DNA of 64,000 nt from Microcoleus sp. (GTDB lineage Bacteria; Cyanobacteriota; Cyanobacteriia; Cyanobacteriales; Microcoleaceae), in NCBI GenBank assembly GCA_042408215.1, contig JAYFMW010000005.1, positions 644,363 to 708,362 of the forward strand, given 5' to 3'. Below, piece after piece: positions 1 through 64,000 of the stretch; position 1 is the first letter of the stretch, and every line of letters begins with the position of its first letter. The notes beneath the pieces were generated by a model. That model saw nothing but the letters and a program-made list of their open reading frames with translations, was not told where the DNA came from and did not search any database. A program made the translations under genes and the position numbers.

Positions 1-216
1 AGGGAATCGCTCGGAGCAGCAAAAGGGACTACTTACAATTTATGGCATAACCGCGGCTGGCGGTTGCTATAAAAATGAATTGATGAAAGTCAGTAAACTC
101 TAGTGGAGAACCGGGGTATAATCAAAAGTGAGGAGTGAGAATTTGGAACTCAAAATCAAGAGTTGTTATAAATTCTGACTTCGCAGTTAAAAATTATGAT
201 GTTTTAAAGTGCAATT

Positions 217-657
217 ATGGTAGAACTCTCGTGTAAAAGCGAATACGCAATCTTGGCTTTGCTGGAACTCGCTGATTGTTATGAAGAAGGTGAACCGCTG
301 CAAATTCGCCAGATAGCGGCTCAGCAAAATATTCCCGATCGATATTTAGAACAGTTGCTGGCTACCATGAGACGCAGCGGGCTGATTCGCAGCCAGCGAG
401 GAGCAAAGGGAGGTTATATCTTGGCGAGGGAACCCTGGAAAATTACACTCCTAGAAATTGTCAACTGCCTCGAAGGCTCTGATTTCGATCGCTCTGAAAA
501 AGACTCCCCGGCTCAAACTGTAGAAAGTGCCGTGATTTGGGAAGTTTGGCAAGAAGCGCGCTCAAGAGCTAACTCGGTTTTGCAAAAATACACTCTACAG
601 GATCTGTGCCAAAAACGCAATGGCAGGCGGCAGCTCAATATCATGTATTACATCTAG
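217..657 (+). CDS. Rrf2-family transcriptional regulator (CymR-like)
   Basis: Rrf2 wHTH motifs (EYAILALLELA, IPDRYLEQLL, SQRGAKGGY.LAR); directly upstream of cysK. Confidence 0.92.
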   Translation: MVELSCKSEYAILALLELADCYEEGEPLQIRQIAAQQNIPDRYLEQLLATMRRSGLIRSQRGAKGGYILAREPWKITLLEIVNCLEGSDFDRSEKDSPAQTVESAVIWEVWQEARSRANSVLQKYTLQDLCQKRNGRRQLNIMYYI

Positions 658-733
658 TGAAGGATATTAGACAAGAAAATCTGTAATTATTAGAAATTAA
701 CGATTGACCCTCAACAACAAACTGACAAAGATT

Positions 734-1696
734 ATGCGTATTGCTCGCGACATTACAGAATTGGTGGGCCGGACGCCCTTGGTGCAACTCAACCGTATTC
801 CCCAAGCCGAAGGCTGCTTAGCCCGGATTGTGGTAAAACTTGAAGGCATGAATCCGGCAGCGTCTGTTAAAGACCGCATCGGCGTCAATATGGTCAATGC
901 AGCGGAGGCCCAAGGGCTGATTACTCCGGGAACAACGGTTTTAGTGGAACCGACTTCTGGCAATACTGGCATTGCTTTGGCTATGGTGGCGGCGGCTAAG
1001 GGTTACAAGTTGATTTTGACAATGCCGGATACGATGAGCACGGAACGTCGATCGATGTTGCGTGCTTACGGGGCCCAACTAGAACTGACACCAGGAATTG
1101 AGGGGATGAGTGGCTGCATCCGTCGCGCTCAAGAGATTGTTGACAAAACGCCCAATGCGTATATGTTGCAGCAGTTTCGGAATCCAGCTAACCCGCAGAT
1201 TCACCGGGAAACAACAGCGGAGGAAATTTGGGAAGATACAGATGGTGAGGTGGATTTTCTGATTTCTGGGGTTGGGACTGGCGGTACGATTACGGGTATC
1301 TCGGAGGCGATCAAGTCGCGAAAACCTGGATTTAAGGCGATCGCAGTTGAGCCGGCTAACAGTCAGGTACTTTCCGGCGGAAAGCCTGGGCCTCACAAAA
1401 TTCAAGGTATTGGTGCTGGTTTTGTGCCGCCGGTGCTGAATGTTGATGCGATCGACGAGATTGTAGTTGTTACAGATGACGAGGCGATCGCCTACGGGCG
1501 GCGCTTAGCCAGGGAAGAAGGACTTTTGTCCGGTATTTCCAGCGGTGCGGCATTGTGTGCAGCTTTGACGATCGGCAAGCGTCCCGAAAATGCCGGAAAA
1601 TTGATAGTGATGATTCAGCCTAGCTTCGGCGAACGCTATCTGAGCACTCCCTTGTTCCAAGATCCCGAACTGAACCTGGCCGTGGCTGTCAACTAG
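734..1696 (+). CDS. cysK: Cysteine synthase A (O-acetylserine thiol-lyase)
   Basis: [16 protein letters not shown] (PLP lysine), [32 protein letters not shown]; probable ATG start at 734. Confidence 0.97.
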
Positions 1697-1730
1697 AGTC
1701 GCTTTGGACTTAAGTCGAGAAATACATTGA

Positions 1731-1765
1731 GAGCAGGGCGTACAATAAACGCTCTGCTTGATTTA
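1731..1765 (+). terminator. Hairpin after cysK, probable intrinsic terminator
   Basis: gagcagggcgt-acaataa-acgctctgct stem-loop just after the cysK stop. Confidence 0.5.
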
Positions 1766-2014
1766 TGGCTTCGTTCCTAGCCATAACAGAGGCAGCTACG
1801 GGAGATGATATTAGTGCTGAAGGTCGATCGACTTGCCACTACAAAAAAATCAATATTTTTATAAAATAGATTGTTATGATCGTTTGAAAACTTAGGTTTT
1901 TTTACTTACAATTGTTTGCATTTATCTAAGATAAATACTTAAAAAAATAGCAAACAACGAGGTAATTGTCAAGCATTTTTTCGCAGATTATCAATATTTC
2001 AAGGAAATAAAAGC

Positions 2015-2695
2015 GTGTCTTCCGTGATTAATCACTACCAAACCCTAAACGTTAACCCAACCGCAACACAAGCCGAGATTAAACAAGCCTACCGCCGTTT
2101 AGTCAAATTATTTCATCCAGATAGCAAGAGCAAAACAGCCGGTCACGAAGAGATTGTCCGGCTGAATGCAGCCTATGAAATATTAGGAGACTCGCAACAG
2201 AGGCAATCTTACGATCGCCAACTTTCCCAGCACACCAAACAGCAAGCACAAGCCGCTAACAACGTCAGCTACCAGCAAAAACAAACTGCACGCGACGCCG
2301 ACGAACAAATGGAACAGTGGCTGATGAAAGTATACAAACCAGTTAATCGAATACTCAACAGCATATTGAAGCCCCTCAAAAAGGAAATTGACCAATTATC
2401 AGCAGATCCTTTTGATGACGAACTGATAGAAAAGTTTCAAAATTATCTCGAAACCTGTCGCGAATTTCTCAAAAAAGCGCAAAACTTTTTTCGCTCAATG
2501 CCGAATCCATCTAATGTAGCTGGAGTTGCCGCTCATCTCTACTACTGCATCAATCAAGTGGGGGACGGAATAGAAGAATTGCATCTATTTACCCTTAATT
2601 ATGACGATCGACATTTGCACACCGGTCAAGAATTGTTTAGAATTGCTGCTAAATTGCGGCGGGAAGCACAGGCAGAATTGAAAGTGAAAGGTTAG
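2015..2695 (+). CDS. J-domain (DnaJ type III) protein
   Basis: N-terminal J domain with HPD motif (YRRLVKLFHPD...LNAAYEIL) and helical C-terminus. Confidence 0.9.
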   Translation: MSSVINHYQTLNVNPTATQAEIKQAYRRLVKLFHPDSKSKTAGHEEIVRLNAAYEILGDSQQRQSYDRQLSQHTKQQAQAANNVSYQQKQTARDADEQMEQWLMKVYKPVNRILNSILKPLKKEIDQLSADPFDDELIEKFQNYLETCREFLKKAQNFFRSMPNPSNVAGVAAHLYYCINQVGDGIEELHLFTLNYDDRHLHTGQELFRIAAKLRREAQAELKVKG

Positions 2696-2703
2696 CGAAT
2701 AAG

Positions 2704-2907
2704 TTATTGGTTATTGGTTATTGGTTATTGGTTATTGGTTATTGGTTATTGGTTATTGGTTATTGGTTATTGGTTATTGGTTATTGGTTATTGGTTATTG
2801 GTTCTTTGTTATTTGTTATTTGTTAGTTCCAATGCCCAATGCCCAATGCCCAATGCCCAATGCCCTATGCCCAATGCCCTATGCCCAATGCCCTATGCCC
2901 ATTCCAA
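2704..2907. repeat. STRR heptamer arrays (TTATTGG)n then (CCCAATG/CCCTATG)n between convergent genes
   Basis: Directly visible tandem 7-mers typical of filamentous cyanobacteria. Confidence 0.95.
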
Positions 2908-2916
2908 ATGATTGTA

Positions 2917-4413
2917 TCAAATCCCAAAAAGAAATTGAATTCGTTTCCGAATTTTCAGAAAGGGAGTTTGTTCCAGAGCATCATCATCTAACAATCCTAA
3001 ATCTCTCAAAGCTTGCTGGCGTTCCGACAATTTTTGAGCAATTTGATCGGCTAAATTCGGCTGTTCGACTAAAAGTTTCTGCAAGTCGTGGCGTTCCACT
3101 ACAAACAAAATAGCATCTTCCCTAGTCCGAACAGTCGCCGTTCTCGGAGTCCCCAACAGCAAAGATATTTCCCCAAAAAACTCCCCCTCATGAAGCGTAG
3201 CAATATATTTATCGGCTTTTTGAGAAAGAACTTCTACAGCACCCGAAAGAATAATATAAAAAGAATCGCCTGGGTCATTTTCTTTGCATACAACCTGTCC
3301 CGCTGGAAACAGTTGTCGGTAGCCGTATTCAATTAACTGCCGCAGTTCTAAATCCGTACATTGTTCAAAATAAGTTACTCGCCGCAACAAATCCCGCAAT
3401 GTCCAATTATTCAGAGATTTTTGCCCAGTTTTATTAGGCTCTGAAATGCTGGGATTTGGCTGAGGTTTTGAGTGCTTAGTATGCTGCGGAAAGACTTGGC
3501 CGTTAGAAATATCGGTGTCTCTGCTGTCAAAAACATTACTTAACTCTTGCGGATTTCGCAGCCACAAATCTCGCTGAGGAAAAGGAATTTCGATGCTGCG
3601 GTTGCGAAATTCGTAATCTATTAAAAAATTGATTGCACTTTTGATTGCATCGCTTTCCTGCGGCTGGTCAATCCACACTAAAAGGTCAAAGTTTAAAGCA
3701 TTATCTCCAAATCCGCGAAACCATACTTTCGGAGAAGGATGAGATAAGACATGGGATTCCATCCTTGCAGCCACTAACAGTGCTTCGGTAACTAATACTG
3801 GGTCAGTTCCGTAAGCAACGCCGACGGGGATGTGCAAGCGGCATCTGGGGTCTCTGTAACTCCAGTTAATAATGTTGGTTTCGACAAACTTAATATTCGG
3901 TATAATTACAAAGAGACCGTCAACTGTTTTAATGATTGTCGAGCGGATCGAAATATTTTCTACAGTTCCTAACAAATTTGCTATTTCAATAAAGTCTCCG
4001 ACTCTAATTTGCTGCTCGAATAGCAGGGTGAGACCGCTGATAAAGTTGCTGGCTAGATTTTGCAACCCGAAGCCAAAACCAATGCCGACGACGCCAGCTA
4101 AGACGGTTAGAGAAGTGAGGTTAATGCCAGCACCTTGCAGGACGAATATACAGCCAAAAGTTGCTAAAATATAGCTAATGATGGTGGAGATTGCTTCTCT
4201 ACTCCCTCGATCTAATCCCATCCGAACTAGCAGGCTGCGCTTGATACCTTCACTGATGACCCGAGCTACAATGAAGGCAAATACAGCTAATACAATTACT
4301 TTGAGGAGCGCGCTGATGGAAAAATGAGTGTCCCCAATATAAAATAACGGGGTTGTCAGCACACCAGACAAATTTTCAAAAAAACGATCGGCTCCTACAG
4401 TAATCCAATTCAT
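2917..4413 (-). CDS. MscS-family mechanosensitive channel with C-terminal cyclic-nucleotide-binding domain
   Basis: GIGFGFGLQNLASNFISGL and IEIPFPQRDL MscS motifs; GEFFGEISLL..PRTATV cNMP-binding motif. Confidence 0.93.
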   Translation of the reverse strand: MNWITVGADRFFENLSGVLTTPLFYIGDTHFSISALLKVIVLAVFAFIVARVISEGIKRSLLVRMGLDRGSREAISTIISYILATFGCIFVLQGAGINLTSLTVLAGVVGIGFGFGLQNLASNFISGLTLLFEQQIRVGDFIEIANLLGTVENISIRSTIIKTVDGLFVIIPNIKFVETNIINWSYRDPRCRLHIPVGVAYGTDPVLVTEALLVAARMESHVLSHPSPKVWFRGFGDNALNFDLLVWIDQPQESDAIKSAINFLIDYEFRNRSIEIPFPQRDLWLRNPQELSNVFDSRDTDISNGQVFPQHTKHSKPQPNPSISEPNKTGQKSLNNWTLRDLLRRVTYFEQCTDLELRQLIEYGYRQLFPAGQVVCKENDPGDSFYIILSGAVEVLSQKADKYIATLHEGEFFGEISLLLGTPRTATVRTREDAILFVVERHDLQKLLVEQPNLADQIAQKLSERQQALRDLGLLDDDALEQTPFLKIRKRIQFLFGI

Positions 4414-4767
4414 TAATATTTGGTAATGGGTAATGGGTAAATTGATTAGTAATTTTAATCTAAAATCCCTGGATCGGAAATCGAAAATCGGATGGGTAAT
4501 CCGTAATGGGCTTTCCAGACACCCAAATCAGTTAACAACGAATGGAGAGAGCGGATTTTGTAAGGAGATGATCTGGGGGATGTCTGGCATTGTGCGCTCT
4601 TACCAGCCCAACGGCTCTAGCTTTCGCGGCGTATTGCCCATAGGTGGAAAATTGGTATAAATTCATTGACAGCAACCTCAAAGTATTGGAAAATTCCAGC
4701 AAAAATTAGTTTATCCTTAAGAAGTAAGTCCTTGACAGAACTTAACAAGCTTACCTTACTTGACTTT

Positions 4768-5640
4768 ATGCAGTGCATCATCAATCGTCGGGCACAGTTT
4801 TCGGCGAGTCATCGTTACTGGCTACCGGAGTTGAGCGAAGCCGAGAATTTTGAGCGGTTTGGCCCAACTGCCCGCGCACCGGGACACGGACACAATTACG
4901 TTGTTTACGTTTCTATGGTAGGAGAACTCGATGAGTATGGTATGGTGCTCAACCTGTCTGATGTCAAACAGGTCATCAAGCGGGAAGTTACCAACTATCT
5001 CGACTTTTCCTATCTCAACGAAGCGTGGCCGGAATTTCAGGAGACTCTGCCAACTACCGAAAACATAGCACGCCAAATTTGGCAGCGGCTAGCTCCTCAT
5101 TTGCCTTTGAGCAAAATTCAATTGTTTGAACATCCAGAACTTTGGGCAGAATATTTAGGAAATGGAATGGAAGCTTATCTGACTCTCAGCACTCATTTTA
5201 GCGCCGCCCACCGGTTAGCTCGTCCCGATTTGAGTTTTGCAGAAAACTCGGAAATTTACGGCAAATGTGCTCGTCCCAACGGTCACGGCCACAACTATCA
5301 TTTAGAGGTGACTGTTAAGGGGGAAATGGATGGGCGGACTGGCATGATTGCCGATTTGGGGGCTTTGCAAAAGGCGGTTGATGATTATGTTGTTGAACCC
5401 TTGGATCACACTTTTTTAAATAAGGATATTGCTTATTTTGAGAAGATTGTGCCGACGGCGGAGAATATTGCCGTTTATATTGGGCAATTATTGCGATCGC
5501 CCATTCGCGAATTGGGAGCACAATTGCACAAGATCAAGCTGACTGAAAGTCCCAATAATTCCTGTGAAATTTACTGCGCTGATTTAGAGTCAGCGGCGGC
5601 TGACAATCAGCAGCGGGGAGCTATTTTAGCAGCAGTGTAA
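4768..5640 (+). CDS. queD: Tandem-domain 6-carboxytetrahydropterin synthase / PTPS family
   Basis: Two T-fold repeats, each with FSA(S/A)HR...GHGHNY and PT(T/A)ENIA; probable ATG start at 4768. Confidence 0.88.
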   Translation: MQCIINRRAQFSASHRYWLPELSEAENFERFGPTARAPGHGHNYVVYVSMVGELDEYGMVLNLSDVKQVIKREVTNYLDFSYLNEAWPEFQETLPTTENIARQIWQRLAPHLPLSKIQLFEHPELWAEYLGNGMEAYLTLSTHFSAAHRLARPDLSFAENSEIYGKCARPNGHGHNYHLEVTVKGEMDGRTGMIADLGALQKAVDDYVVEPLDHTFLNKDIAYFEKIVPTAENIAVYIGQLLRSPIRELGAQLHKIKLTESPNNSCEIYCADLESAAADNQQRGAILAAV

Positions 5641-5657
5641 AGTCAAGAATCCTGTTT

Positions 5658-5881
5658 GTAGGGGCGGGTTCACCAGAATATCGGTCATCAACCAGGTCAA
5701 ACTTAGTATCGGTTTTCCGTCTGAGTCACAATCTTTTCGATCCCCCCTAACCCCCCTTAACAAGGGGGGAAAAGAGCGTTCTCAAAGTCCCCTTTTTTAA
5801 GGGGGATTTAGGGGGATCGAGGCTTCGCTCGAAATGAGAGAGACAGAGGGTTTTAGTAATTCGATATAAACCCGTCGCCAC
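5658..5881. repeat. Nested palindromic dispersed repeats (CCCCCTTAA..GGGGGATTTAGGGGGATC type inside a GGGGCGGGTT..AAACCCG type)
   Basis: The inner motif family recurs at about 16905-16940, 45490-45800 and 61670-61750. Confidence 0.75.
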
Positions 5882-6071
5882 GCCATCATCCATTTATACT
5901 TATTTGACAAAAATGTTCGCCCCGTTTTCCTGATAAATCAGGGGCTGCGCGTATTTTGAAGATAGCATCCCAATCTCTTTCCTGTCGGCTATTTTAACTG
6001 CTGGTAGTACGATCGCGATCGCTGGATAGCTAACAACCAAGCACTAATTTATTCTAGACGAGTTGACGTTT

Positions 6072-8156
6072 ATGCGGGTCTCAAATGTAGCTCTCTTGAC
6101 TCTGGCTGCCCTAGCATCCCAGAATTTAACTGCTAAGACTAGCGCCACTCCTGCTGCACCAAGCACCATTCCTGAGACGGCGCGGGCTAGCAACTTTGTG
6201 GATGCGATCGATAGTACCACACCGCGTCCTGCTGAGTCAATTAGCGCTCCCGAAACGATCGCCAGCGAACAATTTTCGCCGAGGAATTGGGCCAAATCCC
6301 AGACTGGTTTGCTGGTTGCTGCTGCATCACCAGAGTTATCTGCCGCAGCCAAAACCAAGGCTAATATTTTTTCTGCATCCGGGGACGAATTAGCAAAATC
6401 TTTACAGGAAACCTGGCTGGCTAAATTAATTGAATCCGGGGTTGAAAGCACTCCCCAAGTTCGTGATGCTTTCGATTTTCTTGCGGCGCGTGCTGGTGTC
6501 AGTGCAGAATCTGAATACAGTTTTAATAGTACCACAACTATTCTGAATGTTTTGCTAATTATTGCGCTCCTATGTCCACCAGTGACAATTGCATTTTTTT
6601 GGTCAATCCGACGGGTAGTAATCCAACAGTTGGTGGCTGACACAAATCAAAGATTACAGGGGATTGGGGTCTTAGAATCAGAGCTAAAAAACTCAACTCA
6701 ATTAACTCAAAAGTTGAAAGATGAATTAGAATCGCAAATCAGTGCAGCTAAACAATCTGTTGATTTTTTAACTAGAGAAAGTGAACTTTCCAAATATTCG
6801 GTAGAGCAAATTGAAACTCTTAAATCTCAATTTATGATGCACCTGCAAGTTTTGCTTACCGAAGTTAACGAAAGAAAAACTCAAATTGTGCAAGAAATTT
6901 CCCAAGGCCCCGCAGTTGTTGCACAAGAAGCGGTCAAACTCGCACCTCAACCACAGCTTAATATTTCCGAACAGTCACCAGTTGAATCTGTTGGTAGCGA
7001 TGGGGAAAATTGGATTGCTGATGATTATATCAAGCAAGGTGAAGGGCTTTATTATGAACAGAATTATGCTCGGGCAGTTGTCTGCTTTGAAAAAGCTATT
7101 TTCTTGAATGATAATTTAGATCGGGCTTGGTATTGGTGCGGAAATGTGTTAATAAAGTTACAGCGCCTAGCAGAAGCGATCGCCTGTTATGACCAAGCAA
7201 TATCTCGGAAATCCGATCGATACGAATCCTGGTATTATAAAGCACATTTGCTGGTCAGATTGCAACGGTACGAAGAGGCGATCGTGTGCTACGAGCGAGC
7301 CAGCTCGATCGCTCCCAAAAATTACGCTCCTTGGCACAATATAGCAGCTTTATTGGGCAAATTGCAGCACTACGAAGAAGCCGTTGCTGCCTACGATCGC
7401 GCCCTAGCTATCAAAGCAACCGACAGCGAAATCTGGCACAACCGAGGGGCGATGTTAGGGAAACTACAAGAGTATGCACAGGCTGTCGATTCTTACGATC
7501 GCGCAATTTCTCTTAATCCCAATAGATACGAAACTTGGTACAATCGAGGCAATATGCTGTGGAAATTGTTCCGCTACGCCGATGCTGTGGTTTCTTACGA
7601 TCGGGCGATCGGCATCCAGCCTGAAAAATATGAAGTTTGGTACAATAGAGGCGCTGTGCTCGGAAGAATGCAGCGCTATCAAGAAGCGATCGAATCTTAC
7701 GACAAAGCAATTGCAATTAAATCAAACGACTTTGAATTATGGCACAACCGAGGGGTAGCTTTCGATAAACAGTCCCAGCACTCATCAGCAATTGCATCTT
7801 ACGAGCAAGCAATTATGATTAAGCCTGACTGTTACGAAGCCTGGTTTGGTAAAGGCGAATCCTTAGCAAAATTGCAGCAGCAAGAAGCAGCGATCGCAGC
7901 TTATGAAAAAGCGATTACTATCAAGCCAGAATCCTACGACGCTTGGCGTCATTTGGGGATAGTATTGTCAGAAGTAAAGCGCTATGAAGAAGCAATGGCA
8001 GCTTACGATCGAGCGATCGCCATCCAGCCAGAAAATGCCGAAGCGAGGCGCGATCGAGGCGCAGTTGTATCAGAATTAAAACAGGATACAGACAAAATTG
8101 AATCCGGTGAAAAAGAAACTGAAGTTAAGCCCAATTCGGTTGTTCAAAATTCCTAG
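6072..8156 (+). CDS. TPR-repeat protein with N-terminal signal-like segment, one TM helix and a coiled coil
   Basis: About 10 TPR units (WYNRG...YEEAIASYDRAI pattern); hydrophobic ILNVLLIIALLCPPVTIAFFW segment. Confidence 0.9.
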   Translation: MRVSNVALLTLAALASQNLTAKTSATPAAPSTIPETARASNFVDAIDSTTPRPAESISAPETIASEQFSPRNWAKSQTGLLVAAASPELSAAAKTKANIFSASGDELAKSLQETWLAKLIESGVESTPQVRDAFDFLAARAGVSAESEYSFNSTTTILNVLLIIALLCPPVTIAFFWSIRRVVIQQLVADTNQRLQGIGVLESELKNSTQLTQKLKDELESQISAAKQSVDFLTRESELSKYSVEQIETLKSQFMMHLQVLLTEVNERKTQIVQEISQGPAVVAQEAVKLAPQPQLNISEQSPVESVGSDGENWIADDYIKQGEGLYYEQNYARAVVCFEKAIFLNDNLDRAWYWCGNVLIKLQRLAEAIACYDQAISRKSDRYESWYYKAHLLVRLQRYEEAIVCYERASSIAPKNYAPWHNIAALLGKLQHYEEAVAAYDRALAIKATDSEIWHNRGAMLGKLQEYAQAVDSYDRAISLNPNRYETWYNRGNMLWKLFRYADAVVSYDRAIGIQPEKYEVWYNRGAVLGRMQRYQEAIESYDKAIAIKSNDFELWHNRGVAFDKQSQHSSAIASYEQAIMIKPDCYEAWFGKGESLAKLQQQEAAIAAYEKAITIKPESYDAWRHLGIVLSEVKRYEEAMAAYDRAIAIQPENAEARRDRGAVVSELKQDTDKIESGEKETEVKPNSVVQNS

Positions 8157-8446
8157 GTGTCAGGTAATCGCGAGGCGCACCTACAGCCGTCTGCTGTATT
8201 TCATCCGATTGAAAACTGCTCTCAGTTAGTGACGAGTATTTAACCAGATAATTAGTTGCCGGCATCAATGGTTGATCGAACCAGCCCCTACAGTTATTTA
8301 CGACTATTTAACCAGACTTGATATCGGGCAGTTAAATGCTTTTTGTCCAAGGTTTGTCAGCTAAATTTTTCCTCTTTTTTCCGCTCCGTTTGGGGCGGTT
8401 TTTTTATGGTAAATTTAGGTAAGCTGCAAACAAGGAGAATAGTTAT

Positions 8447-9008
8447 ATGTCTGTTCAGCTTCAAAAACGGTTATTTACAGTAAAAGAATATCATTTGATG
8501 ACTGAGGCTGGTATTCTCTCGGAGGGCGATCGGGTAGAACTCATAGAAGGGGAGATTGTGCAAATGGCTGCAATTGGAACTCGTCATGCAAGTTGTGTAA
8601 ACCGCCTCGCGCGGCGGTTCAGCTTGATTCCCGAAGATCTGGCGACTTTTGCTATCCAAAACCCAGTTAAGTTGACGGAGCGCACTGAACCTCAACCGGA
8701 TGTTGTATTGCTGCTACCTCGCGCTGATTACTATGCTACAGCCCATCCAGTACCGTCTGAAGTTTTGCTGTTAGTTGAGGTTTCAGATAGTACGGTTGAT
8801 TATGACAGAGATGTGAAAGTATCCATTTACGCTCGTTCAGGGATTCAAGAAGTTTGGCTGGTAGATTTAGTGAGAAAATTGTTTGGAAGTCTACCGCCAG
8901 CCAGGCCCGAACGGTTATAGTTTAATGCTCAAGTTTTGGCGCGGTCAACAAGTTGCGCCGCTGGCTTTTACCGAATTTGAAGTGAGCGTTGATTTTATAT
9001 TGGGTTAG
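8447..9008 (+). pseudogene. Uma2-family (DUF820) putative endonuclease with a +1 frameshift near 8873-8878
   Basis: FTVKEYHLM..G..RVELIEGEI, EPQPDV, LLVEVSDST.DYDR.VK; the shifted frame continues NCLEVYRQPGPNGY...FEVSVDFILG* to 9008. Confidence 0.85.
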
Positions 9009-9015
9009 AATAAGT

Positions 9016-9145
9016 AATGGCAGCTTACGATCGAGCGATCGCCATTAAGCCTGAGAATGCGGAAGCTTGGCGGAATCGAGGCGCAGTTGTATCAGAATTA
9101 AAACAGGATACAGACAAAATTGAATCGGGTGAAAAAGAGACTTAA
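9016..9145 (+). repeat. Diverged 127-bp copy of the 3' end of the TPR gene (7994-8120)
   Basis: aatggcagcttacgatcgagcgatcgccat...aattaaaacaggatacagacaaaattgaatc is present at both sites. Confidence 0.9.
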
Positions 9146-9308
9146 ATTCAGCTATACTGGCTTAGGGGCAAATAAGGTGAGCGCGATCGCGATTAGTACC
9201 GGTGACCTGGCGAGACTAACTGGTGGGTAGGTAGGCCAGGGGGGCCTGAGTTGCTAATGGAGTCCGGCTCTTCTGATAATTGTCTGAAAATTAGAGTGCT
9301 TTTACCAC

Positions 9309-12236
9309 ATGACCCAAAAACCACATCAATCTGAAAATTTAGAAGCCGATGTAAATCGTCTACTGCGGCTGTTGGAAAAGGAACCATCTTTGAAAGGGCA
9401 GCACGATATTGCCGCAATTAAGGCTTGCCGTAATAAGGCAATTGCTCCCAGATTCGAGATTGTCTTTGCGGGGACGTACAGTGCTGGTAAGTCGATGCTG
9501 ATCAATGCTTTGCTAGGGCAAGATTTGCTTTACAGCAGTACAGGTCATGCTACTGGCATCGAATGCTACATAGAGTATGCCAAGTCGTCAAAGGAAGAAC
9601 GAGTTGAACTTATGTTTCTTAGCGTCTTAGAAGTGCAGGAAGAGGTCAATGACAGATATAAAACTCTGGCTCTGGAACTAAAGTCAGTTGACATTACTCC
9701 AGAGGGTGCCATTGAAAAATTAAGGTCACAATGTCAAAAAATTACTGAAAATCATAAGGGTTCTGGGAAAACTGAGAAGGAAGACGAAGCAGAGGGACTG
9801 CTGACATTACTTGATGGATTTGAGGCTAACCGCCAATACATCGACCAATCGAAAAATAATACTTATGGGATGGAGGATTTAGGTCTTTCCAACAAGGATG
9901 CACATAATTATGCTCGTCGCGGCATAAACAGTGCTGTTCTCAAGCGCATTAAATACTACTGCCATTATCCCCTGTTAGAGGATGGTAACGTCCTAGTTGA
10001 CTTGCCAGGGATCGATGCCCCAGTGTTAAGAGATGCAAAATTAACCTATCGCAAAGTTGAAGATACTAACACCTCTGCTGTCATCTGTGTGATGAAGGCC
10101 GATCAAGAAGGGGAGATAGAGACAGCAGAAAAGAAACTAATAGAAGCAATACGGGAAAACTCAGGAATTGGCGATCGCGTCTTTTACGTCTTTAACCGCA
10201 TCGACAAAACTTGGCGTTACCCCAAACTGAAACAAGAACTGGACGATCTGATTAGTGAAGATTTCAGTAATACACGAAGGGGAATTTATGAAACTAGCGC
10301 ATTGCTGGGTTTCTGGGCTAGTCAACTCAAAAATATAAGTGAAAGCGATGATCGCTGGGGACTAGATACTATATTTGAAGCCGAAACCAGTAAAGGCTCA
10401 GATAAAGTTGAAGGAACCCCTTCATTTGTGTTGGAGTTCCTTGATTATTGTGATTCCGATAAACTACCCGTTGATAAATTTACTGATATTGTACGGCGTA
10501 AAACTCAAACTAAAAATGAGCAATATTTGGAGATTATTAATCGTTATAAAACCCGTATAATCGAGCAGTTAATTCAGGATAGCGGTATTCAGGAATTTAG
10601 TAATGCTATCACCCGCTATCTAACCGAAGAAAAGCGACCAGAATTATTTGCCAACCTAGCTAATGATATTAGTGAACTGTGTAACGACTTGTATCAATCT
10701 TACTCAGAAGAGCGCCGTCAGTGGAAAAAGAAACCTGCAAATATTGCAGAAATGACAGAACGAGATTTGCTACAGATCGAAAAAGAAGTATGGGAGGTTG
10801 GCGAAGCTTTTTACCGACAAATAGAAGAACAAATTCAACTATTGGTGAGGGATACCTGCGAAGATTTTAAGCAAGATTTCAACAATCTTCACCAGAAGAT
10901 GCAAGATAATCTTACCGACTTGATAGAAAACTTTTCTATATTAGATGCCTTCGCCAATACCTGCCGCAATCATCATCATGTCACAGCGCCATTAGTAGCC
11001 GTTTTGGGACAAGCCTTCTATGACATTGCTAATGGATTAGAAAATGTTCTGCTTAAGGAATCAGAAATTTTGATTGCTCGTTTTTTCCAACGCTTGATTA
11101 AGCGAGTACGCAAGCAACAATACTACCGTCAGCTTCGTAATTTGTTGGGTGATGATTGTGAAATAGTCCAAGAGTTACAGAATATAGAAAAAATAATTAT
11201 TGAGGGGGTAAAGGTTTTGGCGAGTGCAGAATGTGTGTTTTATATCGTCGAAAGCCCCGATCTTTACGATTACGAAGATAGTGTTTGGCTCTATCAGTTT
11301 CGTGAAACTTTGCAAGAAGCATCTAAAAGTCGAGATGTCAAACGTATGGTAGAAGCAGAAGCACCTATACGTCAACTCCTAGAAATTGATTTTCAAGCTA
11401 AATTCAAACAAACAATAGAAGTTGATTTGGGTTCAAAAATTATCAAAATGCTGAATAAATATCTGTTGTCAATGGCTGAAAATAAACGGCAATTGATTTG
11501 GCAGCAGTCCGCTCGCGCTCGCACCAACAAACGGCAAGCAATAGAAAAAGAGGCTCAAGCGAAAATCGACGAGCGTAACCGGAAGTTGAGAGAAGTTGAG
11601 GTAAAAATTGCCGACTATAACCAAGCAGTTGCAGGTATAAATAGCTGCTTAGAGGTTATGAAATTAGACGACTACAAGCTGCCTACAATACCTGAAGATC
11701 ATTCGAGTGCCACGCCAGTTTTTATTGACGTAAATTCTGTAGAGTCAAATAACATCCCACCAGAATCTACTTCCAGTTTAGGCTCAGAAAATGATTTGAG
11801 TGCGACACAAGGCTATACTGAGACAAATCTTGTAGAATCAGATGACAGCACGAACCTTGTAGCAAGTCTCGTGCGACCTAATTACTTGGCTGCTCAATCC
11901 GAAAGTTCCAAAAAATTAGAGAGGGGACAACTTGTGGAGGGCAGAGTTACGAAAGTTACGCCAGATGTCGTAGTTCTCACTTTTGATGGTAAAGTTGGGT
12001 TGCTCCACATAAGTAATGTTAGCAGCGACTTTGTTGAATCTCTCCCGGAGCTATTTGAGGAAGATCAGCTAATCAAGGCAATGATTGTTACACTCGATGA
12101 CGGTAAGGGTCGGATTGCTCTGTCTACTAAGGTTTTGGAAAAATATAAGGGGGAGATCCTGAAAAATATGGAGGAGGTGATGACTGATGCAGAAGCTCGT
12201 ACCAAGGAAGCACGTAACAAACTGCCTAAGTCATAA
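9309..12236 (+). CDS. Bacterial dynamin-like GTPase (SynDLP/KGK-clade-like) with a C-terminal S1 RNA-binding domain
   Basis: G1 AGTYSAGKS, G2 HATG, G3 DLPG, G4 NRID; long helical stalk; acidic linker; terminal S1 fold (GQLVEGRV...GLLHISNVS...RIALSTKVLE). Confidence 0.88.
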   Translation: MTQKPHQSENLEADVNRLLRLLEKEPSLKGQHDIAAIKACRNKAIAPRFEIVFAGTYSAGKSMLINALLGQDLLYSSTGHATGIECYIEYAKSSKEERVELMFLSVLEVQEEVNDRYKTLALELKSVDITPEGAIEKLRSQCQKITENHKGSGKTEKEDEAEGLLTLLDGFEANRQYIDQSKNNTYGMEDLGLSNKDAHNYARRGINSAVLKRIKYYCHYPLLEDGNVLVDLPGIDAPVLRDAKLTYRKVEDTNTSAVICVMKADQEGEIETAEKKLIEAIRENSGIGDRVFYVFNRIDKTWRYPKLKQELDDLISEDFSNTRRGIYETSALLGFWASQLKNISESDDRWGLDTIFEAETSKGSDKVEGTPSFVLEFLDYCDSDKLPVDKFTDIVRRKTQTKNEQYLEIINRYKTRIIEQLIQDSGIQEFSNAITRYLTEEKRPELFANLANDISELCNDLYQSYSEERRQWKKKPANIAEMTERDLLQIEKEVWEVGEAFYRQIEEQIQLLVRDTCEDFKQDFNNLHQKMQDNLTDLIENFSILDAFANTCRNHHHVTAPLVAVLGQAFYDIANGLENVLLKESEILIARFFQRLIKRVRKQQYYRQLRNLLGDDCEIVQELQNIEKIIIEGVKVLASAECVFYIVESPDLYDYEDSVWLYQFRETLQEASKSRDVKRMVEAEAPIRQLLEIDFQAKFKQTIEVDLGSKIIKMLNKYLLSMAENKRQLIWQQSARARTNKRQAIEKEAQAKIDERNRKLREVEVKIADYNQAVAGINSCLEVMKLDDYKLPTIPEDHSSATPVFIDVNSVESNNIPPESTSSLGSENDLSATQGYTETNLVESDDSTNLVASLVRPNYLAAQSESSKKLERGQLVEGRVTKVTPDVVVLTFDGKVGLLHISNVSSDFVESLPELFEEDQLIKAMIVTLDDGKGRIALSTKVLEKYKGEILKNMEEVMTDAEARTKEARNKLPKS

Positions 12237-12316
12237 GCATTTATGCAGGGGTGTATTGGCAATATACCTCCACATAACGAGCCTGGAAGTGTCTGATTTT
12301 ATAATCTCTACCAGAA

Positions 12317-12571
12317 ATGTCTTTGATTAGAAAAACTCCACGAATTTTAATTCCACCAAAGGTGAGGAAACTTGTTTTTGAGCGCGATGGGAATTGCTGC
12401 AAAAGCTGCGGAAAGAATGACCAAGAGATTAATCTTACGATCGATCACATCATTCCCTTAGCTCTTGGAGGCTCAAATGACATCAGCAATCTGCAAACGC
12501 TTTGCTTCGATTGCAATAGACGAAAAAAAGACCGTATTGACCCCCGGTTTAAGCGTAGATTCAGCAAATGA
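12317..12571 (+). CDS. Small HNH endonuclease (McrA-like)
   Basis: VFERDGNCCKSCG...LTIDHIIPLALGGSNDISNLQTLCFDCNRRK. Confidence 0.93.
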   Translation: MSLIRKTPRILIPPKVRKLVFERDGNCCKSCGKNDQEINLTIDHIIPLALGGSNDISNLQTLCFDCNRRKKDRIDPRFKRRFSK

Positions 12572-12583
12572 AAAGGAAAAAGT

Positions 12584-13279
12584 ATGCCTGAAACAACTCC
12601 TAATTATTCGCCTGCTATTTTGGGTACAAGCATAGCTGTTTTATGGTTTATTCATACAGGATTATCCAGTAGCAAACAATATAATAATTATTTATCAAAA
12701 TTGAGCGATTTTTTTAATAAAAAACCGATAATATTACCTTCATTAATAGTGTTAATATCTCCGTTTATATTGACTCGTCTTGCCCTGCCTGAGTATGAAC
12801 TAACCGGAGCGTTTAAACAATTTTTATCAATATTTACTTTTGTTCTAGGTGTAGTGATTGCCAGGGGAAAAGAAAAATCCGACTCAAGAAAAAGAGATAA
12901 GATTTTAGCAAACTCTCTGTTGGTAGAATCCTTTGAGAACCTTGAGAGATTGAACAGAAATAAAACAAAAATTCAAGAGAAATTCGCTTCTCCCTTATCA
13001 GTATTAAATCTCATCAAACTAGAATCTCTAGTTAATCTTATTGCTGAAACGCAAGAAGTTAATTCAATTAAATTGGTAAAACTACATTTTAATATAAAAC
13101 GTTATATTAAGCCTCTGAAACGTCTCAACTCTAAAATTAGAAAATACAACGATCGACTCAACGATCGACTCTCTAAAAAAATTGCTAACTCTCCAGAAGA
13201 CTCCCAACAATTACTACTTCAGATTTCGGAAATCAGAAAAAAAATATTGAAAATCATAAAGGTTTTAAGTAGCTTTTAG
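12584..13279 (+). CDS. Hypothetical membrane protein (three N-terminal hydrophobic segments, Lys-rich helical C-terminus); may extend to 13391 if one T is removed at 13274-13277
   Basis: ORF starts 12 bp after the HNH stop; hydrophobic stretches; AT-rich. Confidence 0.7.
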   Translation: MPETTPNYSPAILGTSIAVLWFIHTGLSSSKQYNNYLSKLSDFFNKKPIILPSLIVLISPFILTRLALPEYELTGAFKQFLSIFTFVLGVVIARGKEKSDSRKRDKILANSLLVESFENLERLNRNKTKIQEKFASPLSVLNLIKLESLVNLIAETQEVNSIKLVKLHFNIKRYIKPLKRLNSKIRKYNDRLNDRLSKKIANSPEDSQQLLLQISEIRKKILKIIKVLSSF

Positions 13280-13611
13280 ACTAATTAGCGACGACAGCAA
13301 GGGAAAAAAAGCAGAAATTCGCGCAAAATATAACACGATTCGCATAGCACAAAAATTGCGCGAAATGGGTGTTAATCCTGATGAAGTGTGAGGTTTTTTT
13401 CGGTTGTTAAATTGAGGGCGATTCCCTACCATTAGGCAACGCTTCGCGCGTTCGGGATAGATCAGCTTCACGCACTTTTTTTACAGCAGAAATATCAGAA
13501 ATCTGGAAAGTGCGATCGCACTTCCCATCTCCCCATCTCCTCACCCCATCCCCTTATTAAGATTTCCTTAATTGCTTTGATCGGATACAGAAATCAGTGC
13601 TACTATTAAAA

Positions 13612-13697
13612 GCTTAGCTAGGGGTGCCCGAAAATCCGGGCTGAGAAACACCCTTAGAACCTGAGTCTGGGTAATACCAGCGGAGGGAAGCTGTTTA
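13612..13697 (+). ncRNA. TPP riboswitch
   Basis: AGCTAGGGGTGCC...GGGCTGAGAAACACCCTTAGAACCTGAGTCTGGGTAATACCAGCGGAGGGAAGCT core, directly upstream of thiC. Confidence 0.96.
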
Positions 13698-13709
13698 TCA
13701 AGGACATAA

Positions 13710-15087
<1,378 letters not shown>

Positions 15088-15217
15088 TTGGATTAATTCG
15101 TAGGGTGGGCATTGCCCACCTTACTTAATGGTAAAGCTGTTGCTTGTGGGGTGCGTTCCCAGGCTCTGCCTAGGAACGAGAAAGTTCTGACAATTGTGGG
15201 AGGAGGTTAGCAACAAA

Positions 15218-15733
15218 TTAGCTAATCAATTCTTGTGATTTAGCCATTGCCTCATTCAGCACTACCACAGAAGTAGCGGATAAATTCCAAGTTTTGATCG
15301 TAGGTTTGAGTGCTTTTTTGAGCGCATCCTGTAGCGGTGGTAGCCACGCCTCTTGATGTCCCTTAATCACCAGTATTAAGCGAAAACTGGCTTTTTTCAG
15401 ATCCAGGGTTTGAAAGGAGTTAGGCAATTCTTCATAGGTAGAATGACGCTGTAGGCAAGTTGCCACAGTCAACGTGAGCGCGTTGGTCAATTTCTCTTGA
15501 ATTTCTAGGATAAAATCATCGAATTTATGCTTGTTTTCATGACGTGGGGAACTCTGCTTTGCCTCCACAATCCATACTATAGACTCATCTTGGGAATGAA
15601 GCAGTAAGAACTCCGCTATCTTCACGCCCTCCTGAATTTTTCGGTGAGTTTCGCTCTTCTCAATGTAGAAACAATGTCCTTCTGGGTAAGGGCCAAATTT
15701 CATCCCAGACTCAATAATTGGCTCACTCGTCAT
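15218..15733 (-). CDS. Hypothetical protein with possible PD-(D/E)XK nuclease motif
   Basis: KIAEFLLL...IVWIVEAKQSSP; start overlaps the ATPase stop (ATGA). Confidence 0.65.
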   Translation of the reverse strand: MTSEPIIESGMKFGPYPEGHCFYIEKSETHRKIQEGVKIAEFLLLHSQDESIVWIVEAKQSSPRHENKHKFDDFILEIQEKLTNALTLTVATCLQRHSTYEELPNSFQTLDLKKASFRLILVIKGHQEAWLPPLQDALKKALKPTIKTWNLSATSVVVLNEAMAKSQELIS

Positions 15734-16746
15734 TGCAATGCCAGCTCCACCTCTTCTTTATAAAGCTGGATTGATTCGTCTATAATTGGGTTATCTGGCA
15801 ACCCTTCCCGGAGATTTGCGATATCCCAACTATCATCTTTCACAGAAATTATAGGAATTAAAAGTTTATCATTTTTCTGTGCTATAAGAAACAGTTTTTT
15901 GATGACAAAATAGGAGTGACTTGCCATGAAAAACTGGATTCCACACTCAGCTAACATGGCGATAATATCGAGAAACTTTGAAATTGCGGCTGGATGTAGT
16001 GCTGATTCTGGCTCATCGATGAAGATTACCGAATTCTGGTCAAGATAACGGTTTCCTAATAAAGTGTCAAGAATGGAAATCTTCTTAATACCTTCTGCTG
16101 TTACGCCAATCGGGAACTTTTGATTCCCCTTCTTGAACAGCCAACGCCCCAACTTTTCATCATACTCAACTTTTCCTTCTAGAATATCGCTGAGGTTCTT
16201 TCTGGACATAGCAAACTGCTGGTAATTTCTGCCACCTGTAGGAAGTTGGCGCAGTGCTCGTGCTAAATCGAGATAGGTATCATCGAAGCCGAAGGTCTTG
16301 CTCAGTTCGCGGGATTGTAGAATGATATGATGCAGGGAGAGAACTTCTTTTGTAGGTAAAAAAATCGAGTTACTACTTCGAGGCGGAACATGATTTTCTA
16401 AAGTCTGGATACTTTTGGTGGTGTCTTTACCAAATCTATAATAAAACTCTTGACCATCAAATATAAGCTTGAAAGATAGTGGTTCATCTGCTCCTTTGCT
16501 CACGAGGTCGCCGATTTTCTCTATCTCAAAAGTCCAATAAAGTTTATCTGCGAGTATTTCGGAAGCATTGCGTGGTTCGTTGCCCCGTTTATACTCTTCT
16601 AGGGTTCGCATAGCACTGTAAAGCGCTTTGAGCAGAATGGTTTTACCTGTTCCATTACCGCCGATAATCAAATTAATATTACCTAATTTCTCGCACTTGA
16701 ACTGATGGATAGGTCCAAAGTTCTTGAGTTCAAGGCTATTTATCAT
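15730..16746 (-). CDS. ABC-type ATPase (AAA_15/AAA_21, AbiEii/OLD-like ATPase domain)
   Basis: LELKNFGPI, Walker A GGNGTGKT, signature-like TAEGIKK, Walker B/D-loop IFIDEPESALHP, H-loop ASHS. Confidence 0.9.
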   Translation of the reverse strand: MINSLELKNFGPIHQFKCEKLGNINLIIGGNGTGKTILLKALYSAMRTLEEYKRGNEPRNASEILADKLYWTFEIEKIGDLVSKGADEPLSFKLIFDGQEFYYRFGKDTTKSIQTLENHVPPRSSNSIFLPTKEVLSLHHIILQSRELSKTFGFDDTYLDLARALRQLPTGGRNYQQFAMSRKNLSDILEGKVEYDEKLGRWLFKKGNQKFPIGVTAEGIKKISILDTLLGNRYLDQNSVIFIDEPESALHPAAISKFLDIIAMLAECGIQFFMASHSYFVIKKLFLIAQKNDKLLIPIISVKDDSWDIANLREGLPDNPIIDESIQLYKEEVELALQ

Positions 16747-16988
16747 TGGTTATTTCTCACAAAACTTGTCTGAAAAACATGACATCCCCGACTTCTTAAA
16801 GAAATCCGGGATATCAGTATATTGAGATAGAAAATCAAGAGGCAGAGCAAGAAAGAAATGCCTTCCTAGGCTCGGCCTAGGAACGAGTAAATGAATTTTC
16901 TTGTCCCCCCCTTATTAAGGGGGGTTAGGGGGGATCTAGAATTCGAGACCCACAAAAAAGACTTAAACAACGCCGCCAAATATCACAA

Positions 16989-17279
16989 TTAAACTGCGAC
17001 AGGTTCAGCCACAGGCGCTGCTACAACCACAGGATAAATGCTGACTTTCTTGCGAGTTTTGCCCTTTCTTTCAAAAGTCACCACACCATCAATCATGGCA
17101 AACAGAGTATCATCTCTGCCGATACCAACATTATTACCAGGGTGAACTTTCGTGCCGCGTTGACGAATCAAAATGTTGCCAGCTTTGACAACTTGACCGC
17201 CGTACTTTTTGACGCCCAGACGCTGGGAATTAGAGTCGCGTCCGTTACGTGTACTGCCAGTACCTTTCTTATGGGCCAT
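16989..17279 (-). CDS. rpmA: 50S ribosomal protein L27
   Basis: [24 protein letters not shown]. Confidence 0.99.
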
Positions 17280-17306
17280 GATTTCCTCAACTTTAATTAC
17301 TATTTT

Positions 17307-17699
17307 TTATTCTGAATCACTTTCGGCGGTTTGGGGAGTTTCCACAACAGCTTGAGTTAAGTCTCTCGCGGCCAAAACAACACCATTGACGCTGATGGAG
17401 TCAATCATAAAGCGAGTTGTTTCTTGACGGTGGCCTTTTTTCTTCCGAGTTTTCTTTTTCGGCTTCATCTTGTAGACGAGGACTTTGCGGCCCCGGAAAT
17501 GCCGCAGAACAGTTCCTTCTACTGTGGCATTTTCTACTAGAGGTTGGCCGATGTGAACGTCGTTTTCGTGCTGGATCAGAAATACTTTGTCGATGGTGAC
17601 TTTTGATTCGGCTTCGACGTGAAGCAGTTCGATGTCGTAGAAGCGGCCTGGTTCTACCCGAAATTGTTTGCCGCCAGTTTCAATGATTGCGTAAGTCAT
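17307..17699 (-). CDS. rplU: 50S ribosomal protein L21
   Basis: MTYAIIETGGKQFRV...KKTRKKKGHRQ. Confidence 0.99.
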   Translation of the reverse strand: MTYAIIETGGKQFRVEPGRFYDIELLHVEAESKVTIDKVFLIQHENDVHIGQPLVENATVEGTVLRHFRGRKVLVYKMKPKKKTRKKKGHRQETTRFMIDSISVNGVVLAARDLTQAVVETPQTAESDSE

Positions 17700-17839
17700 G
17701 GGATGGTTGTTGAGATTGCCGTACAGGTAGCTGGTTAGTCATCGGTCATTGGTCGTTGTGGACTTTTGACTGTGGACTGCTCTCCAGCTTTTGGAATGTC
17801 TTAACCTGATCCGAGCCGGATTTAGACAGACAATCTACT

Positions 17840-17868
17840 ATTATGGGCGATCGGTGTATTTTTGTCAA
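17840..17868 (-). promoter_or_regulatory. Sigma70-type promoter of rplU-rpmA
   Basis: Minus-strand TTGACA (17868-17863), 17-bp spacer, CATAAT (17845-17840). Confidence 0.75.
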
Positions 17869-17919
17869 GCTAAAGCGCGATCGATATTTTCTGATTGTTA
17901 GTTTGAGAACCGATCAAAA

Positions 17920-18000
17920 CCCAAGAAACCGGGTTTTTGCCCTTGAAGTGGCCTGTAACGAAGTATCTCGGAAAAAACCCGGTTTCTGACCACCCGTGCG
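17920..18000. repeat. Dispersed palindromic element AGAAACCGGGTTTTT...AAAAACCCGGTTTCT
   Basis: Further copies at about 48884-48950, 52684-52748 and 59925-59990. Confidence 0.85.
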
Positions 18001-18089
18001 TAAGTCTTATATTATTTTATTTCAGGAATACTTAGAAAATTGAATGTAGAATTTCTTAGATGATCTCTTCTGACACAAGGCAGGTAAAA

Positions 18090-21032
18090 ATGGCAAATCG
18101 CATCTGGAAAGTCTTAACTACTGATATTAAAGAATTGTTTTCCGTCGAAGCAGCCGAGGGAATCGGAGAAGCTGGCAAAACAGCAGCTGAATTGGCAAAA
18201 ATGCTCAAAGAACAAGGGCTGGACAATAGCAACTTGCTGCTAGAAGTTTTGAACTCTCCCTTAGCTCAAGTTGTGGGAACTGGATTGCCATTTGTCGGGA
18301 TTGCGGCAAAAATGCTGGCATTTTTCATCGAAAAAAATCAACAGCAGCCGACTTTAGCTGAGTGCATTTTCCTCGTCAGTCAGGCGGCTTATCTGGAAAG
18401 TTTTAAGGAGTTTATTGGACAAGACGAGAATTTGTTAAATCGCATCGGGCAAACTCCAGTTTCCGATAAAGTTAAGGAGTTGCTTAAAAAATTAGCAGAT
18501 TTAGAATTTAACGATAAAGCAGCCAAAGAAACTGTTATTTGCTTCCGCGATTCGATCTTAGCCAAGGAATTTAATCAAGTGCTGTCAGAGCGACTGCAAC
18601 AAGCCGGACTCAATGCCGATGAATCTCAAATTTTGACAAAGAGAGTTGCTGCTAATACTCACCGCTATTTAATCGAAGCTTGGGCAGTTTCTGGCGATGC
18701 AATGAAAGAGCTCGGACAGCCTTCTTTCAGCGAATGGCGGGAGGATCAGCAGAAATATCAAAGCATTGACAAATACCTGCAAAAACAGATTGCCTCTCTA
18801 CCGCTAGAATCCGTATTTGCAGAAAATTTCTCATTCAAGGATATCTACGTGCCTCTGAAGGCAAAGCCAATTGATCAAAATGGCAATCTTGTTAAAAATA
18901 CAGAAGCTTTCGATTTAGAAACTTGGGCAAAAGACTTGCTTGAGGATGAGAAAAAACAAGATCTGGTGATGTTCATCGAAGCTGGACCCGGACGCGGTAA
19001 AAGCGTTTTTTGTCGGATGTTTGCTGACTGGGTGCGACAACATTTGCATCCAGTTTGGACACCCGTGTTAATTCGATTGCGAGATATTCCCACATTGCAA
19101 AAGAGTTTTCGAGAAACGCTGAAAGAAGCAGTAAATGCGGGTTTTGCTAGTGATAATGGCTGGTTAATGGATCGAAACACACGATATTTGTTTCTCTTAG
19201 ATGGCTTTGACGAGTTGCTGATGGAGGGGAGAAGCAGCGGCGGTTTAGAACAATTCTTAAAGCAAGTAGGACAATTTCAGCGGGATTGTCAGCAGAGTTC
19301 GGAAATGAGACACCGGGTTTTGATTACTGGCAGAACTTTAGCTTTGCAAGGGATTGAAAGGCAAATGCCAGATAACTTGGAGCGAGTCGAAATTCAGGTG
19401 ATGGATGACGAACTACAGCAACAGTGGTTGAGCAAGTGGTCAGCCAAATTTGGAGCGGAAAAAACCTCAGCTTTTCATAATTTTTTGCAAGATGAACGCT
19501 GTCCACAACAGGTAAAATCAGACTTGGCGCGAGAACCGCTATTGCTTTATTTGTTAGCAGCGATGCACCGAGATGGAAGGTTGAAAGTTGAAGATTTTCA
19601 AGGAACTAATAGCACTCAATCAAAATTTTTGATTTACAACCAAGCTGTGAATTGGGTACTCACAAAACAGCGGTCTAAATTGCTCAATCGCGATTTGACA
19701 GAATTTGAAACAGAGGATTTGCGACACATCCTGACAGAAGCAGGGTTATGCGTGGTGCAGTCGGGAGGAGAATGTGCTTCTGTAGCGATGATTGAGGAGC
19801 GATTGAAATCAAACAACTCGGTTAAAGAATTATTTGAGGAAGCACAAAAAAAGATTGGCGATAATCCTCTGAGAAATGCTTTGGCTGTTTTTTATCTTCA
19901 GCAAGGCAGTAAAGAAGGTTCTGTGGAGTTTGTACACAAGAGTTTTGGTGAATTTCTGTGTGCGGAACGATTGAAAGAAAGTCTGGAAGAGTGGACGGAA
20001 TTGGGAAAGAAAGGTAGAGGATTTAATACTCAAGAATCTCAGATGGACTGGGAAATTTATGATTTGTTGGGTTATGGGGGGCTGACGGCAGAAATTGTGG
20101 AATATTTGATGGGGTTATTAACAACTCCGGCTGTTGCAGGAGAAGAAAGTCTGTTTCGCCCTGTGGAGTTATTCCAGCGTTTGGAAAATTTTTATTGGCG
20201 GTGGTGCGAGGGGGAATTTATTGATATGCTGCCGGAAAGTTTGCCTCAGAAGAAGATGCGCTTACTGCGAGATCAATTGAAAACTCAAGTGAAAACCCAA
20301 GATTTGGGACTGCGACAAATAGATATTTATGCTGGTTTGAATGTGATGATTTTGCTGTTGGAGTTGCACCGTTATGGTCAAGAGAGAGATGAATTGAAAG
20401 ACAAAATGGTGTTTTATCCCTGTGGGAAACCTAATGCTGAAGGTGAACTTGACGATGCAGGTCAGTTGTTGCGTCTCATCGGTTATAGCTGTTGTGTTGG
20501 GGATTTTGGCTTTCTCCAAATAGTTGGGAGATTCCTCAGTGGCGCAAACCTCAGTGGCGCCAACCTCAGAGGCGCAAACCTCAACGGCGCAAACCTCAGC
20601 CGCGCAAACCTCAGCGACGCATACCTCGGCGGCGCATACCTCAACGGCGCATACCTCAGCGGCGCATACCTCAGCGGCGCATACCTCAGTGGCGCCAACC
20701 TCAGTGGCGCAAACCTCAGCCGCGCATACCTCGGCCGCGCAAACCTCAGCCACGCATACCTCAGAGGCGCATATCTCAGAGGCGCAAACCTCAGCGACGC
20801 AAACCTCAGCGACGCAAACCTCAGCGACGCAAACCTCAGCGACGCAAACCTCAGCGACGCAAACCTCAGCGACGCAAACCTCAGCGACGCAAACCTCTGC
20901 CGCGCAAACCTCGGCGGCGCAAACCTCGGCGATGTCAAATGGGATAAAAATACAAAGTGGGAAAATGTTCGAGGTTTGGATGCAGCCGTTAATGTTCCAG
21001 AAGCGTTAAAGCAACAGCTAGGAATGAAGTAG
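18090..21032 (+). CDS. NACHT (STAND) NTPase with C-terminal pentapeptide repeats
   Basis: IYVPL, Walker A AGPGRGKS, Walker [37 protein letters not shown]; about 26 A(N/Y)Lxx pentapeptides. Confidence 0.92.
20535..20930 (+). repeat. 15-bp coding tandem repeat (pentapeptide region)
   Basis: gcaaacctcagcgac-type units. Confidence 0.95.
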
Positions 21033-21169
21033 AAACATTTTTCAAGGCTTTGCGGATCATTTTTATGAACAGGCTTTCCGGCCTGTTCCACAAAGAGTGG
21101 ATTTGATTGTGGGTTCCACAAAGAGTGAATTTGATTGTGGGGTGGGCATCTTGCCCGCCCCTGAAAGGC

Positions 21170-21360
21170 GTGCGATCGCCACAATTCCCTAGCTTGCTGT
21201 TTTACTCTACCTTCCATCACCTCTTTTTGCAAAGTAATAAAAGCATCAAAATCTTCTAAACCGTACTTAGTCATCTACAACTGCTGTCGCAACTGTTCTT
21301 CTGCGTCAACTGTCAAATAACCAGTAGCCAAAGCCGGACATTTTTGCTGATTAAACTCAT
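21170..21360 (-). pseudogene. Remnant of a small conserved cyanobacterial hypothetical gene
   Basis: Reads MSLISK.. then, after a frameshift, ALATGYLTVDAEEQLRQQL*MTKYGLEDFDAFITLQKEVMEGRVKQQARE. Confidence 0.55.
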
Positions 21361-21561
21361 GGTAAAATCACCCTGACTAGGCGCCAATTTAAATATTTGA
21401 CTTGGATACCCAGACCAACTCCGCTGTTAATTTAGTTCACAATTTTCTGGACTGAGTAAACATCTACCTTAAGACTTAAATGTAGCCAATTATGAGTCAG
21501 CAAAATGTAGCAAGCATAACTAGAGACGTAAAAAGAGACGTAAAAAGATTGACCAGATTAT

Positions 21562-22062
21562 TTAGCTTTTGTCTAACAACGACCTCCATTCTCTCACAGC
21601 AAAAGGAGGAACCAGCAATTCTCTGTCCCTGTCACCTTGCACTGACAGACTTAACCGCAAAGGTCGATCGGTTTCCAGTTGTGTGACTATTGGTTTAAAA
21701 TCATATTCCCCGACATTTACTGGCAAATCTGACTCAGACCAAATATCATTTGCCTTACCAATCTCGACCTTACCCGCAGTCACTTTCAGCGGCACTGGGT
21801 GCAGCAATTCTGTGCCGGGAAATCCTACCAATCTCAGGTTTAAGGAGTTGACTATTCCCGAATTTACTCGCTTGTACAAAACTACTTGCCATGCTTTGTC
21901 ATCATTATCTCGCAAGCTTTGTACTGAGCGAAACATTACTTGATCGACTGTTTCTGGATATTTGTGAATCTCAGCAAAAGCGGGCTGGCTGTTGGCTATT
22001 ATTAGATAGAGACACAAGCTAATAATAGTGATAAATTTGCGCCAATAATCATGTTTTTTCAT
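21562..22062 (-). CDS. DUF3122-like cyanobacterial protein
   Basis: Signal peptide, then RSVQSLRD..KAWQVVLYKR, LRLVGFPG, NVGEYD, VPPFAVREW. Confidence 0.8.
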   Translation of the reverse strand: MKKHDYWRKFITIISLCLYLIIANSQPAFAEIHKYPETVDQVMFRSVQSLRDNDDKAWQVVLYKRVNSGIVNSLNLRLVGFPGTELLHPVPLKVTAGKVEIGKANDIWSESDLPVNVGEYDFKPIVTQLETDRPLRLSLSVQGDRDRELLVPPFAVREWRSLLDKS

Positions 22063-22106
22063 TTTTTAATACTTCCTATGAAGGTTTTTATTAAGGACTT
22101 TAGTCC

Positions 22107-22478
22107 TTATTTCCAATCATTTTCAGATTGCGACAACACGTAGGCGGCCACATCGCTAATTTGTTGTTCGGACAAACGATCTTTGTAAGCGGGCATGATA
22201 TTTTTACCGTTGGTTACTAAATTGGCAATATTTGCGATCGAATCCATACCGTATCGTTTTAATGCTTTTTGTTTCAAGTTTTTGCCGCGTCTGATAATGT
22301 TGCTACCGTTGATGTGACAGCCGGCACAGTTGACGCTGAACACTTCAGCCGCAGTTGCGGGTTTTGTAGTTGTATCCGCTAGGGCGGTTTGGGGAGTCGA
22401 GCCAATTCCTACAAATACCAGTGTCAGTATTAATATGGTCGCGCCGAGCAGTTTTTTTAAGTGAGTTGGGAAAGTCAT
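22107..22478 (-). CDS. Cytochrome c6-like protein (c6C/PetJ2 type)
   Basis: Signal peptide; CAGCH heme motif; NIIRRGKNLK; GKNIMPAY axial Met. Confidence 0.9.
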   Translation of the reverse strand: MTFPTHLKKLLGATILILTLVFVGIGSTPQTALADTTTKPATAAEVFSVNCAGCHINGSNIIRRGKNLKQKALKRYGMDSIANIANLVTNGKNIMPAYKDRLSEQQISDVAAYVLSQSENDWK

Positions 22479-22554
22479 TGATTTGCAGGTTAAGCAATAG
22501 TGTTTGACTTAATGATATCACTAAATACATATTTGGGATTAATCTCGTTTCCGG

Positions 22555-22632
22555 TTGCAGCGGAATTATTTAACCACAGAGGACGCAGAGAACACAGAGG
22601 GAGATGAGGGAGAGAGTAATTCCGATGCAGTG
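22555..22632. repeat. Small dispersed element GCA(T/G)CGGAATTATTTAACCACAGAG...TAATTCCGATGC
   Basis: Copies at about 38465-38540, 53678-53755 and 53814-53891 with terminal inverted repeats. Confidence 0.8.
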
Positions 22633-22767
22633 CGGATTTGAAATAAGTTATAAAAACATAACTCTCTAGTCGGTTTTTAACCGACTTTAGCTATGAGACA
22701 GGTTTAAACCCCTTTCGGACTATGGAAAAGTGTATTAAACTCAACTTTTAACGAACTGTATTCCCGC

Positions 22768-24252
22768 TCATTCTTCCCAGTCAAACGTGCGCGTAACTGC
22801 TTTTTTCCAAAAATGATACTTTTGTTCGCGAAGGGCGATCGACATTTTTGGCTCCCAAGTAAAATCTACGGCCCAATTATTCCGCAATTCTTCTAGATGA
22901 CTCCAAAAACCCACTGCTAAACCGGCCGCATAAGCCGCACCTAGTGCAGTAGTTTCTGCTACCACAGGGCGCACCACTGGGACTCCTAAAACATCGCTTT
23001 GAAACTGCATCAACGTGTGATTTACCACCATTCCGCCGTCTACTTTTAAAGATAAAAGTTCTACGCCGGAATCTTGATTCATCGCATCCAATACTTCTCG
23101 TGTTTGCCATGCTGTGGCTTCCAATACGGCGCGGGAAATATGTGCCTTAGTCACGTAGCGAGTTAAACCTGCAATTACTCCCCGCGCGCTGTCTTTCCAA
23201 TAGGGTGCGTAGAGTCCAGAAAAGGCAGGGACAAAGTAAATTCCTGCGCTATCTTCAACTGTTTTTGCTAATGTTTCTACTTCCGCAGATGTCGCAATCA
23301 TGCCTAAATTATCCCGCAACCATTGCACTAATGCTCCGGCGATCGCAATACTGCCTTCCAAAGCATACACCGCCGGCGATTCTCCGAGCTTGTAGGCGAC
23401 TGTTGTCAGCAACCCTTGCTTTGAAGGGACGATCGCCTCACCGGTGTTCAGCAGCATAAAACAGCCCGTACCGTAAGTATTTTTCGCCTCTCCCCTACTG
23501 AAACAAGTTTGCCCGACCAGAGCAGCCTGCCGATCGCCTAAAGCAGCAGCAATCGGAACACCTGCAAGCAATCCTTTTGCAGTTCCAAAAACTTGACTCG
23601 AAGGGCGAATTTCTGGCAGCATTTGTCTGGGAATTTCCATTATTTCCAAAGTTTCCGCATCCCAATCAATGGTTTGCAAATCCATCAACATTGTGCGACT
23701 GGCGTTAGTAACATCGGTAATGTGGATACCGCCAGTTAAGTTCCAAATTAGAAATGTATCGACATTGCCAAAAATTGCATCGCCTCGGATTGCATCCGAT
23801 CGCAATCCTGGAATATTGTCCAGCATCCATTTAATTTTAGGCCCGCTGAAATAAGTGACCAGCGGCAAACCGCACTTTTCTCGAAACCGATCTTTGCCGC
23901 CAATTTCAGATAGTCGATCGCAAATTTGGCTAGTGCGGGTATCTTGCCAAACAATCGCATTTCCGTAAGGTTTTCCCGTCTTTTTATTCCAAACAATCGT
24001 AGTTTCTCGCTGGTTAGTAATGCCGATCGCAGCAATGTTTTTGGGGTCGATATTGCTTGTTTGAAGTGTAGTTTTAATCCCCCTTTGAGTGCGTTCCCAA
24101 ATTTCGTCTGGATTGTGTTCTACCCATCCGGGATGCGGGTAAATTTGCTGGTGTTCTTGTTGGTTGCTGGCAACTATCTGTCCCGCGCGATCGAAGATCA
24201 TAAATCGGGTGCTAGTTGTTCCTTGGTCGATGGCTGCTACGTATTTTGCCAA
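22768..24252 (-). CDS. glpK: Glycerol kinase
   Basis: [59 protein letters not shown] start at 24252 likely (ORF open to 24315). Confidence 0.97.
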
Positions 24253-24451
24253 TTGTCCTAAACCTTTTTGGTTGTTAGCTATTTTGGCTTTTAAGCGATA
24301 TTTATTATATCCCAATTCTATTCACATCTTACACCTCTGTCAGGAACAGGCAAGATGCCTGTTCCACAAGAGTTAAATGTTCTTGTGGGGTATCCTGCTC
24401 TGAAAGCCTTATTGACAAATGCTCCTATTCGGTGAGTTTCTACCCACTTAC

Positions 24452-25654
24452 TTACACAATCTCCCCGTCAATTTCACCGAACTCGATTTGGGTTCCTAAT
24501 GCTAAAGTTAAGGTGTTCTCAGGTTCTACCATTTTTATGTCGCCTTGAATGTCTGTTACCCACCACGCGCGATCGGACAAATTTTTTAATCCCAATGAAA
24601 GCTCGTCTCTTGGATGAGAATTGACAGTAGCTACAACACCGTTAGATGCGGCGGCTGTTAAAGTCGGTATGTCAGATGTTAATAACTGAGTTCCGGCACT
24701 CAAAGGAATAATTCTACTTCCTAATTTCAGGGAAAATTGGCTGCTGGTAAAACAATTTACTGCGGGCTGATCTGATATAAATGTAGGCGGAACATTCGCC
24801 GGAGTTGGGGCTGGTAAGTCCGAGTTTCCGACTGTCACCGTACAATTTCCGATTCTTTTTTGGTCGCCCGATCGCAAATAACTCACGGCCCCATTATCAA
24901 CATTTTCGCAAACAATTTGACCACCTTCCAATTGAAACCGCATAGCCAAGGGTGAAACATTCGGAATACAGATAATAGACAAATTATCATCACTCCCAAA
25001 AGTCACCGGTTCGGCACCAATAGTCAGAGTGCGATTGACTCCGTTATCGTAACTAATTACTAGCCAAGCTTTGTTGAACAAAGTTTCGGCAACAACTAGC
25101 ATCATTCCGATCGCAAAACCGATCGCCCCACAGCCAGCTAAACGGCCCACAGTACCCGATAAAGTATAAGCGAACAAAATAAACAAACATCCGCCCAACA
25201 CGCCTCCAACACCGCCTCCGCCCGCGCCGCGCAGCATTCCTAAGTTGGGAATCCGTTTGGAAAGTGCCAAGCCTAACAAACTGCCAGCAATTCCCCAACA
25301 AACTACTCGCAATAATTCATTGGGGCCAAGGCCGCTGTAAATGCCTTCGGCGATCGCCCCAGAAACTGCCCCCGCTATTAAACCAAACAATCCGCCATTT
25401 TTCAAAGCCTGTTTAATTTGAGGCTTGCCTTTGATATAGTAATAATAGCCGAACATTATGGCCGCAGCAATGCCACCGCCTACCAATCCAAACCAGCGAG
25501 CCGTAGTCAATACACTATCAAAAAAAGATTCCGAATCTGCGACTCGATCGAACTGCATGAAAGGTTCGGTGATTAAATTGCCCAGGAAACCGCCGACGGC
25601 ACCGCTAACACCAAACTGCAAAGCTTTTTTAAGGGCTGATAGATTTCTGTTCAA
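24452..25654 (-). CDS. Gly-rich multi-pass membrane protein with two C-terminal FHA-like beta domains
   Basis: About 6 Gly/Ala-rich hydrophobic helices, a Pro-rich linker and beta-rich domains (LGLKNLSDRAW); the FHA-like label is inference. Confidence 0.6.
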   Translation of the reverse strand: MNRNLSALKKALQFGVSGAVGGFLGNLITEPFMQFDRVADSESFFDSVLTTARWFGLVGGGIAAAIMFGYYYYIKGKPQIKQALKNGGLFGLIAGAVSGAIAEGIYSGLGPNELLRVVCWGIAGSLLGLALSKRIPNLGMLRGAGGGGVGGVLGGCLFILFAYTLSGTVGRLAGCGAIGFAIGMMLVVAETLFNKAWLVISYDNGVNRTLTIGAEPVTFGSDDNLSIICIPNVSPLAMRFQLEGGQIVCENVDNGAVSYLRSGDQKRIGNCTVTVGNSDLPAPTPANVPPTFISDQPAVNCFTSSQFSLKLGSRIIPLSAGTQLLTSDIPTLTAAASNGVVATVNSHPRDELSLGLKNLSDRAWWVTDIQGDIKMVEPENTLTLALGTQIEFGEIDGEIV

Positions 25655-25889
25655 AGTGCACCTGGTTAAAAATTACAGTCAAATTTGACTACAAGCTCGA
25701 AAGTCGGCATTGCCGATCGCACCTGATCCCCCACCTCCGGCGATTTCCCTCCCTGTGAAGGGCAAATTTTTGAACCCCAACCACCGCCCGCCACAAAATC
25801 ACAGAGCATCTATCGGCTGCACTCCTTACTGTGAGATAATCATAACGTTTTTGTCAACGTAATTTTTCAACCCAAAACAGAAAAAGAAT

Positions 25890-25907
25890 ATTACAAACTG
25901 TTACAGC
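25890..25907 (+). promoter_or_regulatory. HLR1-like (RpaB) direct repeat upstream of apcA
   Basis: aTTACAAA-ct-GTTACAgc resembles the (G/T)TTACA(T/A)(T/A)-N2 repeat. Confidence 0.5.
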
Positions 25908-26310
25908 ATTACTCAGAATGTGAACATAATGCCTCAAAATACTTGCCAGAGGTAGTTGCGTCACAAGAGCGATCTCGCCCGCAACGACGGTCTCTCGATC
26001 GCCACCTAACTGATCTGCTGCAATCTCGATCGCAGATATTGCAGATTTAGAGATAGCACCAGTCATGATGTGTGGTATTGTAAGCGACAGGCAAAGTGCA
26101 GCCAACACTCGTAGCACCGGCGTCTAAACCAGCGCCGTCAAACGCCGAAGGTCGCCACCCCCAACAACTTCAACAGTTGCTGTTAAGGTTGGTGTCCAAA
26201 AGCGTCAAAGCTCCTGCCGCAAGCGAGAGGTACGGGATGCAAGCGCCCACCACCGCTCGGCTGAGCGCGGAGTAGTTCCCATAGCAAAATATCCAGCGGG
26301 TACACACAAG

Positions 26311-26796
26311 ATGAGTATCGTCACCAAATCAATCGTGAACGCAGATGCCGAAGCTCGTTACCTGAGCCCAGGCGAATTAGACCGGATCAAAAGCTTCGTC
26401 ACCTCTGGTGAACGCCGCGTCCGCATCGCCCAAATTTTGAGCGAATCCCGCGAACGTATCGTCAAGCAAGCAGGCGACCAACTTTTCCAAAAACGCCCTG
26501 ATGTCGTTTCCCCCGGCGGCAACGCTTATGGCGAAGAAATGACCGCAACTTGCTTGCGCGACTTGGACTACTACCTGCGTTTGATCACCTACGGAATCGT
26601 AGCTGGCGACATTACTCCGATCGAAGAAATCGGTATTGTTGGCGTCCGCGAAATGTACAAATCCCTGGGCACCCCGATTGAAGCCGTCGCCGAAGGCGTT
26701 CGCGCCATGAAAAATGCAGCGAGCTCGCTGCTTTCTGGAGAAGATGCTTCCGAAGCTTCCTCTTACTTCGACTACGTTATCGGTGCGATGCAGTAA
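26311..26796 (+). CDS. apcA: Allophycocyanin alpha subunit
   Basis: [27 protein letters not shown]...[11 protein letters not shown]. Confidence 0.99.
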
Positions 26797-26958
26797 AGAT
26801 TTTAGATTTTAGATTTTAGATTGTAGATTGGGAGTTGCCGACAACCAGCCAAAAGCTTTTGGAGATAACAACCCACTGATAAATCTGAAATCCCAAATCC
26901 CAAATCCCAGCTACAAAATTGGACTGAACTCAGCCACTTTCTAGGAAACAAGACAATC

Positions 26959-27444
26959 ATGCAAGACGCAATTACCGCCGTTATCAATTCCTCTGACGTC
27001 CAAGGTAAGTACCTGGACATCAGCGCTCTAGACAAGCTCAAGAACTACTTCGCTTCTGGCGAACTGCGCGTCCGCGCCGCTACAGCCATCAGCGCCAATG
27101 CAGCCACAATCGTCAAAGAAGCAGTTGCTAAGTCTCTGTTGTACTCTGACGTAACTCGTCCCGGCGGCAATATGTACACAACTCGCCGTTATGCAGCTTG
27201 CATCCGCGACTTGGACTACTACCTCCGCTACGCCACCTACGCTATGTTGGCTGGCGACCCTTCCATCCTGGATGAGCGCGTGCTCAACGGTTTGAAAGAA
27301 ACCTACAATTCCTTGGGCGTGCCCATCGGTTCTACCGTACAAGCCATCCAAGCTATGAAAGAAGTCACCGCTGGTCTAGTTGGTTCTGACGCTGGTAAAG
27401 AAATGGGCGTCTATTTCGACTACATCTGCTCTGGCTTGAGCTAA
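26959..27444 (+). CDS. apcB: Allophycocyanin beta subunit
   Basis: [20 protein letters not shown]...[13 protein letters not shown]. Confidence 0.99.
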
Positions 27445-27781
27445 GACGAAGGAAGAAGGAAGTTCGGCAACGGATTCTGTAACGGATGTAACGGATGTAA
27501 CGGATGTAACAGATTTCAGTCCGATGGAAGTCGGAAGAAGGAATAAGATTTATTTCTTGCCTTTTTTAACTTTTAACTGTAAACCTTTAACTTTGGACTT
27601 GTTACCTTTAGCTTTGAAAGAGGTCAGGGAAGTTATGAGTGATTGCTAGACTGTCAAAGGCCGATCGAGATAGATAACCCGATGAGTTTTAACAAGCTAG
27701 TTCTGATTCTTAACTCCCTGTCTTCAATTTTTTAAAGATCCATCTAAAAATCTGTAAACCTACTTCAGGAGGTAGTTTCCC

Positions 27782-27985
27782 ATGAGAATGTTTAAAGTGA
27801 CTGCTTGCGTCCCCAGTCAAACTCGCATCCGCACTCAGCGCGAATTGCAAAATACCTATTTTACCAAGTTGGTTCCCTACGATAACTGGTTCCGGGAACA
27901 ACAAAGAATTATGAAAATGGGCGGCAAAATTATTAAAGTGCAACTGGCTACTGGGAAGGCCGGAGCTAATACTGGTCTACTTTAA
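27782..27985 (+). CDS. apcC: Phycobilisome small core linker
   Basis: MRMFKVTACVPSQTRIRTQRELQNTYFTKLVPYDNWFREQQRIMKMGGKI. Confidence 0.99.
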   Translation: MRMFKVTACVPSQTRIRTQRELQNTYFTKLVPYDNWFREQQRIMKMGGKIIKVQLATGKAGANTGLL

Positions 27986-28012
27986 GATCCGAGGATGGAT
28001 TGATGTAGGGGT

Positions 28013-28038
28013 AAGAGGTCGATCGCGACCTCTTTTTT
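28013..28038 (+). terminator. apcABC intrinsic terminator
   Basis: aagaggtcg-atcg-cgacctctt followed by a T run. Confidence 0.85.
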
Positions 28039-28071
28039 GTTGGTATTTTGCAGGAAGAAGACCCTAATTAT

Positions 28072-29706
28072 AAAAAAACATTCGGTAAGCGGAAAACTCA
28101 GAGGCTTCAGCCCGCTCGATGTAAGCGACCCTTCGACTACGCTCAGGGCATCGCACGAGCGGTTTTAACCGCCGTGAATCTTTCTTGATTCTTGATTAAT
28201 TCTTAATATTTAGAAACAGAGAAAGACGTTAAGGTATAGACAAGGAGGTGAGCAAAATTGTTGACAAACTACGTTTACAAGTTGCGTCCCAATCAAACGC
28301 AAACATTAAAAATGTCTGCTTGGGTAGATATGTTGCGAAGTCACTATAACTGGTGTCTCAACGACAGAATTACTCAATACCATCAGCAGTTTGTTCAAGG
28401 GAATTACTGTGACATCAGAATCAAGAGTGAAGCTTGTCCTTTAACCAGTTGTGTTAGCAAGAGTGGGGCCACAGGTAATCCTTGGAAAGACTCCAAGTCA
28501 GACTTTGAAGGTAAAACTAGAAATCCTCGTCGAAGTGCTGGTGATATTCAGATCGTTGCATTGCCAGAATTGAAAATAGCTAGACCTTGGTATAAAGACA
28601 TAGATTCAACAGTTCTACAACAGAATGTTAAGCGATTAGATGTTGCTTACAAGAATTTCTTTGAAGGCAGAGGATTTCCTAAATTTAAAAACCGCAGCAA
28701 CTTCACCTCTTTTACTTACGCAATGGGAGTGAAAATTAATGGCAATAAAATTTACCTACCAAAACTGGGCTGGATGCGGTTTTACAACTCTCGCTCAATC
28801 CCAGATGGGTTTACCAACCATTCTGGCGCGGTTAGAAAGCGCCAGAATGGTTGGTACGTTTCCATTAGAATAAAGGATAAATCTGTACCTGAATACAGCG
28901 CTACTCCTGTTAACTATAACCCCAAAGTAATAGGTGGCGACTTAGGAATCACTAAACTGGTTCACCTTTCTGATGGATACCAAATCGAAAATCCCAAGTT
29001 TTCGACAAATAAAAAAGCTAAACGCACTCTAAAAATTAGACAGAGACGGGTCAGCCGCAAAGTCAAAGGCAGTAAAAACCGCAAAAAAGCAGCTATTCAA
29101 GTTGGAAAGTTCCATCAAAAAATCGGCGATAAACGCCAAGCACATCAATGGAAAACAGCGAATTTAATAGTGTCTCGTAACGTTGACGTAATTGCCCTAG
29201 AAGATTTAAATATTTCTGGGATGATGCGCCGATGTAAGGTAAAAAGTGATGAGAAAACTGGGAGATTTCTGAAGAATGGGCAATCCAGAAAAAAGGGATT
29301 GAATCGTTCTATCTCTGATGCAGGTTGGGGTGAGTTAATTTCAAAGGTTGAGTATCTAGCTGTGAAGCAGGGCAAAACCGTAATCAAAGTTAATCCCAAA
29401 CACTCTAGCCAAGAATGTAGGAATTGCGGTCATATCGACAAATCAAATAGAGATGGCGAAAAGTTCATTTGTGTTGAGTGTGGAGATCGCGAACACGCCG
29501 ATATTAGCGCTGCAAAAACGATTAGAGATAGAGCATTGAAAATGGTACGTGGGGACTCCCCGAAACCTGGTGTTCAACACCTAAACGCCCAAAAAATATC
29601 ACCACGCTCAAAAAGCAAACGTGATGAGTTTGGGAACCTGAGAAATCAGGATATTAAGACCGCAATGTCTTAAGAATCTCAGTCGCTTTAGCGCTGAGAG
29701 TGTCAA
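28072..29706 (+). mobile_element. IS200/IS605-family tnpB-only (IS1341-like) element
   Basis: Left: TTAT then AAAA-CTCAGAGGCTTCAGCCC hairpin region; right: GAAT-CTCAGTCGCTTTAGCGCTGAG-agtg-TCAA; no tnpA. Confidence 0.85.
28258..29673 (+). CDS. tnpB: RNA-guided endonuclease TnpB
   Basis: YVYKLRPN HTH, GFPKFK, RuvC-I GGDLG, RuvC-II ALEDL, zinc finger CRNC..CVEC, RuvC-III HADISAA. Confidence 0.95.
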   Translation: MLTNYVYKLRPNQTQTLKMSAWVDMLRSHYNWCLNDRITQYHQQFVQGNYCDIRIKSEACPLTSCVSKSGATGNPWKDSKSDFEGKTRNPRRSAGDIQIVALPELKIARPWYKDIDSTVLQQNVKRLDVAYKNFFEGRGFPKFKNRSNFTSFTYAMGVKINGNKIYLPKLGWMRFYNSRSIPDGFTNHSGAVRKRQNGWYVSIRIKDKSVPEYSATPVNYNPKVIGGDLGITKLVHLSDGYQIENPKFSTNKKAKRTLKIRQRRVSRKVKGSKNRKKAAIQVGKFHQKIGDKRQAHQWKTANLIVSRNVDVIALEDLNISGMMRRCKVKSDEKTGRFLKNGQSRKKGLNRSISDAGWGELISKVEYLAVKQGKTVIKVNPKHSSQECRNCGHIDKSNRDGEKFICVECGDREHADISAAKTIRDRALKMVRGDSPKPGVQHLNAQKISPRSKSKRDEFGNLRNQDIKTAMS

Positions 29707-29726
29707 TTTAAATCTACTCGCAGATC

Positions 29727-32489
29727 GTGATTGATAATTTTCCCAAGGATACGCTAGGCCAAGGCCCTAATAAATATGCAAAAAATCGACAAATCCCCCT
29801 GAGATTAGTGTTAATTCTCCCCTTTGTGTTGCAAATTGTCGGGGCCGTGGGGCTAGTGGGCTATCTGTCTTACCGCAGTGGGCAGCATGCTGTTGAAAAG
29901 CTGGCAGATGAATTGATGACGGAGACAAGTAATCGCATTGAGGAACATCTAAGTAGTTATTTGGGGAAAGCCCAGGAAATCAACCGTGCAAATGTGGAGG
30001 CTTTCGAGTCGGGAATCTTGGACGTGAATAATTTTAAAGCCCTGGGTAAATATTTCTATCGTCAGGTGCGAGCTTTCAATTTTGGTTATGTTAACTTTGG
30101 CAGTAAAGAGGGAGGATATATTGGTGCTGGTTATTCTGGGTTGGGTAATCAGTTGGAAATTGCAGAATTTCCCATATCTGACCACAGCCAAGGCTTCTCC
30201 TACTCAGTAGATGACCAAGGTAATCGACTCAAATTAATCCATATCATAAAAAACCGACAAATAAATAAGACTGCTTGGTATGTAGATGCAGTCAAAGCTG
30301 GTAAGCCGATCTGGAGTTCTATTTACACTTGGATAAATACACGGGATTTTATCAGTATTTCCACCAGTATTCCCGTCTATGACACGCGGAAAAAGTTGAT
30401 CGGTGTATTCGGTATCGATCTGGAACTGAATCAAATTGGCCGATTTCTGAAAACACTGAATCAGAGGAGATTAGGTGAAATTTTCATCATGGATAGATCG
30501 GGATTAATAGTTGCTAGTTCCGAGGATGAATCTCCTGCTTCCATCGTCAATGGCCAAGCTACACGACTGAAAGCGTTGAATAGCCGTGAACCCGTAATCC
30601 GCGACGTAACTCAGGAGTTAATCCGGCGGTTTGGCAGTTTGCAAGCGATCGCCAAACCGCAATTACTCCGCCCCGATCTCCATCAAAAGCCTTTTGTCAG
30701 AGTCATCCCTTACCGCGATCGATATGGCTTGGATTGGCTGGTGGTGATGGCCATCCCAGAATCTGAATTTATGGCAGAAATTCAGGCTAATAGCAATACA
30801 ACAATTTTACTTTGCCTCTTCATTTTAGCGATCGCTACAGGATTAGGAATTATCACCTCAGATTTGATTTCTAAACCGATGCGGCGATTGAGTCAAGCCA
30901 GTAGAGCGATCGCTAGTGGTAAACTCAGTCAGGTTGTGGAGGTAAAAGGAGTTTCAGAATTAGAAACCTTAGCCGACTCCTTTAATCAGATGGCAGAACA
31001 GTTACAAACATCTTTTGAAACCTTAGAAAATCGCGTACAGTCACGAACGTCAGAATTAGCGATTGCTAAAGAAAAAGCCGAAGTTGCCAATCAAGCAAAA
31101 AGTACGTTTATTGCCAACATGAGCCATGAATTGCGATCGCCCCTGAATGCAATTCTCGGCTTTTCTCAACTAACGCTCCGCGCCACCAACTTGCCATCGG
31201 CACAATACGAAAATGCAGGCATCATCTATCGGAGTGGCGATCACCTATTGACGCTGATTAATAATATTCTCGATTTATCCAAAATTGAAGCAGGCAAAAC
31301 TACCCTCAATCCTCAAGATTTTGACCTGTATCGCTTGCTGAATGATTTAGAAGATATGCTGCATCTGCAAGCTACAAATCCAGGCTTAAACTTGCTGTTT
31401 CAGCGAACTGAAAATGTACCCCGCTATATCTGTACTGATGAAGTTAAATTGCGTCAGGTTTTAATTAATTTACTCAGCAATGCCATCAAATTTACCTCAC
31501 AGGGTCAAATTACTCTCAATGTCTTTCAGGGAGAGCAAGAAACAACGGATGTTTTTCATCTTTATTTTCGCCTTCGCGATACTGGGGTAGGGATTGCCGC
31601 CGCAGAATTGCCAAATATTTTTGATGCTTTTTCCCAAGCCCAAGCCGGAAAAGAAATGCAAGAAGGAACCGGATTGGGTTTGGCAATCAGTCGCCAATTC
31701 GTGCAATTGATGGGCGGGGATATTTCCGTAGAAAGCGACTTAGGAAAAGGCACAACTTTCCTATTTAATATTCAGGCGAAATTGGGTCAAGAAACCAACA
31801 GCAAGAGTTCAGAAGAGCATCCAAGAGTCCTGGGGCTTGCTCCCGGTCAACCTACATATAAAATGCTCGCAGTAGATGACAAATCTATGAATCGACAACT
31901 GCTAATGAAGTTGCTCAGTCCTTTAGGATTTGAAATGCAAGAAGCGAGTAACGGACAAGAGGCGATCGCAATTTGGGATGAATGGGAACCGCATTTAATT
32001 TGGATGGACATGAGAATGCCCGTCATGGATGGTTATGAAGCTACCAAACATATTAAATCTACCACCAAAGGTCATGCTACCGCCGTCATTGCTCTCACAG
32101 CCAGCGTTTTAGAAGAAGAAAAGGCGATCGTGCTTTCGGCGGGATGTGATGACTTCCTCCGCAAACCATTTACTGAACACAGCATTTTTGAAACACTGAC
32201 CAAACATCTTGGTGTAAAATATATTTTGGCCGAAACGAGTTCACCAAGATTAGAGCGAGCAGCAGAAAGCCTATTGACATCGCAACAGCTAACCTGTATG
32301 CCTGAAGAATGGATTACTCAATTATATGAAGCCGCACTGGACGCTGATAGTAATCTGGTTGTGCAACTTATAGCAGAAATTCCATACCGCGAGAATCATT
32401 TGATACAATCCCTAACACAACTTGTCCGTAAATTTCAATTTGAACAGTTGCTTGACCTAGCCGAACCCTTCATAAGCAATGAATATTAA
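29727..32489 (+). CDS. Hybrid sensor histidine kinase (dCache-HAMP-HisKA-HATPase-REC)
   Basis: Two TMs, [47 protein letters not shown]. Confidence 0.95.
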
Positions 32490-32499
32490 TTCTAAAACA

Positions 32500-32628
32500 G
32501 AACTTCGCTCAGGACTCAGCATGACAGTCTGTAACGAAATTATGTCATCCTGAGCGTGAGCGTTGCGTCTCTGAGATTGCCGAGATGCTTCGTTATCCTT
32601 CGCTTCGCTCAGGAATCAGCATGACAGT
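32500..32628. repeat. REP-like palindromic element (TGTCATCCTGAGCG...CTCAGCATGACA type)
   Basis: Two cttcgctcagga-tcagcatgacag copies flanking an inverted copy. Confidence 0.7.
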
Positions 32629-32671
32629 TGACGGAGAAAGTTCTAGTTTATTGAGATCATTCTAAAATCCT

Positions 32672-33892
32672 ATGGCTGCTGACATTCGACGCTTGATTCC
32701 ATTTTTAGACCCCACCGTATCTGAATGGGCTGCTGAGGCCCGCTGGCTGCGCTGGCTGACCTTCCTGTGGCTGTTTGTGGGGCTGACAGCATTGTTCTCG
32801 GCTTCCTATCCGATCGCCAATTCAGAATTTGGAGATGGTCTTTATTATTTTAAACGACAGCTAATCGCAGTGGCGATCGGGCTGGCGGGTTTTAACTTGA
32901 TGGTATACTCCCCCCTGCGCTACCTGTTCAAAACAGCTCAGTGGGGCGTGATCTTGCTGCTGGGATTGTTGTGGCTGACTTTAGCTCCGGGAGTGGGAAC
33001 CACCATCAACGGGGCGACTCGCTGGATATCTCTGGGCCCAGTTCCGATTATTCAACCTTCGGAGTTGATTAAGCCGTTTTTCGTTCTCCAAAGTGCTCGC
33101 ATTTTTGGCAACTGGCCCCGGCTGACGAATAAAGTTCGGCTGACTTGGCTGGGCATTTTCGGTGCGATGCTGTTGGGAATTTTGTTACAGCCGAATTTGA
33201 GTACCACGGCTTTGTGCGGGATGACTTTGTGGTTGGTGGCTTTGGCGGCTAATTTGCCTTATTTGCAGTTGGGAGCAACGGCGATCGGGGGAATACTGTT
33301 GGCGGTTTCAAGTATTAGTTTTCGGGAATATCAGCGCCGCCGGATTATGTCTTTTCTGAATCCTTGGGCCGATCCTCTGCAAGATGGCTATCAGTTGGTT
33401 CAAAGTCTGCTGGCTGTGGGTTCCGGTGGCATTTGGGGTGTTGGTTTTGGTATGTCGCAGCAAAAGTTATTTTATTTACCGATTCAGTACAGCGATTTTA
33501 TTTTTGCTGTGTTTGCTGAGGAGTTTGGTTTGGTGGGAGGTTTCTCGCTGTTGCTGATGTTGGCGGCTTACGCTACTGTGGCTTTGAGGGTGGCGATGAA
33601 GGCTCGGAATGTTGAGAGTCAGTTGGTGGCGATCGGGGCGATGGTGGTGCTGGTGGGACAGTCGTTGCTGAATATTGGGGTGGCGACGGGGGTTTTGCCG
33701 ACTACGGGTTTGCCGCTGCCGTTTTTTAGTTATGGGGGTTCTTCGATGGTGGCGAGTTTTTTGTTGGCTGGGCTGCTGATTCGGGTGGCTAGGGAGAGTT
33801 CCGAGGCTGAGGTGGTTTCTCTGGAGGGACGCAGGAAACAGCCTGGAAAGCCTAAGTTGCGATCGAACAACAGCAATGCACAAAGTGAGTAA
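32672..33892 (+). CDS. ftsW: SEDS-family peptidoglycan polymerase FtsW
   Basis: INGATRWI, QPSELIKP, LQPNLST, GYQLVQSL.A.GSGG, LPFFSYGGSS. Confidence 0.9.
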   Translation: MAADIRRLIPFLDPTVSEWAAEARWLRWLTFLWLFVGLTALFSASYPIANSEFGDGLYYFKRQLIAVAIGLAGFNLMVYSPLRYLFKTAQWGVILLLGLLWLTLAPGVGTTINGATRWISLGPVPIIQPSELIKPFFVLQSARIFGNWPRLTNKVRLTWLGIFGAMLLGILLQPNLSTTALCGMTLWLVALAANLPYLQLGATAIGGILLAVSSISFREYQRRRIMSFLNPWADPLQDGYQLVQSLLAVGSGGIWGVGFGMSQQKLFYLPIQYSDFIFAVFAEEFGLVGGFSLLLMLAAYATVALRVAMKARNVESQLVAIGAMVVLVGQSLLNIGVATGVLPTTGLPLPFFSYGGSSMVASFLLAGLLIRVARESSEAEVVSLEGRRKQPGKPKLRSNNSNAQSE

Positions 33893-33894
33893 TT

Positions 33895-34205
33895 TGTCAA
33901 CTGTTAACTGTTGACTAATGACTAATGACTGTTGACTGTTGACTGATGACTGATGACTGATGACAGATGACTGATGACTAATGACTAATGACTAATGACC
34001 AATTACGAATTACGAATTCCCAATTACCTATTCCCAATTCCCCATTCCCAATTACCTATTCCCAATTACCTATTCCCAATTACCTATTCCCAATTACCTA
34101 TTCCCAATGACCAATGACCAATGACTAATGACCAATAACTAATGACTAATAACTAATGACCAATGACCAATAACTAATGACCAATGACTAATAACTAATG
34201 ACTGC
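33895..34205. repeat. Compound STRR block (TGACTAA/TGACTGA, TTCCCAA/TTACCTA, TGACCAA)
   Basis: Visible heptamer arrays between convergent ftsW and the Crp gene. Confidence 0.95.
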
Positions 34206-34210
34206 TGTTT

Positions 34211-34867
34211 CTAAAATGCTTGAGTCTTGTAACCAAACAAATCAGATGAGTTGGCAAAAGTGTCTTTGTTGAGAATCAAATGACGGTCTTTGTCTCGACT
34301 AACTAACCCTTGCTGCTGCAATTTTCCCAGCATTCGCGTTACCGTCACGCGAGTAGTGCAAATAGCATTAGCAAGATCTTGATGTGTCAAGCGGATAGTC
34401 AAGCGAGTCCCTTCCACTACAGGCTGACCGAATTCTTGTTTCAACAATAATAGCATTTGGTTCAAGCGGTCTTCTACTCGGCGCTGTCCGGCGATCGCCA
34501 AAATTGCTTCCATTTGCCGCAGTCGCCTGCCCATTTGAGGCAGCAACTCGTGAGCAAATTGAGGAGAAGCTTCTATTTCCACCAGAGAATACCACATTAG
34601 GTAAACATCCGATGTCGCCGTAGCCCGGTAAGTCTGCAAGCTTGTCAACCATAAACCGAAACACATCGAAGGCCCCGCCCAACCTAAAAGTCCTTCTTCC
34701 CCGGTTGGATAAAGCGTACTCAGTTGCACTAAACCTTGACAAACTCGCCAAAGGCCTTGAGACAGCAGAGGAATAGTTTCCCCTTTTGCATAAAAATGCA
34801 AGTTCCGAGTCGCTCCGGTGTTAGGCTGGATTTCTTCTGCTAAAAGTGCTTTGGAAGTTGGCAGCAT
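34211..34867 (-). CDS. Crp/Fnr-family transcriptional regulator
   Basis: RRVEDRL..LL; RLTHQDLANAICTTRVTVTRMLG HTH. Confidence 0.92.
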   Translation of the reverse strand: MLPTSKALLAEEIQPNTGATRNLHFYAKGETIPLLSQGLWRVCQGLVQLSTLYPTGEEGLLGWAGPSMCFGLWLTSLQTYRATATSDVYLMWYSLVEIEASPQFAHELLPQMGRRLRQMEAILAIAGQRRVEDRLNQMLLLLKQEFGQPVVEGTRLTIRLTHQDLANAICTTRVTVTRMLGKLQQQGLVSRDKDRHLILNKDTFANSSDLFGYKTQAF

Positions 34868-34974
34868 ATCTGTTATTTCCAGCTAAAAAACAGTGGTTTG
34901 AGACCTATGGCTCTGACTCTAGCTCACGAAGGTAAAGGCTTGGTAATCGTCAGGTTAGCGGAAAGATAAGCTTT

Positions 34975-35017
34975 GGAATAGGGAATAGGGAATAGGGAAT
35001 AGGGAATAGGGAATAGG
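34975..35017. repeat. STRR (GGGAATA)x6
   Basis: Visible tandem heptamers. Confidence 0.9.
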
Positions 35018-35218
35018 CGGTCAAAACTTCCTTCTTCCTTCTGTTATATCTGCTGCGCCAAAGTTGAGGAACTCCTAAAATGATTGAAGCAGGTATGATC
35101 CACAGGAATTACGCATTATAACAGTGTGGCAAGGGTTTGAGATTCTTCGCGACCCTCAGAATGACATAATTAGGTTATTAGTGCGTAAGTCCTAATAAAG
35201 GCAAAAGTAAGGTTTTTC

Positions 35219-36118
35219 ATGGCAGATCAATTAATTCGCGCTACAGCAGCAGACGGCGGAATTCGCGCTGTAGCGGTCATTACTACCCGCCTGACTGAAG
35301 AAGCAAGACGGCGACATAAGCTCTCCTACGTGGCCACAGCAGCCCTGGGCCGCACGATGTCTGCGGGACTGTTACTAGCCTCTAGCATGAAGCAGCCCGA
35401 ATCGAGAGTCAATATTCGGATCAAAGGAGATGGGCCCCTGGGCGGATTGCTGATAGATGCGGGGCTGGATGGAACGGTTCGGGGTTATGTGGAGAATCCA
35501 GAGGTGGAACTACCGCCCAATGCTAAAGGCAAACTTGATGTCGGTGGAGCCATAGGTGATGGCTATTTGTATGTGGTGCGGGATGTTGGATACGGCTACC
35601 CTTACTCAAGTACGGTAGAATTGGTTTCCGGCGAAATTGGCGAGGATCTGACTCACTACTTGGCAACTTCCGAGCAGACGCCTTCAGCTTTGGTTTTGGG
35701 GGTGTTTGTCGGGGCCGATGGGGTGCAAGCGTCCGGGGGTGTGCTGCTGCAAATTCTGCCGAAGGCTGCGAGGGATGAAGAACTGGTTGAGACCTTAGAA
35801 TCTAGAGTAGCAGAGCTGTCGGGCTTTACGCCTCTGATGCGATCGGGCAAAACTTTGCACGAGATTCTCGAACAGTTACTGGGAGATATGGGGCTGGAAA
35901 TTTTCCCGGAAACTCAGATGGTGCGCTTTCAGTGTGGCTGTTCGTTCGATCGAGTTTTGGTCGCCTTAAAAATGTTGGGCGAGGTGGAACTCCAAGACAT
36001 GATTGAAAAAGATGATGGGGCTGAGGCTACTTGCCATTTCTGCAACGAGGTTTACAAGGCTAGCAGCGATCAACTTGCTGAATTGATTGGCGATTTGCGA
36101 TCGAACTCCGGCTCTTAA
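35219..36118 (+). CDS. hslO: Redox-regulated chaperone Hsp33
   Basis: ATAALGRT, SGEIGEDL.HYL..SEQTPS, CGCS and CHFC zinc motif. Confidence 0.96.
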   Translation: MADQLIRATAADGGIRAVAVITTRLTEEARRRHKLSYVATAALGRTMSAGLLLASSMKQPESRVNIRIKGDGPLGGLLIDAGLDGTVRGYVENPEVELPPNAKGKLDVGGAIGDGYLYVVRDVGYGYPYSSTVELVSGEIGEDLTHYLATSEQTPSALVLGVFVGADGVQASGGVLLQILPKAARDEELVETLESRVAELSGFTPLMRSGKTLHEILEQLLGDMGLEIFPETQMVRFQCGCSFDRVLVALKMLGEVELQDMIEKDDGAEATCHFCNEVYKASSDQLAELIGDLRSNSGS

Positions 36119-36378
36119 GGCAATAATGTGTAATTGGCAATAGGCATCGATCGGGGTTTGACTCTTGATTAATTGCCAATTGCCAATTATCAATTACCCG
36201 ACGATCGCCAAATCTTGACTCTTCGCAGCCGTCTGCCTAGTATAAAGCAGTCGGCAGACTCCAAACTGTACAAGCACAGTTACGGTTTCGCTTAGGTTCT
36301 ATAGAGCAATAGGATAGCAGCGATCGCAGTTTTGAAATATTGAAGACTGGCTGATTGTTGTTTGTGGTGAGCAGGATT

Positions 36379-38442
36379 ATGAGTCAAGATCGAAAAACAC
36401 CAGACCATTGGTCTGCATCAGAATCATTGGAGCCAACAAAAGATGCTTCATCGTTGGTGCCACTTCGGGCCCGGAAAAACCGCGCCCAGAGACTAAAAGA
36501 GCTCCGCAATATGCTGAATTCGGGGAAAATGCCAGCAGAGCCTCTGGCACTACCGCCGAGTTTGTCTGGGGAAAACTCGGAGCCGCCGGAAGCAGACGAT
36601 CCGTTTTGGCGGCGCTGGTTGAAGAAATGGCAGTTTTGGCTGGCGGTGAGTTTGATGCTGTCGGTGGGTATGGGGTTTATGGCAATTGCGTCTTTGCTCA
36701 ACCTGTCGTCTCAGTCGAATTGCTCGAAGATGTTTTGGCCGACGGCTTCGGCTAACGATCGCTTTTTTTGCGCTCTAGAAGCGGCTAACAAACGGACGGC
36801 GGATGATTTGCTATCTGCGATCGAATTAGTGAATGCTTTGCCCCAGGATCACCCGATGCGGCCGAGAATTAACGGTCAAATCGAGGGGTGGACTCAGGAT
36901 ATTCTCAGGCTGGGAAATGTTAGTTTCCAAGAGGGAAAGCTCCAGGAGGCGATCGCGATCGCTCGCAAAGTTCCTGAAAATGTTCCCGCTTACCCGATGG
37001 TAGAAAAGCAGATTGAAAAGTGGCAGTCGAGTTGGAACGATGCAGAGAAAATTTACCGCGCGGCAGAAAACCACTTGCGTAAGGAAGAATGGGCTCTGGC
37101 TTTCCGCCAAGCTACTCTGCTTTTGGATACGGGCAATACTTTCTGGGAATCGACTAAGTACGAGGCACTGACTAAGGCAATTCAGGCGACTAAGGCTGAG
37201 GGCAATAAGTTGGTGAAAGCCCGGAATACAGCGGAGGGTGGAGGGCTAGACAATCTGGTGACGGGGATTAAGCTGGCTCAGGGAATTGACCAAAAGAGTT
37301 ATTTGTATCAAGCTGCAAATAAGCTGATCGGGGAGTTGAGTAAGAAAATTTTGGATATTGCTCAAAAGCGCTTGGAAGCTGGTGATTGGCAGCAGGCCAT
37401 CGCGATCGCTAACCAGATTCCCGACGCTGGAAATTTACAGGAACAAGTTAAAGATTTTAATGAGTTGGCTAATGCTACTGGTCAAGCTTTGAGTGGCAAT
37501 GTTGAGGGTTTATCTAAGGCAGTTGCGATCGCTCAAAATTTGAATTCTGACCGCCCTTTCTATAAAAAAGCTCAAGATTTAGTCACCCGTTGGCAGCAGG
37601 AAATTGCTGATCTGAAAACTTTGGATTTGGCGAGCAGGTTGGCGGCACCGGGAGGGGTCAACGATTTGAGGGCTGCGATCGCCCAATTGCAAACAGTTCC
37701 CGAAGCAAATCCTCGCTCTGCCGAAGCTCGCGCCCAAATTAGTCGCTTGAGCCGTCAAATCGAGCTGCAAGAAGACAGTCCGTTTTTGCAGAAAGCTAAC
37801 GAATTGGCGAATACGGGGGATCCGAATGCTCTGGAGGCCGCCGTGGCTCAAGCCTCTAGGATCGGTCAAGGCAGGGCTCTTTATGGGGAAGCTCAGACCA
37901 AAATTCAAGCTTGGATTGACAGAAGACAGCGACTTCAAGACCAGCCGTTTTTGGACAGAGCTCAGCAGCTAGCGGCTAGTGGCAATTTGACGGAGGCTAT
38001 TGAGATGGCCAGGCGGATTCGACCGGGAAGGGTGCTCTACGATCAGGCTCGATTGAGCATTCGGACTTGGGATGTTCAATCTCAAAGCGAGCAAGGTTTG
38101 CAGAGTGCTCGTCAGGTGGCTGAGGCTGGAACTGCTGAGGCTTTGGAAATGGCGATTTCTCTGGCTCGTCAGGTGCCGGATGGGAGTTCTCTGCGATCGC
38201 AAGCTACTGAGGCGATTGAGGAGTGGAGTCAGCGGATTTTGGCGATTGGTATGGAACAGTCGTCGTCGGATTTGGCTGGGGCGATCGCGATTTTGAAGAA
38301 GATTCCTGCGGGCACTCGGTCTTTTCAGGAGGCGCGATCGCAAATCCAAGCTTGGGAGCAGTCGCTGAATCCTCCGGCTGCTGAACCTGAGCCTCCTGTT
38401 CCCCCGGAAACTGAGCCGTCTAGGCCTCCAAATCGGTTTTAA
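36379..38442 (+). CDS. Conserved cyanobacterial membrane-anchored helical-repeat protein
   Basis: Single TM (FWLAVSLMLSVGMGFMAIASLL), CSKMFWPTASANDRFFCA, repeated AIAIA..IP...Y..AQ..I..W units. Confidence 0.8.
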   Translation: MSQDRKTPDHWSASESLEPTKDASSLVPLRARKNRAQRLKELRNMLNSGKMPAEPLALPPSLSGENSEPPEADDPFWRRWLKKWQFWLAVSLMLSVGMGFMAIASLLNLSSQSNCSKMFWPTASANDRFFCALEAANKRTADDLLSAIELVNALPQDHPMRPRINGQIEGWTQDILRLGNVSFQEGKLQEAIAIARKVPENVPAYPMVEKQIEKWQSSWNDAEKIYRAAENHLRKEEWALAFRQATLLLDTGNTFWESTKYEALTKAIQATKAEGNKLVKARNTAEGGGLDNLVTGIKLAQGIDQKSYLYQAANKLIGELSKKILDIAQKRLEAGDWQQAIAIANQIPDAGNLQEQVKDFNELANATGQALSGNVEGLSKAVAIAQNLNSDRPFYKKAQDLVTRWQQEIADLKTLDLASRLAAPGGVNDLRAAIAQLQTVPEANPRSAEARAQISRLSRQIELQEDSPFLQKANELANTGDPNALEAAVAQASRIGQGRALYGEAQTKIQAWIDRRQRLQDQPFLDRAQQLAASGNLTEAIEMARRIRPGRVLYDQARLSIRTWDVQSQSEQGLQSARQVAEAGTAEALEMAISLARQVPDGSSLRSQATEAIEEWSQRILAIGMEQSSSDLAGAIAILKKIPAGTRSFQEARSQIQAWEQSLNPPAAEPEPPVPPETEPSRPPNRF

Positions 38443-38551
38443 GCTATTGATCTGGTTTACGGTGGCATCGGAATGATTTAACCACAGAGGGCGCAGAGAA
38501 CACAGAGGGAGAGAAGAGAGATGAATAATTCTGATACTAATGGATTTGAGC

Positions 38552-39025
38552 TTAAATATCCGCTGGATTCAGCTCAATCATTGCCCAAGTTGTGTAAGTG
38601 CCGATCGGACTCCAAAGTATATAAGGCAGCAATAACAGACTGGCTGGTTCAGATACTTGCAAGACGCTTAAAGCCAACATTACGCTTAAAATAGCACCTG
38701 TTCCGCCAATAATTGTGCCGACTTTCAGGCTGCGAACTTTGCACATAACCGACGTGTAAGACATAGTTACTATTTCTAACAGCAGGTACAAACCCATTCG
38801 CAGCCAAGTTTCCTGAGTCCCTGGTGCTTTTTCCCAAACAATAATTGCTGACCAAGCTGCACAAATAAAAATTACAGTCCAAATTAGGGGAATTGCTCTT
38901 TCAAATACTAACCATCTTGGACGTTGCAGTCGATTGAACCATTTAAGGTCGCTGGGCGCGATTAAGTTTGAGGCTAATCCTACTACAAAAACAACAATTC
39001 CAATTACCATCCATGATTTAATCAT
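38552..39025 (-). CDS. tspO: TspO/MBR tryptophan-rich sensory protein
   Basis: WFNRLQRPRWL..IPLIWTVIF, LLLPYILW. Confidence 0.88.
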   Translation of the reverse strand: MIKSWMVIGIVVFVVGLASNLIAPSDLKWFNRLQRPRWLVFERAIPLIWTVIFICAAWSAIIVWEKAPGTQETWLRMGLYLLLEIVTMSYTSVMCKVRSLKVGTIIGGTGAILSVMLALSVLQVSEPASLLLLPYILWSPIGTYTTWAMIELNPADI

Positions 39026-39198
39026 TTCTATACCTTTGGTGAGGTTGACCTGTTGGATTAATAAGTATTATCTCTGATTTTGGCGGACAATTAATCCGTC
39101 TCTAGTCATAAATTTATTTTTAATTGATTTTTTGTGAACTCCCCGACTTCTTAAATAAGTCGGGGTGTTGGCTGTTATTGTTTTTTGAGGTTTTTCCC

Positions 39199-39780
39199 TT
39201 AGCCTAGTCGGTGGTGGTGTTCTAATTCTAAACTAGAATCGTCACTTTTTTTGGGAACGAGCAGAGTATTTTCGTTGCTGGGTTGCAGCACAGCTTTAAT
39301 TACTTGGAGAAAACGGTTAGGCTTTTTAGCTTGACCGTTGAGATTGCGGCGGTCTTTCACTTTTTCAGAAAGATGTCGCATCACAGATAAATCCAGTTCA
39401 TCAATGAAATGATCTGCTATACGTTCTCCCATTAAATCAATAGCTTCAGAATACTGATTAGTTAATGTTTCTATGGCATCATAAGCTTCATCAGCAACTT
39501 GACTGGCTACGGTTTGATGCGGAGCGCCTGAATTCTGAGATTGGCTACGGCGGCGGTCTAAAAGACTTTGGTAGTCAGCAATACTCATTCCCAAATTGTA
39601 GATGTGGTGGTGAGCGTGATCCATCAAATCTACTTCGCTTGGATAGAAGAAACCGCGAGTGCTATTGATACCGTGGAGTTTGGCCCAACGCCGCAGAATT
39701 GCTTCGTCTTGCATTTGGTATCGCTCTAACATTTGAGCTGTGTTCAGCTCTACTTCTGGTGTCACTTTAAAATCGCTCAT
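39199..39780 (-). CDS. Hypothetical protein, possible N-terminal MerR-like HTH
   Basis: 193-aa ORF with RBS (GAGG); LRRWAKLHGI...FYPSEVDLMD pattern. Confidence 0.6.
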   Translation of the reverse strand: MSDFKVTPEVELNTAQMLERYQMQDEAILRRWAKLHGINSTRGFFYPSEVDLMDHAHHHIYNLGMSIADYQSLLDRRRSQSQNSGAPHQTVASQVADEAYDAIETLTNQYSEAIDLMGERIADHFIDELDLSVMRHLSEKVKDRRNLNGQAKKPNRFLQVIKAVLQPSNENTLLVPKKSDDSSLELEHHHRLG

Positions 39781-40151
39781 CGGTAATTCCTCGGTTGTGA
39801 GTAAATAAATAAAATTGAAAGTTATGGTCCGTGATTTTTGTGCTGTCGGAAAATGACGATCGCTCCTGTGACGGCGTTAAGGGAAGTTTGCGGTCGTTTG
39901 CTGGTCGTCGATGGAGCTATAGTTGTGCAAACGGCTGTGGCGATCGGGGTAGCGTCATCAAAGAGCATTGTCTCGATCGCGCTCTCAACCAACTGCACAG
40001 GGTTAATTATATAGCTGATGGCAGTGTTTCAACGACGATTTAAAATAGTAACTTTTACTTATTTAACTTGAATTTCTAGTGATTTTAAGCTAGAATAGTG
40101 CAAACAAGTGTGCAATTAATAATTTTAGTAGTTGCGATCGAGATTCTTGCT

Positions 40152-40466
40152 ATGCCTCTATACGATTATTTCTGTTCCAGCAACAACCAGCAGCTAGAAG
40201 TTTCCCACAGTATGAACCTGGAAGTTTTGACTTGGGGCCAACTGTGCGAGTTGGCTAAGTGCGAGCCTGGAGACACGCCCGCAGATGCGACAGTACGTCG
40301 CTTGCTGAGTGCTCCGAGGTTGATGAAGCCGACATCGGACACCGAGTATAAAAATCAGGGCTTCAGTAAGTACGTGAAGCGGGATGAAGGGGTTTATGAA
40401 AATGTCACGGCTAAGGATGGTGAAAGCCGGATTGTGAATCGAGATGGTCAGCCTCTTAAAGACTGA
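40152..40466 (+). CDS. FmdB-like zinc-ribbon regulatory protein
   Basis: MPLYDYFC...VRRLLSAP...GFSKYVKRDEGVYE. Confidence 0.8.
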   Translation: MPLYDYFCSSNNQQLEVSHSMNLEVLTWGQLCELAKCEPGDTPADATVRRLLSAPRLMKPTSDTEYKNQGFSKYVKRDEGVYENVTAKDGESRIVNRDGQPLKD

Positions 40467-40637
40467 AAAGCCAGACTGATTAAGTTTGTAGTGAGGACGA
40501 AGAGTCCTAGGGCGGAGCTTTTCATTTAATCATGACTCTTTGTCCTTACTACACTCTAAATTATTTTAGCATCCGCATTCAAGGATAGCAGAAACCGGGA
40601 ATAATTTGAGATAGCATGACAAAATGGAGAATTTTTT

Positions 40638-41462
40638 ATGAAAGTTGCGATCGTCGGTTGTGGTTATGTCGGTACAAGGGTAGCTAAAAATTTACGCAGC
40701 AAATCCGATTATACCGTGACGGCGACAACTACGACGGTTTCACGAGTAGTTGAATTGGAGGGTGTCGCCCAGCGGGTGGCTGTACTCAAAGGAAATGACA
40801 AAGAGGCGATGACGGCTGTATTGCAAGAACAAGATGCTGTTATGCTGTGCGTAGGTGCTCCTAATTCTCATACTTATCAGGAAAGTTACTTAGATACGGC
40901 GACTACTTTGGTATCAGTTTTAAAGGAGATACCGACAGTAAAGCAAGTTATTTATACCGGGACTTATTCTGTGTATGGCGATCGCCAAGGTGAACTGGTA
41001 AATGAAGATTCACCAGTCGCACCTGCTAATCAAAATGGTGACATTCTTGCAGAAACAGAACGGGTTTTATTAGCAGCATCGAGTCCAAATCTGAAAGTTT
41101 CTATTCTCCGTTTGGGTGGAATTTACGGGCCTGGACGAGAATTAGTTAAAATCTTTGGACGTTGGGCTGGGAGCACTCGTCCTGGTAGGGGGGAAGATGC
41201 TACTAATTGGGTGCATCTGGATGATGTTGTTGGGGGGTTAACTTTTGCTTTGGAAAATCGATTGCAGGGAGTTTATAATTTAGTTGGCGATGTGTCGCTA
41301 TCTAGTGGTGAATTGCTCGATCGCATTTGTGAAGCTAATAATTTGCCTAAAGTTTCTTGGGATGGAAGTCCTAGCGTGCGGCCTTATAATGCTAGGGTGT
41401 CGAATCTCAAGATTCAGGCGGCGGGTTATCAGTTTGTTCATCCTGAGATGAGGGAGTTTTAG
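40638..41462 (+). CDS. NAD-dependent epimerase/SDR (YeeZ-like)
   Basis: IVGCGYVG Rossmann motif, SVYGD, LRLGGIYGPGR, NWVHLDD. Confidence 0.9.
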   Translation: MKVAIVGCGYVGTRVAKNLRSKSDYTVTATTTTVSRVVELEGVAQRVAVLKGNDKEAMTAVLQEQDAVMLCVGAPNSHTYQESYLDTATTLVSVLKEIPTVKQVIYTGTYSVYGDRQGELVNEDSPVAPANQNGDILAETERVLLAASSPNLKVSILRLGGIYGPGRELVKIFGRWAGSTRPGRGEDATNWVHLDDVVGGLTFALENRLQGVYNLVGDVSLSSGELLDRICEANNLPKVSWDGSPSVRPYNARVSNLKIQAAGYQFVHPEMREF

Positions 41463-41667
41463 TTGGGCGATCGGTCTTTTTTTTAACCGCAGATTTATCA
41501 CAGGCGGGACGCCCGTGCCACAATGAACGCAGATGTCGGAAAGGGCGATCGCACTTCACAAAGCTTTACTTTTCCCTAGGGCCTCTTTCTTTTTTTCATC
41601 CGCGTTCATCCCTGTTCATCTCCCGACATCTGCGGTTCAAAAAAAGCCATTTCAATCGCCAACCAAC

Positions 41668-42930
41668 TTACCCCATAATCGCACCAAAAAAGTCGATCGT
41701 CTCTTTCAATGCTTTCACAAACACATCAATCTCCTCATAAGTATTGTAAAAATACAAACTTGCCCGCGCCGTCGATGAAACGTTCAAATAGCGGTGCAAA
41801 GCTTGCGTGCAGTGATGCCCCGATCGAATTGCGACTCCCTCCTCATCCAACATCGTAGCCAAGTCTTGAGGGTGAATTTCTCCGGCGCTAAATGCCGCTA
41901 GCGCCGCCCTTCCTTCGCCGTTGCTGTCTGGTTGCGGCCCATAGATTTTAATCTCTGGAATTTGCCGCAATTGTTGGAATAGATAAGCCGTTAATTCTGC
42001 TTCGTAAGCATGAATCTTATCCATGCCAATGTTAGTAAGATAATCGACGGCTGCACCAAGGGCGATCGCCTCTCCGATTGCAGGTGTGCCGGCCTCAAAT
42101 TTGTGCGGCAAATCGGCATAAGTTGAATGCTCTAAAAATACGTCAGCAATCATCTCGCCACCGCCGAAAAACGGAGGCATTTCTGTCAGCAAATCTAATT
42201 TTCCATACAGAAAACCGATGCCAGTGGGAGCGCACATTTTGTGCCCGGAAGCAACTAGCCAATCGCAATCCATTGCCTGCACGTCTATTACCATATGCGG
42301 CACGCTTTGGCAAGCATCAATTAAAACTTTTGCACCGTAATTGTGGGCGATTTCGCAGATTTCTTTGACTGGATTGATGCAGCCTAAAGTATTAGAAACG
42401 TGAACTATTGATACTAACTTAGTTTTATCGGAAATCAGGGTTTTGAACTGTTCAAAATCCAACTCGTTAGTTTCCGTTAACTCGACAAACTTCAGCACCG
42501 CACCAGTTTTTTGAGCTATCATTTGCCAAGGCACCAGATTGCTGTGGTGTTCCATTACTGACAGGATGATTTCATCTCCTGCTTGCAGATTTTTCAAACC
42601 CCAAGAGTAAGCGACTAAATTAATCGCTTCGGTAGCATTGCGAGTGTAGACAATTTCTTGCCGCGAAGCCGCATTTATAAAAGCAGCCACTTTATCTCTA
42701 GCGCCTTCGTAAGCATCTGTGGCTTTTCCACTGAGAGTATGGGCACCCCTGTGAACATTAGAATTGTATTTTTCATAATATTCTCGCCAAGCATTGAGGA
42801 CAGCTAAAGGTTTTTGAGATGTAGCTGCATTGTCGAGATACACTAGCGGTTTACCGTTGACTTTTTCATTCAAAATTGGGAAGTCACCGCGCACTTTTGA
42901 GGCCAATGTTTTTTCTTGAATAAGTGTCAT
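41668..42930 (-). CDS. sufS: Cysteine desulfurase SufS
   Basis: [37 protein letters not shown] at 42930. Confidence 0.97.
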
Positions 42931-42944
42931 AATTTTCAGAAGTG

Positions 42945-43206
42945 ATTTGTCGTTGGGTGGGGGCGGGTTTACGAGATTGTTGGTTTGAGGCAATTATTAT
43001 TCGTGAAACCCGCCCCTACAGGCTTGTTGAAATTTGTCGTTGGGTGGGGGCGGGTTTACGAGATTGTTGGTTTTAGGCAATTATTATCCGTGAAACCCGC
43101 CCCTACAGGCTTGTTGAAATTTGTCGTTGGGTGGGGGCGGGTTTACGAGATTGTTGGTTTTAGGCAATTATTATCCGTGAAACCCGCCCCTACAGGCTTG
43201 TTGAAA
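42945..43206. repeat. Three 87-bp tandem copies of a palindromic REP-like unit between sufD and sufS
   Basis: Units start at 42945, 43032 and 43119; each has GGGGCGGGTTTACG...CGTGAAACCCGCCCC. Confidence 0.95.
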
Positions 43207-43260
43207 ATGGTGCAAGATGTGGGTAGGGACACAGCACTGCTGTGTCCTCATCTTTATGAG

Positions 43261-44583
43261 TTAGGATTGAATAGCCATGCAGGTAGAAAGCATTTTTGCT
43301 ACTCCCAGAATTGGCAATTTATCCAGAATTTCTGCCGCAAAAGCATCGATTAGCAAATAGCGACTTCTCTCTAAATCCAAACCGCGACTTTGCAAGTAGA
43401 AAAGTTCATCGTCTTCTAATTGGCTGACTGTTGCACCGTGGGAACATTTAACGTTGTCAGCTACAATTTCTAACTGCGGTTTAGTGTCTACGCGGGCTCT
43501 TGGTGATAGCAACAAATTCCGGCTCAGTTGACCGGCGTCTGTTAATTGTGCTGCTTTGGGAACGAAAACTTTGCCGTTAAATACAGCACGAGCTTTGTTA
43601 CCTACAATGCACTTGTTTAGTTGGCGACTTGTACCGTGGGGGTGATTGAAACTAATCAAGCTGTGAGTATCAGCTAATTGTTCTCCAAAGGCTACGGTTA
43701 AGCCGTTTAGAGTTGTTTCAGTAGCTTCGCCTCGCTGAAAAACTTCTAAATTGTGCCGCGATATTTTGCCGCCCAAGCTGATAGCATGACAAGTATAACG
43801 GCTATTGCGAGATTGTTCGATCGCACTTTTGCCGATATGAACAACATTCCCAGCTTCCCGCTGAAGTCGAACATGATTCACCGCAGCATTTTCGCCGACA
43901 ACAACATCCGTTACAGCATTCGTAAATGCAGCTACATTACCGATAGTTGCGTAATCCTCAACCAGCGTGATGTTGCTTCCAGGCTCTGCTATAACCAAAC
44001 AGTGTGGCTGGCACATGGTCGGAGATGCACCTGGTGCGGTCAGGAACAGCAAATGAATCGGAACGGCGATCGACATATTGGCCGGCACAAACACTACCGC
44101 AGAATCGACTAAACCGGCGATATTCAAAGCAGTAAATACTTCAGTTTGTTGTCTGTGTTTGTTCAAAACATCGCTGATGCGCGGCTGATATTTTTCCGGT
44201 GCATTGGAGAGATTACCTACATAAAAGTCCGGCAAATTCACCGCTGACAAATCCGGCGCATAAAAACCATTGACAAATACCAATCTTAATGGTAAATCTG
44301 CCTTGTCTTTCACCGGCATCGTAATATCAGACAGTTGAATTTCTGACTGATTGCTCTCCGGTAAATTAAACGGAATTTGCAACAGCGGCGACAAATCAGT
44401 AAACCGCCATTCTTCATCCTTCACCGTCGGAAAATGAGAATAACGCACGTATTGAGCCGCAGCATCGTGCAAATCCTGTAACCCATAAGCCGAAGTTTTG
44501 AGATTAGCAGCGCCCAACTTTTCGCACTGATTCACCAAATCAGCCAAAAACATTTCTCTAGTAGCAACTTGCGTATTCATCAT
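43261..44583 (-). CDS. sufD: Fe-S assembly protein SufD
   Basis: [46 protein letters not shown]. Confidence 0.96.
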
Positions 44584-45371
44584 CGCGCGCCAACTCCTGC
44601 TGCTTCTTCTTCCACAACCCAGTCATAACCGCGTTCTTCCAATTCCAGCGCCAACTCTTTCGGGCCTGTTGCGATAATTCTGCCACTTTCCATGACATGA
44701 ATGAAATCAGGGATAATGTAATTCAACAATCGCTGATAGTGAGTAATCACCAACATACAATTTTCAGCATTTGACAACTGATTCACACCGCCGGCGACAA
44801 TCTTGAGAGCATCGATATCCAAACCAGAATCAGTCTCATCCAAAATCGCTAACTTAGGTTCTAAAAGCGCCATTTGCAAAATCTCATTTCGCTTTTTCTC
44901 GCCACCGGAAAAACCCTCATTCACGCTGCGGTCTAAAAAAGCAGCATTCATCTTGACAATATCCAGCTTTTCTTCGATTAAATCTTGGAAATCAAAAGCA
45001 TCTAATTCTTCCAATCCGCGATGTTTGCGGTGAGCATTGTAAGCCACGCGCAAGAAATCCACATTGCTAACGCCGGGAATTTCTAAAGGATATTGGAAAG
45101 CTAGAAACACGCCAGCCAGAGAGCGTTCTTCTGGCGGTAATTCCAGTAAATTTTGTCCCAAAAATGTAACTTCTCCGCCCGTTATCGTATAAGCGGGATG
45201 ACCGGCTAATATTTTGGATAAGGTGCTTTTTCCTGAACCGTTCGGGCCCATGATGGCGTGAATTTCACCGGATTTAATTTCTAGGTTCAAACCCTTGAGG
45301 ATTTGGGTATCTTCGACATTCGCAGTTAAGTTGCGGACGGATAGCACCACTTGACTATTTTCAACAATCAT
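44580..45371 (-). CDS. sufC: Fe-S assembly ATPase SufC
   Basis: [46 protein letters not shown]. Confidence 0.98.
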
Positions 45372-45489
45372 CTCTTTTTTTCCTTGGCCTCAATGCGCTT
45401 TACAGTTTTTTCTTTCTTGTTTCTAGGCTCTGATCATTGGTGACAATTTAACGTAAAACCGATAGTCTCTCTTGTTTGTATCGAAGTCT

Positions 45490-45800
45490 CGATCCCCCCT
45501 TAGCTTGCCCCCTACTCCCCCTTAAGAAGGGGGGAACAAGAGTGTTCTTAAAGTACCCCTTAATAAGGAAGGGGGGGAACAAGAGTGTTCTTAAAGTACC
45601 CCTTAATAAGGAAGGGGGGAACAAGAGTGTTCTTAAAGTACCCCTTAATAAGGAAGGGGGGAACAAGAGTGTTCTTAAAGTACCCCTTAATAAGGAAGGG
45701 GGGGAACAAGAGTGTTCTTAAAGTACCCCTTAATAAGGAAGGGGGGAACAATAAGTATTCTCAAAGTCCCCCTTCTTAAGGGGGATTTAGGGGGATCTAG
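45490..45800. repeat. Five 42-43 bp tandem units inside a CCCCCTTAAG..GGGGGATTTAGGGGGATC element between sufB and sufC
   Basis: AACAAGAGTGTTCTTAAAGTACCCCTTAATAAGGAAG6-7 starting at 45535, 45578, 45620, 45662 and 45705. Confidence 0.95.
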
Positions 45801-45888
45801 ACTCGAATAAAAGCGACATTATTTATTGGTTGCAGTCTTAAGTTGTCACCAATAGACTCAGCCTGGAAGGGTTTCTCGCCCGCAAAAA

Positions 45889-47328
45889 TTATCCGACACT
45901 TCCTTCGAGTTTCAGACTCAACAGCTTATCAGCTTCCGCCGCAAATTCCATCGGTAACTGATTGAAAACATCTTTGCAGAAACCGCTAATCATCATTGAA
46001 ATAGCATTTTCTGCGGAAATTCCCCGCTGTGCGAAAAAGAACAATTGCTCTTCCCCTATTTTAGAAGTCGAAGCTTCATGTTCTACTTTAGCAGTATTGT
46101 TCTGCACTTGAATATAAGGGAAAGTATTTGCTTGAGCGTTATCGCCAATCAGCATCGAATCGCACTGAGAATAATTGCGAGAGCCTTTAGAGTTCGGCCC
46201 CATTTTCACTAAGCCGCGATAGCTGTTAGAAGAATTTCCCGCCGAAATTCCCTTGGAAATAATCGTGCTGCGAGTGTTTTTACCGACGTGGATCATTTTG
46301 GTGCCGGTGTCAGCTTGCTGTTTGTTGTTTGTCAGGGCTACCGAGTAGAATTCGCCTACGGAGTTGTCGCCGACTAATACGCAACTGGGATATTTCCAAG
46401 TAATCGCGGAACCTGTTTCTACTTGCGTCCAAGAAATCTTGGAATTGACTCCTTGACACAAACCGCGCTTAGTCACAAAGTTGTAAATGCCGCCTTTTCC
46501 ATTAGCATCGCCGGCGTACCAGTTTTGCACTGTTGAGTATTTGATATCGGCATTGTCCATTGTTACCAATTCCACGACGGCGGCGTGCAGTTGGTTGGTG
46601 TCAAACATCGGCGCGGTGCAGCCTTCGAGATAGCTAACAGAACTGTTTTCTTCTGCGACAATTAGGGTGCGCTCGAATTGGCCGGAATCTCCGTTGTTGA
46701 TGCGGAAATAGGTTGACAATTCCATCGGGCATTTTACGCCTTTGGGAATGTAAACGAAGGAACCGTCGCTGAATACGGCTGAGTTGAGGGCTGCGAAAAA
46801 GTTGTCGCCGACTGGTACTACGCTACCAAGATATTTTTCTATTAGTTCGGGATAATCTTTGACAGCTTCTGAGATGGAACAGAATATTACGCCGTCTTTG
46901 GCTAGTTTTTCTCTAAATGTTGTGGCTATTGAAACGCTGTCGAAAACGGCATCGACGGCGACGTTTCCGAGCCGCTTTTGTTCGGAGAGGGGAATACCCA
47001 GTTTCTCGAAGGTTTCGAGGAGTGTCGGGTCTACTTCGTCCAAACTGTTGAGCTTTTTGGGCTTTTGTTTGGGGGCGGAATAGTAGATAATTTTTTGGTA
47101 GTCGATCGCCGGATAGGTGACGTGGGGCCAGGTGGGCTCGGTCATTGTCAGCCACTTGCGGTATGCTTTGAGGCGGAATTGCAGCATGAATTCCGGTTCG
47201 TTTTTCTTGGAGGAAATCAGGCGCACTACATCTTCGCTTAAGCCACGGGGGATGGTGTCTGACTCGATGTCGGTGACGAAACCGTATTTGTAGGGCTGGT
47301 TGACTAGGGTTTTGACTGTAGAGCTCAT
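45889..47328 (-). CDS. sufB: Fe-S assembly protein SufB
   Basis: [55 protein letters not shown]. Confidence 0.98.
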
Positions 47329-47557
47329 TATTTTGCGCTTTCGAGTGTTCTGGATTAATCTCTCAAAGATGGCAGACTGGGCATTTTAGATTTTAGATTT
47401 TGGATTTTGGATTGGGGAATCTTGGTACAAGCCCCGTCCGTCCTTTAAGGATGAAACAAATTGTAAATAGTAAATCTAAAATCCAAAATCGTAAATCCAA
47501 AATCGTTTTGCTGTCTGGGCTTGAGCGAGTTCTGCTGGACTGCTCGGTTAAGTTAAA

Positions 47558-47612
47558 CAACAAGTTTGTTGCTTTACTATTATTTTAAGCTACATTAACA
47601 ATAGCGATCTTG
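47558..47612. promoter_or_regulatory. Pair of SufR operator sites
   Basis: Perfect CAAC-N6-GTTG at 47558-47571 and imperfect CAAT-N6-CTTG at 47599-47612, between divergent sufB and sufR. Confidence 0.8.
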
Positions 47613-47642
47613 TCAAAGTCAAATTAATATTTTTTTGTGAAG

Positions 47643-48335
47643 ATGATGGAGACTACTCAGCAGACTTCCACGAAACAAGACATCTTGCAATATTTGCTTA
47701 AGGGGGGTCAAGGGACTGCTCTTGAGTTGGCGGAGTCTTTGGACATCAGCCCCCAGGCGATTCGCCGTCACTTGAAGGATTTGGAGGGGGAGGGGCTGAT
47801 TCAGTATCAGTCGGTTCAGGCTGGGATGGGGCGGCCGCAGCACATTTATCAGCTTACCAGTCTGGGGCGCGATCGCTTCGGGAATCGTTATGGCGATTTT
47901 GCGGTTTCTTTTCTGGATACGTTGGCTGAGACTGTTGGCCGCGAGCAGGTGATTTCTATTCTGCAAAAGCAGTGGGAGCGGAAGGCGATGGAGTACCGCA
48001 GGCTGGTGGGTTCTGGTTCTCTGCAAGAGCGGGTGACTCAGTTGGTGGAGCTTCGCAAGGCTGAAGGTTACATGGCTGAGTGGTATCCTGTAGATTCTGT
48101 GGATGATGATGTGTGCGATCGCACGGAAAAGGGCGATCGTTTTGTGTTTATGGAACACAATTGTGCTATTTCTAATGTGGCTGAAACTTTTCCGAGTGTT
48201 TGTGGTAATGAGTTGGAGATGTTTGCAGCGGTTTTGCCGGATTGTACTGTGGAGCGGACTCACTGGATTATTGATGGGGAGCACCGCTGCGGTTATTTGA
48301 TTGCAAGGAAGGAAGTTCGGCAGCGGATTTTGTAG
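47643..48335 (+). CDS. sufR: Fe-S cluster biosynthesis regulator SufR
   Basis: STKQDILQYLL, ISPQAIRRHLKDLE, GRPQHIY, EHNCAI..VA..FPSVC..ELEMF, HRCGY. Confidence 0.96.
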   Translation: MMETTQQTSTKQDILQYLLKGGQGTALELAESLDISPQAIRRHLKDLEGEGLIQYQSVQAGMGRPQHIYQLTSLGRDRFGNRYGDFAVSFLDTLAETVGREQVISILQKQWERKAMEYRRLVGSGSLQERVTQLVELRKAEGYMAEWYPVDSVDDDVCDRTEKGDRFVFMEHNCAISNVAETFPSVCGNELEMFAAVLPDCTVERTHWIIDGEHRCGYLIARKEVRQRIL

Positions 48336-48452
48336 CGGATTTAACGGATGTCACGGAGGTCGGTTCGGCAGCGGATTTGGTAACGGATTTAACGGATGTC
48401 ACGGATTACCAATTACCTATTACCTATTACCTATTACCTATTACCTATTTAT

Positions 48453-48851
48453 ATGGAACCATTAGCTGATTTTTTAAAGCCGGAAGAGTGTGCGGAAGTT
48501 GATATGGCGCTGTTGTCGTCGAAGGAGAAGTTTTCGGCGCGTTTGGCAATTTATGCTTTGAGGGTGCTCAAGCAAATTGCTGGGGAGACTGGTTTGTCGG
48601 TGGCCCAGGTGAGCAATCAGCAGGTGATGGATTGGGTGAGGAATGATGAGAGTATTCAGCAGTCAATTCAAGTTGATGCTAGTTTTGAACTCTTTTTTAC
48701 GAATTTGGTGGTTGCGTCTTTGCGGCCTTTGAGGCAAATTGCGGCAGAATCTGAAGGGGCGATCGAGCAATTAACAGTTAAGCAGGTTGTGGCGTGGTTT
48801 GAGAAGGATGGGAAGATTCGCAGAGAGCAGGGTGCGGATGTGGCGTTTTAG
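48453..48851 (+). CDS. Conserved cyanobacterial hypothetical protein
   Basis: ATG after an STRR array; EECAEVDMALLSSKEKFSARLAIYALRVL...QVVAWFEK. Confidence 0.75.
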   Translation: MEPLADFLKPEECAEVDMALLSSKEKFSARLAIYALRVLKQIAGETGLSVAQVSNQQVMDWVRNDESIQQSIQVDASFELFFTNLVVASLRPLRQIAAESEGAIEQLTVKQVVAWFEKDGKIRREQGADVAF

Positions 48852-48993
48852 AATTTGCGATCGGGCTTACGCGCTTCGACCACAGAAACCGGGTTTTTTC
48901 CGAATCTGTCGCCTGCAACCAGGTATTTTCGTAAAAAACCCGGTTTCTAGACCCCCATGCGTTCAGGACGGGAAAAAATATTTCAAAAAGGGG

Positions 48994-49022
48994 TTGACAA
49001 ACTTAGGGGAGTTTGGTAATGT
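48994..49022 (+). promoter_or_regulatory. Strong sigma70-type promoter for the 5S gene
   Basis: A-rich UP-like region, TTGACA (48994-48999), 17 bp, extended -10 TGG-TAATGT. Confidence 0.75.
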
Positions 49023-49095
49023 AATAGAAGTCGAGCGAAACAGATGCAGCGCATCAAGTTTAACGCAGACACAGGATTAAAAGTTTTCAAAGCTT

Positions 49096-49213
49096 TCCTG
49101 GTGCTTATGATGTAATGGAACCACTCCGATCCATCCCGAACTCGGTTGTTAAACGTTGCTATGGCGAAGATACTCGGCGGGTCACTGCCCGGTAAAATAG
49201 CTCGGTGCCAGGT
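49096..49213 (+). rRNA. rrf: 5S ribosomal RNA (solitary)
   Basis: TCCTGGTG...GGAACCAC..CGATCCATCCCGAACTCGG...GGCGAAGATACT...AAAATAGCTCGGTGCCAGG; 118 nt with complementary ends. Confidence 0.96.
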
Positions 49214-49225
49214 TAATAATAAATT

Positions 49226-49268
49226 AAAGCTCTTTTCCCGCAACAACGGAAAAGGGCTTTAGTTTTTT
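49226..49268 (+). terminator. Intrinsic terminator after 5S
   Basis: aaagctcttttcc-loop-ggaaaagggcttt followed by agtttttt. Confidence 0.8.
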
Positions 49269-49368
49269 GGGGAGTTGTTAGTCATTTGGTTTAGGACTCG
49301 GCGGTTGAAACCGCTTCTACACAAACGAAGTCCGCCTTCGCGGACTGAAGAATAAGAGGTAAAACTTT

Positions 49369-49587
49369 ATGAAGATTAGTTATGATTCCGAAGTTGATGC
49401 TCTCTAGATTAGACTTGTAGAAGGTAAGCATCAGTGCCGTACTTTACAGTTGACTGACGAAATTGCTTTAAATATTGGGGAAAATGAGTTATTGGTAGGG
49501 ATAGAAGTTTTAGATGCTACACAGGTTTTAGGTAGTGGAAATGTACCTAATGTAGTGCTAGAAAATATAGCTTTTACTGTAGCTTAA
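49369..49587 (+). pseudogene. DUF2283-family protein with an in-frame TAG at 49405-49407
   Basis: MKISYDSEVDAL*IRLVEG...LLVGIEVLDA; RBS GAGG upstream. Confidence 0.8.
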
Positions 49588-49798
49588 ATTCGCTCTCCGG
49601 CTGATTAGTCGTTACTTCCAGGCGATCGACCTCCTCGAACCATTTTGCCCAAGCTTTAGCAATATCATCTGGGATTTTGGGTTGAGCTATTCTATTTTGG
49701 TGCTTGTGCATCACAAAGTCGATGAACTCGCTGACTTCTGGCAAAAATGATTCTGGAAGTTGCTGCAATTTGGCGATCGCGATCTCACGAATAGTCAT
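49574..49798 (-). CDS. DUF2281-like putative antitoxin (possibly truncated)
   Basis: MTIREIAIAKLQQLPESFLPEVSEFIDFV. Confidence 0.65.
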   Translation of the reverse strand: MTIREIAIAKLQQLPESFLPEVSEFIDFVMHKHQNRIAQPKIPDDIAKAWAKWFEEVDRLEVTTNQPESEFKLQ

Positions 49799-49929
49799 AA
49801 TAGTTGCCTCTTTCAGTCGTCTTTATTTTAACACAATCATCACAGGCGATCGCCCTTATTGTAGCAGTCAAGAGTGGGCGATCGCCTTCCGCCTTCTTCA
49901 TAGCCAGAATCGCGGGCAAAAGTTGTTAC

Positions 49930-52299
49930 CTAAACTGTGCTATATTTTTGACCAATTTGTCGAAGCAATTTAGTCAAATTATCCTTGTCAGATTCATTCG
50001 ATAACATATCTACTACTTTTTTCAAGTGAGACAAATCCTTCCTATATTGCTCGTCCAATAGCTGTGATACTATTTGCAGCGGTAAAAATTTTAGTAAATC
50101 AGGTTCATTAGATAAGATATCTACAACATCTTTCAACTTAGACAAGTTCTTGCTGTACTTCTCGTCCAATAAAATATATACTGCATATCTTAATTGAGAC
50201 AATTGGTTTTTATACTTATCATTAGAGACAAGTTCGCCTAACTTTTCGTCGTCAGATGTGAGAGCTACTAACTGTCGCAAGTCAGATAAATTTGTCGCGT
50301 AGTTCTCATCAGATAAAATATCAAGTATTTTTCTCAATCTAGATAAATCCTGATTGTGCTTATCGTCAGAGAGTATTGAGGCTAATTTTGTTTCCGTCTT
50401 GAAGTATCTTGCTAAATCTTTGTACTCGCTCGAATTATTTGTCCAGAGAAGTCTTTCCTCAGTAAAAACAACACCCGAACTGCCCCAGAAATCACTGGTG
50501 TCTATCAAAGCGATTACCTTTTCGGCAGAGTCAACAGATAGCCATTTGGACAGCGCGTTTGATAGTTTATCTAATGGAATATTAGGAGCAGAAAATCCAT
50601 CTTTAATGCCATATTTTGGAATTTCATCCTTTTGTAAAAAAAATTCGCCTAAATAACCCGGAATAATTTCTTCAGTATAGGTATAGGAGCGAGTTTCTAA
50701 CTGGTGCAGCACAGATGAATCGCGACTCTTTCCACCTTTGAGTAATGACCAAATTAAAAATGCTGTACCCGATGCAACAAGAGCCGCACCGCCAGTCATT
50801 ACACTGAGTCCCCCAATAGTCGAGATGGTAGCAGTGATAGCAGCAGCACCGGACAATGTACCCGCAGCTCCCAAAGCACTCGCAGCAGTCCAAGCAGCTA
50901 AAATAGTTGCAGTACCGGCGACTGTTCCTGTACCAATTGCAATTCCCAGATTTGTTTGGTCTTCCCTGTCCATTTCCGAGACTAACGCAATAGACAGCAG
51001 CCCTGCGGCTCCAATTAGCGCGGCTCCTCCTGTTGCTACTGCTAAACCTCCCAGCATTCCTAAACCACCAGCCGCGACAGAACCACCACCTAAAACAGCT
51101 AAAGTCGCGTTGGTTGCAGCCGCCCCAGATAAACTGCTAATACTAACACCCGTTGCTGTTTCTGCTCCAAGTGTACTCAACACTCTCGTAGCTTGTGGAA
51201 CAATTGCTGCTCCTTTGTCTTTAGCATCCGTCAGTTGGTCTTGGAATGCTTGAGCAGTTTGGACAAAAGCATCGGCTTTTTCACCAGAAGCAATTTGATT
51301 CTCTAAATTTTGTTTCCTTGCTATTGAGTAAACAGCTTTAGCATTTTCTGGGATTTTGGCTTTGTTAATGAAGGAGTCTAGCGAGTTCAAAGTTGCTGTA
51401 TCTTCTACTGTCTTGCCGTCGCGCACCTGCTGATATATTGACTGGTAATTTTGCTTTTGTTCAGCAATCAATTGGCTGTCATTAATCTGTTTGACCAGAA
51501 TAAAATCAACTGTTAAGCCTCTTGAATTGGCACTGGACAAAGAGTAACTCTGTTTTATTTCTAAAGGCAGCGCCGAACTTGCCACGATTGAGTCAATATC
51601 TGTGAGCGCTTTAAAGTCAGGAACAGGTTCGCCGGCGCGGACGTATGCAAAAGTTCCTCTGATTAGTTTCTTCTTTGCCTCAGTCAGTTTAGATAGAGCC
51701 AATGTCGATTCAATGGCTTGCCCAATTCCGAGCAGGCGTGAATTGGTACTGGCGATTTCGTAACGCTCTTTAATTTTGTTGTCTAGCTTTGAGGACGATA
51801 TCACATAATCAAGCAAATCCAAGGCAATCACATCGTTAATATACTCACCATCCTCGATTTGCTCATAAACAAATTTGCATTTAGCTTTGCTTGCTTCTTC
51901 GATAAATTGCGTATTTTTGTCAATTTCTTGATAAACTTGATCGGCTATTCTAAGTTGTCGATCATATAAGGTATGCAAAACTACAGTAATATCTTTACCG
52001 TCTTGACCGCGCCCTTTGATGGTAATCTGTTGGCTATCTTGGGTTTTCGAGGGAATTACTACCTGACAAGGTTCTCCAGATCGCAAAGTAAATGTTTCTT
52101 TTCCTCCGTTGCGTGCTGTGGTATAAGGAACAAAAATATGATAGTTCTCCAAGGTAGAGAAATTTTTGCCTAATCCCTCGCTATCAGCCATAGCGCTAGC
52201 TGGATCAAGCAAGTCTTTTGTCAATAAACCCAAAGTACCTAAAGCAACATAACTAAGAAAAGAGCGACGGTTGAGAGGAGAACTATTTAGGTTAGTCAT
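49930..52299 (-). CDS. Large hypothetical protein with twin-arginine-like signal and Gly/Ala hydrophobic zipper
   Basis: NRRSFLSYVALGTLG..ASAMA; long region SSLSGAAATNATLAVLGGGSVAAGGLGMLGG; internal helical repeats. Confidence 0.75.
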   Translation of the reverse strand: MTNLNSSPLNRRSFLSYVALGTLGLLTKDLLDPASAMADSEGLGKNFSTLENYHIFVPYTTARNGGKETFTLRSGEPCQVVIPSKTQDSQQITIKGRGQDGKDITVVLHTLYDRQLRIADQVYQEIDKNTQFIEEASKAKCKFVYEQIEDGEYINDVIALDLLDYVISSSKLDNKIKERYEIASTNSRLLGIGQAIESTLALSKLTEAKKKLIRGTFAYVRAGEPVPDFKALTDIDSIVASSALPLEIKQSYSLSSANSRGLTVDFILVKQINDSQLIAEQKQNYQSIYQQVRDGKTVEDTATLNSLDSFINKAKIPENAKAVYSIARKQNLENQIASGEKADAFVQTAQAFQDQLTDAKDKGAAIVPQATRVLSTLGAETATGVSISSLSGAAATNATLAVLGGGSVAAGGLGMLGGLAVATGGAALIGAAGLLSIALVSEMDREDQTNLGIAIGTGTVAGTATILAAWTAASALGAAGTLSGAAAITATISTIGGLSVMTGGAALVASGTAFLIWSLLKGGKSRDSSVLHQLETRSYTYTEEIIPGYLGEFFLQKDEIPKYGIKDGFSAPNIPLDKLSNALSKWLSVDSAEKVIALIDTSDFWGSSGVVFTEERLLWTNNSSEYKDLARYFKTETKLASILSDDKHNQDLSRLRKILDILSDENYATNLSDLRQLVALTSDDEKLGELVSNDKYKNQLSQLRYAVYILLDEKYSKNLSKLKDVVDILSNEPDLLKFLPLQIVSQLLDEQYRKDLSHLKKVVDMLSNESDKDNLTKLLRQIGQKYSTV

Positions 52300-52793
52300 A
52301 ACTGAGTATTTGTAGCTTGAATGTAGTTTTTAGGGGAAATAATCAAATCCGAACTCTAATTTATCAAGTTCGTTACTTCCAAATTTAATTTACTAGCAAA
52401 CCTACCCTTAGCCCTAGTGGCTTACCCCAAAGCCTCTGCTTTGGGGTAAATCAGATAAGCTTGCTTCTTTGGCGCTAATTTTCTTTGCGACAAAGCAAAC
52501 TCACTTTATTAAATCACCGACACCCAACTTTGTCAACAGGTGATTGACTACAAAACTGTGCCTGTTGAGCAAACTGTAATTAAGCCAACAAGGACATCCG
52601 CGCGGCCAGATTATTCTGCAACTTGCCTAAAATTACCCGATCGACTATTCTTCCTAGTAGCAGTCCTAGACGCACGGGTAGTCAGAAACCGGGTTTTTTC
52701 CGAGCTCCTTTGTTACAGCCCAATTCAATCGCAAAAACCCGGTTTCTAGGGTTTTGATGCGTAATTCCTATTGATATAACAACCGACAAAAAC

Positions 52794-53654
52794 ATGACAG
52801 CAATATTGCCACCTTGGATAGTTTTAGACTCCCTATTGCACAACTGGCTGCTAGAAGATATCGGTAGGGGCGATCGCACGACATCGGCCTTATTCCCCGC
52901 AAACAGCATCCAGGGTACCGCTAAATGGATTGTCAAAGAAGCCGGAGTCATAGCCGGATTGCCGATCGCCGATCGCACATTTAAACTTTTAGACAGCAGC
53001 CTCAGTTTCATCCCCCAAGTACCAGAAGGGAAACTGTGCGAAAAAGGAGAAGTAATCGCCGAGATTTCCGGCAATTTTGATGCGCTGCTAACCGGAGAAA
53101 GAGTAGCATTAAACTTGGCAATGCGTTTGAGCGGCATCGCTACTTTAACTCAGAAATATGTTGACAAAATTGCCGATTTGCCCGTGCAATTGGTGGATAC
53201 CCGCAAGACAACACCGGGGTTGAGATTGTTGGAAAAATACGCGACTCAAATCGGCGGTGCTTGCAATCATCGCATGGGATTAGATGACGCGGTGATGATT
53301 AAAGATAATCACATTGCGGCGGCTGGGGGAATTGCCGAGGCGATCGCCCTAATTCGCAATTCTATCCCCTATCCGCTGACAATCGAAGTTGAAACCGAAA
53401 CTCTGGCTGAGGTGGAGACAGCTTTGCAGCACAAGGCGGATATTATCATGTTAGATAATATGTCCTTTGATTTGATGCGGCAGGCTGTGGCAATAATTCG
53501 CGAAAAGTGCGATCGGGTAAAAATTGAAGCGTCTGGGAATGTGACTTTGGAAACTATTCGGAGTGTGGCGGAAACGGGAGTTGACTATATTTCTACGAGT
53601 GCTCCAATTACGCGATCGACTTGGCTGGATTTGAGTATGAAAATTAAGAGTTAG
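52794..53654 (+). CDS. nadC: Nicotinate-nucleotide diphosphorylase (quinolinate phosphoribosyltransferase)
   Basis: EDIGRGDRT, ERVALN, DTRKTTPGLR, NHRMGLDD..MIKDNH, EASGN. Confidence 0.98.
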   Translation: MTAILPPWIVLDSLLHNWLLEDIGRGDRTTSALFPANSIQGTAKWIVKEAGVIAGLPIADRTFKLLDSSLSFIPQVPEGKLCEKGEVIAEISGNFDALLTGERVALNLAMRLSGIATLTQKYVDKIADLPVQLVDTRKTTPGLRLLEKYATQIGGACNHRMGLDDAVMIKDNHIAAAGGIAEAIALIRNSIPYPLTIEVETETLAEVETALQHKADIIMLDNMSFDLMRQAVAIIREKCDRVKIEASGNVTLETIRSVAETGVDYISTSAPITRSTWLDLSMKIKS

Positions 53655-53892
53655 TTGACTGTTATCTTCATTCTAATTGCATCGGAATTATTTAACCACA
53701 GAGAACACAGAGAACACAGAGAAAGAGAAGAGAGAGAGTGGTAATTCCGATGCTAATTGGCTGGATTTGAGTATGAAAATTAAGAGTTAGTTGACTGTTA
53801 TCTTCATTCTAATTGCATCGGAATTATTTAACCACAGAGAACACAGAGAACACAGAGAAAGAGAAGAGAGAGAGTGGTAATTCCGATGCTAA
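53621..53892 (+). repeat. 136-bp tandem duplication including the nadC 3' end
   Basis: 53621-53756 is repeated at 53757-53892. Confidence 0.93.
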
Positions 53893-53983
53893 CGGTTTTG
53901 ATATTATTGGTTATTTCTTAGGGTGAATAACTAATAATTAATTACTCATTCCCAATTCCCAATTCTCGATGCCCAATGCCCAA

Positions 53984-55012
53984 TTATTTGGAGATAAAAT
54001 GCACCCAAAATTTGCCGTCCGGCATACAGATGCGACGGATTAAGCGATAAAGATAGTGCAAATAAGCACCGCTGGCCTCAGTATCGTAGCCGCTCTCAAA
54101 CCACTCTCCATAGGGATCGTGAATGAAGAATCCTTCGCTGTCGTAACCTACCACAACAACTATGTGCCCGAAAGACGTGAAGTATCCGTGGATAACAGCC
54201 GGATTTCCGCTGGCTAGCCAATCTTGAATTTCATCAATAGTTGCATTCTCTGTAAAGAAATCTTGGGCACCGTAATCTTTAACAATTTTTGCTAAATCGT
54301 AGGGATTCCAGCGACTGTAACCTTTGGCGATCGCATATTCGTAGAGTTCGTCCTCAAATTGTCCGGTTTTTTTGCGCTGGGGAACTCTCAGGAAGTCCAG
54401 ACACATTGCTAAAGAAGTTACATTACAAGCACCCGTCGGGTTATACAAGTTATCGATTTTGGATCTATAAGGAACCCCAAGTCTGACAGTTGGTGGATTC
54501 GGTTTGGGGTAAAGTAGAACGCCGTCTTGAGTAATTTGAGCCTGTGCTCCGAAAATATACCAAATTCCTGAACCGTTGAAAGATTCGTTGCGGAGAGCAA
54601 CTCTTACGTGGCTGCGAATCGGAGCAAAAGCAATCAGCTCAAACTCTTTTCCTGCTGGTACTGTTTGTTTTTCCGAGTCCGCAAGTTGAGAAGATGCGAG
54701 GGGTTTTGTTTTAAAAACCGTGTCTTTGACTATCTTCAGTATCAGAGGATGTGTGGGAATGTCCGCCGGCTTGGTTTCGATCAGTTTTTCGGCGGTTACT
54801 GCTCCCAAAAAACCCGGTTCGCCACACTTGATTAGGGTTTGAAATCTGTGGAGAGCGGCTGTAGAGAGGGGGCCAAATAGGCCGTCTACGGGAGGTTTTA
54901 GTAAACCGAAGTCAATGAGGCGGCTTTGAATTTGGCGGCTGAGGTCTTCGTCAGCCGCGATCGCCTTGGCATCATACCTAATTTTCGAGTTGATCAAGTT
55001 TTGTAATTTCAT
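53984..55012 (-). CDS. Peptidoglycan-binding domain plus C39-like cysteine peptidase
   Basis: IQSRL..FG...VDGLFGPLSTAALHRFQ PG-binding motif; GACNVTSLAM / GHIVVVVG / HDPYG catalytic triad. Confidence 0.85.
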   Translation of the reverse strand: MKLQNLINSKIRYDAKAIAADEDLSRQIQSRLIDFGLLKPPVDGLFGPLSTAALHRFQTLIKCGEPGFLGAVTAEKLIETKPADIPTHPLILKIVKDTVFKTKPLASSQLADSEKQTVPAGKEFELIAFAPIRSHVRVALRNESFNGSGIWYIFGAQAQITQDGVLLYPKPNPPTVRLGVPYRSKIDNLYNPTGACNVTSLAMCLDFLRVPQRKKTGQFEDELYEYAIAKGYSRWNPYDLAKIVKDYGAQDFFTENATIDEIQDWLASGNPAVIHGYFTSFGHIVVVVGYDSEGFFIHDPYGEWFESGYDTEASGAYLHYLYRLIRRICMPDGKFWVHFISK

Positions 55013-55170
55013 AACTGCCTATCCACGTCAATAATTCCAAGTTTATCCTCTCAGAAAATTACGGTATTTTTGCCGATCGCCCCTACCTGAAAGGCTTTGT
55101 ATTATTGATTCGATACAAAACTTTCAAGGTAAGGTCGATCGAGATTTCAGCAGAGGAGTCCGACTTTGGT

Positions 55171-56499
55171 TTACGCAGCGGTGGGGCGAATTACGACGAC
55201 ACCCATCGCATCGGGAGACAGATATTTGACGGCGGCATCCCGGAGATCCTCTGCACTGAGGGCTTGGATGCAGGCTGCATAGTTGAGGGCGGGTGCGATA
55301 TCTCCTACCATTGACTGGTAGTAGCCGTATAAACTTGCTCGATCGCTCGGAGTCTCGTTACCGAAGATAAACCGATTTGCTACTTGGGTACGGATGCGCG
55401 AAATTTCAGCATCAGTCGCCAATTCGGTTTGAAAGCTGCGGATGTGTTTAATAATCGCTGCTTCGACTTCAGCCAAGTTTTCCGCCGCCAATTGAGCAGA
55501 AATAGAGAAGACGCCACCGAGTTGCTGAGTCATGTTGTTGGCGGAAATTGACGAAACTAACCCCCGATCCTCCCGCAAGTCTTTCACCAGCCGAGTTGTG
55601 CGCCCGTGGCTCAAGATTGTCGCCAAAACGTCAAGGGCATAGGTTTCGGAAATGTTAATAAAACCGGGCACTCGCCACATCACGATTAGTCTGGCTTGTT
55701 GGAGGCTGGCGTCTACAAATTCGCGGCGGATGGTTTCTGTAAACGGTGATTCTGGGGAGTAGTTCGGGATTTGGGATTCTGGTTGAATGTTGCTGACAGC
55801 AGGCACTACTTTTTTGCCATTTGGGGCTGTGCTTTTTGCTGCAAAACTGTCGGCGACAATTGCAATTAATTCATCGACTGGTAAATTGCCTACAGCTACG
55901 GCTGTCATGGAAGCGGGATGATATCTGCTGCTGTGGAAATCCCGCATTTGTTGGGCTGTCAACTGTTCGATGACTGAGGTGGGGCCGAGTACCGGTCTGC
56001 GATAGGGTAGGACTTGAAAGGCTAGTTCCATCGATCGCTGATAGGTGCGGCGGCGGGGATTATCTTCCGATCGTCTAATTTCTTCTAATACTACCAGGCG
56101 TTCTCGCTCGAAGGCGTCGTCGGGAATGCTCGCATTGAGCAAGACATCGACTTGCAGGGGAGCTAGCTGAGCAAAGTCTTTGGGGGCTGTGGTGATGTAG
56201 TAGTTAGTGTAATCTTGGCTGGTGGCGGCATTGGTGACTGCGCCACGCTGTTCGATCGCTCGCTCAAATTCGCCACTCTCGATGCTGGGAGTTCCCTTGA
56301 AAATCATGTGTTCTAAAAAGTGAGCCATACCGTTGATTTCGTCTGGTTCGACGGCGGAACCCAAGTTGAGCCACACGCTGAGGTTAACGGCATCGACGGG
56401 TAAGTGTTCGGCTATAACTGTCAGCCCGTTGGGGAAATGGCGGACTGTTGGGGCATTGAGGGGCGATCGGGAGGATGTTTTGAGGAGGGTTGATGTCAT
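55171..56499 (-). CDS. M16 (pitrilysin-family) zinc peptidase
   Basis: GMAHFLEHMIFKGT (HXXEH), NAATSQD, ERERLVVLEE. Confidence 0.95.
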   Translation of the reverse strand: MTSTLLKTSSRSPLNAPTVRHFPNGLTVIAEHLPVDAVNLSVWLNLGSAVEPDEINGMAHFLEHMIFKGTPSIESGEFERAIEQRGAVTNAATSQDYTNYYITTAPKDFAQLAPLQVDVLLNASIPDDAFERERLVVLEEIRRSEDNPRRRTYQRSMELAFQVLPYRRPVLGPTSVIEQLTAQQMRDFHSSRYHPASMTAVAVGNLPVDELIAIVADSFAAKSTAPNGKKVVPAVSNIQPESQIPNYSPESPFTETIRREFVDASLQQARLIVMWRVPGFINISETYALDVLATILSHGRTTRLVKDLREDRGLVSSISANNMTQQLGGVFSISAQLAAENLAEVEAAIIKHIRSFQTELATDAEISRIRTQVANRFIFGNETPSDRASLYGYYQSMVGDIAPALNYAACIQALSAEDLRDAAVKYLSPDAMGVVVIRPTAA

Positions 56500-56533
56500 T
56501 TGGCTTTTGGGTTAATCTTCTTCTTCTCTTATC

Positions 56534-56870
56534 GTGAAGTACCCAACACTGATGCTACGCATACAGTGTGGGCTTCCTGTTTCATCCGCCACCGCCTCCA
56601 CACAAAGCTTGCCTTATGTTTTGGTCTTACATAGCATCTAGAGGTTTGGCTACCCATGTAGCCCTAACTCTCGTACCAAGCAAATGGTACCCAGGCAGCC
56701 ACCCTCCTTCCGAAGGCAGAAATGTTTTTAGTCGGAAATCCACATGGTTTTTGGTTAGCCCAGTGGCAGATTTCATTTAGTGGATAGTCTGCTAGTACAT
56801 ACGCACCAGGAGAGGCAACGGTCTTTTAGTCAGTCCACAAGGTTATCAACCTCCTTTTCTATTGTACTAA
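56534..56870 (-). mobile_element. Non-autonomous IS200/IS605 derivative: right end plus omegaRNA-like structured region, no tnpB ORF
   Basis: Minus strand ends GAAG-CCCACACTG..CAGTGTTGGG-tact-TCAC; upstream TATGTAAGACC and GGATGAAACAG motifs; 5' TACAAT and AAGGAGG. Confidence 0.72.
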
Positions 56871-57064
56871 CTATTTTTAGATTTTAGATTTTAGATTGAT
56901 CCCACGGCTTGTGGCTGGTGGGGATGTCGTTTAGTGCGATCGCGAAGTGCGAGATCGGTGAGGGCGATCGGGCGATCGGAAATCAGTGCGATCGACAAAA
57001 AAATTGGAACAGCGTCCAGACTGCGTAAGTCCTATTGTTAAAAGTGACAAATAGAGAGTTATTT

Positions 57065-57832
57065 ATGACTGCTAAATTGATACAGGACACACCAGTATCT
57101 AAAATTGCTGAAAAATATCGACAAGAAGGCTATACAGTATTTGTTGAGCCTGAACCTGAAGACATCCCTTTCTATAGCAATCCTTGCAGGAGTCGTAAAT
57201 CTTTTTACCCCACCCCAACCCTCCCCTTAGTAAGGGGAGGGAGTAAGACATTCACAAATGATTTAGGATTGCTATATTTAGGGACCGATCGCTCAAATTT
57301 GATTGTAAAAAGGAACGAAGCCGAAGGTTACATAATCTAATTCAACGGTTCTGCTAGACAAACATTCATAGACAGGTTGAGATAAATTGCTGAAATAGTA
57401 TCTGAAAATACAGGCTGGCGTTTCTTGTTAATTACTGAAGAAGATGCTTTACTGAAAGACAACGCCAAGGAAGTAAATCTCTTATCTTGGGAACAAATTT
57501 TTAGGAGAAAAACACAGAGTGAACGTCTGATCTCATTAGGAGAAAATGAAGGCGCGTTTTTATCACTTTGGGGAATATTTGAAGCACTCCTGCGTAGACG
57601 AGCTGAGGAGGTTACTATTCCTATTGAAAGATTTCCCACTGTATCTCTGATCAAACATATGTATTCGCAAGGAGAACTTTCAATAGAAGAGTACGATCGC
57701 TCCCAGCTACTTTTAAGCGTGATCAACCGATTTATTCATGGATTTGAAGCGCCAGAAGTCAATGAGTCTGTATCTGAATTGCTCGCCCTTGTCAATGAAT
57801 TAATCAGTTTATGGGCACCACACGGATTTTAG
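57065..57832 (+). pseudogene. Restriction-endonuclease-like (REase_AHJR-like) gene with a MITE insertion and two nonsense codons
   Basis: KIAEKYRQEGYTV.VEP...IPF[insert]YLGT; TAA at 57338 and 57383 in the frame that continues GWRFLLITE...EGAFLSLWGIFEALLR. Confidence 0.7.
57173..57276. mobile_element. TA-flanked MITE with TATAGCAATCC/GGATTGCTATA terminal inverted repeats
   Basis: TIRs visible; removing 102 bp restores CCT TTC TAT TTA GGG. Confidence 0.85.
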
Positions 57833-57852
57833 ATTTTAGATTTTGGATTGTA

Positions 57853-58739
57853 ATGGAACAGCAAAAATTGAAGCACAGCTTAATATTTCCACAAAAAGCT
57901 TTTCAACGATTTTGGCGATCGACTTCGGGGAGAATTGGTCTGATTTTGTCGATCGCACTTATCTTCCTCGCACTTTTAGCCCCTCTACTTTCCCCTTTCG
58001 ATCCCACTGCTGGCCGGGATTATTTGGCACGGTTGGCCGCACCGAGTGCTAAACATTGGTTGGGCACTGATGGTTTGGGCGGGATTTGTTGGTGCGGGTG
58101 TGGCACGGATTGGGGATATCTTTGGTGGTTAGTGCCGTTTCGGTGAGTGCGGGGTTGGTTGCGGGAACGATTTTGGGGCTTGTAGCCGGTTATTTTCGGG
58201 GGTGGGCGGAGACTGCGATCGGCACTTTGGCGGATATTTTGTTAGCTTTTCCTTCGATTTGGCTGGCGATCGCAGTTGTCACCGTTACTGGCCCCAGTCT
58301 TCAAAGTGTTATCATCGCAGTCAGTATCGTGCAAATTCCGATTTACATCCGCTTAACTCGGAGTATGGTACTTTCACTTAGAGAACAACAGTTTGTGCAA
58401 GCTGTCAAGGCTTTAGGTGCTACCGATTTGCGGATTATTTTTCGCCATATTTTGCCGGGAAGTTTTGCACCGTTAGTGGTGCAAGCAACGCTGTCTACAG
58501 GAACAGCTACACTCGAAGTGGCGAGTTTAGGTTTTCTGGGTTTGGGTGCACAGCCGCCGACTCCAGAATTGGGAACAATGCTATCTGACGCTTTTAAGGC
58601 GGGATACGCTCTTTCCTGTCCTTGGACTGTGGTATTTCCGGGTTGGCTAATTACTTTAACTGTTCTCGCTTTTAATCTTTTAGGCGATGGTTTGCAGGAT
58701 GCTTTAAACCCGAAGGCTAATATCGATTTTAGATTTTAG
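57853..58739 (+). pseudogene. Peptide/nickel ABC transporter permease (DppC/OppC-like), one base missing at about 58080
   Basis: APSAKHWLGTDGLG then, in another frame, DLLVRVWHG...LAFPS...EQQFVQAVKALGA...LAFNLLGDGLQD. Confidence 0.88.
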
Positions 58740-58787
58740 ATTCTAGATTTAAGTGGGACTGGACATACACAAAATATTTGGGGTAAT

Positions 58788-59897
58788 ATGCAATTATCAA
58801 AAAATAGTAAACTCATCACCAAAAAGTATACCATGACACCCTCAAAATTTTACATCCCTTCCTTGGACGGAATGAGGACGATTGCTTTTATGATTGTCTT
58901 TTTATCTCATGCAGGGCTTGGGAATATAGTCCCTGGAGGCTTTGGTGTAACAATATTTTTCTTTCTAAGTGGATATTTAATTACAACCTTGCTTAGAAGT
59001 GAATACGAACAACATAAAATGATTAATTTCAAACATTTTTATTTGCGACGCATACTGCGAATTTGGCCTGGCTTTTATCTAATTTTATTGCTAGGAACTA
59101 GCTTAACATTACTAGGTGTACTTGAAGGGCAAATTAAACTGCCAGCTTTTTTAAGCCAGCTTCTACATTATTATAACTACTATTCAACTTTTTTTGAGAA
59201 CGATGGAGTAACTATTGGTAGTGGTGTGTATTGGTCTCTTGCGGTTGAGGAACACTTCTACTGTGTTTTCCCTTTTTTCTACATAGCTTTACTCAAAATG
59301 CGTGTGAGTCCCCAAAGGCAAATGTTGATTTTTTGGGGACTTTGCTTAGCTGTTCTAATTTGGAGATGTGTTCTAGTTTTTGGCATGGGAGCAACTGAAA
59401 GTCGCATCTTTCATTTGTCAGATACCCGAATAGATGGTATACTGTTTGGCTGTGCATTAGCGGTTAATGGCAACCCAGTATTAGATGTTCAGCATGGCTC
59501 GGATCGACTGTGGAAGTATTTCTTACTGCCAGCAGGAATCACTTTAATTCTTTTCTCGTTTCTATTTCGTTCTGCTCAGTTTCAAGATACATTTCGTTAC
59601 ACTGTTCAAGGTATTGCACTATATTCTGTTTTTATTGCTGCTATTCGTTTTCCAGATTGGGGATTATTTCAAGTTCTCAATTGGAGTTGGATGAGGTTTA
59701 TTGGTTTGCTTTCATACTCGCTTTACCTAGTACACGATACTGTTATTCAAGCTGTTCATCTTTATTTACCTCAAATGCCTACGGCTTTGCAGCTAGCGAT
59801 TAGTCTCCTGATTTCCTTTATATTAGCCTATGCAATTTATAGGTATATAGAGCTGCCATGCGGACAGCTACGCAAGCAGTTGTCATCATCCTCCTAA
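58788..59897 (+). CDS. Acyltransferase family 3 (OafA/YrhL-like)
   Basis: IPSLDGMR, GVTIFFFLSGYLIT, FYLRRILRIWP, YWSLAVEEHFY, SYSLYLVH, YRYIELP. Confidence 0.93.
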   Translation: MQLSKNSKLITKKYTMTPSKFYIPSLDGMRTIAFMIVFLSHAGLGNIVPGGFGVTIFFFLSGYLITTLLRSEYEQHKMINFKHFYLRRILRIWPGFYLILLLGTSLTLLGVLEGQIKLPAFLSQLLHYYNYYSTFFENDGVTIGSGVYWSLAVEEHFYCVFPFFYIALLKMRVSPQRQMLIFWGLCLAVLIWRCVLVFGMGATESRIFHLSDTRIDGILFGCALAVNGNPVLDVQHGSDRLWKYFLLPAGITLILFSFLFRSAQFQDTFRYTVQGIALYSVFIAAIRFPDWGLFQVLNWSWMRFIGLLSYSLYLVHDTVIQAVHLYLPQMPTALQLAISLLISFILAYAIYRYIELPCGQLRKQLSSSS

Positions 59898-60004
59898 AAT
59901 TTGGCAATCGAAAAAAGAGGCCAAAAACCGGTTTCTGCGTCAATATCTCAAAAGAGTATCGACGATTTTTCAGAGAAACCGGGTTTTTTGCGTCCAGGAC
60001 TATC

Positions 60005-61351
60005 CTAGTTAAACTTGCGTCTTCCCGGCGATCGCGCGGGTGCAGCTACCCCCCTGCGAGACTCAGAATTCCCCGCCCCAGAAGGCTTTTCCTGGTGCTT
60101 ATCGTGCGATCGATGAGACGAATTACCACCCGGAGGAGTCCGCCGATTCTGGCGTCCGGGCTGACCTGACCGACCACCCATTTTAATCGGCTCAGCTTTG
60201 GCGTAGGGATCGGGTTCAAAACCCGCGACTACTTCTTGTGGCACAGAGCGCTTCATTAGCTTTTCGATGTCCGCTAGAAACTCGTCTTCATCCACACACA
60301 CGAGGGATAGAGCTTCTCCGGGCGTACCAGCACGACCGGTGCGTCCAATGCGGTGAACGTAATCCTCGGGTATGTTGGGGAGTTCGAAATTAACCACGAT
60401 CGGTAGCTCGTTGATATCGATACCACGAGCGGCAATATCTGTTGCTACCAGCACTTGTAAGCTACCGTCTTTGAATTTTGCTAAGGTGCGGGTACGCACG
60501 GATTGGCTTTTGTTACCGTGGATGGCGAGGGCGGAAATGCCTACTTGAATCAGATGTTTGGATAGTCGATCGGCGCCGTGCTTAGTGCGGGTAAAAACTA
60601 ACACCTGATACCATTTGTGCAGATTGATTAAGTGGGTGAGGAGGTCGGTTTTGCGATCGCGCGACACTTTGTAAACCTTCTGCGCGATCAATTCAACGCT
60701 GAGGTGTTGGCGCGCCACCTCGATCGACACTGGGTGGTTGAGCATTTTTTCCGCAAGTGCTTTGATCTCACTCGAAAAGGTAGCGGAAAACAGCAGGCTT
60801 TGTCGTTTAGAAGGTAGCAGGGCGAGGATGCGACGGACATCGGGGATGAATCCCATATCCAGCATTCGATCGGCTTCATCGAGTACCAGAATTTCCACCT
60901 GCGAGAGATCGATCGTCCGCTGCTGTACGTGATCGAGCAATCGGCCTGGAGTAGCGACTAGAATATCTACACCGTCTTTCAGGCGCTGAATTTGCGGATT
61001 GATGCTAACCCCGCCAAATATCGTCATCGATTTCAAGTTGAGGTATTTCCCGTACTCGCGCACGCTTTCCTCCACCTGTGCCGCGAGTTCGCGGGTGGGC
61101 ACGAGAATGAGCGATCGCACCGGCCGACGACGCATCGGCGCATCCGGGCTATTTGTCGTAGAAAGCAGTTGCAGAATCGGTAAAGTAAAACCAGCGGTTT
61201 TACCAGTACCCGTCTGCGCGCCCGCTAACAAGTCTTTCCCTGACAGGATTACAGGAATTGCCTGCATCTGAATGGGTGTAGGGTCAGTGTAACCCCGTGC
61301 GGTAACAGCACGGAGAATTTTATTGGACAGACCGAGGTTTGAAAAAGACAT
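60005..61351 (-). CDS. rhlE: DEAD-box RNA helicase, RhlE/CrhC type
   Basis: [47 protein letters not shown] at 61351. Confidence 0.9.
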
Positions 61352-61689
61352 GAAACTCCAGAAATAAAATCGGTCTGTCGCCGTTGAGGGCACCAGTCTT
61401 GAGCAGACGGATATGGATTGGAAAGGCTAATGTAGGGTGTGGTACCAAAACTGGCAGATACCGACATATATCATTCTAGCAAAATATGGTCTGTCGCTAC
61501 GCTTCTCAAAAGGTTTGTAGAGAATCACTGTTTTGAGATACCCGACTTCATTAAAGTGCAGCGGGTATCTGAGTATTCTGTTTTTTTAGGTGGGCTGACT
61601 TATCTGTGGTGTCGGAAACAAAACCCTAGGGCGTGTTTTCAAACTACTGATTATGAACCATATCTCTCGAAGATCCCCCTAAATCCCCC

Positions 61690-62421
61690 TTAAAAATGGG
61701 GACTTTGAGACTCTTTCTCCCCCCTTGTTAAGGGGGGTCGGGGGGGATCTTCGAGTTGGAAAACAACCCCTAGATTACCAGATTCCCACCTTGGGTATTT
61801 CTGCATCACACGGGTGTAAATTTCCGAGTCTACAAACGCTGCTAACCAAGCTTGCAAATGCGGCCAGGACTGTTGGTTGAACCAAATTTGATCGACCTGA
61901 GCGAATTGACGAACAAAAGGTGCGATCGCCCGATCGGCCAAAGCCACAGAATTACCAAATAAATATGTTGTCTTGCTTAACATTGCGTTGAGTCTAGCCA
62001 GATCTAAAGCACCCGACGCCCGATGGACAATTGCATCAGTGCCTTCGTAACGGTTAGGGTATTTATAGCGATCGAGATCGGCTTTAAATCCACCATCAAA
62101 TTCAGCGATTAGTTCTAACATTTCTGCAACCGAACCTTGCTCTGGCATTAACCATTTTTCAGGATCATTTTTTGCCAAAGCCCACAACATGATATCGATA
62201 CTTTCATCTAATACACGCCCGTCGATATCAATTAATACCGGCACCGTACCTTTCGGAGATACATCCAACATTTCCTGCGGTTTATCACGCAAAACAATCT
62301 CGCGTAACTCACACACTTGACCGCTCACAATCAACGCGCATCGCGCGCGCATCGCATAGGGACAGCGGCGAAAAGAATACAAAATTGGGTATACTGAAAT
62401 GCTATTAACTTGTTGTATCAT
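61690..62421 (-). CDS. Glutathione S-transferase family protein
   Basis: PILYSFRRCPYAMRAR, SPKGTVPVL, ESIDIM.WAL, LDRYKYP. Confidence 0.9.
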   Translation of the reverse strand: MIQQVNSISVYPILYSFRRCPYAMRARCALIVSGQVCELREIVLRDKPQEMLDVSPKGTVPVLIDIDGRVLDESIDIMLWALAKNDPEKWLMPEQGSVAEMLELIAEFDGGFKADLDRYKYPNRYEGTDAIVHRASGALDLARLNAMLSKTTYLFGNSVALADRAIAPFVRQFAQVDQIWFNQQSWPHLQAWLAAFVDSEIYTRVMQKYPRWESGNLGVVFQLEDPPRPPLTRGEKESQSPHF

Positions 62422-63352
62422 CTGGTTTTTCCTGGGAATCGTAACGAGCACCAATATGTACTTGGTTGCGACCTTTAGCAAGTTCAATTTGACGTTGCCG
62501 CTCAGATAAACCTTTTTTTTTCGCTGCGGTTTTTGAGTCATGACAATGAGGACAACTCACGCCCAGCACAAATAATTCCGAAGCCTTATCTTCCTGACTA
62601 ATCGGGTTGCGACAAGCTCGACAAAGTTCATATTCACCGGGCTTTAACCCATGCACAACTGAAACGCGCTCATCAAACACAAAACATTCGCCTTCCCAAC
62701 GACTTTCTGCTGACGGCACTATTTCCAAATATTTCAAAATTCCGCCTTCCAGATGATAGACTTGATCGAAACCTTGACTACGCAAAAATGCTGTAGATTT
62801 CTCACACCGAATGCCACCTGTGCAGAACATCGCTACCTTGGGTTTATGGCGTAAGGCAGTTTCTTGCCGCACCCATTCTGGTAATTCCGAAAAGCTTTTT
62901 GTTTTGGGATCGATCGCGCCTTTAAAAGTGCCGATCGATACTTCGTAGTCGTTACGCACATCAACCACAACCACATCAGGATCGTCCAACAGTTTGTTCC
63001 ATTCTTCTGGCTTGACATACTCGCCAGCCATCAGGTTTGGATTAATGTCCGGTACACCCATAGTCACGATTTCGCGCTTCAAGCGTACTTTTAGGCGATA
63101 AAAAGGTGCTTTTTCCGAGCAAGATTCTTTGTGTACCAAATCAGCCAAACGGGAGTCACGGCGCAGGAATGCCAGCACTGCTTGCACGCTTTGCGGCGAG
63201 CCTGCAATTGTGCCATTGATACCTTCTTGGGCCAGCAAAATAGTGCCTTTGACGTTGTTTTCGTTGCAGCAGGCGAGCAGCGGTGCTCTGAGTTCGGCAA
63301 AATCCGATAGTTCAACGAATTTATACAATGCAGCGGTTAAGAAATAAGTCAT
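62405..63352 (-). CDS. trhO: Rhodanese-related tRNA uridine(34) hydroxylase (UPF0176)
   Basis: GTILLAQEGINGT, RLKVRLKREIVTMG, DVRNDYE, FCTGGIRCEK, HLEGGILKY, CFVFDER. Confidence 0.93.
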   Translation of the reverse strand: MTYFLTAALYKFVELSDFAELRAPLLACCNENNVKGTILLAQEGINGTIAGSPQSVQAVLAFLRRDSRLADLVHKESCSEKAPFYRLKVRLKREIVTMGVPDINPNLMAGEYVKPEEWNKLLDDPDVVVVDVRNDYEVSIGTFKGAIDPKTKSFSELPEWVRQETALRHKPKVAMFCTGGIRCEKSTAFLRSQGFDQVYHLEGGILKYLEIVPSAESRWEGECFVFDERVSVVHGLKPGEYELCRACRNPISQEDKASELFVLGVSCPHCHDSKTAAKKKGLSERQRQIELAKGRNQVHIGARYDSQEKPDDTTS

Positions 63353-63549
63353 TTATTTGGTAAATGTTCGATGGGAAAAAAGTTACCACTCATCATAGCG
63401 AAATGCAAGTATATAGCATAGTTTGCAACAATTTGTTACCGAAATTTTCGAGATAATAATTAGGTTTGGTTGCCCGATAACTGAGTTATTGCTAATTTTA
63501 GATCTCCCTCGGTATCAATGCAGGTTTGTTTGGGAAGGCAAATTGATTG

Positions 63550-63777
63550 CTAAAGGGATTCAAAGCTGGCGGTGAAACCTTCTATGGTCAGGCATTCTTC
63601 CATAAAATCCTCTGCGTCATTGACGTTTTCGAGCTGATATTCCATGATCCGCTGCCCGTCGCCTTTCATCTTTTTGGAGGAGAGTGGCGTGCCCGGATAT
63701 TTGGCAGCGATGGCTTTGAAGTCTTTGGAATGGGTATCCCAGCTTTCGGCAGAACAGTTAATGATTACACGCCACAT
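63550..63777 (-). CDS. Small hypothetical protein
   Basis: 75-aa ORF with AGGA RBS and protein-like composition. Confidence 0.6.
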   Translation of the reverse strand: MWRVIINCSAESWDTHSKDFKAIAAKYPGTPLSSKKMKGDGQRIMEYQLENVNDAEDFMEECLTIEGFTASFESL

Positions 63778-64000
63778 GATTAAATTCCTGGTTGGGTTTG
63801 GTTTGCGAATAGTCTGGATCTTATTGTCTCACAATCGGGTAAATGGCAGGCGCGATCGGATAATATTATTATATTATGGTTTTTTAACGCTGACTTATTT
63901 ATGGCAGCAATTTATTGCTGTTCTGCGATCGAGCATAGAGAGAATATCGCCTACTTTGTCAGAGCGAAACATTAAATTTTTGTTGATGCAGATTCTCGAT

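Follow-up and report, generated by a model that had tools for sequence, protein, structure and literature searches.

A paralogue of the cyanobacterial dynamin SynDLP fused to a ribosomal S1-like module: a candidate anti-phage decoy

Why should a bacterial dynamin carry a piece of ribosomal protein S1? Few bacterial dynamins are resolved as well as SynDLP, which cells can do without under standard growth and which still lacks an assigned role (PMC10104851). In the window (the entire 64,000-nucleotide stretch of Microcoleus sp. DNA that was analysed), a dynamin-like protein (DLP) of this type ends in an S1 domain, and its gene is followed on the same strand by genes for a small HNH nuclease and a membrane protein. 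The features of the locus are as follows.

8447..9008, plus strand: flanking Uma2 gene; an extra base at 8872, missing in four runs, splits it
9008..9152, plus strand: left edge of the cargo site, a 145-bp copy (89%) of 7986-8130, where the upstream TPR gene ends
9309-12236, plus strand: dynamin-S1 fusion ORF, 975 aa
9309..11693, plus strand: residues 1-795, the dynamin core of the accessory paralogue, of SynDLP type, made up of BSE1, GTPase domain, stalk, and BSE3
9471..9494, plus strand: G1 P-loop, residues 55-62 (G2 is T82)
9999-10010, plus strand: G3, residues 231-234
10194-10205, plus strand: G4, residues 296-299
11694..11906, plus strand: Ser/Glu/Asn-rich disordered linker of about 70 aa (from pLDDT and composition)
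11907..12137, plus strand: S1 barrel (OB fold) of allele class B, in which the two aromatic RNA-binding residues are substituted
12138..12236, plus strand: Rps1b-like C-terminal tail of cyanobacterial S1 (two helices), with the stop codon
12317-12571, plus strand: HNH ORF, 84 aa, zinc-finger, predicted effector, 80 bp after the dynamin ORF
12584-13279, plus strand: membrane-protein ORF, 231 aa, no known family, cassette passenger, 12 bp after the HNH ORF
about 13340..13391, plus strand: right edge of the cargo, the 3' remnant of a second Uma2-type gene

The fusion is genuine. It recurs in 38 other protein clusters, and a single 4075-base contig from run X9 covers 9285-13369 and crosses the junction; a misassembly or one-off fusion is therefore ruled out by the further clusters and the independent bridging contigs. 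The reading first made of this locus (the sequence-only reading) was right to call the block AT-rich (GC 0.391 vs 0.451, among the lowest 1.6% of equal windows); however, the HIP1 depletion that it also noted does not exceed chance (CGATCG is equally scarce in 12.6% of windows and GCGATCGC in 29.7%). A scan for promoters and terminators gave counts close to chance. The block had been drawn to 13391; because the segment from about 13340 to 13391 matches the 3' end of a second Uma2-type gene that relatives have at this site, it lies outside the cassette.

The core of the protein is that of SynDLP. Residues 6-811 align with SynDLP/Slr0869 (E 3.5e-192), and PDB 7zw6 (SynDLP) is the top match in a fold search (E 4e-54), with the BSE1-GTPase-BSE2-stalk-BSE3 architecture present. 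Pfam places Dynamin_N at residues 51-284 and S1 at 869-941 (38 bits vs a cut-off of 22), and in the AlphaFold model residues 799-867 are disordered (pLDDT <50) and precede an S1 barrel, modelled with confidence, and its two tail helices. Together these bear out the SynDLP-type identity and the layout (G1-G4, stalk, linker, S1) that had been read from the letters. The G1-G4 motifs are intact and close to invariant across the 39 fused proteins, and the extended P-loop GxxxxGKS/TxL/INALL/I is present. At the BSE disulfide pair (C8/C777), the window protein has Ser in place of C8 and Cys780 in place of C777, and some fused alleles keep both cysteines; where SynDLP has the oligomerisation loop HPRN at the stalk tip, the window protein has HHHV, and most fused forms have HRHV or YRHV. 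The fused DLP is 46% identical to the canonical copy in the same genome (the orthologue of SynDLP, on contig C7), and the fused DLPs form a clade separate from the canonical SynDLP-type proteins (support 100); on the evidence of these comparisons, the fused DLP is an accessory paralogue of SynDLP, not its orthologue. By analogy with SynDLP, which is known to bind thylakoid lipids, it is predicted to oligomerise and bind membrane.

The S1 module consists, as had been proposed, of the last S1 domain and helical tail of a cyanobacterial S1 protein, with the 299-aa S1 paralogue of the host closer (45.5% identity) than the 403-aa one (38%). Its phylogeny leans to the 299-aa paralogue (tree support 92/83; diagnostic columns 14 vs 1 of 21), although an AU test does not reject grouping with Rps1a (p 0.36); the module thus appears most like the second, faster-evolving host paralogue (Rps1b-like). 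That the module was captured recently from the S1 gene of the host itself was considered and set aside: DNA identity is only ~70% over ~100 bases, and the fused S1 clade falls outside Microcoleus Rps1b in the tree, although the AU test does not reject nesting there (p 0.31). The RNA-binding positions are the equivalents of Phe19, Phe22, His34, Asp64, and Arg68 (PMC6705787; PNPase numbering, mapped on host D3 by motif). All five residues occur in 28/28 host D3 domains vs at most 1/39 fused modules. The window module reads D, V, H, D, and R, that is, both aromatics are lost, and this argues against the plain RNA-binding role first suggested for this allele.

The S1 modules of 37 fused proteins fall into allele classes A (9), B (21, including the window's), and C (7). 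In class B, Asp and Val replace the two aromatics; class A keeps Tyr, Phe, and His but has lost the Arg in 8/9. Since class A retains the aromatics and His, some alleles may bind RNA, and the module could genuinely bind nucleic acids or dock to ribosomes and thereby guide the dynamin and HNH to RNA, be it phage mRNA or stalled ribosomes, with alleles that vary in RNA preference. The His34-equivalent retained in 38/39 modules and the conserved S1 fold and tail fit this account, as does the OB fold of the TerY-P kinases, which has been interpreted as oligonucleotide-binding (PMC11090510). However, the commonest class lacks the aromatics, class A mostly lacks the Arg, and dN/dS of the fused S1 is 0.39-0.66 (a count that includes only one class A gene) vs 0.19 for host D3, so we consider it unlikely.

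The classes are deep and they move. Between S1 classes dS is 0.99, vs 0.27 in the stalk; the classes are scattered on the GTPase tree (13 changes vs a shuffled mean of 14.4); and locus L006 and the window are 92-100% identical on both sides of S1 and 54-70% across it. In RNA run X14, contigs jump from 11936 to 12246 or 12253. As judged from these alignments, the S1 module is a cassette with three deep, interchangeable allele classes on near-identical backbones. The GTPase and stalk trees also disagree, so the entire fused gene is mosaic; thus, shuffling is not peculiar to S1, only its depth is.

Relaxed selection fits an S1 dN/dS below 1 equally well, and the module could be an almost neutral addition to a redundant DLP-HNH paralogue, shaped by relaxed drift and ordinary recombination. 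The fused form is rare, the whole paralogue evolves faster (dN/dS 0.27 vs 0.11 for the canonical form), a sister protein in Calothrix has lost S1 and kept its HNH, the fused gene is split in Microseira, and at 5 loci the membrane gene is broken. On the other side, the S1 reading frame is unbroken in 39 fused proteins down to 48% identity, with core and tail helices conserved; the three classes persist with dS near 1 on backbones with dS near 0.27; and kinases and an Hsp70-like protein have captured the module separately (described below). This explanation, too, has little probability in our judgement.

As the sequence-only reading had supposed, the HNH is a conserved partner. It lies 80-90 bp downstream of the fused DLP in 15/17 fused loci (Oscillatoria princeps has an S1-fused DLP without an adjacent HNH), it is assigned to HNH_5 by Pfam, its dN/dS is 0.15, and D43, H44, N58, N67, and four Cys (two CxxC) are invariant in 61/61 aligned sequences. 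The membrane gene, which had been counted as a core member, is missing in 4/17 fused loci and broken in 5 more and is a dispensable cassette passenger that other genes can replace. Its product had been given three TM helices: hydropathy supports two (near 49-67 and 75-93), but the third, N-terminal candidate falls under the 1.5 cut-off. No Pfam, NCBIfam, or PADLOC family matched it, and its Atlas matches were hypothetical clusters only.

The SynDLP-type gene occurs in 128/144 genomes of the family and the S1-fused form in 6/144; a canonical copy is also listed in 4 of these 6, as well as in the genomes of loci L115, L114, and L007, and a canonical DLP-KGK-HNH operon lies at another place in the window's genome. 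The KGK gene had been expected upstream of the DLP; in the 54/110 unfused (canonical) loci that have KGK genes (one to seven), they are downstream. None was found in the 9 fused loci whose flanks reach 2.5 kb or more. By position, between DLP and HNH, the S1 module appears to have taken the KGK slot of the paralogue. As a structural stand-in for KGK, S1 was rejected: the two have no profile similarity (probability 2.7) and the KGK model is not an OB barrel. That model (pTM 0.48) had no fold match in solved and viral libraries (best Z 2.4; none with E<=0.001), which does not imply a new fold. The KGK slot of canonical Microcoleus loci also varies: it holds four classes with 31-55% identity between classes, and the flanking DLP and HNH are at least 89% identical.

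The cassette is found at several insertion sites, some in element-like contexts (integrase, primase-polymerase, family A polymerase, or Gp157 genes). At the window's site, 5/16 relatives hold NACHT-HEAT, NACHT, or OLD-like ATPase cargo, the 145-bp TPR-end copy is also present where relatives hold other cargo, and most relatives have the second Uma2-type gene there. Phage or plasmid carriage was considered and rejected: no relative was found in viral contigs, plasmids gave no DLP match, and the plasmid and phage matches were to S1 only. The several sites and the tightly linked HNH might suggest a selfish, toxin-antitoxin-like addiction module, with the HNH as toxin restrained by the dynamin and S1 as regulatory input. 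We regard this as quite improbable given the DLP unmatched among plasmids and viral contigs, the 45/110 canonical loci that have a DLP without HNH and KGK, and an allele polymorphism that addiction does not need. A housekeeping role in which S1 lets the dynamin anchor mRNA or ribosomes at thylakoids would draw on the lipid binding of SynDLP, the association of Rps1 proteins with many transcripts, and contigs of the fused gene in one metatranscriptome (silent on strand and level, and not proof of transcription), but it is very hard to credit for a cassette that sits at variable cargo sites in 6/144 genomes, has a nuclease gene attached, and shows a degenerate RNA face.

The same Rps1b-like module is C-terminal on at least three kinases (in vWA-PP2C-kinase operons) and at least one Hsp70-like ATPase, which have captured it separately. 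With the fusion, its paralogy, KGK loss, HNH retention, three shuffled S1 alleles, an altered RNA face, a variable cargo site, and these captures as facts of comparison, our leading hypothesis, tentative and somewhat short of an even chance, is a defence module in which S1 is the decoy or sensor and HNH the effector. The dynamin oligomer would display many S1 copies as bait, away from the membrane because BSE3 and the GTPase domain protrude together; phage proteins directed at host S1 would take the bait and so switch on the HNH nuclease. That S1 is bait, that it is coupled to HNH, and that phage is the opponent are inferences. T4 ModB and RIII target S1 domains in E. coli; we know of no cyanophage protein that does so. 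For the defence reading are the patchiness, the several sites, the NACHT/OLD-like cargo at the same site, the HNH linkage, the KGK absence, class swapping in both S1 and KGK, the degenerate RNA face, the module on TerY-P-like kinases, and the targeting of S1 by ModB and RIII. Against it are the near-universal canonical cluster in the genus (unusual for a defence system), PADLOC matches at P-loop level only, viral contigs without relatives, the E. coli origin of ModB and RIII, the Calothrix, Oscillatoria princeps, and Microseira exceptions, the mosaic gene, the S1 dN/dS below 1, and the possible RNA binding of class A.

A broader reading is doubtful: the dynamin would be an immune receptor with an integrated S1 decoy, the SynDLP-KGK-HNH cluster would be a system of the same kind with KGK proteins as exchangeable sensors, and the Rps1b-like module would be a general bait that cyanobacteria repeatedly grafted onto conflict enzymes (dynamin, TerY-P kinases, Hsp70-like ATPases). 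This natural variant puts a recognisable, allele-swappable domain in the enigmatic KGK slot, so that function becomes directly testable; if specificity tracks the S1/KGK allele and requires HNH, then these DLPs form an immune system whose sensors can be exchanged. If true, the decoy reading would give a bacterial integrated decoy on a dynamin scaffold and a pointer to unknown S1-attacking cyanophage proteins.

The sequence-only reading knew of no such dynamin-S1 fusion, and no description was found in the openly accessible papers searched. With SynDLP (Slr0869, PDB 7ZW6) and the KGK clade (PMC10104851, PMC5827413) the fused DLP shares domain order, G1-G4, extended P-loop, stalk, the BSE3 cysteine (C780), and the same small HNH family downstream; it differs as a ~46% identical paralogous clade with a C-terminal linker and S1, without a KGK gene, with Ser for C8 and HHHV for HPRN, and accessory rather than near-universal. 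With Rps1a/Rps1b (PMC8136920) it shares the last S1 domain and two tail helices, but its S1 is a single tethered domain with an altered RNA face, three allele classes, and a dN/dS two to three times higher. TerY-P triads with kinase-OB proteins are reported as anti-phage in PMC11090510 (citing Gao et al. 2020); there, the OB/S1 is likewise at the C-terminus of the catalytic component in a conflict-type operon, and cyanobacterial TerY-P-like triads carry the same Rps1b-like module. The present cassette differs in its dynamin GTPase carrier and HNH partner; vWA, phosphatase, and kinase genes are absent from it.

Eleos (LeoA/LeoBC) and Bacillus DynA are anti-phage bacterial dynamins. The fused DLP is a dynamin-family GTPase too, and a PADLOC search of the cassette gave P-loop-level matches to LeoA/LeoBC (E 5.8e-6 and 3.6e-4) but no full-length match; NF052648 scored 43 bits vs a cut-off of 1600. 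Unlike them, it is a lone DLP, neither one of a tandem pair nor a double-headed protein, and it has a nuclease partner and an S1 module. The integrated-decoy NLRs of plants carry a copy of an effector-targeted host protein fused to an oligomerising NTPase. NLR domains are absent from the dynamin fusion, and its decoy role is putative; the likeness lies in a copy of a host target that diverges at its functional surface and sits on an oligomerising NTPase.

The dynamin–S1 fusion is real. The three open reading frames of the cassette lie where the sequence-only reading had placed them:

9309–12236, + strand: fused dynamin-like protein (DLP), 975 aa
12317–12571, + strand: HNH gene, 84 aa
12584–13279, + strand: membrane-protein gene, 231 aa

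SynDLP/Slr0869 aligns with residues 6–811 of the fused DLP (E 3.5e-192), Pfam recognizes Dynamin_N and an S1 domain at 869–941, and the best NCBIfam match agrees with the earlier likening of the C-terminus to the last S1 domain and tail of cyanobacterial S1. In the AlphaFold model (mean pLDDT 79, pTM 0.52), for which SynDLP is the top fold match, the dynamin core extends to ~795 and is followed by a disordered linker (799–867) and then by an S1 barrel, modelled with confidence, and two helices. Among the best 120 of 1326 homologues, 36 clusters match the fused DLP over its full length at 69–89%, and two distant clusters (52% and 48%) likewise end in the S1 module; the junction is spanned by one 4075-base public contig in sequencing run X9 and is bridged by overlapping contigs at at least 99% in run X1, which may be the source sample. 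These homologues and contigs rule out the misassembly or one-off fusion for which the sequence-only reading had allowed. The block is AT-rich, as claimed (lowest 1.6% of windows); its alleged poverty in HIP1 is not significant. A Leu-x-Arg-Pro motif (L854, R856, P857; window ~11866–11880) is nearly invariant among fused proteins in an otherwise variable linker and is a possible docking motif.

The fused DLP is an extra copy, not the SynDLP orthologue. A canonical locus encoding DLP (810 aa), KGK (145 aa), and HNH (81 aa) is located on C7, another contig of the same genome; its DLP and HNH share 46% and 63% identity with those of the window. Of 144 family genomes, 128 have a SynDLP-type match and six the fused form (5/79 within the genus); four of these six list both copies, and the remaining two (one 74% complete) list one. 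In five further genomes the canonical copy is intact in three, in pieces in one, and not seen in one. A FastTree phylogeny built on 40 DLP cores unites the fused forms with two S1-less sister types in one clade (support 100). A Calothrix PCC 7716 member nests inside the fused group and keeps the long linker and first S1 residues before ending, so S1 was lost there and HNH retained. SynDLP paralogues with no S1, KGK, or adjacent HNH occur in two other genera of the family (L013:1072–3588, L015:5956–8238).

Of 17 fused loci, two of which repeat the gene of another locus, 15 have the HNH gene, proposed earlier as a partner, 80–90 bp downstream; the exceptions are a locus at a contig edge and Oscillatoria princeps. 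The HNH catalytic and zinc residues do not vary among the aligned sequences (61/61), and the HNH dN/dS is 0.15. The membrane gene, also counted as a cluster member, is a passenger: it is present in 4 of 144 genomes, always adjoining the fused DLP and broken in two, and over the 17 fused loci it is whole in seven, broken in five, cut by a contig end in one, and missing from four.

No KGK gene occurs in the nine fused loci with enough flank (0/9); 54 of 110 unfused loci contain one to seven, a share lowered by many Microcystis near-copies. The sequence-only reading expected KGK upstream of the DLP; according to PMC5827413 and PMC10104851 it lies downstream, and therefore the S1 module occupies the usual KGK place. 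The two are not homologous. In 12 Microcoleus loci the canonical KGK slot holds four classes (31–55% identity) flanked by DLP and HNH at at least 89%; in this it behaves like the S1 slot. These operons have a single KGK slot (L001:8164–8601, L241–L252); in other cyanobacteria, up to seven divergent KGK genes stand in an array, and toxin–antitoxin genes are often inserted before HNH.

The S1 module is a swappable cassette. In 37 close proteins the module falls into three classes: A (9), B (21, among them that of the window), and C (7), which has a 13-residue insert. Between-class synonymous divergence is 0.99 in S1; the adjoining linker has 0.21 and the stalk 0.27 (pooled Nei–Gojobori over 14 genes, only one of class A; pairs non-independent). 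On the GTPase tree the classes show no clustering (13 changes, vs a mean of 14.4 after shuffling; 34/200 shuffles as low), and on the stalk tree they cluster slightly (12 changes; 10/200 as low). The related locus L006 shares 92–100% identity with the window to either side of S1 and 54–70% across it, and two contigs of RNA run X14 skip from 11936 to 12246 or 12253. Recombination is general, because the fused gene is mosaic throughout; what sets S1 apart is the age of its classes, not recombination as such.

The host encodes two S1 proteins of three domains each (403 aa and 299 aa), respectively above and below the NCBIfam cut-off for cyanobacterial S1; the labels Rps1a and Rps1b-like are borrowed from Synechocystis names (PMC8136920). 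The S1 module is 45.5% identical to the 299-aa protein and 38% to the 403-aa protein. A maximum-likelihood tree, of the kind proposed earlier, places 19 of 20 fused modules in a single clade (97/99) inside the Rps1b-like group (92/83), with Rps1a separate (97/94); the outgroup rows labelled PNP are presumably Tex. At 21 diagnostic columns the fused majority has the Rps1b-like residue in 14 and the Rps1a residue in one. Tree and columns favor the Rps1b-like paralogue, but by an AU test a grouping with Rps1a is not rejected (p 0.36); the Rps1b-like paralogue is thus the likely, not proven, donor.

An S1-module profile run over 301 genomes of the order mostly matched the two host paralogues; nine regions, from a follow-up of ten genomes that gave a third match, contain three Ser/Thr kinases, one Hsp70-like ATPase, one fused DLP, and four Rps1a-like extras. 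The kinase and Hsp70-like loci, and one further fusion to an S1 domain, are:

L258:2719–6353, L260:2536–6146, L261:2545–6053, − strand: vWA–PP2C–kinase (TerY-P-like) operons, the kinase ending in two Rps1b-like S1 domains
L259:2612–6949, − strand: Hsp70-like ATPase with terminal Rps1b-like S1 domains, preceded by genes for a GrpE-domain protein and a second Hsp70-like protein
L264:1876–3000, + strand: unknown N-terminal domain with an Rps1a-like last S1 domain

In a quick tree the kinase and Hsp70 modules fall in two places outside the DLP clade, a position that suggests separate captures. According to PMC11090510, which cites Gao et al. 2020, TerY-P-like triads that include a kinase–OB fusion are reported to act against phage as stand-alone systems. 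The L258 operon runs on into restriction-like genes, and Nostoc plasmids carry full-length extra S1-like genes by partition or conjugation genes (L238:3263–4396, L239:3206–4339).

The cassette is located between a Uma2 gene and thiC, near these features:

7986–8130 and 9008–9152: 145-bp TPR-gene end copy, left edge of the cargo site
8872: one extra base, absent in four sequencing runs, splitting the Uma2 gene
~14180: thiC split into two frames
15218–16746, − strand: two-gene module, strongly matching HEC-02A (E 2.5e-162) and HEC-02B (E 5.6e-70) in PADLOC
18060–21032, + strand: NACHT protein with N-terminal helical domain and pentapeptide repeats

Both frame breaks are probably assembly errors; the HEC-02A/HEC-02B-like module, 2 kb from the cassette, is a candidate defense system. 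In 16 of 40 relatives, picked by match and contig room, this site contains no DLP; five have NACHT-HEAT, NACHT, or OLD-like ATPase genes there, and the rest Uma2-type genes or other local arrangements. The same cargo site holds NACHT or OLD-like genes in L020, L023, L024, and L028. The fused cassette also lies at the Uma2–thiC site in L005, L034, and L035; in other loci it adjoins tRNA-Pro or a HicA gene, or is embedded in element-like DNA that carries integrase, primase-polymerase, polymerase A, or Gp157 genes. The viral contigs and plasmids searched did not contain it.

S1 domains bind RNA through Phe19, Phe22, His34, Asp64, and Arg68 (PMC6705787). All five are retained in 28/28 host D3 domains (the last S1 domain) and in at most 1 of 39 fused modules: Asp and Val replace two aromatics in class B (21/21), class A keeps the aromatics and loses Arg (8/9), and class C has Arg at the first aromatic position (6/7). 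The RNA-binding face is not conserved; the barrel core and tail helices are. Fused S1 has a dN/dS of 0.39–0.66 and host D3 one of 0.19; the fused core has 0.27 and the canonical DLP 0.11.

We tentatively favor, at a little short of an even chance, S1 as a decoy or sensor beside a conserved nuclease gene, because the fold is kept, the functional surface is changed variously, the alleles are old and swappable, the nuclease neighbor is conserved, and the site carries defense cargo. SynDLP forms stalk-driven oligomers in which the stalk tip binds anionic lipids and the BSE and GTPase domains point outwards, and SynDLP is not needed under standard growth (PMC10104851). Because the linker exits BSE3, fused oligomers of this layout would hold many copies of S1 out from the membrane. 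T4 ModB (PMC10468400) and RIII (PMC9409239) are reported to attack S1 domains. Against the decoy or sensor, relatives without S1 and relatives without HNH exist, the S1 dN/dS is below 1, the changed HPRN loop may weaken oligomerization, and the canonical cluster is near-universal.

That S1 serves RNA targeting would suit the aromatics kept in class A but not the other substitutions, and we consider it unlikely. Improbable, too, is a neutral appendage, with which the truncated Calothrix module agrees and the conserved barrel core does not. An addiction module would accommodate the varied insertion sites and the close HNH neighbor but not the absence from the viral contigs and plasmids searched, and we think it very unlikely. 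Housekeeping is hardly credible for so sparse a form.

The fused cassette is none of Eleos, DynA (for which a phage role is reported), or TerY-P. It lacks three hallmarks of the KGK clade, namely the KGK gene, the disulfide pair, and the HPRN loop, besides not being an orthologue. The literature searched contains no description of a dynamin–S1 fusion. The likeness is to SynDLP: a SynDLP-type dynamin with an HNH partner is already known, and its S1-fused variant is apparently new.
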